From: an uncultured Gammaproteobacteria bacterium
GTDB lineage: Bacteria; Pseudomonadota; Gammaproteobacteria; JACCXJ01
Reading direction: 5' to 3'
Length of the DNA stretch: 64,000 nt
Assembly: GCA_963764725.1 (NCBI GenBank)
Contig: CAVXTM010000002.1
Coordinates: forward strand, 1-64,000
The notes under the pieces were generated by a model. That model had not been told where the DNA came from. It was given only the letters and a program-made list of their open reading frames with translations, and did no database searches. The position numbers and the translations under genes are program-made. Shown here in pieces: positions 1 to 64,000 of this stretch. Each line of letters starts with the position of its first letter. Positions within the stretch are counted from its first letter, which is position 1.

Positions 1-47
1 GGCCTCCGGAGCCAAAGGTCAGAGGTTCGAATCCTCTAGGGCGCGCC
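1..47 (+). tRNA. tRNA-Arg(CCG), 3' portion (5' end lies before the window)
   Basis: Anticodon arm GGC-CT-CCG-GA-GCC, T-arm AGAGG-TTCGAAT-CCTCT, acceptor strand GGGCGCG. Confidence 0.9.
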
Positions 48-470
48 CTTAAAGCAGTTATATATCGCATACTTAACGCACTCACAAGGAACTGGTTAAA
101 ACCGCAACTAACCACTAATTGGCATAGTTAGTGGGCCACAAGTCACCTACTCAGCAGTATCAGCACGTCCGTGTCGAGTATCAATCCCATTTGAGCGGCG
201 TATCGACAACCGAAGACAATCTAGAGGCGATGTCGTCCAGAAACACATCGACGTTATTATTTTCAAGCGACGGCAACGACCGGAAGCAGGCGCGAGAAGC
301 GCCCCATAGTCACCGCTATGAGGTGATCCCGGCGGGATTGCGGATCTGCCTCTTTCTTACAATGACTCGTCTTGACAGGTAGTCGCTCAACATATTCAGA
401 CTGCAATGTTGACCCTTTGCAAAATTTGACCTGTTCGTAAAGATGAACTCCACTCAAGGCATCTAAGCCA

Positions 471-2603
471 ATGTATAAGGTGACACTGAAGTATTTAGCT
501 GGGGTTACGGCCTTCACTTTGGTTTATGTTGCTGCAGCGTGGTTTGGATTGTGGCTGGTTCCGGGTGTTCAGAACAGTGTCACTCCCGTTTGGCCTCCTG
601 CCGGCATCGCCCTCGCGGTGATCCTGGTTTTTGGGTACCGGTTTTGGCCGGGGATCTTGATCGGTGCGGTTGCGATAACGGCTTTTTCCGGCTTTCCTGT
701 CAAGACCGCACTGGGTATCGGCGTGGGAAACACCCTGGAAGCGATGCTGGCTGCCTATCTATTGCAGCGGGTCGGGGCGTTTCATCGGGCGCTCGACCGC
801 CTCTGGGATGTATTAGGGTTCGTGGCCATGACCTCCGTTTGTGCGGCCATCCTCGGAGCTACGATAGGAGTGGCTAGTTTATGGTGGGGCCAGGTAGTGG
901 ACCGCACCACGGCCGTCCCGACCTGGTGGACGTGGTGGCTGGGTGATGGCATGGGGATGTTGTTGGTCACGCCGCTGCTCTTGACCTGGAGCCGTAAATG
1001 GCGCGGCGACTGGACCTTAGCTCAGGTCATGGAGGCCGCCGGTCTGCTCACGCTGCTGATCATTCTGAGCATGCTTTTTTTCGGTGGTTGGGTGCTGCCC
1101 CCGCTCAGCTACCCGCCCGAATACCTGTTCTTTCCATTCGTCGCTTGGGCGGCGCTGCGGCTCGGGCCTCGCGGAAGCGCGCTGACCGTGTTCGCTGCGA
1201 CGGCGATCACGATCTGGGATTGGGGAAACGGTTTCAGCGCGGCGGCGGCAAAGGGCGAACTGGAAAGTCTCCTAGAGCTACTGAGTTTCTTAGGCATACT
1301 GTCAGTGACGGGAATGACGCTTGCCGCGGTAACGAGCGAGCACCGGGGAGCGGAAATGGCGCTCCGGAGGCGGACGACAGAATTAGCGGAACTGAATCTC
1401 GCGCTCAATGCAGAAATCGTTCAGCGCAAGCGCGCAGAACGCCTGGCGCGCGGCCAAACGGAAGCGCTGGCGAAGTCTCTGGTGCTTCTCTCCGCGGAAC
1501 CGGATCTAGAAAAGTTTTGGGGGCATTCTCTGAAGGCGATGGTTGAGGAGCTAGAGGGAACCGGTGGTGCCTTGTGGTTTCCGGATTACGATGCGCGTGT
1601 CCTGCGCTTGCACCTTGAATGTGTCGATGGCCGGATCCTTACCGCCGCTGAGTCCGTGCATCCGGCGGCGCGACAGTCTATCTCCTTCGAGGAAGGTCCG
1701 ATGTCATTAGACCACGACGAAGGGAGCAGGGCCCGGTTTTACAGCGAGGGCGATCCTGCAATCCCGCCAGCCATGTCGAAGTATCTCCGAGCTATCGGCG
1801 TCAAGAGCCTGTTAAGCGTGTCCATGGTGGTCAGCGAGCGGGCGATTGCCTGGATGACGGTTCGCAGCGACGAGAGCCGACTCCCGGACCCGGATAGCAC
1901 GCTAGGCTTCGCCGAAGCACTCGGGCAACAGGCCACGCTCGCCATCCAGATGGCCCGGCTGAGCGAACAAGCAAGCGAGTCGGCCGTGCTCGCCGAACGC
2001 AACCGGATCGCGCGCGACATCCATGATACCCTGGCGCAAGGGTTCACCGGCGTGATCTTGCAATTGCAGGCCGCCGAGGATGCCCTGGTCAGCGGCGATG
2101 CGGCGCCCGTGAAAACGCATATCTCACGGGCAAGCGAGCTTGCGCGCAGCGCCCTCGCCGAAGCGCGCCGCTCGGTGCGGGCAGTGCGTCCCAAGGTTCT
2201 CGAAGCGCAAGCCCTGCCCGCAGCGCTCGATACTATGGTCCGAAAAATGACTCGCGATACTCGCATAGAGCCCAAGCTCAGCGTGGTAGGCCAACCGAAG
2301 CCGCTTACGGAGGAGTGCGAAGATGAGATCATGCGCATCGTACAAGAGTCCCTGACCAATACAATCAAACATGCCAACGCGAGCAGATTCGAGGTCAAGA
2401 TCTTATTCGAACCGCACAGGACACAGCTACAGATCCTCGATGATGGAAAGGGATTCGACCCCACACTCCCTTACGATGGGTTTGGGTTGATCGGTATGAA
2501 AGAAAGGGCCAGCCGCATCGGTGGAGAACTCTGCATAACGAGCGCGTCCGGCAAAGGCTCCGAGATTAGGGTCGCGTTGGGATCGGCGCAACATGAGACA
2601 TGA
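471..2603 (+). CDS. MASE1-domain sensor histidine kinase (MASE1-GAF-like-HisKA_3-HATPase)
   Basis: Multi-TM N-terminus with PVWPPAGIA and WWLGD motifs; H-box ERNRIARDIHDTLAQ; QESLTNTIKHA, DDGKGF, GFGLIGMKERA. Confidence 0.93.
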   Translation: MYKVTLKYLAGVTAFTLVYVAAAWFGLWLVPGVQNSVTPVWPPAGIALAVILVFGYRFWPGILIGAVAITAFSGFPVKTALGIGVGNTLEAMLAAYLLQRVGAFHRALDRLWDVLGFVAMTSVCAAILGATIGVASLWWGQVVDRTTAVPTWWTWWLGDGMGMLLVTPLLLTWSRKWRGDWTLAQVMEAAGLLTLLIILSMLFFGGWVLPPLSYPPEYLFFPFVAWAALRLGPRGSALTVFAATAITIWDWGNGFSAAAAKGELESLLELLSFLGILSVTGMTLAAVTSEHRGAEMALRRRTTELAELNLALNAEIVQRKRAERLARGQTEALAKSLVLLSAEPDLEKFWGHSLKAMVEELEGTGGALWFPDYDARVLRLHLECVDGRILTAAESVHPAARQSISFEEGPMSLDHDEGSRARFYSEGDPAIPPAMSKYLRAIGVKSLLSVSMVVSERAIAWMTVRSDESRLPDPDSTLGFAEALGQQATLAIQMARLSEQASESAVLAERNRIARDIHDTLAQGFTGVILQLQAAEDALVSGDAAPVKTHISRASELARSALAEARRSVRAVRPKVLEAQALPAALDTMVRKMTRDTRIEPKLSVVGQPKPLTEECEDEIMRIVQESLTNTIKHANASRFEVKILFEPHRTQLQILDDGKGFDPTLPYDGFGLIGMKERASRIGGELCITSASGKGSEIRVALGSAQHET

Positions 2604-3271
2604 CTAGTCCATCCTTTGACGCACCGGGCGTGCCCCAGCCGGGATCCGCATTGAGCAAGATTCGGATTCTGATCGCTGACGATCACCTCGTCGTTCGGGA
2701 GGGACTCGTAGCGATCCTGAACCGACAAAGTGATATGACCGTCATCGGCGAAGCAGGTAATGGCCACGAGGCGCTCGAACAGTGGCGCAATCACCGCCCG
2801 GATGTCACCTTGATGGACCTGCGCATGCCCGAGATGTCCGGCGTAGAGACTATCATTGCAATCCGGGAGGAAGACGACAAGGCTTCGGTTATTATATTGA
2901 CGACCTACGATAGCGATGAGGATGTTTACCGCGGAATGCGAGCGGGCGCCAAGGCCTATCTTTTGAAGGACGCCCACCGCGAGGAACTGCTGAACTGCAT
3001 CCGAGCTGTATATGCAGGGAAGACTTTCATCTCGCCCGGAGTCGCTTCAAAATTAGCCAGCCGCCTCCGTGAGGACGAGCTCACTCCCAGGGAGCTGGAA
3101 ATCCTTAACTTAGTAGCCCAAGGCCTGAGCAACAAGCTTATCGCCCGGGCCTTGGCGATCAGCGAAGGCACCGTCAAGACGCACGTCAAGAATCTTCTCG
3201 AAAAACTCGATGCCACCAGTCGGACGGAGGCCTTAGCTGTGGCCGCACGGCGTGGGTTGATCACGCTTTAA
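2600..3271 (+). CDS. NarL/FixJ-family response regulator (REC + LuxR HTH)
   Basis: IADDH, MDLRMP, LTPRELEIL...SEGTVKTHVKNLLEKL; ATGA overlap with the kinase. Confidence 0.95.
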   Translation: MTSPSFDAPGVPQPGSALSKIRILIADDHLVVREGLVAILNRQSDMTVIGEAGNGHEALEQWRNHRPDVTLMDLRMPEMSGVETIIAIREEDDKASVIILTTYDSDEDVYRGMRAGAKAYLLKDAHREELLNCIRAVYAGKTFISPGVASKLASRLREDELTPRELEILNLVAQGLSNKLIARALAISEGTVKTHVKNLLEKLDATSRTEALAVAARRGLITL

Positions 3272-3425
3272 TTACCGACCGGCTTCCCGCTGAAAGAGCG
3301 TTTGCTCTCTCTCAAAAGAGTTAGTCGTTGCCTCACCGCAAGAGAGGGATTGGTCTCTTGCTTTAGTCTTGCTTTGAGATCCAACTTTCACCGGATAGCT
3401 CTTGGCCGCTCCGCGGGCGATACTG
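3118..3425 (+). repeat. Copy 1 of repeated unit: regulator 3' end plus downstream promoter region
   Basis: Near-identical to 9786-10093; its 3' part matches 11962-12146. Confidence 0.95.
3379..3424 (+). promoter_or_regulatory. 18-bp box ATCCAACTTTCACCGGAT + 22 bp + GATACT (-10-like)
   Basis: Same box and spacing at 3598, 10047 and 12100. Confidence 0.65.
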
Positions 3426-3597
3426 ACTATTGTTACAGGTTTAAATTGGCTCTGCTCCGGGTTGGGCACGCCTTGCACTCGCGTACTGCACGCACTCTCC
3501 GTTATTGCTATCTGGCGAGCGACGGCTGCCTCGAAAGGGCTAGCCGCTACCCTACTGTAATAGGTAACTTGCTATCCCACGTTAGTGGTGTTGTTAC

Positions 3598-3643
3598 ATC
3601 CAACTTTCACCGGATATCGTTCGGCTGCTGGCACGGCCATACT
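3598..3643 (+). promoter_or_regulatory. 18-bp box + 22 bp + CATACT, upstream of a small membrane protein
   Basis: Box identical while flanks and spacer have diverged. Confidence 0.65.
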
Positions 3644-3719
3644 TGGCATCAACGGAGCTCGAACGGTCACGCGAGAGCTTCGGAGTTAAGTATAACTTAC
3701 CATTAAAGGAGACACTATC

Positions 3720-3908
3720 ATGTTCGACTTCATGGGTTATGTATCAACACTGTACGCTACTCCGGGGGGAGCAGCGATGGTAGCACTAATTGCCTGCTTG
3801 ATCTTCGGCGTCGTAACGTTCGGGCTATACAAGTGGGTCAACCGCGAGCCTCAAACGCAGGACACGGAAGAGCACATCGGCGGAGCCAGCCGTGCTGAAC
3901 GCCGTTAA
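3720..3908 (+). CDS. Small single-TM protein (62 aa)
   Basis: RBS AAGGAG; hydrophobic stretch AAMVALIACLIFGVVTFGLY. Confidence 0.7.
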   Translation: MFDFMGYVSTLYATPGGAAMVALIACLIFGVVTFGLYKWVNREPQTQDTEEHIGGASRAERR

Positions 3909-4120
3909 CCGTAGGGTAGCAGCGGCTACGGATCGAGGGGTATCCGGCTGACTACCGCGGTTGGCCTGGCGGGGTCGTTCCGCCTTGGGCGGCGCGACCC
4001 CAAAAGCCGGGACCAACATGCATAAGGGTACTACGATGATGAACGTTGTCGCATAACGCATGATTTGGCCCATCAGCCGTCGTTAGCGAATAAATCTATT
4101 TGAGTAACGGAGGACCGATC

Positions 4121-4270
4121 ATGTTGGAGTGGCACTTTATATTGGTCTTATTGGCCGCAGCGGCGGTGATTGCCTTTGCGATCCTCTACGCAAGAGACAA
4201 AAGGAATGCATCAAAAGATGCACTCGCTCGCGACGATCGTGACGATGTGAAGATGGATGAGACCCGTTGA
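4121..4270 (+). CDS. Small single-TM protein (49 aa, not in ORF track)
   Basis: RBS GGAGG; MLEWHFILVLLAAAAVIAFAILYARDKR...; in-frame paralog at 16630-16772. Confidence 0.7.
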   Translation: MLEWHFILVLLAAAAVIAFAILYARDKRNASKDALARDDRDDVKMDETR

Positions 4271-4375
4271 AGCGGCCAAAAGACCACCGATATCGAACGG
4301 GGCAGTCGCGCTCGGGCGTCGTGTGGATTAAGAAAGAAATCACAAGCGACACCCAAATACGATGGAGGCAACTGC

Positions 4376-5413
4376 ATGTTTGAGCTCATACTAAAATGGC
4401 CAACGGTTTCTCACACCGTACAGACCGTTTCCCAAAGGCTGCGCCGCCTGTTGAGGAGTCTCGTTATTCCGCTCGCGGTAGCTGCACTGGTGTTTTTTGG
4501 ACTGGCACTCTATTGGAGCATCGCGCCGCCCGTCTTTGACGTGAGGGAGGTGGCCTTGCGGCAGTCGGGAAATGACCCGAAAAAACTGGTGCCGGGCGCC
4601 GTGACGACGGCCACTCTGATCGAAGTCACTACCTCGCTGCTTGAGAAGAGAGGCGGTTTCCTCTCCAACGATATAAACCCGGTCTCGCTATGGCTCGATA
4701 ACATGCCCCATTGGGAGTTCGGCGCGCTGGTGCAGGTCCGGGATTTCACCCGGGTGCTGCGCAACGATTTCGGCCGTTCACAGTCGCAGTCGAAGGAAGA
4801 CCCCGATTTAGCAACCGCCGATCCGCAGTTTCATTTCAACGATGAATCGTGGATCTTCCCGACCACGGAAGGCCAATACCGGGAGGGGATCGAGGCCTTG
4901 AAACGGTACCTCGTGAGGCTCGAGAACGGGGATGCCCGGTTCTTCGTTCGTAACGATAATCTCCTCTCCCTGTTGGAGTTGGTGGCCAAGCGCCTCGGTG
5001 ACCTGGCGCATCGGCTGAGCGCGGGCGTCGGTATAGAGAATCTCGATACCTATGCGATCTGGGACCTGTCTGCGGATAAAGCCGCCCCGGAAGTCAGTGC
5101 AGTCGCTTATAAAACCCCGTGGTTACATATCGACGATGTGTTTTACGAGGCACGCGGTGCGACTTGGGCGCTGCTGCATTTCATGTATGCGATCCAGATC
5201 GATTTCGCGCCGGTCCTACACGACAGGAAGGCCATGGCGAGCTTCAAGCAAATCATACGCAAGCTCGACCAGGCGGAAAAACGTATGTGGAGTCCCATCG
5301 TCCTAAACGGGACCGGATATGGAGTGGTAGCCAATCATTCGCTGGCGTTGGCGTCGTACATATCGCGCGCCGACTCCGCGGTGCTCGACCTGCTCGATTT
5401 GCTCAAACAATGA
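4376..5413 (+). CDS. DUF2333-family protein
   Basis: GGFLSND...LDNMPHWEFGALVQVRD, IDDVFYEARG and ANHSL motifs; N-terminal TM; RBS GGAGG. Confidence 0.85.
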   Translation: MFELILKWPTVSHTVQTVSQRLRRLLRSLVIPLAVAALVFFGLALYWSIAPPVFDVREVALRQSGNDPKKLVPGAVTTATLIEVTTSLLEKRGGFLSNDINPVSLWLDNMPHWEFGALVQVRDFTRVLRNDFGRSQSQSKEDPDLATADPQFHFNDESWIFPTTEGQYREGIEALKRYLVRLENGDARFFVRNDNLLSLLELVAKRLGDLAHRLSAGVGIENLDTYAIWDLSADKAAPEVSAVAYKTPWLHIDDVFYEARGATWALLHFMYAIQIDFAPVLHDRKAMASFKQIIRKLDQAEKRMWSPIVLNGTGYGVVANHSLALASYISRADSAVLDLLDLLKQ

Positions 5414-5495
5414 GCCTACTGCGGTTAGTTGTCGCTTTCCTAGGTGCTCGGTAGCCTCGTAGTCCCCTTTTCCATATCGATTTTGAGGTTATCCG

Positions 5496-6190
5496 ATGAA
5501 CAAGCAAAAATACAAAATTGACCTGCACCACGCTCCGAGATATATCCTCGCCGGCGCGCTGATATTGACACCGGCTCTGGTGACCTGGCTGGTGTTTGAA
5601 TTCCTGTTCCATACTTTGTTTCACTTGGGGCGACCCGGGGTGTCGGCGTTTGACAAGGCCATTGATCGTGTCTCCCCCGGGTTTGCGGAATGGTTGTTTA
5701 CCCCCTCGGTGGAATACCTAAGTGCAGTGGCGCTCAACCTGGTGGTGCTTTATTTCTTGGGTTGGGCAACCACTCAGGTATTGGGTCGGCGCTTGCTGGC
5801 CTGGTTTGAGTCGCTGCTCGACCGCCTTCCCTGGGTAAAGACGATCTATGATAGTATCAAGATATTCCTTGCGGCCTTCAAAACCAAGTCGGCGAGCGGG
5901 TCGTTCTGATAGATTTTCCGTCACCGGAGATGAAGACCATCGGGTTGGTGACTCGAACTATGATCGATGAGGTGAGTGGAGAGGAATTGGCGGTAGTGTA
6001 TGTCCCGACCTCGCCCAACCCGACGTCCGGTTTCATACAAATTATGTCGTTGACAAAGGTTATCTCGACAACCTGGACGCTCGACGAAGCGATGCAATTC
6101 CTCTTGACCGCGGGCACCGCAGCGCCCGACACCATTACTTTTGCGAGGAATGTCGACACCCGAGACAAACCTGCGCTAGCACCGGAATAG
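5496..6190 (+). pseudogene. DUF502-family membrane protein, frameshifted near 5890
   Basis: First frame ...LLDRLPWVKTIYDS; continues in another frame as ERVVLIDFPSPEMKTIGLVT...VYVPTSPNPTSG. Confidence 0.85.
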
Positions 6191-6249
6191 CCACAAGGGC
6201 AGGGCTTTAGCACGTCGGTGAAGACGTTTCCGCGACATTGGGCTGCTGC

Positions 6250-6535
6250 TCTGCTGATAGCGGCAGCCTTCATCGGTATCGAAGTCAAGTGGCTGCTGAT
6301 CGGGCAGAGCGCCGATCTCGCGGTGCAGGAAGAAATCCGCCGCTTTCTGGCCGCGAAGAGATTTCCGAAGTTCTGAACCTGGTCACGTTGCAGCATGGCG
6401 CCGATGTCGCTCAAGGTACGCATGACGGAGAACATTTCGGCAATCGCAATGATCGAAACGATCAATTGCTGCGAACGCGCGTTGCCGCGCGGCGTTTCCG
6501 CATGCGCTGGCTGTTTTTCGAGCCGGATGTGAGAA
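6250..6535 (+). pseudogene. Remnant of a cation diffusion facilitator C-terminal region
   Basis: Broken frames read LLIAAAFIGIEVKWLLIGQSA / EVLNLVTLQHG / IETINCCERAL / RWLFFEPD. Confidence 0.55.
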
Positions 6536-6759
6536 AATATACGAAGGTCGGCAGATGCATTAACACGCAGGATCAATACACTCGGCGGGTGATCATCGCT
6601 GCGTCGATCGAGCGCGGCGCCAGACCCAGAATTACCGGGATGCGATCCGTGCTTCGGCAGGTAATTCTTACAAACGAGCCGGCAATCCTTACCAGCAAAG
6701 AATCTCAGGATCCTTTGCCACGAAACCTATGTCGTTGACTAGCACTGGACTTCGCGGCG

Positions 6760-6915
6760 CAAACGTTGATTACGGCAAAGCGCCTGCCGGTACTATGAAC
6801 GCGATGTAGGCAGTGCAGCAATACGTGAACGAATCGAGCCTCGAACCCCGGCTGCTCGAATTGGTGAAGCGTGCTTCGCAAATCAACGCGGCGCGGTGGA
6901 GCGCTTGATATGGCC
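6760..6915 (+). pseudogene. Remnant of an AhpD/carboxymuconolactone decarboxylase-family gene
   Basis: AM*AVQQYVNESSLEPRLLELVKRASQIN with in-frame stop; CxxC lost. Confidence 0.55.
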
Positions 6916-7074
6916 ATCATGTGCGGACCGTTCGGATTTGACTGGGAGAGCGAGATCGAGAGGATTGAATGGGTCGAACCGGGCAAGGAAATCAAAGATC
7001 CGGACGATCGGATGGGTTGTTCGACGGCTTCCGGTTCGATGAAGGTCGACTCCTGAGGTGTAAGAACGCATTGT

Positions 7075-7986
7075 TTGCTGAGTACCATTATGCAATATAG
7101 GAGGGTTAAGATATTGAAGGACGATTGGGTACTGATTGTCTTCGTGACCTGGTTCTTCGTATTGACCGGGTTGGGGTTTTATCAGCTACAAGGAGACGCT
7201 GCTTCCAGCAGTCATCAGCAAGATGTGGCATTGACAACGGACGCACAAGCCGAAATCGAGACCAAAACTAACGAGAGCGTGACCGACAAAGCACAACGAG
7301 CCCAGGAAAACCTCGCCCCGGAAGTCGATGGAGGCCCAGGAGAGGCAGGCCCAAAGCGACAGTCCGCTGACCCAGCAGCGGTTGCGGAGACGAGCGAGCA
7401 GCCCGAAGCACGGGGCCCGACCGATACCGACGGAGATGGGGTGGCCGATGTCCGTGATCGATGTGAGGATACGGCAGCAGGCATGGGCGTGGGCGCGGAT
7501 GGATGCCGCCTAACAGGGCGCCTGCGGGACCCTGTGGATAAGGATGGGGACCAAGTAGCGGAATACCTCGATGAGTGCCCGAGGACGGTTGAAGGCGCCA
7601 AGGTGGATGAAAAAGGCTGTGCGCAGATCGAGCAGCCCTTGACTAGGCTTGAAGATGTGCTCTTCGAATCGGGTAGAGCGGCGTTAACGCCCAGGGCAAA
7701 AGAGACCTTGACCGAGCTAATTTCCATTCTCGAGAACAATCCTGACATCCGGATCCGTCTCGAAGGTCATACGGATAACGTAGGCAACGAGAGGTCCAAC
7801 GAGATGCTCTCACAGAAAAGGGCGGAGTCGATCAAAGCCTACCTGGTGTCAGAAGGTCTCGACGGCTCACGGATCAAGACCATCGGCATAGGTGAGAGCA
7901 ATCCCATTGCAACCAATGAAACCGAGCAGGGCAGAGCGCGAAACCGCAGGGTCAACATCATGAGGGCAAAAGCCGACATCCGGTAG
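7075..7986 (+). CDS. OmpA-family protein with thrombospondin type-3-like repeats (start uncertain)
   Basis: DTDGDGVADVRDRC and DKDGDQVAEYLDECP repeats; EGHTDNVG...LSQKRAESI...RARNRRV. Confidence 0.9.
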   Translation: MLSTIMQYRRVKILKDDWVLIVFVTWFFVLTGLGFYQLQGDAASSSHQQDVALTTDAQAEIETKTNESVTDKAQRAQENLAPEVDGGPGEAGPKRQSADPAAVAETSEQPEARGPTDTDGDGVADVRDRCEDTAAGMGVGADGCRLTGRLRDPVDKDGDQVAEYLDECPRTVEGAKVDEKGCAQIEQPLTRLEDVLFESGRAALTPRAKETLTELISILENNPDIRIRLEGHTDNVGNERSNEMLSQKRAESIKAYLVSEGLDGSRIKTIGIGESNPIATNETEQGRARNRRVNIMRAKADIR

Positions 7987-8285
7987 CCCTCAACGAATTT
8001 CGGCAGGCTACTCGCATGGAGCCCGATTTCATGATGGCTTATTGGGGCGAGGCGATGGCGCACAACCACCCACTCTGGGGCGACCCGCAGGAGACTGCGG
8101 CCGGACGCGAGGTGATCGAGAAGATCCGGATCTCGCCGGAGCTGGCACCGCGTGAACGCGCTTGGTTGAACGCGGTGGAGGTCTTGTACGGGGAGGGCGG
8201 CAAGGTGGCGCGCGACAAGGCCTATGCGGAGGCGATGGAAAAAATTTACCGCGCTTACCCAAACGATGCGGAGGCCGCGCTCTTA
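7987..8285 (+). pseudogene. Internal fragment of a TPR-like protein
   Basis: EPDFMMAYWGEAMAHNHPLW...YAEAMEKIYRAYPND; no proper start or end. Confidence 0.55.
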
Positions 8286-8368
8286 CCTAGTTGGTATAAT
8301 GCATTTAGGAGCAGGTGAGCCTCGGTTTTCGCGGCGCTTGACGGCGTCTTTGCTTATAGGGAAGCCAA

Positions 8369-9670
8369 ATGATCTACGCGATCGATATTCTCATCATCTC
8401 CTTACTCGTTCTGATCAATGGCTTTTTTGCGATGGCGGAGATCGCGGTCGTCTCCTCGCGCAAGCCGAGACTGAAGAGCCTCGCCGAGCAACGGCATCGC
8501 GGCGCTAAGGTCGCGCTGAGGCTCGCCGAGCAACCCGCTCGTTTTCTCTCCACGGTGCAGATTGGCATTACCTTCGTGGGGATCTTTGCCGGCGTCTTTG
8601 GGGGCGAAGAACTCGCACCGCCGCTCGAAGCGTACTTGGAGACGACCGATCTTCTTGCCCCCTGGAGCGAGGAGCTCGCGATTCTGATCATCGTCGCCGG
8701 CATCACCTACGCATCGCTGATCATCGGGGAGCTCGTCCCGAAACAGCTTGCCCTCTTGAACCCCGAGCGCATCGCCACGCTCGTAGCCCCGCCGATGGCA
8801 CTTTTATCTCGGATTGCCGCTCCCCTCGTCTATGTGCTCGAGGGCTCCTCGCGCCTGCTATTGCATCTGTTGAGCCGCGGCGTGCGCGAGATTACGGTGA
8901 CCGACGAAGAGGTCAAGGCGGTCATCGCCGAGGGCGTTGAGGATGGCGTGATCGCTCCCAAGGAGCAAGAAATGATCATAGGCGTCATGCGGCTCGCGGA
9001 CTGGCGGGTACGGGCGCTGATGACGCCACGCCGCGAGCTTGCCTGGATCGACATCGAGGATGATCCCGTGGAGATCGAGCGGCGAATCCGCGCGACGCCC
9101 TATTCCCGCGTGCTGGTTACGCGCGGTGGCCTGGACCGCCCGATCGGAATCGTACAGGCCAAGGATCTGCTGCAGCGCTGCCTAGCCGGCCAAGCGTTGG
9201 ACATCAAAAGCATGATGCGTCAGCCCCTCTATGTCCGTGGCAATATGCTCGCCATCCAGCTCCTGGAAATGTTCAAGAAATCCCCGATCCATCTGGCGGT
9301 AGTGGTCGATGCGCAGCGAAGCGTGGATGGGATCGTCACGCCCACCGATGTATTGAAGATACTCCTGGGTGGTCTCGCGGAAATGGGGATACAAGCGGAG
9401 CCACAGATCATCGAGCGCGCGGACGGCTCGTGGTTACTTGACGGTGACCTGGATATCGATGTCATCAAGGACCTCTTGAGCCTTAAGGATATCTCCGGCG
9501 AAGAACATTTTTACACGCTCGCCGGCTTTATCCTCGCGCGACTTGAGCAGCTTCCCACCTCAGGTGATCACTTCGAGTGGGAGGGGTTTTACTTCGAGGT
9601 TATGGACATGGATGGCCCGCGCATCGATAAAGTGCTCGTCGCACGCGCCCCTTACGTCACCCCTGGGTAG
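8369..9670 (+). CDS. Hemolysin/CorB-family transporter (CNNM-CBS-CBS-CorC_HlyC)
   Basis: NGFFAMAEIAVVS, FLSTVQIGIT, GELVPKQLA, MTPRRE, YTLAGFI, MDGPRIDKVL. Confidence 0.92.
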   Translation: MIYAIDILIISLLVLINGFFAMAEIAVVSSRKPRLKSLAEQRHRGAKVALRLAEQPARFLSTVQIGITFVGIFAGVFGGEELAPPLEAYLETTDLLAPWSEELAILIIVAGITYASLIIGELVPKQLALLNPERIATLVAPPMALLSRIAAPLVYVLEGSSRLLLHLLSRGVREITVTDEEVKAVIAEGVEDGVIAPKEQEMIIGVMRLADWRVRALMTPRRELAWIDIEDDPVEIERRIRATPYSRVLVTRGGLDRPIGIVQAKDLLQRCLAGQALDIKSMMRQPLYVRGNMLAIQLLEMFKKSPIHLAVVVDAQRSVDGIVTPTDVLKILLGGLAEMGIQAEPQIIERADGSWLLDGDLDIDVIKDLLSLKDISGEEHFYTLAGFILARLEQLPTSGDHFEWEGFYFEVMDMDGPRIDKVLVARAPYVTPG

Positions 9671-9741
9671 AACCAGTACACCATCCGAAAGTGATTCGCA
9701 CCGCCGCGAGCTCAAAAGCTCCACGTTATTACGTATCTAGG

Positions 9742-9761
9742 TCTCTACCGAAAGGTAGAGA
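9742..9761. promoter_or_regulatory. Perfect inverted repeat TCTCTACC-GAAA-GGTAGAGA
   Basis: 8-bp arms; size and AAAG/CTTT core resemble the repeated 18-bp box; could instead be a GNRA RNA hairpin. Confidence 0.45.
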
Positions 9762-9785
9762 TCGTTCTCTCGCTTTAGCACCGGT

Positions 9786-10093
9786 CCAAGGCCTGAGCAA
9801 TAAGCTTATCGCCCGGGCCTTAGAGATCAGCGAAGGCACCGTCAAGACGCGCGTCAAGAATCTTCTCGAAAAACTCGATGCCACGACCCGGACGGAGGCC
9901 TTAGCCGTGGCCGCACGGCGTGGGTTGATCACGCTTTAGTTACCGACCGGCCTCTCGCTGAAAGAGCGTTTGTCCTCTCTCAAAAGAGTTAGTAGTTGCC
10001 CCGCCGCAAGAGAGGGATTGGTCTCTTGCTTTAGTCTTGCTTTGAGATCCAACTTTCACCGGATAGCTCTTACCCGCTCCGCGGGTGATACTG
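9786..10093 (+). repeat. Copy 2 of repeated unit; includes truncated LuxR-HTH duplicate (9786-9939) and box at 10047-10064
   Basis: QGLSNKLIARALEISEGTVKTRVKNLLEKL...GLITL nearly identical to the regulator C-terminus. Confidence 0.95.
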
Positions 10094-10151
10094 TCTATGG
10101 TTATTAGAGTGGTACCGGTGCCTGTTCCTGGAAACTTCAACTTCACAGTTC

Positions 10152-10241
10152 ATGACTCCGAATCCGCTAGTGCTGCTGATTATTGCTATGATTTTAGCGT
10201 TCGTGTGGCTGGCCACCCGAAGCCCATTGATCGGCGGCTGA
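10152..10241 (+). CDS. Putative 29-aa single-TM peptide
   Basis: MTPNPLVLLIIAMILAFVWLATRSPLIGG, just downstream of promoter copy 2; weak RBS. Confidence 0.4.
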   Translation: MTPNPLVLLIIAMILAFVWLATRSPLIGG

Positions 10242-10512
10242 ATTATCGCGAGCGCAGGTTACAAACCGCCGCGAGGCGGCAGTTTGGCCCTTCCAGCCGA
10301 TTCATCTCCTCTATGGTGCGCGTACACCACCTATGCTGTGGCGCAGATCGTCCGCGCAGGAACAGGCTCGAGGTGAGCAGTACTGCGGAGATCGCGCGCC
10401 TCTTCAGCTTACTTTCAGTTCCGGACAACATGATGAAAGGTGGTGGTCGTTCCGAAACTCGATTTCGATAAAGTAATCTTAGAATAAGTCTAATATTCAA
10501 GGCAGGTGATGT

Positions 10513-11082
10513 ATGGCAACATCATTTTCCACCCCCACAACAAAGTCATTCTCTCCGGCACCGGCCTGGGCCAACTGCCTGGGAGTTGTCGCAATTGTTT
10601 TTGGTGTTTTTTTGACAGCGGCGCACGGCAATGAGTGGATGAAGCAGGCCGTCATTACCCAGTCGATGCCTGCCAGCGGCGAGATGCCGGCAGCAGACTG
10701 TCCTGAGGAAGAACTCGAGGAGGAGGGTATTTCGCTGGCCGAGTGCGAATACATGGTCTCGCATGTTGAAGGCATAGCATTATCGACACCAGACTGGTTC
10801 CCAAGCGTGCAGATGGGCCTGGCCTTTGCCGGCATGATTCTGGCCTTTATTTCGATCATTATTGGTGGCGTCCTGGTCAATCACACGTCCTGGGCTTCGT
10901 CTGCTGCAGCGTTGACATTCGGAGCACTGGTATTGGTCGACCTACTGCAATTCGCGGCGGTGGTCAATGCCGGTCCAATACTCAGAGACCTCTATCTATG
11001 GAACATACTGCTCTGGTTTGTAATTCACTTGATGATGACGACTGGGGCCATCGCTGGTCGCCATAGCGAAGCAGGTCTTTGA
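10513..11082 (+). CDS. Hypothetical 4-TM membrane protein with acidic Cys-containing loop
   Basis: RBS AGGTG; loop DCPEEELEEEGISLAECEY between TM1 and TM2. Confidence 0.8.
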   Translation: MATSFSTPTTKSFSPAPAWANCLGVVAIVFGVFLTAAHGNEWMKQAVITQSMPASGEMPAADCPEEELEEEGISLAECEYMVSHVEGIALSTPDWFPSVQMGLAFAGMILAFISIIIGGVLVNHTSWASSAAALTFGALVLVDLLQFAAVVNAGPILRDLYLWNILLWFVIHLMMTTGAIAGRHSEAGL

Positions 11083-11133
11083 AGATGCTTCGGACGCGGC
11101 TGCTTATCAAATGCATAAGAATCGGAATCGGTT

Positions 11134-11677
11134 ATGCAAAGACAAGGTTACAATAGAACCGCGGTTATCCTGCACTGGATACTGGCGGTATCGATCTTCT
11201 TCCTGTTCGCTTCCAGTTGGTGGATGCTGGGACTGCCACTGCCCTCTAAGGAACTGACGTTTCGTGAATTCCCGTTCCAGCTGCATAAGAATATAGGCAT
11301 TACGCTGGTTTTTCTTCTGGCCCTGTTGCTGTACGTACGTTTCAAGCATCGGCCAGCACCGGAAAATTCTTCTTCCATGAAGCCGTGGATGCACAAACTG
11401 GCATTGTTCGATCATGTCATTCTGTATGTATTGTATAATTGCCGTCTGTGTGAGCGGTTATTTGTCATCTTCCTATACGCGTTGGGATACGACCGTCTGG
11501 TGGCTGGTGGATCTGCCCAGAATAGCGGCCCCCGACGAAGACATGAATATGTTCTACTCGAATATTCACCTATGGACTGCTTGGGCGTTGCTGGCGGTGG
11601 TTGCTGTTCATGTAACCGGTGCCGTTTATCATGCCTTCCGTAATGACAGCATAGTGCGGCGGATGCTACGCTGGTAA
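11134..11677 (+). pseudogene. Cytochrome b561-family protein, +1 frameshift near 11434
   Basis: Heme His motifs LHW, LHKNIGI, DHVILY in one frame; NIHLW and HVTGAVYH...RML in the next. Confidence 0.85.
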
Positions 11678-11701
11678 ACGTTTTCAAGGCTTCATTATCT
11701 T

Positions 11702-11727
11702 AAGGGCCCGCTTTTGCGGCCCTTTTT
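11702..11727 (+). terminator. Rho-independent terminator
   Basis: AAGGGCCCGC-TTTT-GCGGCCCTT followed by a T run. Confidence 0.6.
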
Positions 11728-11961
11728 ATGTTGGTATGAAGATTCCGTAATACGAGTCATCTTGAGCAATGGAGCAAGCGGTTGTCCCGCCCGTCAGCCG
11801 CTGAACTATTCCTTCACGAGCGCTTATCCTGCGTGCGCGATTCCAGTAATCTCGCTCAGAGGGCCGAACCGGTTGCTGGAGTGGCCACCGCTCCGCGCCT
11901 TGTGCCCCACTCCTCGTGTCGAATGCCTGCGGCATTCTTCGCTCGTCGGTGGTGTCCCACA

Positions 11962-12146
11962 GGCCGCGCGACGTGGGTTGATCACGCTTTTGTTGCCGAC
12001 CGGCATCCTGCTGAAAGAGCGCTTTTCCTCCCTCTAAAGGGGTAGTCGTTGCCCCACCGCAAGAGAGGGATTGGTCTCTTGCTTTAGCCGTGCTTTGAGA
12101 TCCAACTTTCACCGGATAGCTCTTGGCCGACCTAAGCGCGATACTG
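11962..12146 (+). repeat. Copy 3 of repeated unit; box at 12100-12117, GATACT at 12140-12145
   Basis: Matches 3241-3425; lies directly upstream of the multicopper oxidase. Confidence 0.92.
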
Positions 12147-12223
12147 CCGTCGTAAAGAACTAGCCGAAGACACGGCAGTGTTCGGTAGATAACGCTTCAC
12201 CTCTGCACACCTAATATCGCCCT

Positions 12224-13906
12224 ATGAACCGGAACCGTTGGTTAATGGTTTTTGTGGTTGTGGTCATCCTGGCCGGGGTGATGGTTTGGTTCGTTCCCGG
12301 CTTTCTCCCGACCTCTTACCAGTATGGGCCCACGAGTACGACGGCCGCGCCGAGTACCGGTGAGCTGCCTTGTCCCGACGAGCGCCCGGAATGGCGGGAG
12401 GCGAAGGTGATCGAGGGCACGACGATTGAAGAGTCTCCGCTTTGCACGCCCGACAATCCTGACGCGGTCGCGGCCTTCGTCAAGGGCACGAACAACGTTT
12501 CCATGGATACGCTGATGAAGTCGGGGCTCTCCCCGGACACCGTGGTGTTGGAAAACGACCGCGACGGCGACGGTGATCCGGACGATGTGCATATTCGTCT
12601 CGAGGTCGCCGAGCTCAATGGCCGATCGCCCGATGTCGCCTTCCCCGTGCCCGCCTATTCGATCGCGCCCGGGATCCAGCCGGGATTTTGGGTTTTTGTG
12701 CCGAAAGCCCACGGCATGGCGACCAAGAATTTCGAAAGCTACGAAGCTAATGAGATATTGCGGGTGCCTTCGCCCACCATCCGGGTCGAAGTGGGCGATC
12801 GGGTGAGGATCACGCTCGAGAATACTCATTACCTACCGCATACCATTCATCTCCACGGGGTTGACCACCCCTACTACCTCGACCATCCCCTGCATGGGGA
12901 GCAACGCGGCAACGACGGCGTCTCCGAGACCAGCCACATCCCGGTGATGCCGGGAGAGAGCTTTACCTATGAGATCACGCCAAGGCAACCCGGCACGCAG
13001 CTTTATCATTGCCACGAACAGGCGCCCATCCATGTCGGCATGGGCTTGATGGGGATTTTTGTGGTCGAGGAGAACCGCCCCAACAACTGGCTGCAAACCT
13101 TGAACATCGGGGCGGGGCATGTGCGCCATCCCTCGGTGGCCGTCAAGGAGTCTTACGCGCGCGAGTATGATCTCATCTATCAGGAGGTTGACAAGGAAAT
13201 GCACGACCTCATCAAAACCGCGAACGACCCGCGGCTTATCGGCGTCTTGACAACGCGCGAGTACGATGTCACCCAGGCGACGCCCGAGTATTTCCTCCTC
13301 AATGGGCGCTCGTTTCCCTACACCTTGCGCGAATCCCTCATCGTCGTGGATGCGAACGAAAAGGTGAAGATCCGCATGGCCAACGGCGGTGATGATCGTG
13401 GGATCGCGATTCACACCCACGGCCATAAACCGACGATCACCCATTACGACGGGGTGTTGCACAATCGGCAAGCATGGATCACGCGCGATGTCTTTGATTT
13501 AAGCCCGGCGCAACGCTATGACTTGGAGCTGAGCACCGTTGATGATGGGCTGCATAGCTACGGGCCGGGCGTGTGGATGATGCATGACCACGCCGAGAAG
13601 GCCATCACTAACCATGGGCAGTTCCCCGGTGGGAACATCACCTTGATTGCCTACCGGTCCTTCCTGGGTAAGGGGGGCTTGCCCGTGATGCACGGCATGG
13701 AGTTGGCGCCGTTCTTCACCCAAGAGTTTTACCAGCGCAAGGTCCCGGTGTGGGGCACGATCGATAAAGAAGGCGTCCTCGGCGATCCGGCGCCTACCGA
13801 TCCGGCTCTGGGAGGTCCGCTATTACTCGCCGTCGCGGCGGGGCTGCTTCTCGCGGGTGTCATCGTGTTCGTGCGGCTGCGCTTAAAACGCGGAGGGACG
13901 GCGTAG
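12224..13906 (+). CDS. Membrane-anchored two-domain multicopper oxidase
   Basis: HTIHLHG, YHCHEQAPIHVGMGL, IHTHGH, WMMHDH; hydrophobic segments at both termini. Confidence 0.88.
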   Translation: MNRNRWLMVFVVVVILAGVMVWFVPGFLPTSYQYGPTSTTAAPSTGELPCPDERPEWREAKVIEGTTIEESPLCTPDNPDAVAAFVKGTNNVSMDTLMKSGLSPDTVVLENDRDGDGDPDDVHIRLEVAELNGRSPDVAFPVPAYSIAPGIQPGFWVFVPKAHGMATKNFESYEANEILRVPSPTIRVEVGDRVRITLENTHYLPHTIHLHGVDHPYYLDHPLHGEQRGNDGVSETSHIPVMPGESFTYEITPRQPGTQLYHCHEQAPIHVGMGLMGIFVVEENRPNNWLQTLNIGAGHVRHPSVAVKESYAREYDLIYQEVDKEMHDLIKTANDPRLIGVLTTREYDVTQATPEYFLLNGRSFPYTLRESLIVVDANEKVKIRMANGGDDRGIAIHTHGHKPTITHYDGVLHNRQAWITRDVFDLSPAQRYDLELSTVDDGLHSYGPGVWMMHDHAEKAITNHGQFPGGNITLIAYRSFLGKGGLPVMHGMELAPFFTQEFYQRKVPVWGTIDKEGVLGDPAPTDPALGGPLLLAVAAGLLLAGVIVFVRLRLKRGGTA

Positions 13907-14773
13907 GTGCATCGGCGCGGAGTGCTACTTGCCCTGGGTGGGTTGGCCGTCGTGGCCGTGGTGGTATGGCGGGCGAGCACGAGCGGGAACACCGAGGCAC
14001 CCCGCGTGCAAAAAGTCACCGCTACCTCTGACTATCGGCAACCCGCGCTCACCCCCGCTGCGGGTACCGATGCACACGCACATCATCACCACCCCGGCAT
14101 GTCCATGGATATGCAAGGGGCGGTGATGGGCGAAAATAAGGATCGATTACCGCAAGACTGCCCGCAAATCACCGAGGACGTGAAGTTTACCGTGCATGCG
14201 GGCAGAAAGTATGCACGCCGCTTCCCGGGGCTGATGTTTGCCTATGACCAGCAACAATGGAACGTGCGTCCCTGTAGCCGGGTGACCGTAACCTTCGTCA
14301 ACGATGACGATATCCGCCATCAATGGATGCTGCACGGGCTACCGAAATATATCCATCCCCAAGGGATGTTTCACCTCGAAGTCACGGGGCCGGGTGAGAA
14401 AAGCGGGACGTTTATCGTGCCTAGCGGCGACAAGACGTATTTCGTGCATTGCGATATGTCACAACACACCGAAAAGGGCTTGAAGGCGCAACTCAAAGCG
14501 GGCGCGGGAGATATGGACCTGCCGAGCATTCCCGGCTTGACGGCCACCATCAACGTGGACACCTACCCGATCGGCTGGAGCGCGGGCTCGGTCGGTATGG
14601 TGCTCACGGCCGGATTCGCCGGGGCTCTTCTTGGGGTTTTCTGTTTTAACCGCCCGGCGGGCAATATACATCGCGCTGGCCAAACAGGAGGATTAAATGA
14701 AAAGAAATTTACGGGCATTAGCTTTATTGGGTTCTGTGTTTGGACTAGCCGCGTGCGGTGGCGAAGGCGGTGA
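13907..14773 (+). CDS. Cupredoxin-domain protein with His/Met-rich tract (3' end overlaps next gene)
   Basis: HAHHHHPGMSMDM; RHQWMLHG; HCDMSQHTEKGL; N- and C-terminal TM. Confidence 0.82.
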   Translation: MHRRGVLLALGGLAVVAVVVWRASTSGNTEAPRVQKVTATSDYRQPALTPAAGTDAHAHHHHPGMSMDMQGAVMGENKDRLPQDCPQITEDVKFTVHAGRKYARRFPGLMFAYDQQQWNVRPCSRVTVTFVNDDDIRHQWMLHGLPKYIHPQGMFHLEVTGPGEKSGTFIVPSGDKTYFVHCDMSQHTEKGLKAQLKAGAGDMDLPSIPGLTATINVDTYPIGWSAGSVGMVLTAGFAGALLGVFCFNRPAGNIHRAGQTGGLNEKKFTGISFIGFCVWTSRVRWRRR

Positions 14774-15224
14774 AACGGCAGCGGCCGCGAGCCCGGATAG
14801 CTTCAATATCGGCGGCACCTGGGAAGCCGTGTTTCCCGATCGCAGCGACTCGTTGGGGACCCATAAATCCAAGGGAAAGGCGGCACTATCGGGCGATACC
14901 TATATCTACTCGTGGTACGAAAGCCTCATCGGACCCAATGGTCAGGTAGTGTATGAATTGACCGAAACGGCGCGCGAGACCGGTTCGGTATCAGCCACGC
15001 CCGAATATATGAAATGGACCGCCGAATCGTTCGGCGAGGCGCAATACAATCAGGCCGACAATACCTGGAGCGCGGTCGAGATGAAGTCCTCGAAGAATGA
15101 ATACGCCATTCAGTACAAGCTAGAGGGAGATAAGCTGACACTCAAGGAAGACATCAATATCGATGGGGACTTTGACGATGTCTTCCAGGTGCCCGAGACT
15201 CTGACTTACACCAAAGTCAATTAG
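14697..15224 (+). CDS. Hypothetical lipoprotein
   Basis: RBS AGGAGG; lipobox LAAC; beta-rich body. Confidence 0.8.
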   Translation: MKRNLRALALLGSVFGLAACGGEGGETAAAASPDSFNIGGTWEAVFPDRSDSLGTHKSKGKAALSGDTYIYSWYESLIGPNGQVVYELTETARETGSVSATPEYMKWTAESFGEAQYNQADNTWSAVEMKSSKNEYAIQYKLEGDKLTLKEDINIDGDFDDVFQVPETLTYTKVN

Positions 15225-15230
15225 AGGGCA

Positions 15231-15587
15231 ATGTCCCTACGTTTCAATCCATCTACCGTGCTATTAATGATCTCGCAGTCATACAAGCTAGCACGCCGAA
15301 TCGTGGTGGAAGTCGTCGGCGCAACGGTCTTACTACTAGGTATCGCGATGATCGTGCTCCCCGGCCCGGCCTTTATAGTGATCCCGATCGGTTTGGCGAT
15401 CCTCGGCATTGAGTTCGCCTGGGCGCGGCGTTGGCTGGGTATGGTTAAAGCCACAGTTCAGAGAGGGCTTGCCAAATGGGCCAACCGATCAAAAACAAGG
15501 GTGATGCACGGCACTCGGAATTCGTTGGCCGGTGCGAAGCACCAGTATATTATTACCGGTTCGAAACACCGGTATGTTATTACCTGA
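15231..15587 (+). CDS. PGPGW-domain membrane protein
   Basis: MIVLPGPAFIVIPIGLAILGIEFAWARRWL. Confidence 0.8.
   Translation: MSLRFNPSTVLLMISQSYKLARRIVVEVVGATVLLLGIAMIVLPGPAFIVIPIGLAILGIEFAWARRWLGMVKATVQRGLAKWANRSKTRVMHGTRNSLAGAKHQYIITGSKHRYVIT
15529..15582 (+). repeat. Two 27-bp tandem units upstream of htpX
   Basis: CCGGTGCGAAGCACCAGTATATTATTA / CCGGTTCGAAACACCGGTATGTTATTA. Confidence 0.8.
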
Positions 15588-15599
15588 AGAGGCTTGGAT

Positions 15600-16501
15600 A
15601 TGAAACGGATATTTCTGTTCTTACTCACCAACCTTGCGGTCGTTTTCGTGCTCAGCATCGCGCTGCGACTTTTGGGGGTCGAGCGTATCCTCGATGAACA
15701 AGGTACGGGACTCGATCTCAACGCCTTGCTGGTGTTCGCGGGCGTGTTTGGATTCGGCGGAGCGTTGATCTCGCTTGCGATCTCCAAATGGACGGCAAAG
15801 CGTCTGACCGGCGCGCAGGTCATCGAGCAACCTGCCCATGCGAGGGAGCGCTGGCTGGTGGAGACCGTCCGGGGGCACGCACAGCGGGCGGGTATCGGGA
15901 TGCCGGAAGTGGCCATCTTCGATACACCGGATGTGAACGCCTTCGCCACGGGCATGCGCCGCGATTATGCGTTGGTGGCCGTAAGCACCGGCTTGCTCGA
16001 GTCGATGAGCCGGGACGAAGCCGAGGCGGTCTTGGGACATGAAGTGAGCCACATCGCCAACGGCGATATGGTGACCCTGGCCCTGATCCAAGGTGTGGTC
16101 AACACCTTTGTGATCTTTCTCTCCCGCGTCGTAGGCCATCTGGTCGATCGCCTGGTGTTCAGGACCGAAGAGGGACATGGGCCGGCATTCTGGGTGACCG
16201 CCATTATCGCCGAGCTCATGTTGGGGATCCTGGCGAGCATCATCGTCATGTGGTTTAGCCGCCAGCGCGAGTTTCGCGCGGATGCGGGCGGAGCAAGACT
16301 CGCCGGCCGGGCGAAAATGGCCGGGCGAAAATGATCGCCGCATTGGAGCGGCTGAAGCAAAACTATGAACAGCCTCACTTGCCCGACCAGTTGGCCGCTT
16401 TTGGGATCTCCGGTGAAATTGGCCATGGCCTGAAGCGCCTGTTCATGTCGCACCCATCCCTAGACGAGCGGGTAGCGGCTCTACGCCAGTTAGGCGGATA
16501 G
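15600..16501 (+). pseudogene. htpX: Protease HtpX, frameshifted by a 14-bp tandem duplication
   Basis: [35 protein letters not shown]; GGCCGGGCGAAAAT duplicated at 16305-16332; C-terminus MIAALERLK...[11 protein letters not shown] is out of frame. Confidence 0.93.
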
Positions 16502-16629
16502 GGCCACGTAAGTGCGGGGACCTTGCTGTGTTTCCTGTCACACGTCGAATCGTCACTTACCCCTGGGTAATCGTTTACTGAAACCTCTTTTTGCAGAGAG
16601 CGGGCTGAGGGCTGGTTCAGCGCGACTGC

Positions 16630-17059
16630 CGTGGCATTTTGTATTGGTCTTATTAGCCGCAGTGGCAGTGATCGCCTTTGCGATCCTTTACGCGAAAGAC
16701 AACAGGAACGCATCAAAAGATAAACCCGCCCGCGACGATCGTGACAATGTAAAGATTGGCAAAACGAGTTAAGCCGGGCAAAATATCAGTCACCTGAACG
16801 AGGTAGTCGCACCCGGGCATCGTGCGGCTTAATGAAAGCAAGGGACACTCAATTGCGATGGAGGCGTTGTTCCTGCTCACCATAATCGCGGGTGTCGTCC
16901 GTCTCTGGCGCGCTCCCGCCGGCCTTGACGGGCATGCTGTTTTGGCCAATCGTATCTTCGGTGGGGAACCACTTCGGTACCTGGCCAACGTTTGCTGGCC
17001 TGGTTTGAGGCGCTACTAGACCGCCTTCCCCACCGGAATAGCCACAAGGGCGGGGCTTT
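16630..17059 (+). repeat. Collapsed paralogous remnant of the 4121-6208 block
   Basis: 16630-16772 matches the small ORF at 4121; ~16955-17030 matches DUF502 ~5755-5831; 17031-17059 matches 6180-6208 (1 mismatch). Confidence 0.8.
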
Positions 17060-17237
17060 CAACCCATCGTCACACAAGGCCGTGATTTGCCTGTCCACAG
17101 GAATGCTCCTTCTTTGTGGAATTCAGTTTTAGGAGAGTTTTTTGTGGACGCTTTTTGGCTTGTCAAGACCTTTTTAGCTGTCTCAACCACTGGCAGGTAA
17201 CAACTTGGATTAAGTCTTATTCGAAGAAGCCGGAAGA

Positions 17238-19736
17238 ATGCCTGGAAGACTGTCAGTTTCGCTTTTATTGCTGTTGTTTGTATCTAGCGCCTCTGCCCAG
17301 GAAAGGGACGTGATCCTGGTCCTGGATAACTCTGCAACGATGACGAGGGTGGATGCAAAGGGACTGGCCAGCTCAGCAGTCGGTGCATTCGTTAAGAAGC
17401 TTAAAGGCGATGTTCGGGCAGCGATAGTCCTCTTTGATGATTCGGCTACTGTCACGGTCCCGCTCACCGCGGTCACGGACGAGTCCCGACTAGAGTTTCT
17501 CGAGGCCCTTCAAAAACTCAATTACCGCGGAAAGTATCCGGATATCGCGATAGCCCTGAAACAGGCCATCCGTGAGCTTGAGCTCAACGGTCGAGGAGGG
17601 GCGGAGAAGTCGATCATTCTATTGAGCGCTGGCCTTTTGGACCCAAGCGACACGGCGCTAGTGCAGTCACGCCTGCACGCCCTGGGTTACGGGGTGGCTC
17701 CGATCGACGGGATCATGGGGCTAAAAACAAGGGGTGCTATACGCCAGTTTCAGAGGCAGAGGGGGATACCGGCCGATGGAAAGCTAAACAAGACACTCCT
17801 TGTCCGTTTAGAAAAGGCCTATGAAGCAAGATGGCGGAGGGAGTTGGCTGCCAACGCTGCTCGCGCAGGAATCAAGGTCATCGCGGTGGTATTGGGCGAG
17901 GGTTTCGCCCCAGGTCAGGCGTTGGCGGAGAAGACCTCCGGGGAATATTTTCAGATCCCGAAAGCCGAGGTCCTGGCGGGCGTATTCGAACGCCTAAGCA
18001 ACGCTTTCAGTCAAGCAGTGGAGGTTCCCGCAGCAGCCTTACCGGTCCCCACCATTCAGGTGCCTGAGAGGGTAGAGGCCCTCCCCGCGCAGCCAGCGGA
18101 AGTAGCGCTGCCAGAGAAAGGGAGCCAGGTGACGGAGTGGCTAACCGATCCGACAATCTGGGTCGGTCTTCTAACCTTGGTCGTGCTGGAGATCATTCTC
18201 GGCATCGACAATCTTATCTTCATCGCCATCCTGGCGGATAAGCTGCCACCGCACCAGCGCGATCGAGCGCGAGTCATCGGTTTGAGCTTAGCGCTGCTCA
18301 TGCGTCTCGGGTTACTTGCCAGTATTTCCTGGGTCATGTCGCTGACAGCGCCGCTGTTCACTGTATTCGCACAGGAGATTTCTTGGCGCGACCTCATCCT
18401 CGTTCTTGGCGGGGCGTTCCTGCTGATCAAGGCCACAATAGAGATACATGACCGGCTCGAAGCCGGGCCACACGAGCACGCGGACAGCGTCGCTCATGCC
18501 CGGTTCTGGCCACTAGTCGCGCAGATCGTGGCGCTCGACGTAGTGTTCTCGCTCGACTCGGTCATCACGGCCATCGGCATGGTCGACGAGATCTACGTTA
18601 TGATGGTAGCGGTCGTAATCGCGATGATCGTGATGATCGTCGCGAGCAAGCCGCTCACCAAATTCGTGAACGCACATCCGGCGCTGGTCATTCTCTGTTT
18701 AGGATTTCTGCTGATGGTGGGCTTCGTCCTGGTCGCCGATGGCCTGGGCTATCACATACCTAAGGGTTACCTCTACGCCGCCATCGGCTTCTCGGTGGTG
18801 ATCGAGGCTTTTAATCAACTTGCACTTCGCAATCGCAGAAAATGGGCGGCCTCGATTCCGCGCCGGCAGCTCACGGCCGACGCGGTGTGGCGACTTCTGG
18901 GCGGTATTCCTGTACCATCCTCGGCCGCAGTAGGCGCAGACGTGAGCGCAGTGATCCTGGAGACTGCGACGGAACCGGGTTTCGCACCTGCAGAGAAGGC
19001 AATGGTGCGCGATGTCCTCGCGCTCGCCGACCGGCCGGTGCAAACGATTATGACGCCCCGGCCGGCGGTCGCCTGGATCGATCCGGGCGACCCCAAGGAA
19101 ACCGTGTTGGCCGAAGTTCGCAATAGCACGCATCGTCAGTTCTTGGTGAGCCGCGGATCGGTGGACGATGTCGTCGGTATCGCACGTAAGGAAGACATCT
19201 TGGCGCTCTGTCTCAACGACAAGCCGTTTGACCTCATGCAGGTCGTGCAGAAACCCATAGCGGTGCACGAGGGCGCGTCGATTCTCGATACGCTCGCTAT
19301 GTTTAAACGGGCGCCGGTTGATATGGCGTTGGTGGTCGATGAGTATGGCGGTTTGCAGGGGATCGTCACGCAGACCGATTTGCTCGAGGCGATTACGGGG
19401 GATCTGCCGGACGCAGAGCACCCGGAGCCGGAGGTGAAAGAGCTGGAGGACGGCTCATTCCTTGTCGATGGCACAATGTCGATTTACGACGCGCAGCAGC
19501 GCTTCGATCTTGGCACGCTTCCGGACGGCGACTTCAACACGCTTGCCGGTTTCGTTGTGTTTCTTTTCGACCGGATACCTGCGGTAGGCGAGCGCGTCGA
19601 GTCGCACGGCTGGAGCTTCGAGGTATCGGATATGGACGGATGGCGGATAAAGAAAGTGCTCGCACGGCGCGTTGGTGCGGATAGCGAATCATCTGTGGTG
19701 GATTCAACTTTAACGCCGCATCCCCATGATGCTTGA
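17238..19736 (+). CDS. Fusion: signal peptide-vWA (with inserted peptidoglycan-binding domain)-TerC-CBS-CBS-CorC_HlyC (YegH/YoaE-like)
   Basis: LVLDNSATM; QSRLHALGY...[17 protein letters not shown]; [13 protein letters not shown]; [11 protein letters not shown]; [10 protein letters not shown]; VVDEYG. Confidence 0.85.
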
Positions 19737-19772
19737 TAGCCCGTAACGGGTGCTCTTCGGGCACCCGTTCCT
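19704..19772 (-). mobile_element. Tiny remnant of an IS5/IS1182-type transposase N-terminus
   Basis: [14 protein letters not shown]...DAAL resembles the ERVPxDHPLRxI motif. Confidence 0.45.
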
Positions 19773-19895
19773 CTCTTCCTTGTTCAAGGTATTGCAGATC
19801 AACGTGACTACCACAAACGGCACCGTGACGCCGAGCGGCGTCCTTGATTCCAAGCGGAGTATCGGCAGGGCTATGGAAATAGCCCGCCGCGTTAA

Positions 19896-21281
19896 ATGAC
19901 GAGGACTGAGGACTACGATGCACGGGTCGCCGTGCTGCGCGCGCAGTACGACGCCATCCCCGTAGGCGCACCGGTGCGGCTGGCGAAGAAGACGTCCAAC
20001 CTGTTCCGCACCCGCGACGACAGCGGGGCCACGCAGCTGGACGTCAGCGGCTTCACCGGTGTGCTAGCCGTCGACCCGGTCGCGCGCACGGCCGATGTGC
20101 TCGGCATGACGACCTATGAGGAGCTGGTCGACGCCACGCTGACGCACGGCCTCATGCCGCTGGTGGTGCCGCAGCTCAAGACCATCACCCTCGGCGGCGC
20201 CGTCACCGGCCTCGGCATCGAGAGTTCGAGCTTCCGCAACGGCACCCCGCACGAGTCGGTGCTCGAGATGGACGTGCTGACCGGCGACGGACGCGTCATC
20301 ATCGCGACGCCCGACAGTCGTTCGACTCCTGAGCACCGGGACCTGTTCTACGGCTTCCCCAACTCCTACGGCACGCTCGGCTACGCGCTGCGGTTGACGA
20401 TCGAGCTCGAGCCGGTGCGGCCTTATGTCGCGCTGCGCCATCTGCGGCTGGGCAGCGTCGCCGAGGCCGCGGCCCTGATGGAGCTCATCTGCGACGCGGG
20501 CGAGCACGCCAGCCAGCAGGTGGACTTCGTCGATGGCACGTGGTTCTCGCCGGCGGAGGTCTACCTCACCCTCGGCCGGTTCACGAGCGACTCCAACCCG
20601 GAGCGCGTCAGCGACTACACCGGCCGCGAGATCTACTACCGCTCGATCCAGCGCCGGCGCACCGACGTGCTGACCGTGCGCGACTACCTATGGCGCTGGG
20701 ACACCGACTGGTTCTGGTGCTCCCGGGCCTTCGGTGCGCAGAACCCGCACATCCGCCCGTTCATCCCGAGGAAGTTCCTGCGCAGCGACGTCTGGTGGAA
20801 GCTCGTCGCCTTCGAGCAGAAACACCGCTGGAAGACCCGGTGGGACCGTTGGCGCGGCCTGCCCGAGCGCGAGGAGGTCGTCCAGGACGTCGGGGTGCCG
20901 GTCGCGAGCCTCGAGCGGTTCATGGACGTCTTTGCCCGCGAGGTACCGATCGAGCCGGTATGGTTCTGCCCGTTGCGCCAGCGCCAGCGCGACGCGATCT
21001 GGGAGCTCTACCGGCTCGACCCCGACGTGCTCTATGTCAACGTCGGCTTCTGGTCGAGCGTCGCACTCGAGCCGGGTGAGTCCGACGGCACGCACAATCG
21101 TCTGATCGAGGACCTCGTCGACTCCCTCGGCGGCCGCAAGTCGCTCTACTCCACCTCCTTCTACGAGGAGGAAGAGTTTTGGCGGATTTACAACGGGCCA
21201 TCGTACGACGCGCTGAAGAAGAGCTATGATCCGCAGGGACGGCTGCTCGACCTCTACGCTAAGTGCGTGGGCCGGGCGTAG
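19896..21281 (+). CDS. bfaA: FAD-binding oxidoreductase, BfaA/Rv3719-like
   Basis: VRLAKKTSNLFR, VVPQLKTITLGGAVTGLGIESSSFRNG, DYLWRWDTDWFWCS; precedes cfa-like gene. Confidence 0.8.
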   Translation: MTRTEDYDARVAVLRAQYDAIPVGAPVRLAKKTSNLFRTRDDSGATQLDVSGFTGVLAVDPVARTADVLGMTTYEELVDATLTHGLMPLVVPQLKTITLGGAVTGLGIESSSFRNGTPHESVLEMDVLTGDGRVIIATPDSRSTPEHRDLFYGFPNSYGTLGYALRLTIELEPVRPYVALRHLRLGSVAEAAALMELICDAGEHASQQVDFVDGTWFSPAEVYLTLGRFTSDSNPERVSDYTGREIYYRSIQRRRTDVLTVRDYLWRWDTDWFWCSRAFGAQNPHIRPFIPRKFLRSDVWWKLVAFEQKHRWKTRWDRWRGLPEREEVVQDVGVPVASLERFMDVFAREVPIEPVWFCPLRQRQRDAIWELYRLDPDVLYVNVGFWSSVALEPGESDGTHNRLIEDLVDSLGGRKSLYSTSFYEEEEFWRIYNGPSYDALKKSYDPQGRLLDLYAKCVGRA

Positions 21282-21295
21282 GAGAGGAAAGCGCA

Positions 21296-22543
21296 GTGGC
21301 ACGTATGGCGGTGGCCGAGGCGCTCGCGCAGTTGGTCCATGCAGCCGTCCGTTTCGAGGCATACGACGGCTCGGCGGCCGGTCCGGCCGACGCGCAGATC
21401 CGCATCACCATCCGCGGCCCGAAGGCGCTGGCGCACCTGGTGAGCGCGCCGGGTGAGCTCGGGTTCGCCCGGGCGTACGTCAGCGGCGAGATCGATCTGC
21501 ATGCGCCCGACCACTACACCGCGCTGGCGGTGCTGTCGTGGCAGGAGATCGACCTGACGTGGGCGGAGCGCTGGCAGGTGCTGCGCTCGCTCGGCTCGGA
21601 AGCCGTGCGGTGGGTCGAGCCGCCGCCGCAAGAGGTCGGCGCCAAGCGCTGTCTGTCGGGCTTGTACCGCCACACCCGCGGCCGCGATGCGATCGCCATC
21701 AGCCACCACTACGACGTGAGCAACCGCTTCTACGAGCTCGTGCTCGGCCCGTCCATGGGTTACACGTGCGCGGTGTACCCGACCGACGACGCGACGCTGG
21801 AGCAGGCGCAAACCGAGAAGTTCGACCTGGTCGCGCGCAAGCTCGCGCTGCAGCGAGGCCAGCGGCTGCTCGACGTCGGCTGCGGCTGGGGCGGCATGGT
21901 CATGCACGCCGCGAAGGAGTACGGCGTGCGTGCCCTCGGCGTGACGCTGTCGCGGCAGCAAGCCGCGTGGGGGCAGAAGGCGGTCGCCGTGGCGGGCCTG
22001 TCTGAGCTTGTCGAGATCCGCCACCTGGACTACCGCGACGTGCCCGAGACTGGCTTCGACGCCGTCAGCTCGATCGGGCTCACCGAGCACATCGGGGTGG
22101 CCGAGATCCCAGCGTATGCCCGGTGGCTGTTCACGAAACTGACGCCCGGCGGGCGCCTGCTCAACCACTGCATCACCCGGCCGAGCGTGGCTCATGCCTC
22201 CATCAGCCGGCGCGGGTTCATCCGGCGCTACGTCTTCCCCGACGGCGAGCTGCCGGGCGTGTCGGAGGTCGTGCGCGCCCTTGAGCTGGCAGGCCTGGAG
22301 GTCCGGCACGAGGAGAACCTGCGCGAGCACTACGCCAAGACCTGCCACGCCTGGTGCGACAACCTCGACGCGCACTGGGACGAAGCCGTCCGCGAGGTCG
22401 GGCAGGGCACGGCACGCGTGTGGGCGCTCTACCTTGCCGGCTCGCGACTGGGCTTCGAGAACAACGACATCCAGCTGCACCAGGTGCTCGCGGTGAAGCC
22501 CGACGGGAGCCGCTCGGGGATGCCGCTGCGCCCGGTCTTCTAG
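21296..22543 (+). CDS. bfaB: SAM-dependent fatty-acid methyltransferase (CFA synthase family), BfaB/Rv3720-like
   Basis: ISHHYDVSNRFYE, LLDVGCGWG, YVFPDGEL, LREHYA; RBS AGGAGAGG. Confidence 0.8.
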   Translation: MARMAVAEALAQLVHAAVRFEAYDGSAAGPADAQIRITIRGPKALAHLVSAPGELGFARAYVSGEIDLHAPDHYTALAVLSWQEIDLTWAERWQVLRSLGSEAVRWVEPPPQEVGAKRCLSGLYRHTRGRDAIAISHHYDVSNRFYELVLGPSMGYTCAVYPTDDATLEQAQTEKFDLVARKLALQRGQRLLDVGCGWGGMVMHAAKEYGVRALGVTLSRQQAAWGQKAVAVAGLSELVEIRHLDYRDVPETGFDAVSSIGLTEHIGVAEIPAYARWLFTKLTPGGRLLNHCITRPSVAHASISRRGFIRRYVFPDGELPGVSEVVRALELAGLEVRHEENLREHYAKTCHAWCDNLDAHWDEAVREVGQGTARVWALYLAGSRLGFENNDIQLHQVLAVKPDGSRSGMPLRPVF

Positions 22544-22696
22544 CTAGGGCATCGCAGCCCGGTCGCCTCGGTGGCGCTCGGCGTGCCGGTGCGGGTCCTA
22601 GTGTTCGGCGTCATGCAGACGTCCACGCCGTCTCCGGTGCTTGCGCTCGCCGGGAAGAGGCGTGCCCTCGCCGCCTCGCGCAATACCTCAGCGCAT

Positions 22697-22738
22697 GAAA
22701 AAGAGCGCCGTGCAATGCACGCCGCTCTTTTCTCTTTC
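22697..22738. terminator. Bidirectional terminator between convergent genes
   Basis: AAAAAGAGCG...CGCTCTTTT hairpin. Confidence 0.7.
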
Positions 22739-22749
22739 GGAGGGACCGC

Positions 22750-24165
22750 TCAGCTGATCTTGATCGGCACGTAGATCTTCGCGTCCTGGCGCTGCACCAG
22801 CAGGGCGACATTGCCCTTGGCCGAGTCGGCCGCCCTGCGCAGGTCCTCGACGCCCTTCACCGGCGTGTCGTTCACCGCGAGAATCACGTCGCCCTGGCGG
22901 ATGCCGGCACGCGCCGCCGGTCCCGTCGCGCCTTCGACGATGACCCCGCCTTCGGTCGAGAGTTGCTTCTTCTCTTCGGCACTCAGCGGCCGCACCGAGA
23001 GGCCCAGCTTGCCCTGGTCCGCGGCGGGCGCACCGCCTGCCTGCGCCACGCTCTCCGACGGCACCTCGCTCAGGCTGGCGCGCATATAGCGCAAGACACC
23101 CTTGCGCCAGACCTTCAGGTTGACGCTGGTGCCCGGCTTCATCTGGGCCACGGCCCGCGCCAGATCGTCCGCTTCATCGATGGCCTTGTCGTTGAGCGAC
23201 AGGATGATGTCGCCGGTGGCGATGCCGGCCTTCTGCGCCGCGCTGCCTTCTTCCACCGAGATCACGAGGGCGCCCTGCGGCTTGGCGAGGCCGAATGAGT
23301 CGGCCAACTCGTTTGTCACCGACTGGATGGAAACGCCCAGCCGGCCGCGGCTCACCTTTCCGTGCTTCCGCAGGTCTTCCTTGATATCGATGGCGAAGTC
23401 AATGGGAATCGCGAACGACAGGCCCATGTATCCGCCGGTGCGGCTGTAGATCTGTGAATTGATGCCGATCACCTCGCCCGCCATGTTGAACAGCGGGCCG
23501 CCGGAGTTGCCCGGATTGACCGCAACGTCGGTCTGGATGAACGGAACGATGCTCTCGCCCGACAGGGAGCGCGACTTCGCCGAGATGATGCCGGCCGTCA
23601 CGGTGTTCTCCAGGCCGAACGGCGAGCCTATGGCCGCGACCCATTCGCCGACCGACGCTTTCTCGGGGTCGCCGATTCTGACGGTCGGCAGGCCCTTGCC
23701 TTCGATCTTCACCAGCGCGACGTCGGTGCGCTGGTCGGCGCCGATCACCTTCGCCTTAAACTCTCGCTTGTCGGTCAACTTCACGTTGACCTCGGCCGCA
23801 TCGGCCACGACGTGCGCATTGGTGAGGATGTAGCCGTCGCCGCTGATGATGAAACCGGAACCGACCCCCTGGCGCAGCTGCTCGCCGCCGGGCGAGGGCA
23901 CCTGGCCGCCGAACTGGCGGAAGAACTCATAGAACGGATCGCCGGGCTCGATCCCGGGGATGCCCTGGGCGCCGGTGCGTGCCTTGGCGGTGGTGCTGAT
24001 GTTCACGACGGCGGGGCCGTATTGCTTCACCAAGCCGCTGAAATCCGGCAGGGCGCGGGCGGTCGGCGTTTGCTGCATGGGGGCGATGGCGGCAAAGACC
24101 GGCGACAGCGCGCCGCCAGCCAGGGAGAGCGCCAGCATCGCCCCTAATTTTCTCGACGAAATCAT
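22750..24165 (-). CDS. degP: DegP/DegQ (Do) serine endoprotease with two PDZ domains
   Basis: GSGFII, LTNAHVV, QTDVAVNPGNSGGPL; start MISSRK with RBS GGAGG (ORF-track start is too long). Confidence 0.9.
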   Translation of the reverse strand: MISSRKLGAMLALSLAGGALSPVFAAIAPMQQTPTARALPDFSGLVKQYGPAVVNISTTAKARTGAQGIPGIEPGDPFYEFFRQFGGQVPSPGGEQLRQGVGSGFIISGDGYILTNAHVVADAAEVNVKLTDKREFKAKVIGADQRTDVALVKIEGKGLPTVRIGDPEKASVGEWVAAIGSPFGLENTVTAGIISAKSRSLSGESIVPFIQTDVAVNPGNSGGPLFNMAGEVIGINSQIYSRTGGYMGLSFAIPIDFAIDIKEDLRKHGKVSRGRLGVSIQSVTNELADSFGLAKPQGALVISVEEGSAAQKAGIATGDIILSLNDKAIDEADDLARAVAQMKPGTSVNLKVWRKGVLRYMRASLSEVPSESVAQAGGAPAADQGKLGLSVRPLSAEEKKQLSTEGGVIVEGATGPAARAGIRQGDVILAVNDTPVKGVEDLRRAADSAKGNVALLVQRQDAKIYVPIKIS

Positions 24166-24335
24166 GGACGTTCCTCCGATTCTAGAGATGCCCCTGGGTC
24201 CGTTCGGCCCCCTTGAAGTTCCCTGGGGCGCGGTATTTTCGGACTCTTGAACGTTTCGTGCCTGTCCCGCATCTGGGAGACAGAGGCTGCAAGGCCACCG
24301 AATCCCATTTCGTAACAGGTTGTTCCGAGGCCCGG

Positions 24336-25598
24336 TCACCCCGGATCGGGCTCGTGCGGCAGGCTGACGACGACCGCGAGCCCTCCCAGCTCGGCGTCGC
24401 GCCGGAAATCGATCTGGCCCTGATAGGCCGCCACGATGTCGCCGACGATCGCGAGCCCGAGACCGTAGCCGCTGCGTGACTCGTCGAGCCGCGCACCCCG
24501 CGCGAGCACGACGGCGATCGCTGCGCTGTCGATTCCCGGCCCATCGTCGCTGACGGTGATCTCTATACGCTCTCTGGCGGCGACCCTGACCCGGACCCGG
24601 CGCCGGGCCCACTTGCACGCATTCTCCAGCAGGTTGCCGAGTAGCTCCTGCAGGTCCTCGCGCTCGCCGAAAGGCCGGACGACCCCCGTCACGACGTAAT
24701 CGAGCTTAAGGTCGCGGTCTCGGTAGAGCTGCCGCACCGTCGCGCAGAGGTCCTCGAGATCGGAAGGCACCGCGAAGCGCTCCGCCGGCGCGCTGTTGCC
24801 GGCGAGCCGGGCGCGCTTGAGCTCCCGTTCGGCGAGAGCGGCGATCTGCTCGGCTTGTGCGCGCGCGTCAGCGGTGGCCTCTGGTGTCACCGGATCGCGC
24901 GCGAGATCGTCGGCGAGGATCTGCAGCGGGGTCTTCAAGGCATGTGCGAGGTCGCCCAGCGCATGGCGCGAGCGCGCGAGGCGACGCGCCAGCGTCTGCA
25001 GCAGACGATTCACTTCCCGCACGAGCGGCAGCACTTCCTGGGGCACGTCTTCCGAGAGACACTGGGCGGTGCCGGCCTCGAGCGCCCCGACCGCCTCGCG
25101 GATCCGCGCAAGAGGCCGAAACGATACCCGCAGCACTGCATGCTGCGTGAGTCCGAAAACGACTGCAGCCGCCAACGCGAACGCCACGACCGCGAATCCC
25201 AGTCGTCTTCGATGGCTGTTGACCGGGGCGAGATCGGCAGCCACCGCCAGCGTGAACCGCTGGTCGCCCTTGCGATAGCCGCCGGTTCTGACCAGCAATC
25301 GCTGCTGCTGAGGGCCGGTCAGGTGCAGCAGCTCGACCGTTCCCGGTGCGAGCGGTGAGACGGCGAGCTCGCCATCCCACAAGGACCGTGAGGTAAGTAC
25401 GGTATCGTCGATCAGCAACGCGTAATAGTGGCCCGAAAAAGGCTGCCGGAAGGTGGGATGGACGGTGCTGAGCTGCGGTGCCCCGCTCGCGTCGAAATCG
25501 AGCGTGGCGAGCAAAGCCTCGGTGTCATCCGTGAGCTGCGTCGCGATCAGGTCGGTCGCGAGGGTTTCCAGCAATCTGCTGCCGGCGAACCAGAGCAA
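24336..25598 (-). CDS. Orphan sensor histidine kinase (PhoQ-like), N-terminus damaged
   Basis: LAHALKTPL, LLGNLLENACKW, DDGPGI, GYGLGLAIV; upstream in-frame stop; no response regulator. Confidence 0.8.
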   Translation of the reverse strand: MLWFAGSRLLETLATDLIATQLTDDTEALLATLDFDASGAPQLSTVHPTFRQPFSGHYYALLIDDTVLTSRSLWDGELAVSPLAPGTVELLHLTGPQQQRLLVRTGGYRKGDQRFTLAVAADLAPVNSHRRRLGFAVVAFALAAAVVFGLTQHAVLRVSFRPLARIREAVGALEAGTAQCLSEDVPQEVLPLVREVNRLLQTLARRLARSRHALGDLAHALKTPLQILADDLARDPVTPEATADARAQAEQIAALAERELKRARLAGNSAPAERFAVPSDLEDLCATVRQLYRDRDLKLDYVVTGVVRPFGEREDLQELLGNLLENACKWARRRVRVRVAARERIEITVSDDGPGIDSAAIAVVLARGARLDESRSGYGLGLAIVGDIVAAYQGQIDFRRDAELGGLAVVVSLPHEPDPG

Positions 25599-25699
25599 AA
25601 GTGCGAACGCGAGCAGCCGGACGTTGTGAAGAGTCTAGTGCAGGTGCCTGAAACGAAGCTGAAAGCAATGGGGCGCCGCGGTGTGGTCGCGAAACTTGA

Positions 25700-25815
25700 C
25701 CGATCCGAGCGTGCTCGGGCATGCTCGAAGCCGTGCACCAGGCCCCGAGCGTGGGGCTTATGCAGCCCTGGCGCGTGGTGCGTGTCACCGATCTGGCTTT
25801 GCGTCGAGAGATCCC
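25700..25815 (+). pseudogene. Fragment of BluB-like nitroreductase
   Basis: LEAVHQAPSVGLMQPWRVVRVTD. Confidence 0.55.
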
Positions 25816-25931
25816 ACGGCTGGTCGTCTGTTGGCCTCCGGAGCGCGCCAACTTGTCGGAGCGGGGCAAAGAGAACAACATGACGTGGCAGGTGGAGTTC
25901 AACGTTCCGTGAGGGCGAGCACTTAGCCTTA

Positions 25932-27227
25932 AGGGCACTTCGATAAATTCGTTTCCAGTGGTAGCTAACCGTTAAATAACCAAGGATGATTAAAGTCGGG
26001 TAAGTGGTGTTTTGTACACGGCTACCGCTTGCCTTATAGGATGCCGTTTACCATCGCTGCTTTAGGTTGCGTGGGCAAGCCGATTTCCTGGCTTGCGTCG
26101 CTCCAGTTGCAGATAGCGCATGATGTTGTAGGTGAGGTTCATCAGCGCGATCATGGTCTTGGCCCTAGCCAGTCCTATGGTGCGGATGAGTTTGCCGCCC
26201 ATGGAGTTATGCTGAAAGCCAAAGACATGCTCGACCCGGGCGCGGATGGTGGAGCGCAGGCGGTTGAGGCGCTTTTTGTGCGCACTCAGCGGTTTGCCCC
26301 GCTGGCCTTTGTAGTGGATCTGGCTCTTGAAGCCAGCCTCCCCAAGCCGCTGTTCGGTTTCCTCGGACCGATAGGCACTGTCGGCCCAGACAGAGGCTCC
26401 GGTGTTGGCTTCATCGAGCACCTCCGCTAAGAGCTGGCTATCGTGGATGGCGGCATCGGTGACGGTAAAGTTGCGGATGAGCTTGTGCTTGTTGTCCACG
26501 TTGATGTGGTTCTTGTACCCAAAGTAGCTCTTGCCGTGTTTCTTGGTCCAACGGGCGTCGGTGTCCTTCTGCCGGCGCATCGCGGGGTTGTTTTCCCAGT
26601 CCTCAGGCAGCTCGCCGCCTTTGATCGCCGCATTCTCTTCCCGAGTATTCCTCTGGCGGGGCACCGGCACGATGCTGGCATCGATCTGCCCGGCTTTTGC
26701 CTGATAGCCGCGCTCGCTGAGATAGGCATTGAAGCGCTCAAAGAGCCCCTCCAAGAGGCCTTGCTCGGCCAACACCTGCCTATAGGCCCACAGCGTGGTG
26801 GCATCGGGCACGTTGTCCTGCAGGTTGAGCCCGAGAAAGCGCATGAACGACATCCGGTCTTTGATTTGATACTCCATCTGCTGATCGGAGATGTTATACA
26901 GACTCTGCAACACTAACGCCTTGAACATCATCACCGGGTCCAAAGGCTTGCGACCGGCGGGTGATTTACGCTCCTTCTCATGGATCTTGGCGCATAGCGG
27001 ACGAAATTCCTCCCACGGGACCGACTCCTTGAGCACCACCAACGGGTCACCCATCGCGTCCAGTGCGTCATAGCGCTCCTCTACATCAAACAACCCCGGT
27101 TGCCCCATGATCATCTCCCCTTGCTGCTCTTATGGATGAGGGCCCATATTCTAACACGAGTTATATATCCGATCAGCTACTAAAAGCTATACTAAGGCCC
27201 GAGTCGAGGAATTAATCGAAGTGCCCT
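25932..27227 (-). mobile_element. IS5-family insertion sequence
   Basis: Terminal IRs AGGGCACTTCGATAAATTC / GAATTAATCGAAGTGCCCT (1 mismatch), flanked by TTA on both sides. Confidence 0.92.
26062..27114 (-). CDS. IS5-family DDE transposase
   Basis: VPDATTLW, IDASIV, KDTDARWTKK, FGYKNH, WADSAY, RARVEHVFG. Confidence 0.95.
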   Translation of the reverse strand: MIMGQPGLFDVEERYDALDAMGDPLVVLKESVPWEEFRPLCAKIHEKERKSPAGRKPLDPVMMFKALVLQSLYNISDQQMEYQIKDRMSFMRFLGLNLQDNVPDATTLWAYRQVLAEQGLLEGLFERFNAYLSERGYQAKAGQIDASIVPVPRQRNTREENAAIKGGELPEDWENNPAMRRQKDTDARWTKKHGKSYFGYKNHINVDNKHKLIRNFTVTDAAIHDSQLLAEVLDEANTGASVWADSAYRSEETEQRLGEAGFKSQIHYKGQRGKPLSAHKKRLNRLRSTIRARVEHVFGFQHNSMGGKLIRTIGLARAKTMIALMNLTYNIMRYLQLERRKPGNRLAHAT

Positions 27228-27284
27228 TTAATAGTACATACAAAAAAGTCTAATTCTTGTAGGCATTTTGAAAGGAGGAAGCTC

Positions 27285-27755
27285 ATGGCAGTAAAACCAA
27301 TTCCAGATGGCTATCACAGCGTGACACCGTACCTAAGCATTAAGGGTGCGGCTGAAGCCATTGAATTTTACAAGAGGGCATTTAACGCAACTGAGTTGTT
27401 CCGACTGGTTGCGCCAAGGGGTGAGATTGGGCACGCCGAAATCAAAATCGGCGATTCATCCATCATGCTAGCCGATCCTTGTGAAACAGGCGCGTTCCGC
27501 AGTCCACAGTCACTGGGTGGTTCGTCGGTTGGCCTTCATGTGTACGTGGAGGATGTGGATACTCAATTTGCCCAGGCCGTTGACGCGGGCGCGAAAATCA
27601 TCAAGCCTGTGCAAGATCAATTTTACGGCGACCGCACAGGTACGCTGGAAGATCCTTTTGGGCATGTTTGGTTTCTCGCCACCCACAAGGAGGATCTCAC
27701 ACCAGAGGAAATCAACAGACGTGCCGAGTCGCTTTTCAAGCAAGGTGGCGCCTAA
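27285..27755 (+). CDS. VOC/PhnB-family protein
   Basis: PIPDGYHSVTPYL, HAEIKIGDS, DQFYGDR...DPFGHVW; RBS AGGAGG. Confidence 0.9.
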   Translation: MAVKPIPDGYHSVTPYLSIKGAAEAIEFYKRAFNATELFRLVAPRGEIGHAEIKIGDSSIMLADPCETGAFRSPQSLGGSSVGLHVYVEDVDTQFAQAVDAGAKIIKPVQDQFYGDRTGTLEDPFGHVWFLATHKEDLTPEEINRRAESLFKQGGA

Positions 27756-27885
27756 CATTGCGGTCGCGAGGGACGCTTACGAAAGCGATGTGCACAAGGC
27801 GAATTTGAAAGCAAGACCCGGAGTGCGAGAGCCAATGGCCACTGATAAATTACGTTCACCATTTGAATCGTTAAAAGGAACGCCT

Positions 27886-28965
27886 ATGAACGTATCGGAA
27901 AAAAACGCACAACGCGCGGCTACGGCGGAGAACGATCCCCGCTGGCCATCGGTCGTCGCCCGTGACCCCAGGGCGGACGGCACATTTTACTATTCGGTCA
28001 AGACAACCGGCGTGTACTGCCGTCCTGCGTGCGCCGCGCGCCTGGCGCGACCGGAGAACGTCCGGTTTCACACCACGCGTGAGGACGCCGAGAAGGCCGG
28101 ATTCCGTCCCTGCAAGCGTTGCAAGCCCAACCAGCCCACGCTGGTTGAGCAACATGCAGCGAAGGTCACGGAAGCTTGCCGGCTCATCGAAGAGTCGGAG
28201 GATGTGCCGAGCTTGGAGGATTTGGCACACCATGTCGGAGTGAGCACCTATCACTTCCACCGCGTTTTCAAGAAGGTCACGGGATTGACGCCAAGGGCGT
28301 TCGCGGCAGCGCATCGCGCCAAGCGTGTGCGAGCTGAGCTCGCTCGGCGCGGTACGGTGACTGAGGCGATCTACGGCGCTGGGTACAACTCCAACGGGCG
28401 CTTCTATGAAAAATCGAACCAGGTATTAGGCATGACGCCTACGAATTATCGCGCCGGTGGCGCCAATACGGCGATACGCTTCGCCATCGGCGAATGCTCC
28501 CTCGGGTCTATCCTCGTCGCTCAAAGCGAGCGCGGTGTTTGTGCCATTCTCCTGGGCGATGAGCCCAACAAATTGGTGCGCGATCTACAAGACCGGTTCC
28601 CGCGAGCCAACGTGATTGGCGGAGACACCGGGTTCGAGCAGCTCGTCGCCAAAGTCGTGGGCTTCCTGGAAACGCCTAGATTGGGACTCGACCTGCCGCT
28701 GGATGTGCGCGGCACCGCGTTCCAGCAGCGCGTTTGGCAAGCCCTGCGGGAGATTCCGGCCGGTGAGACGGTGAGCTATTCCGATCTCGCTAACCGCATC
28801 GGCGCTCCGAAGTCGGTCAGGGCCGTGGCCCAAGCGTGTGCCGCCAATGCCTTGGCGGTGGCAATCCCCTGCCATAGAGTCGTGCGCAACGATGGTGGAC
28901 TATCGGGCTATCGCTGGGGTGTGGAACGCAAGCGCGCGCTACTGGAAAAGGAAGCACAGGCGTGA
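27886..28965 (+). CDS. ada: Bifunctional Ada regulator / O6-methylguanine-DNA methyltransferase
   Basis: [16 protein letters not shown], AraC-type HTH, IPCHRV active site. Confidence 0.95.
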
Positions 28966-29707
28966 ACGCACTGGTCAAGGAAGCGCGGGCGATCACACCG
29001 GCCAAGGACATTGCTGGCCGGCTGAAGGCGCTCGATTGGGAGCGGGTGTCGAAAGACCTCGATGCGCAGGGATGCGCGATGATCGAGGATCTCATCACCC
29101 GGCAAGAGGTGCGCTGGCCCGGCTGTACTCGATGGATGGCCTTTTCCGTAGCCGGGTAGTGATGGAACGGCATGGTTTCGGGCGCGGAGAGTACCAGTAT
29201 TTCAGCTATCCACTGCCCGAGGTTATCGGCGGCCTTCGCACTGCCATTTACCCTCGTCTTGCGCCGATAGCCGATCGCTGGAACGCCGCGATGGGCATCG
29301 ACATCCGCTACCCCGAGCAGCATGTGGACTTCATCGCGCGTTGCCATGCGGCCGGACAGCTCAGGCCCACACCGCTGCTGCTTCAATACGGTCCGGGGGA
29401 TTACAACTGCCTGCATCAAGACCTCTACGGCGAGCATGTTTTCCCGCTGCAGGTAACGATTCTGTTGTCAGAACCCGGGAGAGACTTCACGGGCGGCGAG
29501 TTCGTGATCGCCGAGCAGCGCCCGCGCATGCAGTCGCGGCCGGAGGTCGTGCCGCTTCGGCAAGGCGACGCGGTTGTGTTTGCCGTCAATCAGCGTCCGG
29601 TGCAGGGCACGCGCTGTATGCACCGGGTCAAGCTTCGGCACGGGGTCAGCCGCGTGCGCTCGGGGCATCGCTACGCGGTCGGCATCATTTTCCATGACGC
29701 GACGTGA
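28962..29707 (+). pseudogene. 2OG-Fe(II) oxygenase (DUF2086-like), frameshift near 29110
   Basis: LDAQGCA in the first frame; [41 protein letters not shown] in the second. Confidence 0.85.
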
Positions 29708-29937
29708 GAGCGATGGCGAGTTTGCCGCCTTGAGGATTTGGTCGCCGTCGTTCGCCCTTTCGCTCTGGGGATTGCTGACTTTCACGGCGCTGATTTGCCA
29801 ACATGCAAGGGGTATCGAACCGATGCCGTCTAGAGCTTATGAAGTTACCATTGAGACTGGGATGCCCCACCTTGAAGAGAACCTTCGCTACGGCATAACC
29901 CCCTACCGGACATGGACGACTGGTACCGCGCAGTGGC

Positions 29938-32050
29938 CTAGAACGACAGGCTTAGGGTGACGCGTACCGAGCGCCGCTCGACCGGATGGAAATGGATGTC
30001 GTCCACACCTGCCGCAGGCTCCCCGGAAAGGCGCGAGGTGTAGAAATACTCGATGTCGCTGTCCTCGGAATCGAGAAGGTTGAAAATCTCGATGCCGAGG
30101 CGCAGATCATCGCGGAGCTTGTAGCCGACGTCGGCATTGAGGAGCGTGGTGGATGACGAGCGCACGCTGTCATTCTCGGTCAGAGGTCTTGGCCCGAAAT
30201 ACCGCACCCGGAGCCCGCCGAAGAAACCTTTTAGGTCGTCGATCGCGACACCGGCCGCGATCACCGTATCTACGGCGCCTGGGATATGATCTCCCGCCGG
30301 GTCATCGTCGGTGAAACGCGCCTTGGAGAAGGCGAAGTCGGCATCGAACACAAGCCAGGGCAGCGGGCGATAATAATTGGTCCACTCGACTCCATAGCGG
30401 CGGCTCGGGCGGCCGGCCTCGGTAGCACCGGCATCGCCGATGAAGAGCAGCTCCGAATCGAGGTTGAGGAGCCAGAACGACAAGGTGCTGTCGAGGTCCG
30501 GGACCAGCGCGGTGCGCAGGCCCACATCGAAACCCTCGGCCCGCACCAGCGGGGTCCACCGGCTCGCCGCTCTTGGGGTCCACCGTGATGGTAGTGCCGC
30601 GGCCGTCGTTGCTATGGAAGCCGTAGCCGAGGTTCACGTAGTACTCGGTATCGAACCAGGGACCGAAGATGAGGGAGAGCTTGGGGCTCGCGAGCCCATC
30701 GCTTGCAGTACCGGAGTTGCGCGGGTCGTCCGCATCGACATCGAAGGCGTAGAAATCACCCCGCAGGCCCGCCACGGTCCGGAACTTCGGGTGCCAATGG
30801 GTGCGGTTCTGGACGTAAGGCGAGACGCTCACCTGATCCACGTGGTCTTTCCGTGTGGTCGTGAGCCGACGGCGTTCGCGGGTGTTGAAGAGCCCGACGC
30901 TCCCGATGTCGTCATAGCGGATCTGCAAGCCCACCGTGTTCTCGATATCGAGCCCGCCCCAGGCGGGAAACCAGGAATGGTGGCCGGAAAGGCCATACAC
31001 CTGACGCCGGTCCTCCTGCTCAAACTGGTCGCCGTTGACCGGGTCGTCGAGAAAGAAGGTGAAGTTCGAGAAGAGGTTTAGCCCATAATCGATGAAATAG
31101 CCATGGACATGGGTGGCGCTGTCCGCGGTGCTTCGTCGCCATTCCCCGGAGGTGCTGTAGCGATGGGTGTGGCCGCCGTCGCTCTCATCCAAAGCACCGA
31201 AGCGCCCGATTAGCCCGCTGTCCACGGCGCGGCGCGGTATCTGATCGGTGGCGTTCCAATCCCCGCCGTACCCCATGGCGGTCAGATTGAAACCGTTGAG
31301 GCCGTCGCCCCGGCTGTAGCGCAGCACACCGTTGTATCGGCGGTAGTCATCCGGGTTGTCCCAGGGACCGTCGTTGTCGAAGACCTCGAAGGCGCCGAAC
31401 ACCTGGCCGGCCGCGAGCGCCGTCGAGCCGGCCAGGAGGCCGCGGTAGTAATCGTAGCTGCCGCCCGTGAATTGGACCAGCGCACGCGGGAGCGTATTTG
31501 CGTAGTCGATGTCGGCGGCGCCGGCCGCCGAGAAATCCCCCTCGTCGGCATAGTACGGCCCCTTGCGGTAATCGATGCCGCTGATGATCTCCGGGATCAG
31601 AAAATTCAGATCGGTGTAACCTTGGCCGTGGCCGTGGGTAGGGAAATTCACCGGGATCCCGGCGATCGAGACCGCGAAGTCCGTGCCATGGTCGAGGTTG
31701 AATCCTCGTAGGAAATACTGGTTGGCCTTGCCGGCCCCCGAGTGCTGGGTGACGATCACCCCGGGTACGGTCTCCAGGACCTCGGCGGGGCGCAAGAGCG
31801 GGCGCGACTCGATCTGCTCGGGCCCCACCCGGCCTTCGGTGGCCGAGTCGCCGATCCCGATGAGCGAATCGTAGCGCTCGGTGACCTCGATGGGCGGGAG
31901 CTGCACGGGCTCATCCCCATGGGCGGCGGTCAACGGAATGAGGCACAGGACCGACAGGCAGCCTGTGAACCACAGCGTGAGGCTCCCGCGCTGCACCAAG
32001 CCGCGGTTGTAGTCGCCCTGAAGACAAAGTGTTTTTGTAGCGTTGTACAT
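29938..32050 (-). pseudogene. TonB-dependent receptor, frameshift near 30550
   Basis: Plug QHSGAGKANQYFLRGFNLDHGTD, HGHGQGY; C-terminal ORF ends ...VTLSLSF. Confidence 0.88.
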
Positions 32051-32150
32051 GAGTGATCTCCCGGAACGGCCTACAGTCTAAGAGCCGGTCAAAAAACCGA
32101 GAACAGCTCGGTTTTTTTACGTGCGATGGGCGGTCGACTATCATGCACGT

Positions 32151-32579
32151 ATGCGTAAACCGGGAATTCGTTGGCACAGCCCCCCGCTGGGTGCGCTCGA
32201 AATCCGCGCGCTTAAGGCCGTATGGGCGTTGGTGGAGGCCGATGCGAAGGCGGTGCAGTCGGCGCTGCAAGACGAGCATGCCGTGAGTCTCAGCACGGTA
32301 CAAAGCACGCTGCAGCGCCTGTGTCGCAAGCAGTTGTTACGACGTAGTAAGATCGGTCATGCCTACTGCTACACCGCGGGCGTCAAACGCGGCGCATTGA
32401 TCGGTGACAGCATCGGCGAAGTCATCGCGTGCCTGGGGCGCGGCGAGTTGCAACCGCTGGTGTCGACTTTTATCGAGCTCGCGGATGACGCGGATCGCGA
32501 AACGCTGGATCGCCTACAACAGTGGGTGGACGCCCAGCCGCGTCGTGGCGAGGGCTCTACCGAGGAGTCGGAATCATGA
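32151..32579 (+). CDS. BlaI/MecI/CopY-family repressor
   Basis: LGALEIRALKAVW...SLSTVQSTLQRLCRKQLLRRSKIGHAYCY. Confidence 0.85.
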   Translation: MRKPGIRWHSPPLGALEIRALKAVWALVEADAKAVQSALQDEHAVSLSTVQSTLQRLCRKQLLRRSKIGHAYCYTAGVKRGALIGDSIGEVIACLGRGELQPLVSTFIELADDADRETLDRLQQWVDAQPRRGEGSTEESES

Positions 32580-33537
32580 ACGAAACCTTGGCTATTCTCC
32601 CTCTGGCGCTCGTCGCGTTTGCGCTACTTGCCTTGTTCTTGGGCGTGTTCGCCGGCACGGTGTATATCGCCGGGTACGTCCCATGATCTTGCGTTACATA
32701 CCGCATCAGCGTGCCCATATGCTGCTATGGATAGGGTCGTGGCCTATGGCTGTGGCGTTGGTCAGCACACTGCTGACTTTCCTTCCGGCGCTTGGTGCCG
32801 GATTCGTTGACCACCACTGCCATCCCTTGGAAGGATGTATGGCCCATGTCCCGGCTTTGGCCGCGAGCGATCCCGGCCGGCTCGCCGGTCTCATCGTACT
32901 GTGCGCATTGATCATCGGCCTGTTTGCCGTGCTGGTATGGTGTGCTCGGCTCCGGCGTGTGGGCGCGCGGCTGGCAGCCGGTGCCAAAACCGTGGCGGGG
33001 GCGGGCTATCGGGTAATCGATGAAATGTCTCCCATAGCCTGTTCGCTCGGCTGGTTGCGCCCGCAGGTGATTTTCTCGCGTGGGCTCCTGGGCATGACCG
33101 ATACCCGTGAACGTGCCGTGATACTGGCGCACGAATTGGCGCACGGGCGCCGTTTCGACAACCTGCGACAACTGTGGATGCTGGGCGCGACCTGGGCGTA
33201 CGGGCCGCGAGTGCGACGCCTCCTGGTGGCGGATTTGCGCGCCGCGTCGGAGCAGGCGTGTGACGCCGAGGCGGCGCGTACTGTGCGAGACCCTCGGTTG
33301 GTGGCAGCGACATTGATTCGGCTGGCACGCGCCACACCTTGCCGCCATAACCTCGCCGAATGTGGCATCGACGGTGCCGATATCGAGGCCCGTGTGCACG
33401 CGCTGTTAGTTCCGGCACACGCCGCCTTCCCCACGTTACCCTGGGCGGTGTTAGGGCTGGCCGCCAGTTCTATCTTTCTGGCGGCGAGTATTGCTCCGTT
33501 ACATCATGTCTTGGAGTGGTTGGCCAGATTCGTGTAG
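32576..33537 (+). pseudogene. M56 (BlaR1-like) metallopeptidase, frameshift near 32665
   Basis: ATGA-coupled start MNETLAIL; GTGTATATCGC carries an extra 2 nt; GWLRPQV, HELAH, EQACD. Confidence 0.8.
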
Positions 33538-33807
33538 CCTCCGGGTGGTGACGGGTTGGCGCTGCCGGTACACGGCGTCTATCGGCAACAGCCGTCTGGA
33601 GTTGGCGTCTCTGTGTCGCACCGACTGACCTTAACGACAATCGCGACGGCCGTGCGCCCAGTCCAAAGCTAGCTGCCGCGAGATGAGCTTGGCCTTCCCA
33701 ATTATTTCTGCGCGTAGCCGCGCTACAGCGGATGCCGTGAAACTCCCGCCGGCAACCATTGCTCCGGCCGGTAGCAATGTTGCCTTAGAACAGGAGTGTT
33801 ACGAATG

Positions 33808-34116
33808 TCAGGACTTGTGGGCGACTTTCGGAGGCGCAGTCTTGGAAATTGCCAGATAGTTTCCCTCTGCCTTGCTGATATTGCCACCGAGATCTCCATG
33901 AAATTCTAACTTTTCATCCCAGGTGTCGAAGCAGAAAACCTGCCCTTCGTTGTCCCAGGTACTGATCGAACACTCGCTATTTACTTGCTTGCCTTGTGCT
34001 AGGCTCATGGCATTTAAATTTCCTAACGGATATTTCACATCTTGCGGTTGCGGGTTGCACCCAGCCATCAGTGTCGCCAAGGCGACGCATGTCCCCAGTT
34101 TAATATATCTACTCAT
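33808..34116 (-). CDS. Small hypothetical lipoprotein
   Basis: RBS AAGGAG; lipobox MAGC; YHS-like GQVFCF motif. Confidence 0.65.
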   Translation of the reverse strand: MSRYIKLGTCVALATLMAGCNPQPQDVKYPLGNLNAMSLAQGKQVNSECSISTWDNEGQVFCFDTWDEKLEFHGDLGGNISKAEGNYLAISKTAPPKVAHKS

Positions 34117-34193
34117 CCCACTCGCTCCTTCCACGGTTGGTTTAGTTTGCTTTCAGCGGGAGATCTCTTGCTGTCAGCATCGAGCGCCGGGCT

Positions 34194-34430
34194 TTACGCC
34201 TTCAGGTCGGAAAGCGACGCACCATAATTGATGTGAAATACGTTGGTCCCAACCAGGAGCGCTGGGACCGATTTCACACCGGCGGATTCCGCCTCGGCAA
34301 TTCGCTCTCGGTGTTGGCCAAGATGGACGATCTCCACGTCGTACTTCTTTCTATCGATGGCTTCGGCTATCGTTTGCTCGGCAGCCACACAAACCGCACA
34401 TCCAGCATGGTAAAATACAGCTCTGTTCAT
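34194..34430 (-). CDS. Small thioredoxin/glutaredoxin-like protein
   Basis: FYHAGCAVC, GVKSVPAL; RBS AGGAG. Confidence 0.85.
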   Translation of the reverse strand: MNRAVFYHAGCAVCVAAEQTIAEAIDRKKYDVEIVHLGQHRERIAEAESAGVKSVPALLVGTNVFHINYGASLSDLKA

Positions 34431-34452
34431 ACCAGTCTCCTATAATGATTAG

Positions 34453-34530
34453 GTCAATAAGTAGTATTGACACGATACTATTAAACACCGGTCTTGACTA
34501 CTTGTCAATATAATATTGACTCGATACTAT
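34453..34530. promoter_or_regulatory. Divergent promoter with two operator-like palindromes
   Basis: TAGTATTGACACGATACTA (34462-34480) and TAATATTGACTCGATACTA (34511-34529). Confidence 0.65.
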
Positions 34531-34540
34531 ATGCGTCGAG

Positions 34541-35101
34541 ATGAGCGCGCTATTGATTCACGAATACCTAGAGCGACTAGCCGGCCTTCTGCGCCACAAC
34601 GCACGGAGGTTGGGTCTCAACTACGCATTGCAGCCCGTGCATCTCGAGGTGATGCATTACCTAGCGATCTGCAATCGCTATTCGGACACGCCGCGAGCAG
34701 TTTCCGAGTATCTCGGTTTAACGAAAGGGACCGTATCTCAGAGCTTGAAGGTCCTCGAACATAAAGGTTTGATCACGAGAATCGCTGATGAGCGCGACAA
34801 GCGCGTGGTACATCTTGGCTTGAGCACTATGGGGAAGAGGTTTTTCGCGGACTACGTACCCGCGCCGGTGCTCAATGCCGCTTGCTCTCACCTCCCGAAG
34901 CAAACACAAGCACTCATCGCCGAGTCGATGAAAAACCTGCTCCTCGCTTGCCAGCGCGCCAATGAAATGAAATCTTTTGGCCCCTGCCATACCTGTATGC
35001 ATAATCGAAGGATCAAGGGGGAGTATTTTTGTGGGCTAACCCAAGAAGCATTGAGTCGCGACGATATCAAATTGATCTGCCGGGAACATACCTACGCCTA
35101 G
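34541..35101 (+). CDS. MarR-family regulator with C-terminal Cys cluster
   Basis: YLGLTKGTVSQSLKVLE, DERDKRVV; FGPCHTCMH...C...C. Confidence 0.88.
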   Translation: MSALLIHEYLERLAGLLRHNARRLGLNYALQPVHLEVMHYLAICNRYSDTPRAVSEYLGLTKGTVSQSLKVLEHKGLITRIADERDKRVVHLGLSTMGKRFFADYVPAPVLNAACSHLPKQTQALIAESMKNLLLACQRANEMKSFGPCHTCMHNRRIKGEYFCGLTQEALSRDDIKLICREHTYA

Positions 35102-35224
35102 CGGCAAAGCCATTGGCGTTCTGCACGAAGGGGATCGGGTACTGCGTCGTCATAACACCGTGGGCCGCTGTTGGGAACTGGCTGTGTTCTCGGGACGTTT
35201 TGCGGTCAAAAAAAACTTATCCCC

Positions 35225-37063
35225 TCACCCGACCGCGACGATCGATTCGCTCAAGCGCACCTCTTGAGCACGCTTCAATTCCTTCTCCTCTTCTTCCTGC
35301 TGCAGGGCCCACATGCGCGCATAGGCGCCGCCAAGGTCGATTAGCTCGCGGTGGCTGCCGCGCTCGATGATGCGGCCCTCCTCCATGACGAGAATTTGAT
35401 CCGCGTTGACGATGGTGGACAAGCGATGGGCGATCACCAAGGTCGTGTGGTTCTGCGCCACCTGCCTGAGCTCGGCCTGGATGGTTTTCTCGGTCTTGGA
35501 GTCGAGCGCAGAGGTGGCTTCGTCGAACACCAAGATGCAGGGATTCTTCAAGACGGTGCGCGCGATGGCGACGCGCTGTTTCTCGCCGCCCGAGAGCTTG
35601 AGGCCGCGCTCTCCGACGAGCGTTTCGTATTTGTCGGGCAGCGACTCGATGAAATCGTGGATATGCGCATGCTTGGCAGCTTGAATGATTTCAGCGCGCG
35701 ACGCGCGGGGTTCACCATAGGCGATGTTGTAGTAGATGGTGTCGTTAAAGAGCACCGTATCTTGCGGCACGATACCGATGGCGCGGCGTAGACTTTTCTG
35801 CGTGATCCGGCGAATGTCCTGGTCGTCGATCAGGATGCCCCCACCGCTCACGTCGTAGTAGCGGAACAGCAAGCGCGACAGCGTCGATTTACCCGCGCCG
35901 CTCGTTCCTACTACCGCGACCTTGTGGCCGGCCGGTACTTCGAAGCTCACAGCATGCAGGATCGGGCGCCGCGGGTCATAGGCGAAATCAACACGCTCGA
36001 AACGCACGGCGCCGGGCCCGACGACGAGATCTTTGGCGCCGGGATCGTCTTGAATCTCGGCGTTGATTCCTAGTAGCCTGAACATCTTCTCCATGTCGGC
36101 GAGCGACTGCCTGATCTCGCGATACACCATACCGAGGAAGTTGAGCGGGATGTAGAGCTGGATCATCAGGGTGTTGATCAGCACCAGATCGCCGAGCGTC
36201 ATCGTATGCTGCACGACGCCATCGGCGGCCCGCAACAGGAGCAAGGTCACGCCGGTCGCGATGACCGCGCTTTGGGCGATGTTGAGGCCAGCAAGCGACG
36301 TTTGGCTGCGCACCGAAGCCTGCTCCCAGCGTTGCAGGTTATCGTCGTAACGCCGCGCTTCGAATTCCTCATTGCCGAAATACTTGACCGTCTCGTAGTT
36401 GAGCAGGCTATCGATGGCTTTGGTGTTGGCCTTGGAGTCCATCTCGTTCATCGCGCGGCGGAACTTGGTGCGCCACTCCGTGATGCTGATGGTCAGCACG
36501 ATATAAATGACCAGAGTCCCGAGCGTAATCAGCGCGAACCAGATCTCATATTGGGTGACGAGGATGAGGCCCACGAGCGTCATTTCCAGCAAGGTGGGAA
36601 CGATGCTGAAGATGAGCAAGCGCATCAGGTTTTCGATCCCGCGCGCACCGCGCTCGATATCGCGGGCCACGCCCCCGGTTTGGCGTTCCAGGTGGAAGCG
36701 CAAGCTCAGCGCGTGCAAATGCCGAAATACCTCGACCGCTAGGCGCCGGATTGCGCGCTGCGTGACGCGCGCGAAGACGACGTCTCGGAGATCGGTAAAT
36801 AGCGTGGTCGAGAACCGCAGCAATCCATAGCCGATAAGCAGAAACGCCGGCACCATCAACAGCGCCTTGGGTTGGTTCAGCCCATCGACGATCTGTTTTA
36901 GGACCAGGGGAACCGATACATTGGCAAGCTTGGCGACGATAAGGCACGAGAGCGCCAAGACTAAGCGCCCGCGGTATTCCCACAGATAAGGTAGCAATAC
37001 GCGCAACGCCTTGAGGTCGGCGGGATCGTCAGTCAACGGAGGTCGGCGGGATTCAGAACGCAT
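35225..37063 (-). CDS. Atm1/HMT1-like ABC exporter (fused permease-ATPase)
   Basis: FHLERQTGG, DSLLNYETVKYF, GTSGAGKST, LSGGEKQRVAIAR. Confidence 0.93.
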   Translation of the reverse strand: MRSESRRPPLTDDPADLKALRVLLPYLWEYRGRLVLALSCLIVAKLANVSVPLVLKQIVDGLNQPKALLMVPAFLLIGYGLLRFSTTLFTDLRDVVFARVTQRAIRRLAVEVFRHLHALSLRFHLERQTGGVARDIERGARGIENLMRLLIFSIVPTLLEMTLVGLILVTQYEIWFALITLGTLVIYIVLTISITEWRTKFRRAMNEMDSKANTKAIDSLLNYETVKYFGNEEFEARRYDDNLQRWEQASVRSQTSLAGLNIAQSAVIATGVTLLLLRAADGVVQHTMTLGDLVLINTLMIQLYIPLNFLGMVYREIRQSLADMEKMFRLLGINAEIQDDPGAKDLVVGPGAVRFERVDFAYDPRRPILHAVSFEVPAGHKVAVVGTSGAGKSTLSRLLFRYYDVSGGGILIDDQDIRRITQKSLRRAIGIVPQDTVLFNDTIYYNIAYGEPRASRAEIIQAAKHAHIHDFIESLPDKYETLVGERGLKLSGGEKQRVAIARTVLKNPCILVFDEATSALDSKTEKTIQAELRQVAQNHTTLVIAHRLSTIVNADQILVMEEGRIIERGSHRELIDLGGAYARMWALQQEEEEKELKRAQEVRLSESIVAVG

Positions 37064-37115
37064 TTGTATATAAGATCAGGTGCTGCCTGGAGCTGGCGGG
37101 GCATCCGGCTAACGG

Positions 37116-37451
37116 TCACCGGATCAAGCGCTCGATCAGCAATGAGGCGAGATCGCGCCTGCCGTCCAGTACACCGAGGACATAAACACGATCGACATCA
37201 AACCGGTAGATGATGCGCCAAGGCCGGACGATGATCTCTCGGTACGCAAACACGCTAAGTTGCTTCAACTCTGGAACAAAGCGCCCGCGTTCCGGCAAGA
37301 ACGCGAGGTTTTTCGCGGAATGTTCAAGCCGGTCGAGGACGGCAAGTGCGTTTTCGGCGCTGTCATGGGCAATGAAACGAGCGATCTCTTCAACGTCTAT
37401 GCGTGCCGTTTCCGTCCATAGAATCTCATAGCGAGGCTTTGCCGCGCTCAA
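37116..37451 (-). CDS. RelE/ParE-family toxin
   Basis: WTETARIDVEEI...LAFLPERGRFVPEL...WRIIYR. Confidence 0.85.
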   Translation of the reverse strand: MSAAKPRYEILWTETARIDVEEIARFIAHDSAENALAVLDRLEHSAKNLAFLPERGRFVPELKQLSVFAYREIIVRPWRIIYRFDVDRVYVLGVLDGRRDLASLLIERLIR

Positions 37452-37707
37452 GCTCTTTCCTCAGGCTATTGAAGAGGTCACGTTGACCGACCACTCGATT
37501 GCGGCGAATATCGGCCTCGCCTTGCACCAGGAGCTTGAGCATGAGCAATCCCTGCTCGAGCTTGCGGAAGGAGGCTATGTCGTGCACGACCGCCGTGGCC
37601 GTGCCGTTCTGGGTCAATACGATGGCCTCGCCGCTTTCCCTGATTCGGGCCAGCAGTTGGCTGGCCTCGCTCTTGAATTCGCTGAGACTGATGATGGATT
37701 CGCTCAT
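37426..37707 (-). CDS. Phd/YefM-family antitoxin
   Basis: SLSEFKSEASQLL...IVLTQNG; overlaps the toxin. Confidence 0.85.
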   Translation of the reverse strand: MSESIISLSEFKSEASQLLARIRESGEAIVLTQNGTATAVVHDIASFRKLEQGLLMLKLLVQGEADIRRNRVVGQRDLFNSLRKELERGKASL

Positions 37708-37776
37708 AGCTATCAAATGAAGTCCGAATTCAGTCAGATCCTAGACTTTTTGGCTACGGGGTTCAAGTCTCGACAG

Positions 37777-37860
37777 CTACCGGACGCGAGAGGCCTCCAG
37801 CCCGAGCACGATGCCGGCGCGACCGAGTCCGACCTCGGCGACGAGCTTCTGGAAGCCCCG
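37777..37860 (-). pseudogene. Remnant of a large serine recombinase catalytic domain
   Basis: RGFQKLVAEVGLGRAGIVLGLEASR, then a stop. Confidence 0.6.
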
Positions 37861-37943
37861 GAAATCGGAGCAAGTATACGGTGGCCCTGCCGCCGAGGAG
37901 GACATCGGTGCTCAGGCCCACGATGACATCATTGCCGCCGGTG

Positions 37944-38795
37944 TCACGAGCCCCGCGGCAACGCGTAGAACGCGACCGCATTGTCGTGGAACAGAAGGCG
38001 TTGCTCGTCCTCCGGACGCCGCGCGACGATCAGCCGCAGCGCCTCGATCCAACGCGCAAGCCCGCCGTGCAGCGTGCAGACGGGCCAGTTGCCGCCGAAC
38101 AACACGCGTCGCGGCCCGAACGCCTCGATCACGTGGTCGACGATGGGCGCGACCTCAGCCGCGGCCGCAGCGAGTGGGCCCTCGGGCACGGGCAGCCCCG
38201 AGACCTTGCAGACGGTGTTTCCGGCCCGCGCGACCACTTCGATGTCGCGCCGCCACTGGTGAAGGTCGGCCGGACCGAGCCCGACGTTGCCGCAGTGGTC
38301 GAGGACGAAGCGCGTGTCCGGACAGGCCGCCGCGAGCGCGGCGCCGTCCGCCAGCTCCGCGCTGCGCATGCACAGGTCGAAGCAGAGCCCGTTCGCGCCG
38401 AGCCAGCGCACGTCCGCGACAAAGGCGGGCTCGAGGCACAGCTTCGGGCGTGCCGATGGCACCTGAAGCACTTGACGGACGCCTTTGGCGAAGGGATCGT
38501 CCTTGAAGCGCGCTACCAGCGCGCGGAACCCGGGCGTTCCCGGGTGCCCAGGGAGGACCGCGCCCGCGAGCGGTGTGTCGGTACGGCGGCACAGCTCGAG
38601 GACGTGGTGCGCCTCGGTTGCCTGCTGCTCCACCGCGGCATCGATCTCCATGTAGACACTTCGCTCGATGCCTGTCCCGAGCGTAGCTTTGGCGTAGTCG
38701 TCGAGCGGCAAATATGCTCGATCGGCGCGCGTCCAAGGCAGGTCGAAGCGCGTTAAGTCCCAGAGGTGCTGGTGGGTGTCTACGATCGGAATCAT
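37944..38795 (-). CDS. Amidohydrolase_2-family protein (lactonase-like)
   Basis: IVDTHQHLWD, KGVRQVL, FVLDHCG, CKVSG, FGGNWPV; RBS GAGGAGG. Confidence 0.88.
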   Translation of the reverse strand: MIPIVDTHQHLWDLTRFDLPWTRADRAYLPLDDYAKATLGTGIERSVYMEIDAAVEQQATEAHHVLELCRRTDTPLAGAVLPGHPGTPGFRALVARFKDDPFAKGVRQVLQVPSARPKLCLEPAFVADVRWLGANGLCFDLCMRSAELADGAALAAACPDTRFVLDHCGNVGLGPADLHQWRRDIEVVARAGNTVCKVSGLPVPEGPLAAAAAEVAPIVDHVIEAFGPRRVLFGGNWPVCTLHGGLARWIEALRLIVARRPEDEQRLLFHDNAVAFYALPRGS

Positions 38796-38823
38796 GCGCG
38801 CCCTCTGTCCCTCCTCATCGTCT

Positions 38824-40479
38824 CTAAGCCGCCGGCCGTTGCGTGAGCTTATCGCTCGCTTCGCGCTCCGCCTCGAGGCGTTTGATGGATGCCGATAACT
38901 CCGGAAGCACATGTGCGAAGGTAAACATGTAATAGTGGTACCCCATCAAGATAAAGGGAAGTATAAAAGGCATTTGGTCGGGGCATTTGAGAATGACCTT
39001 CCAGGCGAAGGACTGGCTTGCGCGTTTGTAATGCGCCGGCAGCCGGTGAAGGATGCGATAGAAGGACCTGAGCTGGCGTAGAAAGGATCGCAGCGTCCGG
39101 CGTTTACCGGCGCCCTGCAGTAGGAAGGACACCCCCACATGCCCGAGCCACAGAGCCCTCGCTATACGTTCCCACGCGCGACCGGGATGAGGGAGGTGAC
39201 AGAGGGCCTCAAAGGCCCGTTTGAAATACTCTTCCGGCGCATAGATCGATTGCAGGATCTGGCAATGCCCTTCCAACAATCGGATCGCGGGAATCAGGGT
39301 GACGATATTGGTATAACCCGAGGCGATCGTCTGATCGTACCCTCGGCCATCTCCTGTCAGGAGACGGCCCGTCTGCTGCATGCGGGCGTAGAGCGGGGTC
39401 CCGGGTAGGGCCACCAGCGGCCCGATCATGGCGTTGGTAATTGCCGCCTGTCCGATAAACGCGATCTGGCGAGCGAAGATGTCCTCCCCATCGCTATCGA
39501 AACCGATGATGAACCCGCCGAAGACCAGTAGACCCGCGCTTTGGATCTTATGGACGCGCCCCTCGAGCGAGCCTTTCAGGTTCTGGAACTTACGGGTCTC
39601 CTTTAGACTTTCTGCCGAGGGAGACTCGATGCCGAGAAACACCCAGGTGAAGTTGGCCCTGACCATGAGATCCAAAAGCTCACCGTCTTCGGAGAGATTC
39701 ACCGAGGCCTCGGTCCCGTAGAAGAAGGGGTGCCCGTGGGCGGCGTTCCAGGCGGCCAGTTCCACCAGGAACCGCTTGACTTCCTTCTTGTTGCCGATGA
39801 AGTTGTCATCGACGATAAAGATCATCCCCCGGTATCCGGTCTCAAGGATCGCCCCCAGCTCCCGCAACACCTGAGCCGGTGTTTTGGTCCTTGGCTTGCG
39901 GCCGAACATGACGATGATGTCGCAGAACTCGCATTGAAACGGGCAACCTCGGGAGAATTGAATCGGGATGATTCCATACGCGTCGATGTTCAGGAGCTCG
40001 AAGCGGGGGACAGGGGTGCTGGAGACATCGGGCTTCTCCTCGCTGGTATACCTGTCTTTATAAATACCTCGTTCCAGATCCTCGAGGAAGGCCGGCCAGG
40101 TGATCTCGCCTTCGCTCAGCACCAGGACATCGCAATGCGGCGCGCATTCAGCCGCACAGGCCGTCGGATAGGGGCCTCCAAAGACGATCAACTTGTGTGC
40201 GGCCTTGCAGTGCTCGGCCACTTGAAAGAGCGACGGTTTCTGTGGAAGCATCGCCGAAAAACACACGATATCGGCCCAGCCGAGGTCCTCCTCCGTCAAG
40301 GCTTCGCAGTTCAAGTCCACCAGGCGGATCTCATAGTGGCTGGAGGTCAAGGCTGCGATGGTGATAAGCCCGAGCGGCGGCATCAGGGCTTGCTTGCCGA
40401 TGAGAGGAAGAAAGTACTGCATTCCCCAATAGGTCTTCGGAAATTCCGGGTAGACCATCAAAAGGTGCCGATAGCGCAT
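38824..40479 (-). CDS. B12-binding radical SAM protein (DUF4070 family)
   Basis: VYPEFPKTYW, PPLGLITIAA, GGPY, SRGCPFQCEFC, VDDNFIGN; likely start MRYRH (upstream GTG at 40584 is the alternative). Confidence 0.9.
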   Translation of the reverse strand: MRYRHLLMVYPEFPKTYWGMQYFLPLIGKQALMPPLGLITIAALTSSHYEIRLVDLNCEALTEEDLGWADIVCFSAMLPQKPSLFQVAEHCKAAHKLIVFGGPYPTACAAECAPHCDVLVLSEGEITWPAFLEDLERGIYKDRYTSEEKPDVSSTPVPRFELLNIDAYGIIPIQFSRGCPFQCEFCDIIVMFGRKPRTKTPAQVLRELGAILETGYRGMIFIVDDNFIGNKKEVKRFLVELAAWNAAHGHPFFYGTEASVNLSEDGELLDLMVRANFTWVFLGIESPSAESLKETRKFQNLKGSLEGRVHKIQSAGLLVFGGFIIGFDSDGEDIFARQIAFIGQAAITNAMIGPLVALPGTPLYARMQQTGRLLTGDGRGYDQTIASGYTNIVTLIPAIRLLEGHCQILQSIYAPEEYFKRAFEALCHLPHPGRAWERIARALWLGHVGVSFLLQGAGKRRTLRSFLRQLRSFYRILHRLPAHYKRASQSFAWKVILKCPDQMPFILPFILMGYHYYMFTFAHVLPELSASIKRLEAEREASDKLTQRPAA

Positions 40480-40498
40480 GCTCAAAGCGTCGGGGAAC

Positions 40499-40513
40499 GG
40501 GCGGCTCACCTTG
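40499..40513. repeat. 15-bp direct repeat, left copy
   Basis: GGGCGGCTCACCTTG, identical at 42937-42951. Confidence 0.85.
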
Positions 40514-40580
40514 GCCGCGGGCAACTGGAGATGATCGGCTGGAAGTACCGCAGCGCCGACGCCTCGTTCGACCAACCCGG

Positions 40581-41630
40581 TCACGTCCCGCCTCTGAGCT
40601 CATTCACCACGGCCCGTATCCCCTTTGCAACGTCGGTGAACGCCTCGTCGATATCCGTCCAGCTCTTGATGGGCTTGGCGTCCTTTGGTAGGGCCTGCAA
40701 TTTACCGAAAGGCGCGCCCGCCCAGTTAACATTGCGCAGAATGACCGGGATGACCCGCGCAGTTCTGGCCTCATGCCGCGCCATGCCGCGCTTGAGCTCG
40801 ATGTCCCAGCAGTAGTCGGAGGCGAGGAAATCGTCGCTGACAAGCAGCAGGATGATCTCGGCGGATTCGAGGTGCTCGTCGATAGCACCGGCCCATTCGT
40901 TGCCAGCGCCGATCTTGCGGTCGTGCCAGTCTTCGATCACGCCCTGCCGCTTCAGAATGCTGAGGTGCTTGACCAGCTTGTCCTTGTACTCTTCGTCTTT
41001 ATGGGAATAAGAGAAGAAGATGCGAATCTTCTTTTTCTGTTCGTTCGTAGGCTCCTCCTTGTCCCTGAGCGTGATGCCTAGCACTTCGGCCAGATCATGC
41101 GTGCCGTCGAGCGCGCGCGTTATGTAACTCCAGGGAACGAACCTTCCATCGATCTTATCGTGATTCGTCCAATCGGCCAACCGTTTGTCGAGGCCGAACC
41201 ACGGGACGTCGAGGTCCTCCGCGATGACCCGGATCGACTTCGACCGGAACAAGTAGCGGATCCCCTCCACAGCGGCGACGTGATTACCGTCCCCAAGGAT
41301 CCACTTGGGGATCTGGAGAATGGCGAGCTCTGTGTTCCCGCCACCCTGGATCGATGTGAAGCGCCGCACCATCGAACCGCCGTAGGGATCCTTGACTTCG
41401 GCATCCGTCACGCTAATCCCGCGCGAAGCAAGCCCCGACCGCATCCGATCGCTCAACTCCGCGGAAAGCCGCATGTCGACGAGAGCGGCCGCGGGGTCGG
41501 GGCGTGGAGCCGACGGCGTCAGACGATCGAACAGATTCGCAAATCCGCTCGACCGCGCCACGGCCTCGCCGCCGGACTGGATGCCTTTGAGCGAGATCTC
41601 GGTCGCCTGTGGATCCATCTCGCCGCTCAC
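40581..41630 (-). CDS. TIR-domain protein with unknown N-terminal domain
   Basis: IFFSYSHKD, WHDRKIGAGNEW, LLVSDDFLASDYCWDIEL, VIPVILR. Confidence 0.9.
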   Translation of the reverse strand: MSGEMDPQATEISLKGIQSGGEAVARSSGFANLFDRLTPSAPRPDPAAALVDMRLSAELSDRMRSGLASRGISVTDAEVKDPYGGSMVRRFTSIQGGGNTELAILQIPKWILGDGNHVAAVEGIRYLFRSKSIRVIAEDLDVPWFGLDKRLADWTNHDKIDGRFVPWSYITRALDGTHDLAEVLGITLRDKEEPTNEQKKKIRIFFSYSHKDEEYKDKLVKHLSILKRQGVIEDWHDRKIGAGNEWAGAIDEHLESAEIILLLVSDDFLASDYCWDIELKRGMARHEARTARVIPVILRNVNWAGAPFGKLQALPKDAKPIKSWTDIDEAFTDVAKGIRAVVNELRGGT

Positions 41631-42868
41631 ACGCTTGCGGGCGCCCGGTTGGAGTCGCCCCTGATCCTTGGCACGCTGAGGAGCTGCGCGGCACGCTCGG
41701 CGAGTGCGTCGGGATCAGAGTCGCCGAGCACCTCGTGGATGGCCGAGTCACTCGGCAGGTGGACCAGGCTGACGCCTTCGCGCTCACCGAATGTGCGCAG
41801 ACTGTCACCGATCGCTCCGCCGACCAGTACGAGGAACGGGCGTACGCCGAGTCCAAGTCCTCCGTTCTCAGCGGCTAACCGCTCCTGCAGGATGTTCGCA
41901 GCCGAGAGCAGGGTGCTTGCCATCGACCAATCCGAGGTTTTGGCGCCGGTCGCACCCCGCTTGACGACCACGGCGAGAACGCGCTCGCCACCGTAGGCGA
42001 GAAAATCGACTTCCTTCAAGAGTGGATCCACATCCGGATCTCCGGTCGTGGGGGAGGTGATAGCCTTGTAACCCGCGGCTTCGAGAAGTTTCCTGACGCT
42101 CTCCTCGGCACGACGGTCTGCGGCGCCAAGCGGCTTCTCTTTTCCGATCTCGGAAAGCGGCAAGCTCGTGTAGAACAGGACTGCGGTCAGAACCGCGGCG
42201 AACGCTGTCCCTCCCGGATCGAGAAGGAATACCGAGACCAGCACGACTCCAATCGCCAGCGCGGCCACCAGCCACAATTTCGCGGGATTCGCCAGCAGGG
42301 CTAGAAACGGCGTGCGGGTCCCCGGGACCGTCGGGTACAGCTTTGCCGCGAGAGCTTTCGCTACTTCGGCGGGGACGGAAAAAAAAGTGACGATCACCAG
42401 GGCCGCGGACGCTCGCCTCCCCCAGACGGACGGATTCCCGATCAGATCGGCGCCAACGATGAGGACGCTACCGCTAGCAATCCAGTAGAACAGTGCATAG
42501 ACGATGAAGCCAGTCAGGCTGATGGCGGTGGCCTGTCCTACCGCACTCCACAGGCCCAGGGCCCACTCTCCCAGAGTGGGCTGAAACGTCGATCTCGACT
42601 CGATTTTCCTGATGCCAACGAAGCCGCCGATCGCTGCCGCAGCCGCCACGAGCGGAAGCCATCTCCATTCGTCGATCAGCAGCAGAAAAGGAAGTAGGCC
42701 GAATACGAAGCCGAACGCCGTGGCAAGCACCAGCGCGGGCTTGTTCGGGGCGAACGTCTCGGGAACAGAGGGGATCATGCCTTGAACCTTGCGCCTTGTC
42801 AGAGGCGACCGGCGCATCATACGTCCATCGCGTGCCCGATCACAGCCTCCGACCGTCGGACCCGCCAT
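41627..42868 (-). CDS. ~6-TM membrane protein with C-terminal PD-(D/E)XK-like domain (start may be 42778)
   Basis: Hydrophobic N-terminal half; AEESVRKLLEAAGY...EVDFLAYGGERVLAVVVK; GTGA overlap with the TIR gene. Confidence 0.75.
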   Translation of the reverse strand: MAGPTVGGCDRARDGRMMRRSPLTRRKVQGMIPSVPETFAPNKPALVLATAFGFVFGLLPFLLLIDEWRWLPLVAAAAAIGGFVGIRKIESRSTFQPTLGEWALGLWSAVGQATAISLTGFIVYALFYWIASGSVLIVGADLIGNPSVWGRRASAALVIVTFFSVPAEVAKALAAKLYPTVPGTRTPFLALLANPAKLWLVAALAIGVVLVSVFLLDPGGTAFAAVLTAVLFYTSLPLSEIGKEKPLGAADRRAEESVRKLLEAAGYKAITSPTTGDPDVDPLLKEVDFLAYGGERVLAVVVKRGATGAKTSDWSMASTLLSAANILQERLAAENGGLGLGVRPFLVLVGGAIGDSLRTFGEREGVSLVHLPSDSAIHEVLGDSDPDALAERAAQLLSVPRIRGDSNRAPASV

Positions 42869-42936
42869 GGGCTACCCCGAATTGCTCAAAATTGCGCGAT
42901 CATCCAGCTCGGTGCGGGAAGGATATCGGATCGCAT

Positions 42937-42951
42937 GGGCGGCTCACCTTG
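42937..42951. repeat. 15-bp direct repeat, right copy
   Basis: GGGCGGCTCACCTTG. Confidence 0.85.
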
Positions 42952-42971
42952 TGCGTCAAACCATACACGCG

Positions 42972-43370
42972 TTACACCCGGTCCAAGCTCATGCGGCCCG
43001 GGCCGTTAAACACTACGTAGAGCATACCACCCATAATTGCCAGGTTTTTCTGGAACTGGATAAGCTGCATCTTCACTTGCTCGGGGTCTACCGCCCAGAA
43101 GTCGTGAAAGATCAGGGTGGCTGGGATCAGGAACAGGACAATAGCAAGCGCCGCCCAGCGAGCTTTGTAGCCGAGGGCGAGTAGCAGGCCACCGCCCAAC
43201 TCGATGAGGATAGCGATAATCAGCGACACCTCCACCATCGGTATGCCCTTGCCGGCCATGGAGGCCGCAGTGTCCGCAAATCCGGTGATCTTGCTTAAGC
43301 CCGAGCTAATGAAGATGAGGGCCAGTAGGACGCGGCCCACGAGGAGGCCAAGTGGCTGTACGGTGTTCAT
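42972..43370 (-). CDS. DoxX-family membrane protein
   Basis: GRVLLALIFISSGLSKI, IELGGG, FHDFW, KNLAIMGG. Confidence 0.92.
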   Translation of the reverse strand: MNTVQPLGLLVGRVLLALIFISSGLSKITGFADTAASMAGKGIPMVEVSLIIAILIELGGGLLLALGYKARWAALAIVLFLIPATLIFHDFWAVDPEQVKMQLIQFQKNLAIMGGMLYVVFNGPGRMSLDRV

Positions 43371-43585
43371 GCTCTATGCTCCTTACAAGTGGTTGGGATC
43401 GAGCGTGTCGATCGTGTTTCTCCAGGCGTGGGCTAGCCGCCTTGTACATCACGCGCGGCGCCTGCCGCAATCTAATGTCCGCCGAATTGTACCTCCCTTT
43501 GAGAGCAACCTCACCGATATCCGGCCCGCCACGTGTATTTTATTGACTGAGCGGCGGTACAATAACCCTAGCTACGGCAGGGGAC

Positions 43586-44413
43586 ATGGGGAAAGTAATC
43601 GCGATCACCAACCAGAAGGGAGGCGTGGGTAAGACCACGACCAGCGTCAATCTCGCCGCCTCGCTGGCCGCGACCAAGCGGCGTGTCCTGCTCGTGGACC
43701 TGGACCCGCAAGGGAACGCCACCATGGGAAGCGGGATCGATAAGCGCTCCCTGTCCACTTCCGCCTACGATGTCCTCACCGGTGAGGTTTCGATCGCGGG
43801 CTCCGCCATCCCGGCGGCCGCGGGGGGCTACGATCTGGTGCCCGCCAACAGCGACCTTACCGGGGCCGAGGTGCAATTACTCTCGTTGGACAGCCGCGAG
43901 TCCTGCCTGCGCGCGGCGCTGGCGCCGGTCGGGGAGAGCTATGACTATATTTTTATCGACTGTCCGCCGGCGCTCAACATGCTTACCGTGAACGCATTGG
44001 TGGCGGCGGACTCGGTCATCATTCCCATGCAATGCGAGTACTACGCGCTGGAAGGGTTGACCGCGCTTCTCGCCACCATTGCTACGATCAAGAACCGTTT
44101 GAATCCCGCGCTCGGCGTCGAGGGGCTGTTGCGCACCATGTTCGATCCCAGGAATACCCTCGCAAACGATGTCTCGGCGCAGTTGCTGAACCATTTCGGG
44201 ACCCAGGTCTATCGCACGACCATCCCGCGCAACGTGCGCTTGGCCGAAGCCCCGAGCTACGGGTTGCCGGCCTTGCAGTACGACAAGACCTCGAGCGGGG
44301 CGATCGCTTATCTCGCCTTGGCGGGGGAGATCCTGCGCCGCCACGCGCTCCCCGCGGCCCCGGGCTTGCCGGCGCAAACCGTAGCAGACGGAGCCATGCA
44401 CAATGAGCATTAA
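43586..44413 (+). CDS. parA: Chromosome partitioning ATPase ParA/Soj
   Basis: [37 protein letters not shown]. Confidence 0.97.
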
Positions 44414-45257
44414 GAAACGGGGACTGGGGAGAGGTCTGGAGGCCTTGCTGGGGGTGGACGCCGCGCCCGGCCTTGCCCCCGCTGGAGAAGTCCGCACCCT
44501 CCCGATCGAACTGATCCAAAAAGGCCGCTATCAACCCCGGCTCGACCTCCGTCCTGAAGCGCTCGAAGACCTGGCCCATTCGATCCGCGCCCAGGGGGTA
44601 GTACAGCCCATCGTAGTCCGGCCGCTCGGCGGCGGTCAGCGTTACGAGCTCATCGCCGGGGAACGGCGCTGGCGCGCCTCCCAGCTCGCGGGTCTGCACG
44701 AGATCCCGGCGATCGTGCGCGATGTCACCGACGGGGTCGCGCTCAGCATCGCGCTCATCGAAAATATACAGCGCGAGGATCTCAATCCCTTGGAAGAAGC
44801 GACGGCGTTTTCGCGCCTGGTGAACGAATTCAGCATGACCCACCAAGAGGTGGCGGATGCCGTCGGCCGATCGCGCGCCGCCGTGAGCAACATGTTGCGG
44901 CTTTTGGAGCTGCAAGAGGAGGTTAAGCGCAAGCTCGAGGCCGGGGATCTCGAGATGGGTCATGGCCGCGCCCTGTTAGCGCTGGAGGGGCGGGCACAGA
45001 TCGAAGCGGCGCAACGGGTCGTTGCCCAGCGTCTGTCCGTGCGGGAATCGGAGCGCTTGGTGCGCCGGCTCCAGGAGGCAAAGCCAGCGGACAAGCGGCC
45101 GCCGAAGGACCCCAATATCGCGGCCTTGGAGCAACAGATCTCGGAGCGCTTGGGCGCCAAGACCAGCGTACGCCATGATGGGCACGGCCGCGGCAGCGTG
45201 GTGATCTATTACACCTCGCTCGATGAGCTTGACGGGATCCTGAACCATATCAAATGA
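44403..45257 (+). CDS. parB: Chromosome partitioning protein ParB
   Basis: [28 protein letters not shown]. Confidence 0.97.
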
Positions 45258-45318
45258 GGTTACTGCGGAGAATAAGGTCCAAGCCGGCGCGAGCAGCGCA
45301 TCGGTGGACCAGGCCCCG

Positions 45319-45348
45319 TTGACGCTGTCCTTGTTTTTGCATTAGCAT
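45319..45348 (+). promoter_or_regulatory. Putative sigma70 promoter of the atp operon
   Basis: TTGACG-18 nt-TAGCAT. Confidence 0.5.
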
Positions 45349-45375
45349 GCCGCGCTTGTCCTGATTGGGGGTCGC

Positions 45376-46505
<1,130 letters not shown>

Positions 46506-46511
46506 CATTTA

Positions 46512-46612
46512 TTCCCCGCGGCGTTGCTGCGGGGACCTTAGCAATGGGGTTTCCAAAGGGGAGAGGCGCAGCTCTCCCCGTTGGTCAAGGGCGAGGTTCA
46601 TACCCCGCCCGC
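46512..46612. repeat. Palindromic intergenic insert (REP/IS200-IS605-end-like)
   Basis: Hairpins TCCCCGCGGC-GTT-GCTGCGGGGA and GGGAGAG...CTCTCCC. Confidence 0.45.
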
Positions 46613-46628
46613 GAAGTATATTGATTAA

Positions 46629-46937
<309 letters not shown>

Positions 46938-46980
46938 AGCACGCGCCTAGGCGCAAAATCGAAAGTTAAGGAGCTCGACC

Positions 46981-47451
46981 GTGGATATCAACGCCACCTT
47001 GTTTGGCCAGGCGATTACCTTCGCGATCCTGGTCTGGTTCACCATGCGTTTCGTGTGGCCGCCCTTGATGGGGGCGATGGAGGAGCGCGCGAAGCGCATC
47101 GCCGACGGTCTCGCTGCCGCGGACAAAGGCCGGCACGATCTGGAGTTAGCCGAAACGCGCGCCAAGACCATCTTGCGCGAGGGCAAGCAGCAAGCCCAGG
47201 AAAACATCATCCACGCTCAGAAACGCGCCGATGAGATCATCGAAGAGGCGAAGGCGAACGCGCGCACCGAGGGCGAACGCATCGTCGCCGCCGCCCGGGC
47301 TCAAATCACGCAAGAGACCCAACAAGCCAAGGAGCAATTGCAAAGGGAAGTAGCCAGGCTCGCGCTGGTGGGCGCGGAGCAGGTCTTGATGCGCGAGGTC
47401 GATGCCAACGCGCATCGGGACGTTCTGGATAAGCTCGCGGCCCGCCTGTAA
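46981..47451 (+). CDS. atpF: ATP synthase subunit b
   Basis: INATLFGQ...FVWPPL...IADGL. Confidence 0.97.
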   Translation: MDINATLFGQAITFAILVWFTMRFVWPPLMGAMEERAKRIADGLAAADKGRHDLELAETRAKTILREGKQQAQENIIHAQKRADEIIEEAKANARTEGERIVAAARAQITQETQQAKEQLQREVARLALVGAEQVLMREVDANAHRDVLDKLAARL

Positions 47452-47455
47452 AGCG

Positions 47456-47989
47456 ATGCAAGAGACAGCAACCCTGGCGCGCCCCTATGCGCAAGCGGTG
47501 TTTGAACGCGCCCGGGAGGGCGGTCAATGGGACGAATGGTCCGGCGCCTTGGTGTTTCTACGGTTGTTGATGCAGGATCCGATGATGCACAAGATCGCCC
47601 TCGATCCGCGCATCGAGCGGCCCAAGATAGAGCGGCTGATCTTCGATCTCGCCGGGGATACCCTGACGCCCGAAGTTCGCAATCTCATCCGCGTGCTTCT
47701 CGACGCCGGGCGCTTGCAGATCCTGCCCGAGATCGCGCGGCTTTTCGAGGAGCTGCGCGCCGAGGCCCAGGGGAGCGTCGATGTCGAGGTCATATCCGCT
47801 TTCGATTTGAGTGCCGAGCAAGAGCAAGTGATCGCCGCGGCCGTGAAACGGCGCGTCGGCAAGGACCTCAAGGTGACAACGCGCATCGATCGGGGCTTGA
47901 TCGGGGGTGCGATCGTACGCGTCGGGGATCTCGTGATCGACGCTTCTTTGCGGGGACGCTTACAGCAATTGAGCACGCGGTTTAATTAA
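47456..47989 (+). CDS. atpH: ATP synthase subunit delta
   Basis: TLARPYAQAVF, LIGGAIVRVGDLVIDAS. Confidence 0.96.
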   Translation: MQETATLARPYAQAVFERAREGGQWDEWSGALVFLRLLMQDPMMHKIALDPRIERPKIERLIFDLAGDTLTPEVRNLIRVLLDAGRLQILPEIARLFEELRAEAQGSVDVEVISAFDLSAEQEQVIAAAVKRRVGKDLKVTTRIDRGLIGGAIVRVGDLVIDASLRGRLQQLSTRFN

Positions 47990-48048
47990 TCAAGACTATT
48001 TCGCCTGCACGGCCTGCGCCCGCAGAGGGAATAAAGTGAGACTTTAAA

Positions 48049-49590
48049 ATGCCAATCAGCGCAATCGAGATCAGCGATCTCATAAAAAAGAAGATCCAGG
48101 AATATGATCTCCCGACCGAGGCTCGCACCGAAGGCACGGTGGTGAGCCTCACGGACGGCATTGCCCGCATTCACGGACTGAGCGATGTGATGCAGGGCGA
48201 GATGATCGAGTTTCCCGGAAGCGTGTACGGCCTCGCGCTCAATCTCGAGCGGGATTCCGTGGGCGCCGTCATTATGGGCGGCTATGAGCACCTCACGGAG
48301 GGTGATGTCGTACGCTGCACCAAGCGCATCTTGGAAGTCCCGGTCGGGCCGGCTTTGCTCGGTCGCGTCGTCGATTCCCTCGGGAGCCCGATCGACGGCA
48401 AAGGACCGATCGCGGCGCAGGAATCCTCACCGATCGAGAAGATTGCGCCCGGCGTCATCACCCGGCAATCGGTCAGCCAACCGGTGCAGACGGGACTGAA
48501 ATCTATCGACTCGATGGTGCCCATCGGCCGCGGCCAGCGCGAGCTCATCATCGGCGACCGCCAGACCGGCAAGACAGCGCTTGCCATCGATACCATCATC
48601 AATCAGCGCGGCACCGGGGTGAAGTGCATTTACGTGGCGATCGGTCAAAAGGCCTCGTCCATCATTACCGTCGTGCGTAAACTCCAAGAGCACGGGGCAC
48701 TGGAACATACTATCGTGGTCGCGGCGAGCGCCTCGGAGTCGGCGGCGATGCAATACATCGCCCCCTACTCGGGTTGCGCCATGGGAGAGTACTTCCGCGA
48801 TCGCGGTGAAGACGCCTTGATCATTTACGATGATCTCACCAAGCAAGCGTGGGCGTATCGGCAAGTCTCCCTGTTGTTGCGGCGGCCGCCCGGTCGTGAG
48901 GCCTATCCCGGGGATATCTTCTACCTTCATTCGCGCCTGCTGGAACGGGCCTCGCGCCTGAACGCCGCCGAGGTCGAGAAGCGTACCGGCGGCCGGGTGA
49001 AGGGCAGGACCGGTTCGCTCACGGCCTTGCCGATCATCGAGACCCAAGCCGGCGACGTGTCCGCCTTCGTGCCGACCAACGTGATCTCGATCACCGATGG
49101 GCAAATCTATTTGGAGACCGACCTCTTCAACGCGGGCATACGCCCGGCCATCAACGCGGGGCTTTCCGTGTCGCGCGTCGGCGGTGCGGCGCAAACCAAA
49201 ATCGTTAAGAAACTAGGTGGCGGTATTCGCCTGGCGCTGGCCCAGTTTCGCGAGCTCGCGGCCTTCGCTCAATTCGCCTCCGATCTCGACGAGGCGACCC
49301 GCAAACAGATCGAGCGCGGGCGGCGCGTGACGGAATTGATGAAGCAAAAACAGTATTCGCCGCTCACGGTCGCGGAGATGGCGGCGAGCCTCTATGCCGC
49401 CGATCGGGGCTATCTCGATGACGTCCCGCTCGAACAAGTGGGACCCTTCGAGGCGGCTTTGCATAGTTTCGTGAATAGCGAGCGCGCGGATTTAATGCAA
49501 CGCATAAACGAGACCGGCGATTTCAACGATGATATCGAGGCGGGCTTGAAAGCCGCCTTGGATGATTTCAAAGCGAACCATGCGTGGTGA
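48049..49590 (+). CDS. atpA: ATP synthase subunit alpha
   Basis: [20 protein letters not shown]. Confidence 0.98.
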
Positions 49591-49609
49591 GCGCGCTTAG
49601 GGCATAGCG

Positions 49610-50470
49610 ATGGCGGCCGGAAAAGAAATCCGCACTAAGATCAAGAGCGTTCAAAGCACGCAGAAGATCACCCGCGCCATGGAAATGGTCGCGGCCAGTA
49701 AGATGCGTAAAGCGCAAGAGCGGATGCGCACCGCCCGCCCCTATGCGGACAAGATCCGCAAGGTGGTCGCGCACCTCGCGCACGCGCATAGCGAATATCA
49801 CCATCCCTACATGATCGCGCGCGAACCGCGGCGCGTGGGCATGATCGTGGTGTCCACCGATCGAGGTCTCTGCGGCGGGCTCAACGCGAATATGTTTCGC
49901 GCCACCTTATTGCAGACGAAGGAATGGGACGCCCAAGGGATTGGTCTCGAGGTGTGTACGATCGGCGCCAAGGCAGCCGGTTTTTTCGCCCGGGTGGGCG
50001 GCGCCATAGCCGCGCAGGCGAGCCATCTGGGTGATGCCCCGCGCCTCGAAAGACTGATCGGTACCGTGAAGGTCATGCTCGACGGGTATAACGAGGAGCG
50101 TATCGATCGGCTGTACTTGGTCTATAACCGCTTCGTGAATTCGATGACGCAGCATCCACAGATCGAAACGCTGCTGCCGCTTCAGGCCGATCCGGGCGTG
50201 GAACTTAAACACCACTGGGATTACCTGTATGAGCCCGAAGCCAAGGAAGTATTGGACCACCTGCTGCAGCGTTACGTGGAGTCCCTGGTGTATCAAGGCG
50301 TGGTCGAGAACATCGCCTGCGAACAGGCCGCCCGGATGGTGGCGATGAAGAGCGCTTCGGATAACGCCGGTAAGCTCATCGACGAATTGCGGCTGGTGTA
50401 TAACAAGGCCCGACAGGCATCCATTACCCAAGAGCTGGCGGAGATCGTGGGCGGCGCCGCGGCGGTTTGA
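49610..50470 (+). CDS. atpG: ATP synthase subunit gamma
   Basis: [31 protein letters not shown]. Confidence 0.98.
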
Positions 50471-50548
50471 TAGTCAATTTGATTTCGCCACGGGGTATAG
50501 ATTTTTATCGCCTAAATGTCGAGAAGACTACTACGGAAAACGAAAAGT

Positions 50549-52075
<1,527 letters not shown>

Positions 52076-52087
52076 CCGACTGCGCCC

Positions 52088-52516
52088 ATGGCGATGACCA
52101 TCCATGTCGATATCGTGAGCGCCGAGGCCGAGATTTACTCCGGGCAGGCGGAGATGGTGTTCGCGCCGGCGCTGATGGGGGAGGTGGGGATCGCGCCAGG
52201 GCATACGCCTATGTTGACGCGCCTCAAGCCAGGCGAAGTGAGGCTCAAGCTTTCCGACGGCAGTGAAGAAGCCTTTTACGTTTCGGGCGGGGTGCTCGAG
52301 GTGCAGCCGCGCATGGTGACGGTGCTTTCCGATACCGCCGTGCGCGCCCACGATATCGACGAAGCAGCGGCGCTGGAAGCGAAGGAGCACGCCGAGCAGA
52401 TGCTCACTGATAGGAGCGCCCAGATCGACTACGCCAAAGCCTTGGCCGAGTACGCCGAGGCCGCCGCCCAGCTTCAGGCGATCCAACGCTTGCGGCAACG
52501 CGGCGGGCGCGGCTAG
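52088..52516 (+). CDS. atpC: ATP synthase subunit epsilon
   Basis: [25 protein letters not shown]. Confidence 0.97.
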
Positions 52517-52624
52517 CCGCCCCTCCGGCCCGGCGGTCCCGGAGGATCACGGGCTTGCTCGCCCCGAAAACAGGGGGCCAGATCCTTCAATAGAGTTATT
52601 GGACTCTAGCGTCGTCGCGAGCCG

Positions 52625-53012
52625 CTACCACACCACAGGTACGCGATAGCGTTTAAAGATGGGGTCGGAGGTCACCACTGTGAAGCCTTCAAGCCGTGCC
52701 TGCGCGATCAGCATGCGGTCGAAGGGATCCTTGTGCGGTCCGGGTAAGCGACCCGCCGCGAGCGCATGGGGCAGGGAGATCGCCACCGGCTTGAAACCTT
52801 CGCGGCGGAGGTGCTCATCCAGTCCGTTCGACAAACGCTGCGGCCACGGATAACTTGCCGAGACGATATTTGGTGGCGATCTCGAAGCCGCTCGCGCTGC
52901 TGACGAAGGCCTCGTTTTCCGGGTCCGCGACCACTTCGTGGGCATCTGCGGAGAGCATGGGGAGACTTCCCAGCCACCAGATCAGCACGTGGGTGTCCAG
53001 TAAGAGGTTCAC
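52625..53012 (-). pseudogene. VapC/PIN toxin, +1 frameshift near 52822
   Basis: LLLDTHVLIW...EIATK, then HKDPFDRMLIAQA in another frame. Confidence 0.88.
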
Positions 53013-53266
53013 TTTTGGCGCAACGGATCATGCTTGTATCCATCTTCCATCACCTCCAGAACGTCATCTGGCAATGGGTCGAAGAAGGCGTCGGACCACT
53101 GGATAAGCCCTTTCAGGCGTCCGGGTTCGCGCTTCGGCTTCTCGATCGGGACCAACTTGGCGATGGGCTTTCCGGACTTGGCTATGATGATCTCCTCGCC
53201 CGCGGCAGCGGCCTCCAGTAGGCGCGAGAGGTTGGTCTTGGCTTCGTGCACGTTGACAATGGTCAT
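53009..53266 (-). CDS. Phd-type antitoxin
   Basis: VNVHEAKTNLSRLL...IIIAKSGKPIAKLVP. Confidence 0.9.
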   Translation of the reverse strand: MTIVNVHEAKTNLSRLLEAAAAGEEIIIAKSGKPIAKLVPIEKPKREPGRLKGLIQWSDAFFDPLPDDVLEVMEDGYKHDPLRQK

Positions 53267-53282
53267 GGTAGGTATCCATGCT

Positions 53283-53309
53283 GACTTAGCTAAGCAAGTT
53301 AGCTTAGTC
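53283..53309. promoter_or_regulatory. Imperfect palindrome, probable TA autoregulatory operator
   Basis: GACTTAGCTAAGCAAGTTAGCTTAGTC just upstream of the antitoxin. Confidence 0.55.
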
Positions 53310-53357
53310 TCGTGGGTGAGTCAAGCGATGAGGTACCGCGCATGAGGATGGTTCTGA

Positions 53358-53423
53358 GTGTTGGTCCACCGCTACGCTGGGCTCGCGATGGCGTTCTTTT
53401 TGGTGGTGACTGGGCTTAGCGGC
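53358..53423 (+). pseudogene. Fragment of a PepSY-associated TM protein N-terminus
   Basis: LVHRYAGLAMAFFLVVTGLSG. Confidence 0.4.
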
Positions 53424-53510
53424 AAGAAGATCGGCAATCGACGCTGGTGGCGTGACACCACGGCGGTTGATGCATATACTTACAACCATATCATATGCAT
53501 CGGAGCCCGC

Positions 53511-53714
53511 ATGAGAACCACCCTCAACATCGATGACGAGCTTCTTCTCGAAGCCCAAAAAATAACGCGCATCAAGGAAAAAACGGCAGTCGTGCATGCT
53601 GGCCTCAAGGCGCTCATCGAGCGCGAAGCCGCCCGCCGCCTGGCCGAAGGCGGCGGCAGCGATCCGACCGCCACCGCCGGCCCGCGACGCCGCAGCGCAC
53701 CGCCCCCTGAATGA
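53511..53714 (+). CDS. VapB (ribbon-helix-helix) antitoxin
   Basis: MRTTLNIDDELL...KTAVVHAGLKALIEREAARRLA. Confidence 0.88.
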   Translation: MRTTLNIDDELLLEAQKITRIKEKTAVVHAGLKALIEREAARRLAEGGGSDPTATAGPRRRSAPPPE

Positions 53715-54079
53715 TCCTGGCCGACAGCTCGGTCTGGATCGACCATCTGCGCAAGAGCGATCCGCAACTGGCGGACTTGCTCTTGCGCGAGCAGATCGTC
53801 ATACACACCATGGTCTTAGCCGAACTGGCCTGCGGCAGCCTGGAGGACCGCGAACGCGTATTGCTGCTCTGGCGCCGGCTGCCCCGGCTGGGCGCGGTGA
53901 GCGACGCGACCGCCATGCAGTTTCTGGAACGCCATAGGCTGATGAGCCGTGGCATCGGCTACGTGGACGTGCACCTGCTGGCGGCCGTTACGGAGCGGCA
54001 GGGCGCGCGTCTTTGGACTAAAGACAGGCGGCTTGCCGACATAGCACAGGAATTGGGATTGGGCTTCCCGCCTCCGTGA
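53711..54079 (+). CDS. VapC/PIN toxin
   Basis: MILADSSVWIDHLR, ELACG, GIGYVDVHLLA, LWTKDRRL. Confidence 0.9.
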   Translation: MILADSSVWIDHLRKSDPQLADLLLREQIVIHTMVLAELACGSLEDRERVLLLWRRLPRLGAVSDATAMQFLERHRLMSRGIGYVDVHLLAAVTERQGARLWTKDRRLADIAQELGLGFPPP

Positions 54080-54225
54080 TCGCGCGGTTCACCGTGCCGC
54101 AATGCACAGCGAAATGTCGTGCGATGCCGACGAACGAATACTGCCCGGACGGGTGCGTGGCTATCATGGCGCCACGCGGGTCAGAGTAAGCGTTGGCATA
54201 CGCCGGGAGCTGTTTGACGGGGGCG
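54078..54225 (-). pseudogene. Remnant HTH resembling the C-terminus of REP-associated tyrosine transposases
   Basis: SGQYSFVGIARHFAVHCGTVNRAI. Confidence 0.4.
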
Positions 54226-54325
54226 TCAACGCAGAATCTGGCTCGTTCTGCTGCGCAACAGCAGCCTGAGCCAACCGCCGACACCGGGCACCCACAATCC
54301 GAAACCTAATACGGAGGAGCAGAAC

Positions 54326-54559
54326 ATGAAAACATGGCGCGATTACATCACCAGTGACCCGAACGTGTGCCACGGGCAGATCTGTGCCAAGGGCACCCGG
54401 GTCATGGTCACCAATATCCTCGACAGCCTTGCGGAGGGTAGCGGTACGGAGGAAATCCTGAGGAGCTACCCATCTCTAAAGCCGGAGCATATTGAGGCCT
54501 TGGCCTACGCCGCCGATCTTGCGCGTGAGGAAAGCCTGCTGCCGGTATCGGGTCTGTGA
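54326..54559 (+). CDS. DUF433-family antitoxin
   Basis: ITSDPNVCHGQICAKGTRV, ILRSYPSL; RBS GGAGGAG. Confidence 0.88.
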   Translation: MKTWRDYITSDPNVCHGQICAKGTRVMVTNILDSLAEGSGTEEILRSYPSLKPEHIEALAYAADLAREESLLPVSGL

Positions 54560-54819
54560 AATTCAAGATTGACGAGAACCTGCCGGCGAAAATCGCGGAT
54601 GACCTGCGGGCGCTCGGTCATGAAGCAATGACGGTGGTCGATCAGGGCATGACGGGATTCGACGATGCGCGATTGATGGTGCGCGTGCAGGACGAGTCCC
54701 GTGACTGCTGGGGCTTCATGTCCAGGGGCGCCTGGCCGTGGTCAGCGACACGGCAATCCGGATCCGTTGAGAAGCGCCATGAGCGTGCATGTGACTCAGC
54801 ACCTCGGGACGGTCATTGA
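54556..54819 (+). pseudogene. DUF5615 PIN-like toxin, internally deleted or frameshifted
   Basis: MKFKIDENLP...LRALGHEA; similarity lost after ~50 aa. Confidence 0.7.
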
Positions 54820-54945
54820 GACTCTTGCTTGCGCGTTGGCAGGCGCGGCCCGGTACAACCTCAACGATGTGGTTCAACCGGCAGTCGCGCTATGGACCGA
54901 CCACGATGCGCAATGTTAGAACATCCCCGGGCATAGCACGCCTTG

Positions 54946-56799
54946 TCACCAAGTCATGAGGATCTCGCAGGTTTCGCGATCGCGCTCCACGCTGATTTTC
55001 AGCCCGCTGGATTTCGCTAGCCGGATCATTTTGTCGTTGTGGGCAAACACTTGAGCGCGGAGCCCGCGAAAGCCGAGCCCGCGTGCCTTGGCTATCAGCA
55101 GGGTTTGGAGCTCGCGGCCGAGACCCCCTCCCTGCCATTCGGGGTCGACCAGATAGCCCACCTCGGCCAGTCGCGTTGTCGCCTCACCGAACAAGCATGC
55201 GCTTGCGACGAGGCGCTCGGCCTCCCGCTCCCCGACGACGGCGACGAACACGGCATCGAGCCCCTGGCTGCCCGTGCAGAGCCGCACCGCCTCCTCAACG
55301 GATAGCGAGCGCAGGTAGCGGAAGAAGCGAAGATAGATATCCTCGCTGGAACAGCGGTGGAAGAGTCGTTGCAGCGAGGGCACGTCCGAGAGCCTCGCGG
55401 GACGTAGCGTCACCGGGGCGCCACCCTTCGATCGAGCCCGATGCTCGTGTTCGACCTCATACGCATCGCGGTTTACTCTCCGGTAGCTGGCCGCAACCAG
55501 CCCTTGCGCCCGGGCCTGGTCGAGCAGCCAGGGCCGGTGATCGGGGTGGGCGACCTCGATCAGGGCGAGCGCACGCTCCTCGATTGATTTCCCATGGAGA
55601 TAGGCGATGCCGAACTCGGTAACCACGAAGTGCACGTCCGAGCGCGGGATCGCCACCGCTTCACCGGCGCCGAGGGCCGGGCGCACGCTCGATGTGCCCG
55701 ACGTATCGGTCGCGTAGAGACAGAGGATCGGTTTTCCTGCAGGCGCCCGCGCGGCGGCCCGCATGAATTCCGGTTGGCTCCCGAGCCCGCCGAAGAGTGT
55801 CTCCCCGATCCGGTCGCAGCAGGCCTGGCCGGTCAGATCGATCGCCAACGCCTGCGTGATCGACACCATGCGCGGCCGCGCGCGAAGGCGCGTCTCGTCC
55901 GTCACGACCTCGATGGGCCAGAAGGTATATCGCGGGTTTCGATTCAGGCGCCGAAAGAGCTGCGCCGTTCCGGTGCAGAAGCTCGCCATCACGTCGGGAT
56001 CCGCGCCAGGCGAGGGCGCGCCGCTTGGGTCGGCGCGCACGGCTCCGGCCTCGACTAGAGCCGAGAGCTCTTCGGACAAGAGGTCGGTGAGGATCCGCAG
56101 ATCGCGCCGCTCGGTCAGGAATCGCAGCGCGCCGTTGGGAACGCGGCCGGGCCCGACCTGTAGGGTGGCCCCATCCTCGACGAGCCGCGAGACGTAACGG
56201 CCGATGCGTCCCGAGCGTGCATCGTCGCGCTGGTGCCGGAATTCGGGCAGGACGCGATCGGAAACGACGACGGCGGAGAACGCATCAGCGGGCCACAAGG
56301 TGTCGCCTGCCGTGATGGGCATTACCGGCACTTGCTCGGCGATCGCGAGCGGCACGCGCCGCAGCACCGCCGGGGTCATGCCGACGGCGGTGCCGAGGCT
56401 GACTCGTCCTTGCGGATCCGGCAAGCTGGTCGCCACCATCGCCGCATCGAACGCGAGGCGTCTGCTTGCGACGAGTGCACACGCTTCCGGAAGCGACAGT
56501 GGCACGTAGCTCACTGAATCCCCGACTGCCTCGCGCGCGAGCGGCTCGCCGAGGTAGAGCGGACGATGCTTGATCTGCGGGGCCCGCTTGATGAGCTCGG
56601 CCGCGCTGATTCCGTCGAGCAAAAAGTAGAACAGCTCGATGTCTGGGGTACCCCGGCGAGCCAGTGCAGCGAGCAACGCCACGGGCGTCCCACCCTTGGC
56701 GGCGACGTACACGCGCGATCCGGGCGCGATGCGCTCAACAGCCGCCTCGGCGCTAATCGGAGTCACGGCGTGATGAGGCTCGCGCGCGGGGCGCGGCAT
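54946..56799 (-). CDS. Acetyl-CoA hydrolase/transferase-family domain fused to GNAT
   Basis: DGATLQVG, IDLTGQ, GGLGSQPEF, VVTEFGIAYLHGKS; EDIYLRFF, WQGGGLG. Confidence 0.85.
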   Translation of the reverse strand: MPRPAREPHHAVTPISAEAAVERIAPGSRVYVAAKGGTPVALLAALARRGTPDIELFYFLLDGISAAELIKRAPQIKHRPLYLGEPLAREAVGDSVSYVPLSLPEACALVASRRLAFDAAMVATSLPDPQGRVSLGTAVGMTPAVLRRVPLAIAEQVPVMPITAGDTLWPADAFSAVVVSDRVLPEFRHQRDDARSGRIGRYVSRLVEDGATLQVGPGRVPNGALRFLTERRDLRILTDLLSEELSALVEAGAVRADPSGAPSPGADPDVMASFCTGTAQLFRRLNRNPRYTFWPIEVVTDETRLRARPRMVSITQALAIDLTGQACCDRIGETLFGGLGSQPEFMRAAARAPAGKPILCLYATDTSGTSSVRPALGAGEAVAIPRSDVHFVVTEFGIAYLHGKSIEERALALIEVAHPDHRPWLLDQARAQGLVAASYRRVNRDAYEVEHEHRARSKGGAPVTLRPARLSDVPSLQRLFHRCSSEDIYLRFFRYLRSLSVEEAVRLCTGSQGLDAVFVAVVGEREAERLVASACLFGEATTRLAEVGYLVDPEWQGGGLGRELQTLLIAKARGLGFRGLRAQVFAHNDKMIRLAKSSGLKISVERDRETCEILMTW

Positions 56800-56877
56800 G
56801 TCGTCATGCTCCCGTCACCAGCCACACCGAGAACAGGGCGTTGGGATGGAAGCATAGGCGCATCCGTGCCGAGCTCC

Positions 56878-57675
56878 CTAGGGGCTAGAGCCCGCCATGC
56901 GCTCCTCTGGTCTGACCTGCAGCAACAGATCAGGCCCGACCGACATCGCCCCGTTGAAGGGACCGCTGTGGGAGGCGATCAGCATCACGGAGACAGACAC
57001 CGCTGTCGCGAAGATCGCCATCGCAATAGCTGCAGTCACTCGGTTTTCACTGTGGACCATGGCGATCGCAAGCAAGGTGACGACGGCTTGCAGAAATAAG
57101 CATGTCCACTTGATCCCGTTGACCGATGATCGGCTGACGATAATGCGCTGCCGGCGCGCATCGAGGGCGTTTTGCAACGCGGCGACGATCCCTTGTTGCG
57201 CCACCACCTGGCCATCCCCTCGGGGGGTCAGAGCGAGGGTTAACTGCAACGCCTCGGCTAGGGGGGCCGGGATCGTCGTCAGCGTAGCGTGGTGCTGGGC
57301 CATGGTCGGCCATTCCCGCACGGCGACGTCTTCGATGTAGCGACGCAGCAGGGCGCGCATGCGCGTTTCGGGCTCTGCCGGGAAGCTCGCAACCAGGAGA
57401 ACCACGGCGCGCAGTGCGCTGGCCTCGTGGCTGACTGCGGCCTGGGCCCGGTCATAATCGCTCCAGACCTGGGCGGCGAGAAACCCCGCGAGCAGGCCGA
57501 AGATGATGCCGAGCGGAGGCAGCATGCCGGGCGATACGGCTTTGAACGCGCGCCCCAGGTCGCCCCTCGCGAGGGCTATTACGACCCAGTAGATGCCTCC
57601 GGCGACTAGGTAGGTAGCCGCAAAAACCACGAGCGCCGTTCCTGTTATCGGAAGGTTCTCCAGCCAGTCGCTCAT
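56878..57675 (-). CDS. DUF4239 (bestrophin-like) membrane protein (start may be further upstream)
   Basis: GIIFGLLAGF...VW...EASAL, EWP, PFNG. Confidence 0.75.
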   Translation of the reverse strand: MSDWLENLPITGTALVVFAATYLVAGGIYWVVIALARGDLGRAFKAVSPGMLPPLGIIFGLLAGFLAAQVWSDYDRAQAAVSHEASALRAVVLLVASFPAEPETRMRALLRRYIEDVAVREWPTMAQHHATLTTIPAPLAEALQLTLALTPRGDGQVVAQQGIVAALQNALDARRQRIIVSRSSVNGIKWTCLFLQAVVTLLAIAMVHSENRVTAAIAMAIFATAVSVSVMLIASHSGPFNGAMSVGPDLLLQVRPEERMAGSSP

Positions 57676-58130
57676 GTCCTTCTCCATCTCCACCATCGCC
57701 GGCAGACTTTTCGCAATAACCGAAGCTCGCTCAAGCAGAAACATGCTACTCCGGGCTTAACCGGGAAGTAGAATCCCTACGCATGGGATCTGCCGAACTG
57801 CACAGAATAGCCCAAACCGGTGGAAAACACAGCAATAAGGTGCCCGGTGAAATTACCGGGCTGTCGGGTGACTGGGTTCGCCAAGTACCGGGGCATTATG
57901 GTGCCTTAAGTGAGTGCAGGCCAAGGGGGATAGTCGACTCACGGAGATGGAGCGGATTGGAGGGGGTAGCGGTCAGCGATCAGGCCGTCTAAGTGGTTAC
58001 TGTCGATGCGTTGATATGATATGCTACGGCCCTAGCTGCCTATATAGATGGATTCGGTTGGCGAAAGCAGATCTTCGTATGGTGGTTAGTGTAGTCGTTC
58101 AGCGAAAAACTACTCCAAGGGAGAAATATC

Positions 58131-58661
58131 ATGGCTACGAACTATAGCGAAGACGAAGTAAATCTGCTTGCCGCTTTTCCCCAGATGATCGGTGCAGCGA
58201 TGGCATTTTCGGGCAGTAGCGGGCTATTCGGGACAGGCAAGGAAATGTTTGTAAGTGCCCAATCGGTCTTAGCGGGAGTCAAGGACTATCCGAATAATGG
58301 CCTCATTCAGGCCGTGTTGCCGAACCTGCAAGGGGATCGGAGTGATGCCATGGAAAAGATGAAGAAATTTAGAGACTGGGCGATGGCGCGGATGAAGGAA
58401 AAGGGGATAAATTCATACGAGAAAATGCGCCAGCAAGCCTTGGAAGACAGCCGCGCGGTGGTAAATCTGCTCTCAACAAAGTCATCGAGCCAGGAAGCAA
58501 CGGAATACAAGCAGTGGGCCATGTCGGTTGCAGAGAAGGTTGCTATGGCAACCACCGAAGGGAGCTTTCTTGGTTTTGGCGGCGAGAGGCTGAGCGCCAA
58601 CGAAAAGCAGCTTTTGGGCGAGATTCAGAGCGCCCTCGGAGTTCAGAGCACATTGGCCTAA
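58131..58661 (+). CDS. Hypothetical helical protein
   Basis: RBS GGGAG; YKQW...AEKVA.A..EGSFLGFGGERLSANE. Confidence 0.8.
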   Translation: MATNYSEDEVNLLAAFPQMIGAAMAFSGSSGLFGTGKEMFVSAQSVLAGVKDYPNNGLIQAVLPNLQGDRSDAMEKMKKFRDWAMARMKEKGINSYEKMRQQALEDSRAVVNLLSTKSSSQEATEYKQWAMSVAEKVAMATTEGSFLGFGGERLSANEKQLLGEIQSALGVQSTLA

Positions 58662-58758
58662 AACAGGCGGCTGTCGAGCGGCCGCAAGTCTGCCCCTCTT
58701 GCTAGCCCTAACAGTCCTTGCCCGTATCTAAGCCGATTCTGCTCCGGAGTCGTTAACT

Positions 58759-58863
58759 ATGGACAAGATGACCAGACTAAATATGATACGCGCTATTATT
58801 GGTCTGCTGCTGCTGGCGGCATTTCTGTGGCTGGCTTTTAGGCCAGTAGCCGGATTCGGGTAA
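58759..58863 (+). CDS. Putative 34-aa single-TM peptide
   Basis: RBS GGAG; MDKMTRLNMIRAIIGLLLLAAFLWLAFRPVAGFG. Confidence 0.4.
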   Translation: MDKMTRLNMIRAIIGLLLLAAFLWLAFRPVAGFG

Positions 58864-59140
58864 AGGTTGCAGCGCTCAAGACCCAAAGGGGCGACCAGCG
58901 CGTAGCCTGGGTTGAGCGCAGCGGGTGAGGCGGGATCCGCGTAATGCGCGTCGCGGACGTATCTGGGTTGAGGCTTTTTTTTGAAAGACGGGCCTCTGGC
59001 CTTAAAGAGAAAAAGGCCAGGCAGCTAGAAAACGGCCGCTACTTAACGGTCAAGTCTCCCATCTTGCGCTCCATCCCTTTGATCACACGAATGCAAGATG
59101 GGAGACCCGACTATTCTGTGTTCACTGAGGAGACTGCGCC

Positions 59141-59377
59141 ATGGATCCCAAACAAAGCCAGTTACCACTTTGGGTAAATCCCTGCGTGATCGGCGGCGCC
59201 GTATCTTTATTGGCGGCGTACTTGGGGTTTTGGGACTATATACAACCGACCGAGAGCGGCGATCTTTGCATAGATACCGAAGAGGGGGCAGCCGATCTAG
59301 AAATCGCGGGCCTTGCACTCATTGGCGGACTCGTGACTTTGTATGGTCACTTTCGACACTCGGTGATCCCCAAGTGA
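59141..59377 (+). CDS. Small hypothetical 2-TM protein
   Basis: RBS GAGGAG; two hydrophobic segments. Confidence 0.5.
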   Translation: MDPKQSQLPLWVNPCVIGGAVSLLAAYLGFWDYIQPTESGDLCIDTEEGAADLEIAGLALIGGLVTLYGHFRHSVIPK

Positions 59378-59546
59378 TCCCAACGCCGTTTCCCCACTCT
59401 AGCGGCACCCGGCTCCGGGCGCGGCTAGCCTGCTCTGCGGCGTAAACGCGCAATAGCCCCGGCGGGTACGGACTTGCTCGCCCGTCCGCTTCAAATTATC
59501 CTGGCGCAACGTGCTGCCACGAATCCGTAGTTTGTGCCCATAGCCT

Positions 59547-60926
59547 ATGAACCTCAGTATCGTCGTCTTGGCAGCCGGCCAAGGGAAACGGATGTATTCC
59601 GATGTCCCTAAGGTATTGCACGCCCTCGCCGGTAAGCCGCTCCTCGAACATGTCTGGCGCGCGGCGGCACGGCTGAGCGCCGAGCGGATTTACGTCGTCT
59701 ACGGTCACGGCGGCGAGAGCGTGTGCGAAGCACTGCGGCATCTCGATGTCACCTGGATCGAACAGACCCGGCAACTCGGCACCGGTCATGCGGTCGCGCA
59801 GGCCCTGCCATCCATCGATTCCCGCAACGGCGTTCTGATCCTCTATGGGGATGTGCCCTTGATTACCTCGGCGACCTTGCAACGCCTGAAGGATGCCCTC
59901 GCGGGGGGGGGGATCGGGTTACTCACCGTGGATCTGAATGATCCCGCCGGATACGGCCGCATCGTGCGTGATTGTAGCGGAGCGGTGGTGCGGATCGTCG
60001 AGCACAAGGATGCGACTCCCGAGGAACGGGCGATCCGCGAGGTCAATACGGGCATGATGGCGATCCCCGCGGCGCATTTGCTCCGATGGATAGAGCGGCT
60101 CGATGACCGCAACGCCCAGCGCGAGCACTACTTGACCGATATCATCGGCATGGCGGTGGGAGAGGGGATCCCGATTAAAACCGTGGCGGCGGGCTCGGTC
60201 TATGAGGTCATGGGAATCAACGATCGCGAGCAGCTGGCCGACCTCGAGCGCCATTACCAACGTCTTCAAGCACAGCACCTGATGCGCTCTGGAGTTACCT
60301 TGCGGGATCCCGCCCGCTTCGATCTGCGCGGGGAGATCGAATTCGGGAGGGACGTCGTGATCGATGTCAACGTCATCCTCGAAGGACGCATTAAATTAGG
60401 CGATCGGGTTCATATTGGGCCCAACTCCTACCTGCGCGACGCCGATCTCGGGGACGACGTGGTCGTGTTGCCTAACTGTGTGCTTGAAGAGTGTGCGATC
60501 GGTAAGGGCGCGCGCATTGGACCGTTCTCCAGGATCCGGCCCGAGACCCGTCTGGCCGACCATGTCCACGTGGGTAACTTCGTCGAGATCAAGAAATCGA
60601 CAGTCGCAGCCGGTTCCAAGGTCAATCATCTCAGTTACGTTGGGGATACCGAGGTCGGCCGTGACGTCAACGTCGGCGCAGGGACCATCACCTGTAACTA
60701 CGACGGAGCCAACAAACACAAGACCGTCATCGGCGATGGTGTGTTTATCGGCTCAGACACGCTGCTCGTCGCGCCGGTTCGCGTGGGTGATGGCGCCACG
60801 ATCGGCGCGGGAACGACGCTCACCCAAGACGCGCCGCCCGGCGCCTTAACATTGGGCCGGGTGCGCCAGATAACCGTTGAGGGCTGGACCCGCCCTCAGA
60901 AGAGAAAGACCGGTGAACGAAAGTAG
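59547..60926 (+). CDS. glmU: Bifunctional UDP-GlcNAc pyrophosphorylase/acetyltransferase
   Basis: LAAGQGKRM, LYGDVP, GNFVEIKK, TCNYDGANKH. Confidence 0.97.
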   Translation: MNLSIVVLAAGQGKRMYSDVPKVLHALAGKPLLEHVWRAAARLSAERIYVVYGHGGESVCEALRHLDVTWIEQTRQLGTGHAVAQALPSIDSRNGVLILYGDVPLITSATLQRLKDALAGGGIGLLTVDLNDPAGYGRIVRDCSGAVVRIVEHKDATPEERAIREVNTGMMAIPAAHLLRWIERLDDRNAQREHYLTDIIGMAVGEGIPIKTVAAGSVYEVMGINDREQLADLERHYQRLQAQHLMRSGVTLRDPARFDLRGEIEFGRDVVIDVNVILEGRIKLGDRVHIGPNSYLRDADLGDDVVVLPNCVLEECAIGKGARIGPFSRIRPETRLADHVHVGNFVEIKKSTVAAGSKVNHLSYVGDTEVGRDVNVGAGTITCNYDGANKHKTVIGDGVFIGSDTLLVAPVRVGDGATIGAGTTLTQDAPPGALTLGRVRQITVEGWTRPQKRKTGERK

Positions 60927-61749
60927 CCGACGCTTGCGGATCGCTTACTATCAATTCCGGCCCCTCTTTGGTCAGACTGAGAACAACCTGCAAAAGGTTT
61001 TAAGTGCGCTCGGTCAAACCGCGGCGGATCTGATCGTATTACCGGAACTGCCGTTCACCGGCTATTACTTCAAGGACCGTGCAGAAGCCTTGGCGCGGGC
61101 CGAAGATCCGGCACGCTCGGCGACTGTCGAGGCGCTAATAGCACTGTGCCGGCGCCGTGATTTCCATCTGGTCACCGGATTTTGCGAGCGCCGGAATGAC
61201 AAGGTCTACAACAGCGCCCTGTTGCTAGGTCCCGCGGGAGTGGCGCACGTATACCGGAAGCTGCATCTCTTTAATGAGGAAAAGCGTTATTTCGATGCCG
61301 GCGATCTTCCGCTTGCGGTGCATGAGGTGTGCGGCGTTAAGCTTGGGCTCATGGTTTGTTTCGACTGGGCTTTTCCCGAGGTCGCGCGCGTCCTCGCCAT
61401 CCAGGGGGCGGACATCCTCTGCCATCCCGCCAACCTGGTGTTGGCCTATTGCCAGCAAGCGATGGCTATCCGCTGCCTCGAGAACCGGGTATTCGCGGTT
61501 ACGGCGAACCGTTTTGGTAACGACCACAGGCCGCACGGCCGGCTGCGGTTCACCGGCAAGAGTCAGATCGTGGCTCCGAGCGGCCGGGTCCTACACCGCG
61601 CCCGCGCCCAGCGCGAGGAGCTTGGTATCGTCGAGATCGATCTCTGCGAGGCGCGCGATAAAAGCATCACGCCTCTGAATGACGTCATCGCCGATCGGCG
61701 GCCTGATTACTACGAGCTCTTGAGCAAGGAAGGGCACGCTCATTCGTGA
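60913..61749 (+). CDS. Carbon-nitrogen hydrolase (nitrilase superfamily)
   Basis: Triad LPEL / YRKLHL / VCFDW. Confidence 0.9.
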   Translation: MNESSRRLRIAYYQFRPLFGQTENNLQKVLSALGQTAADLIVLPELPFTGYYFKDRAEALARAEDPARSATVEALIALCRRRDFHLVTGFCERRNDKVYNSALLLGPAGVAHVYRKLHLFNEEKRYFDAGDLPLAVHEVCGVKLGLMVCFDWAFPEVARVLAIQGADILCHPANLVLAYCQQAMAIRCLENRVFAVTANRFGNDHRPHGRLRFTGKSQIVAPSGRVLHRARAQREELGIVEIDLCEARDKSITPLNDVIADRRPDYYELLSKEGHAHS

Positions 61750-62099
61750 AATCTAAACCTACCGCTAGACTGCTCTGAGTGGCAGCTACGGCCGCGTTTT
61801 AACGGCCACTCCCCGACGACACGAGCCACGGGGCTCACCACGAAGGCGATCTTCGACTGCGCGGTGGCCCTTCGCGCTCAAACCTGGCTTAACGCACCCG
61901 CTTCGCGCGGCCGGCCACGTCCTAAAACAGCGTCGATGCGGACCTTATCGGGGTTAGCGATGCGAGTAACGGTCTGGGCACGGCGCCCGTTCGGCAGCCA
62001 ACCCTTGAGACACGCTGTACCCCTCCTTGCCCCGGTGGTAACATGGTCAGCTCTCGGCACCATCAAGCACATGAGAACCAACTAGAGGAGGGCTTCCGC

Positions 62100-62525
62100 A
62101 TGAACTGGAAAGAACAGCTCGACAAGGCGATCGACACGCTGAAACAGGTGGCCGAAAGCGATACGGTAAAGGGCCTCACGGCCAAGGCGAAGGAGACCGC
62201 CAGCAAGCTCGCCCAGCGAGCGAGGAGCGGGGCCCTGGGTGCCGCGGAGGCCTTCATCGAGGCCAATTCCGATCCGTCGGCACTTAAGGTCCGCTATCTC
62301 AACGCGGACATCAGCGTGCTATCGCCGTCCGATGGCATCGAGGTGAGCCGCCCGAGCCCGGGCAGCGTGGTCATCTCCGACGGCGCCGGCAATGGGATCG
62401 TCATCAACGCGGCGGCAGACAAGGCCTCCGTCTCCGAGCGGATCGGGACCGTTGCGCAACTCGGGTCCAACAGTTACGACCTCGGCGTCGAAGACGGCGT
62501 CAACGTCGTCGTATTGAAGGACTGA
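62100..62525 (+). CDS. Hypothetical protein
   Basis: RBS GAGGAGG; GC3-biased ORF. Confidence 0.7.
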   Translation: MNWKEQLDKAIDTLKQVAESDTVKGLTAKAKETASKLAQRARSGALGAAEAFIEANSDPSALKVRYLNADISVLSPSDGIEVSRPSPGSVVISDGAGNGIVINAAADKASVSERIGTVAQLGSNSYDLGVEDGVNVVVLKD

Positions 62526-62897
62526 AACCCAGCTCGCCGACGGGGCGTCAGGTGGTGAGCACCGCTCAATATGGGGGAAGCCCAAGACCAGGCCCCGTCA
62601 AGCGCGAGCACCAGCACCCCGGGCACGTCACGGCCGACAGGGATTCGCGCACACGCCAGCAGCAGCGCAAGAAGGAGCGGTGCCTCACCCTGGCTCCGGC
62701 TCGTTGGTGACGACGCGGTTGCGCCCCGCTCCCCTTCGCCTTGTCAATAGGTTCTGGTCGGCAGCCTTGATGAGCGCGGCGTTCGAGCCGCGGCCAGCGG
62801 AATCGCCAGCCCGGTGCATACATTCAATGGAGCGCCGCCGCGCTAGCCGGAGCCAACTCGAGGTGTCACCGGTGTTGACCGGCGGGTTATTCGCGGG

Positions 62898-64000
62898 TTA
62901 TTTCACCCGCATTCCCGGTTGCGCCCCCTCGTCGGGATTTAGGAGGAAAATGTCTTTTCCGCCCGCGCCGGCCGCGAGCACCATGCCCTCGGAAACCCCG
63001 AAACGCATCTTGCGCGGCGCGAGATTGGCAACGACCACGGTGAGCCGACCGACCAATTGCTCGGGGGCGTAGGCCGACTTGATTCCGGCGAATACCGTGC
63101 GTTGCGAGCCGCCGAGATCGACCGTGAGTTTGAGAAGCTTGTCGGCGCCCTCGACGGGCTCGGCGCTGACGATGCGGGCGATGCGCAGATCGATCTTGCC
63201 GAAGTCTTCGATGCTACTGGGACTTGGATCGGTTTCTTGTCCCGCAGTCTGCTGCTGATGCTCACCATGCCGCGTTTGCGAATGGCTTTGAGGACCCGGT
63301 TGTAGGCTTGCCTTGTTTGCGTCGATGAGCGTTGCTACCTGATTCGTATCCGCTCTGGTCATGAGATGCTCGTACTGGCCGATTTGGTGTCCGGCCGGCA
63401 AAAAATGTTCTAGATCCGCAAAACTCAGCTCTTCCGATAAGCCCATGAATTTCTCGGCCTGGGTGGCCAAGCGCGGGAGAATAGGTTTTAAGTACAGTGT
63501 GAGTAGGCGAAAAGTTTCGATCGCTACAGAGCAGACGCGATGAAGATATTGCGGATCCGTTGCATGCTTAGGCGAGTTGAAGTTTTTCGAGAGTTCCCAC
63601 GGTTCCTGTTTAGTCCACCACTCGTTAAATTCATCCGCGAGTCGCATGACGATCCGCGTGACAGCGCCGAGCTTGCGTTCCTCGTAGAACGTATTGATGG
63701 TGCTTGAATATTTAACGGTGTTTTCTATAACCTCGTCCCGGTATGGTCTCGATGTCCGAACGATCTTGCTGTCATCTAGCTCGTCGCTTCGCACCACGCC
63801 TAGGGCCGTCTCCGCAATACGGCCACCGAAATGCTTACGCAATAATCCTGCTGCTCTACTGGGTATGTTTACAAATTTACCAACTAGATCGCTGTTTACC
63901 CTCGCGACAAAATCATCGAGATTGAGATCAATATCCTCCATCGTATCGTTGAGCTTCGTCGCGTAGTAGTAGCGTAGCCATTCAGGGTTCAGACCCGAGT
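62898..64000 (-). CDS. metG: Methionine-tRNA ligase, 3' part (5' end outside window)
   Basis: [36 protein letters not shown]; tRNA-binding domain GADKLL...[15 protein letters not shown]. Confidence 0.95.

Follow-up and report, generated by a model that had tools for sequence, protein, structure and literature searches.

A two-gene insert pairing a TIR protein with a predicted six-helix, nuclease-fold membrane protein: a candidate Thoeris-like system in an uncultured gammaproteobacterium

TIR-based immune signalling is common to bacteria, plants and animals. To our knowledge, the receptors that perceive TIR-made signals are few (SLOG, Macro and TPR domains and some unnamed domains), and we know of no nuclease fold that serves as a receptor of TIR products. 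As described in 10.64898/2025.12.03.692087, one TIR cluster can pair with many different effectors, some of which join TM helices to a cytoplasmic domain; seven new types were validated on this TIR-cluster/effector logic, the TPR domain of the effector ThsI presumably perceives cADPR, and 29 TIR-effector configurations are listed. In the full-text literature that we searched, to which the 29-configuration table of 10.64898/2025.12.03.692087 did not belong, we found no TIR with a partner combining TM helices and a restriction-endonuclease fold.

The locus described here is best compared with Thoeris systems that have membrane effectors (type II, TM-Macro; and, from 10.64898/2025.12.03.692087, type V, DUF2270, and type VII, SLATT). 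With these it has in common a two-gene operon, the catalytic Glu, a strong match to the ThsB model and a partner predicted to consist of TM helices and a cytoplasmic domain. It differs in that no Macro, SLOG, SLATT, DUF2270 or other Pfam or PADLOC model recognises the partner, whose cytoplasmic domain has a predicted PD-(D/E)XK fold, and in that the TIR is C-terminal, behind an unrecognised domain of 195 residues. The nuclease domains of Can2, VC1899, NucS and AF1548 share their fold with residues 214-372 of the membrane protein, which, unlike them, is fused to six TM helices without CARF or another sensor, reads VVK at the motif and is only 10-19% identical. Among TIR NADase effectors (Cat1, the TIR-APAZ of SPARTA and TIRs on STAND proteins), Cat1 is nearest, and the TIR subfamily found here is likewise fused to sensor or adaptor domains elsewhere; in this locus, however, there is no CARF, Argonaute or NTPase partner and a membrane protein takes that place. 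Finally, the pYEATS/TPR-S/patatin proteins P0138, P0237 and P0279 carry a homologous C-terminal TM plus PD-(D/E)XK module, but in these the ExK is intact, the effector is a patatin on the same polypeptide and there is no TIR.

Gene layout and insertion site

The features to which we refer lie in a window of 64,000 nucleotides, which is the whole stretch of DNA that was analysed:

38824..40479, minus strand: flanking gene for a B12-binding radical SAM/DUF4070 protein, ATG at 40479 (Pfam and NCBIfam)
40499..40513: direct repeat copy 1, GGGCGGCTCACCTTG, exact match, 19 bp upstream of the radical SAM ATG
40514..42936, minus strand: inserted unit of 2,423 bp, missing from empty sites; repeat spacing 2,438 bp
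40581..41630, minus strand: TIR-protein gene, 349 aa; GTG start overlaps the stop of the upstream membrane-protein gene
41630..41046, minus strand: N-domain of the TIR protein, residues 1-195, matching no family
41021..40599, minus strand: C-terminal TIR domain, residues ~204-344 (Pfam and PADLOC matches)
40797..40799, minus strand: Glu278 codon in CWDIEL, putative catalytic Glu, invariant in 8/8 of alignment A3
41627..42778, minus strand: membrane-protein gene, 383 aa, six TM helices at residues 13-210 predicted by AlphaFold2
42139..41663, minus strand: PD-(D/E)XK-fold domain, predicted cytoplasmic, residues 214-372 (fold matches)
41960..41968, minus strand: codons V271-V272-K273, degenerate (D/E)xK (sequence reading and family column)
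42937..42951: direct repeat copy 2, GGGCGGCTCACCTTG, exact match, 20 bp downstream of the doxX stop
42972..43370, minus strand: flanking doxX gene (Pfam DoxX, 2.2e-22)

A GTGA at 41627-41630 is common to the GTG start of the TIR gene and the TGA stop of the membrane-protein gene, and the ORF coordinates (41627..42778 and 41630..40581) agree with the two coupled genes that an earlier, sequence-only reading of this DNA had proposed. The longest membrane-protein ORF runs from 42868 to 41627 on the minus strand; we set the start at the ATG at 42778 because relatives have 1-nt indels upstream of it and because the database form (P0001) is 383 aa long. A scan for promoters and terminators gave nothing beyond shuffle expectation.

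The same reading had placed an exact 15-bp direct repeat on either side of the cassette, had calculated that its removal would leave about 54 bp between doxX and the radical SAM gene and had proposed a search of related genomes for an empty site with one repeat copy; the repeat and the spacing were confirmed, and such empty sites were found. The two copies at 40499-40513 and 42937-42951 are the only ones in the whole 4,214,073-base genome; allowing up to two mismatches, we counted four matches compared to a mean of 0.37 in 100 shuffles of the window. Near-copies at 62339 and 63036 were considered as recombination sites and rejected, since both fall within coding sequence and are probably chance matches. 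When the insert and one repeat copy are taken out, 54 bp separate the doxX stop from the radical SAM ATG, and this exact layout is found in relatives. Two unpublished genomes of the same genus (G008 and G002) have an empty site with one repeat copy, and contigs from two public cave-metagenome runs (X3 and X7) skip the insert, joining 40497 to 42940. Furthermore, homology ends precisely at repeat copy 2 in L022, L024 and run X1. The length of the repeat differs between genomes, from 15 to ~390 bp, and the GC fraction of the insert is 0.622 (window, 0.600).

The unit consists of the two genes only and holds no recombinase or transposase, and among 25 listed of 31 inverted-repeat pairs there was none spanning both ends of the insert. 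The proposed 'mobile module' thus stands as a discrete insert with repeats and an empty site and falls short in having no recombinase or such terminal inverted repeats; the term names an outcome and not any known mechanism.

As for its surroundings, the neighbours in this genome are housekeeping or miscellaneous genes (radical SAM, amidohydrolase, doxX, parAB and the atp operon), and no defence genes adjoin the insert within the window. The same doxX-radical SAM gap is occupied in other genomes by SnoaL and Slp genes, by a vanadium-peroxidase/cytochrome island and by META and trypsin genes. The insertion site appears to be a general insertion hotspot, filled elsewhere by genes unrelated to defence, and not a defence island. 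In two other contexts, in a comparison that covered those of close relatives, neighbouring genes match the candidate defence models PDC-S60 (2.8e-26) and, over a short stretch, PD-Lambda-2_B (6.8e-17).

The two proteins and their pairing

Residues 204-304 of the TIR protein match Pfam TIR_2 (E 7.3e-14; 52.7 bits, cut-off 28), a second Pfam TIR model matches above its curated cut-off (26.9 bits, cut-off 21.3) and the PADLOC ThsB model PDLC00420 matches at 8.2e-61. E278 of the CWDIEL motif is invariant in all eight aligned full-length relatives, and we take its catalytic role from other TIR NADases. With the PDLC00420 match and the Glu kept, the protein has what marks the ThsB-type TIR of Thoeris. 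The model of the TIR part (pLDDT ~76-89 in blocks of ten residues, apart from a single block at 57) matches TIR structures, and the nearest solved TIR is Cat1, both by sequence (5.9e-08) and by Foldseek (3.2e-05). In thousands of proteins this TIR subfamily is fused to domains of the CHAT, caspase, NB-ARC and adaptor kinds, settings in which it may act simply as an NADase effector. The genome has 19 other TIR genes, which encode N-terminal TIRs on GTPase, STAND-like, WD40, TPR and FGE proteins. The N-domain is as unfamiliar as the earlier reading had found it: its 195 residues match nothing in Pfam, PADLOC, NCBIfam or the Atlas, it is present in just four database clusters and a local profile of it found no match in patatin fusions or in other members of the membrane-protein family. 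Its AlphaFold2 model, which had only eight sequences as input, has pLDDT below 50 at residues 1-59 and 75-169.

In the model of the membrane protein (mean pLDDT 94.6), six long helices precede an alpha/beta domain that occupies residues 214-372, the arrangement that had been read from the letters together with a motif reading VVK. In VIA-align the domain matches AF1548 (1y88) with Z 12.0 and an rmsd of 2.3 over 110 residues, followed by NucS (10.6), Can2 (10.1 and 9.9) and VC1899 (9.9); eight chains reach a Z of at least 8, and the alpha-beta-beta-beta-alpha-beta core of the PD-(D/E)XK fold is present. Foldseek, one of the checks proposed with the earlier reading, recovered the nuclease fold as well, with EndoMS and XisH rows at probability 1.00 and E of just ~0.02-0.03; PADLOC, another of those checks, has no model for the protein. 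Apart from a sub-threshold Tmemb_14 match (E 0.071; 14.2 bits, cut-off 24.8), there was no match to Pfam, PADLOC or NCBIfam at E ≤0.1, nor did any model of an effector from a described Thoeris type (SIR2-SLOG, TM-Macro, caspase-like, DUF2270, DUF6650, SLATT or CMP hydrolase) match the adjacent protein. An Atlas search of the membrane protein gave leads below 0.9 only, namely unnamed clusters, with Mrr_cat/NA-iREase1 at 0.77. Resemblance of the TM part to FliP/SctR was set aside, since rows at Z 6.6 and 5.9 are meaningless for helical bundles.

The motif of the domain is D258 ... V271-V272-K273, in a family where the majority reads E/D/Q-V-K. In the PD-(D/E)XK superfamily, the acidic position of (D/E)xK serves as a metal ligand; here D258 and K273 are kept and position 271 is V, leaving the catalytic D ... 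(D/E)xK set incomplete. The C-terminal domain is thus predicted to share the fold and to have lost nuclease activity. That the membrane protein is instead an active membrane-anchored nuclease with the TIR as an accessory we consider highly improbable; the fold, the retained D258 and K273 and the 45 of 117 family members with the full D, E/D, K set would speak for it, but the acidic residue is replaced by V here and by G or A in the two other TIR-paired lineages.

The family to which the membrane protein belongs comprises 309 HMMER matches (~300 clusters), is unnamed and is not covered by any model in Pfam, PADLOC or NCBIfam; weak matches to Pfam Hjc and to AHJR-like were obtained for 7/115 members each. 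At position 271 the family column has E in 51, D in 16 and Q in 14 of 117 members. The three TIR-paired lineages read AVVVK, AVGVK and AVAVK; E or D persists in the relatives next to them and in the patatin fusions. Loss of the acidic residue thus tracks TIR pairing in all three. In P0138, P0237 and P0279 (E 3.8e-52 to 1.5e-20) the TM plus nuclease-fold module is fused to pYEATS, TPR-S and patatin. The family is known almost wholly from metagenomes.

Consistent with the prediction that homologs of the two genes would co-occur, the pair was found again in more distant relatives. TM and TIR proteins report longest contigs of identical length in three cases: P0004 and P0281 (184,103 bp), P0274 and P0006 (12,242 bp) and P0125 and P0008 (3,795 bp). 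The pairs of the relatives span TM identities of 55% and 42% and TIR identities of 75% and 62-63%, and one public MAG lists the two proteins under consecutive accession numbers. The gene pair recurs at three levels of divergence. Genome and metagenome scans returned only relatives at ≥91% identity, and the TM family was present in 1/400 sampled genomes of the class, 1/401 of the phylum (G000 both times) and 3/15 of the order.

Of seven distinct copies of the TM gene, three are broken by frameshifts, which differ from one another, and the TIR gene is intact in 6/6 complete copies. These breaks could be indicative of a conflict or addiction module that is not aimed at phage, or of a decaying passenger without current function, sitting on a recombination hotspot. 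This possibility, which we regard as distinctly unlikely, would also fit the unrelated cargo in the hotspot, the lack of adjoining defence genes within the window and the absence of the TM family by tblastn from 72,556 plasmids (searched with P0128, P0143 and the protein of the window) and from 50,697 phages (searched with the protein of the window only). It is harder to reconcile with both genes being intact in the window and in three other copies, with a pair kept over TM identities of 42-55% and TIR identities of 62-75%, with an invariant catalytic Glu and with the PDC-S60 and PD-Lambda-2_B matches beside the pair in its two other contexts.

Two proposed mechanisms: signalling to a membrane effector or a docked NADase

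We favor, with a confidence that falls just short of even, the possibility that the pair is a two-gene, Thoeris-like TIR signalling system on a small insert, acting as an anti-phage suicide switch. In this scenario the N-terminal domain of the TIR protein would sense an infection cue, the TIR with its intact Glu278 would convert NAD+ to an ADP-ribose-derived signal, the nuclease-fold domain of the membrane protein would receive that signal and the six-helix membrane part would then harm the membrane, such that the infected cell is stopped. We propose that the nuclease-fold domain is a binder and not a cutter because the acidic residue of (D/E)xK is lost. Sequence and model comparison establish the gene anatomy, the folds, the lost catalytic residue, the conserved pairing and the insertion polymorphism; that a signal is made and perceived, that the membrane is harmed and that the cell is defended are steps that we infer. 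Our reasoning is that: (i) the strong ThsB-model match and the kept Glu suggest a signalling TIR; (ii) the modelled architecture of the partner, six TM helices and then a cytoplasmic domain, looks effector-like, parallels that of TM effectors in Thoeris types II, V and VII and agrees with the TIR-cluster/effector logic of 10.64898/2025.12.03.692087; (iii) the conservation of the pair and a catalytic-residue loss that tracks TIR pairing point the same way; (iv) by analogy, the TPR-S and pYEATS plus patatin parts fused to relatives would be TIR-signal sensor domains and (v) a TM gene that is frameshifted while its TIR stays intact fits a toxic effector. Against this reading stand the housekeeping or miscellaneous neighbours, the non-defence cargo in the same gap, the many fusions in which the TIR subfamily may act as an NADase, the weak support from complex prediction for contact between the two proteins (see below) and the nearest solved TIR, Cat1, which is an NAD-degrading effector.

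A more specific form of the model, which we hold to be doubtful, is that a dead restriction-endonuclease fold was recruited as a TIR-nucleotide receptor gating a new six-helix effector; Thoeris would thereby gain another type, one whose receptor fold is used by none of those described. The presence of TPR-S in the fusions suggests that signal reception need not fall to the nuclease fold.

The main rival, in our view fairly unlikely, is a membrane-docked TIR NADase, in which the membrane protein would be a sensor or scaffold bound by the N-domain of the TIR protein. An event at the membrane, for instance DNA entry or envelope stress, would free or cluster the TIR and lead to NAD+ depletion, the TIR having taken over killing from the ancestral nuclease in this lineage. 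Complex prediction lends this weak support, with a median score of 0.48 (runs 0.58, 0.01 and 0.48; best control 0.00), runs agreeing in at least 24% of contacts and a partner pLDDT of at least 58. In the calibration of this score, the mark was reached by 116/157 solved complexes and 2/215 mismatched pairs; scores of ≤0.60, however, account for 18/157 solved complexes and for both passing mismatches, and a pass in that band is therefore wrong in most cases where the pairing was not already probable. The present score falls in this weak band, and one of the three runs gave 0.01. A diffusible signal, for its part, needs no direct contact of the two proteins. Also in line with docking are the 4-bp start/stop overlap, which suggests co-production; the loss of the acidic residue in the TIR-paired clade alone, in a family that mostly keeps D…(E/D)xK, which fits effector replacement; the relatives that bear another effector, patatin, on the same module; the nearness of Cat1; and the N-terminal TIRs on GTPase, STAND-like and other proteins that make up the remaining TIR genes of the genome. 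The strong PADLOC ThsB match, on the other hand, favors a signalling TIR, and a frameshifted TM gene beside an intact TIR would be odd if the TM protein restrained a toxic NADase.

The clean empty and occupied sites make this locus a compact test case for small, defence-like cargo that moves without a recombinase of its own. If the pair works as proposed, the nuclease fold would join the receptors of TIR signals, the unnamed membrane-protein family would gain its first function and the TIR-paired lineages and their relatives would offer a natural before-and-after of a nuclease effector losing catalysis upon the arrival of a TIR partner. If the dead-fold receptor reading is true, that receptor would belong to a family of ~300 clusters otherwise built around an active membrane-anchored nuclease.

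Insertion of the cassette between doxX and a radical-SAM gene

The two genes under study encode a membrane protein (TM protein) and a TIR protein. Every gene at this site is encoded on the minus strand, the order being doxX, TM, TIR, radical SAM:

Genes at the doxX-radical-SAM site
43370..42972, minus strand, doxX (flank)
42868..41627, minus strand, TM-protein ORF; real start ATG 42778, 383 aa
41630..40581, minus strand, TIR-protein ORF, GTG start
ATG at 40479, minus strand, B12-binding radical-SAM/DUF4070 gene (flank)

We place the TM start at ATG 42778 because one or two 1-nt indels (relative to the window) lie 5' of this codon in six related copies and because P0001, the database form of the protein, has 383 aa. 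The overlap described in the sequence-only reading is present, the TM gene ending in a TGA that overlaps the GTG start of the TIR gene as GTGA (41627-41630), as is the 15-mer GGGCGGCTCACCTTG on both sides of the cassette (40499-40513 and 42937-42951). The 15-mer has no further copy in the 4,214,073-base assembly, and by our own arithmetic the odds of an exact 15-mer being common by chance to gaps of about 100 and 190 bp are about 1 in 10^5. Near-copies at 62339 and 63036, both within coding regions, were set aside.

The cassette is an insertion. An empty site with one repeat copy had been predicted, and such a site was found when 41 related genomes were searched at the DNA level and the junctions inspected; two same-genus genomes (G008 and G002) read from the radical-SAM flank through a single 15-mer, with 2-3 letters changed, into the doxX flank, with the doxX stop and the radical-SAM ATG 54 bp apart. 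These clean empty sites rest on G008 and G002, both flagged as unpublished genomes. Public support comes from contigs of two cave-metagenome runs from different studies, which connect 40497 to 42940 and skip 2,442 bp; the shorter side of the contig is 62 letters in run X7 (depth 13.5, with cassette contigs alongside at about 15) and only 23 letters in run X3. As these contigs were matched at 88% likeness, their source may be a sister species present in that sample. Among 15 genomes of the order, three carry the TM gene, all of one genus (G000, which holds the window, G003 and G005); the gene also occurs on six public contigs (91-93% identical at the protein level).

Other cargo and neighbours at the site

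In other genomes the same spot is filled by different cargo, and the site is thus a hotspot:

Cargo in related genomes
G007 (unpublished), L017:1990-2962, SnoaL-like and Slp lipoprotein genes in the doxX-radical-SAM gap
G001 (unpublished), L013:1540-9496, 7.9-kb insert with vanadium-peroxidase-like, multihaem cytochrome and cytochrome b561 genes; flanking duplication of ~310 bp
G006, L016:1982-4321, META-domain and trypsin-like genes between doxX and parA

Comparison of the junctions placed the 15-mer within every duplication, the reach of which varies by genome: 15 bp in the window, at least 27 bp at locus L022, 68-69 bp in G005 (junction on contig C252, unpublished), about 310 bp in G001 and, as inferred from two contigs, about 390 bp in G003. 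Cargo may enter through crossover at the 15-mer core, either site-specific or driven by homology. The inserted unit of the window has a GC content of 0.622 (versus 0.600 for the window) and contains no recombinase gene, and none of the 25 inverted-repeat pairs listed of 31 has arms at both unit ends. Exactly at the 42937/8 boundary, L022, L024 and one contig of run X1 carry an extra 1.5-kb piece with a 405-aa ORF on the strand of the TM gene and just upstream of it (L022:6590-7807; L024:1-578; a 1,998-nt X1 contig). This ORF, which has no match in Pfam, PADLOC or PDB, could represent a third gene in an enlarged version of the element.

A multi-copy repeat family of ~100-200 bp (74-90% identity; L014:622-832 and many places on G000 contigs C4, C12, C16 and C18) lies beside a partial copy of doxX in G003 and, in G001, at the left end of the insert, and may take part in rearrangements at the doxX-radical-SAM site. 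A DDE transposase gene lies at window 26062-27227; the ~140 bp beside it (27088-27227) recur on C12 and C18 at ~96% identity and at the end of the cassette-bearing G003 contig.

On one side, the window's neighbours are genes for an IS transposase, Ada, an AlkB-like oxygenase, a TonB-dependent receptor, a BlaR1-like peptidase, MarR, an ABC transporter and an amidohydrolase, and on the other doxX, parA, parB and atpI/B; PADLOC matches among them are generic ATPase similarities. At L023 and L025 a neighbouring DUF4062-TPR protein matches the candidate PDC-S60 (2.8e-26), and an ORF upstream at L021 has a 50-residue match to PD-Lambda-2_B. A low-GC patch (0.50-0.53 versus about 0.60) surrounds a MarR-family gene (33600-35100). 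In L022 the radical-SAM gene is largely deleted, and on the radical-SAM side, some kb away from the cassette, there is a ParE-toxin gene (L022:11620-11955, mapping to about window 37.1-37.5 kb).

The membrane and TIR proteins

A word-based search with the TM protein returned four clusters, and a HMMER scan of 1.84 billion representatives returned 309 family members at E <=0.001 (56 at <=1e-30), most of them ~385 aa and aligned end to end. No member has a Pfam or PADLOC name; weak matches to Hjc and to AHJR-like models each occurred in 7 of 115 scanned members. The AlphaFold2 model (115 sequences; pLDDT 94.6, pTM 0.88) bears out the proposed architecture, with six long helices (residues 13-210) followed by an alpha/beta domain that, by the positive-inside rule, would be cytoplasmic. 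In a structural comparison with 48,161 chains this domain matched PD-(D/E)XK nucleases, the fold that had been suspected: AF1548 (Z 12.0, rmsd 2.3, 110 aligned), NucS (Z 10.6), Can2 (Z 10.1 and 9.9), VC1899 (Z 9.9) and an XisH-like protein (Z 9.4). Foldseek alone gave E of only about 0.02-0.03.

The catalytic motif was examined in a MAFFT alignment built from the query, P0004 and 115 of 149 other listed matches (117 sequences; the 34 outside 340-430 aa were left out). Column 258 is D in 106 sequences, column 271 is E in 51, D in 16 and Q in 14, and column 273 is K in 72 and R in 18, the complete D, E/D, K set being present in 45 of the 117. The window's protein has V at 271, as expected of the degenerate motif that had been read from it. 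The best-conserved elements are not the catalytic motif; they are G236-Y237, the loop P243-(R)-T-G, D251-P-L and P314.

The TIR domain (residues 204-344) matches Pfam TIR_2 (7.3e-14) and the PADLOC ThsB model PDLC00420 (8.2e-61), and all eight aligned sequences keep the Glu of CWDIEL. Its subfamily is very large and tightly conserved (5,922 proteins at E <=0.001 among 7,999 candidates, many 60-72% identical over the domain), with CHAT, caspase, NB-ARC, FGE-sulfatase, beta-helix, kinase and effector-associated domains as fusion partners. The nearest solved TIR, Cat1, does not discriminate between signalling and NAD depletion. The first 195 residues of the TIR protein match no family, gave no usable structure model and occur in only four database clusters, perhaps also in P0038. 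The TIR repertoire of G000 is unusually large, with 20 TIR_2 matches in 4.2 Mb; in the other 19 genes (contigs C5, C8-C13, C15, C16 and C18; L036-L054) the TIR is N-terminal and fused to a Roc/Ras GTPase, NACHT-like ATPase, TPR-S, TPR, FGE-sulfatase or WD40 domain.

Pairing of the two genes and a candidate defence mechanism

Pairing was read from coincident sizes of the longest reported contigs of database TM and TIR proteins:

Database pairs (longest contig of both; identity to window)
P0004 (TM) and P0281 (TIR), 184,103 bp; TM 55%, TIR 75% (cluster representative P0006)
P0274 (TM) and P0006 (TIR), 12,242 bp; TM 55% (cluster representative P0004), TIR 75%
P0125 (TM) and P0008 (TIR), 3,795 bp; TM 42%, TIR 62-63%

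In one public MAG the TM and TIR proteins have consecutive accession numbers. The matching contig sizes suggest that the pairing is conserved well beyond the genus. The acidic residue is absent in all three TIR-paired lineages (AVVVK, AVGVK and AVAVK), which is probably the result of one evolutionary event; E or D is kept in the next relatives (P0126-P0128) and in three proteins that fuse the membrane-nuclease module to other domains (P0138, TPR-S+patatin+module; P0237, patatin+module; P0279, pYEATS+TPR-S+patatin+module). The TM gene is frameshifted in three of seven distinct copies, each differently (10-bp deletion, 1-nt insertion, 2-bp deletion; sites in metagenome copies L021, aa ~62, L024, aa 91, and L025, aa 308), and the 1-nt case is possibly an assembly error. 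The adjacent TIR gene is intact in all six complete copies.

Pfam, NCBIfam and PADLOC (2023) contain no model for the membrane protein, and a description of the TIR and TM/nuclease-fold pairing was not found in the literature searched, which included part of 10.64898/2025.12.03.692087. That study reports 29 putative TIR-effector configurations, unnamed TM proteins and DNases included, and the window's pair might be among them.

One explanation for the pairing is that the TIR acts as an NADase docked directly on the membrane protein, and a predicted TM-TIR complex (median 0.48 versus 0.00 for the best control) weakly supports contact. However, one run scored 0.01, and by the tool's own counts passes this weak are more often wrong than right. 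Docking also fits a scenario in which the TIR took over from the nuclease as the killing activity; we regard it as the main rival, and as less likely than the reading given next.

We favor, tentatively, the possibility that the pair is a Thoeris-like system. Our reasoning rests on the ThsB-model match, on the discovery logic and TM effectors in the accessible part of 10.64898/2025.12.03.692087, on the conserved pairing together with loss of catalysis in the paired clade, and on the TPR-S fusions; the same part of that study states that the TPR domain of the effector ThsI presumably perceives cADPR and had been predicted to have a role in TIR-mediated signalling. In such a Thoeris-like system the N-terminal domain of the TIR protein would sense an infection cue, the TIR would make a signal, the dead nuclease fold of the membrane protein would receive it and the six-helix part would damage the membrane.
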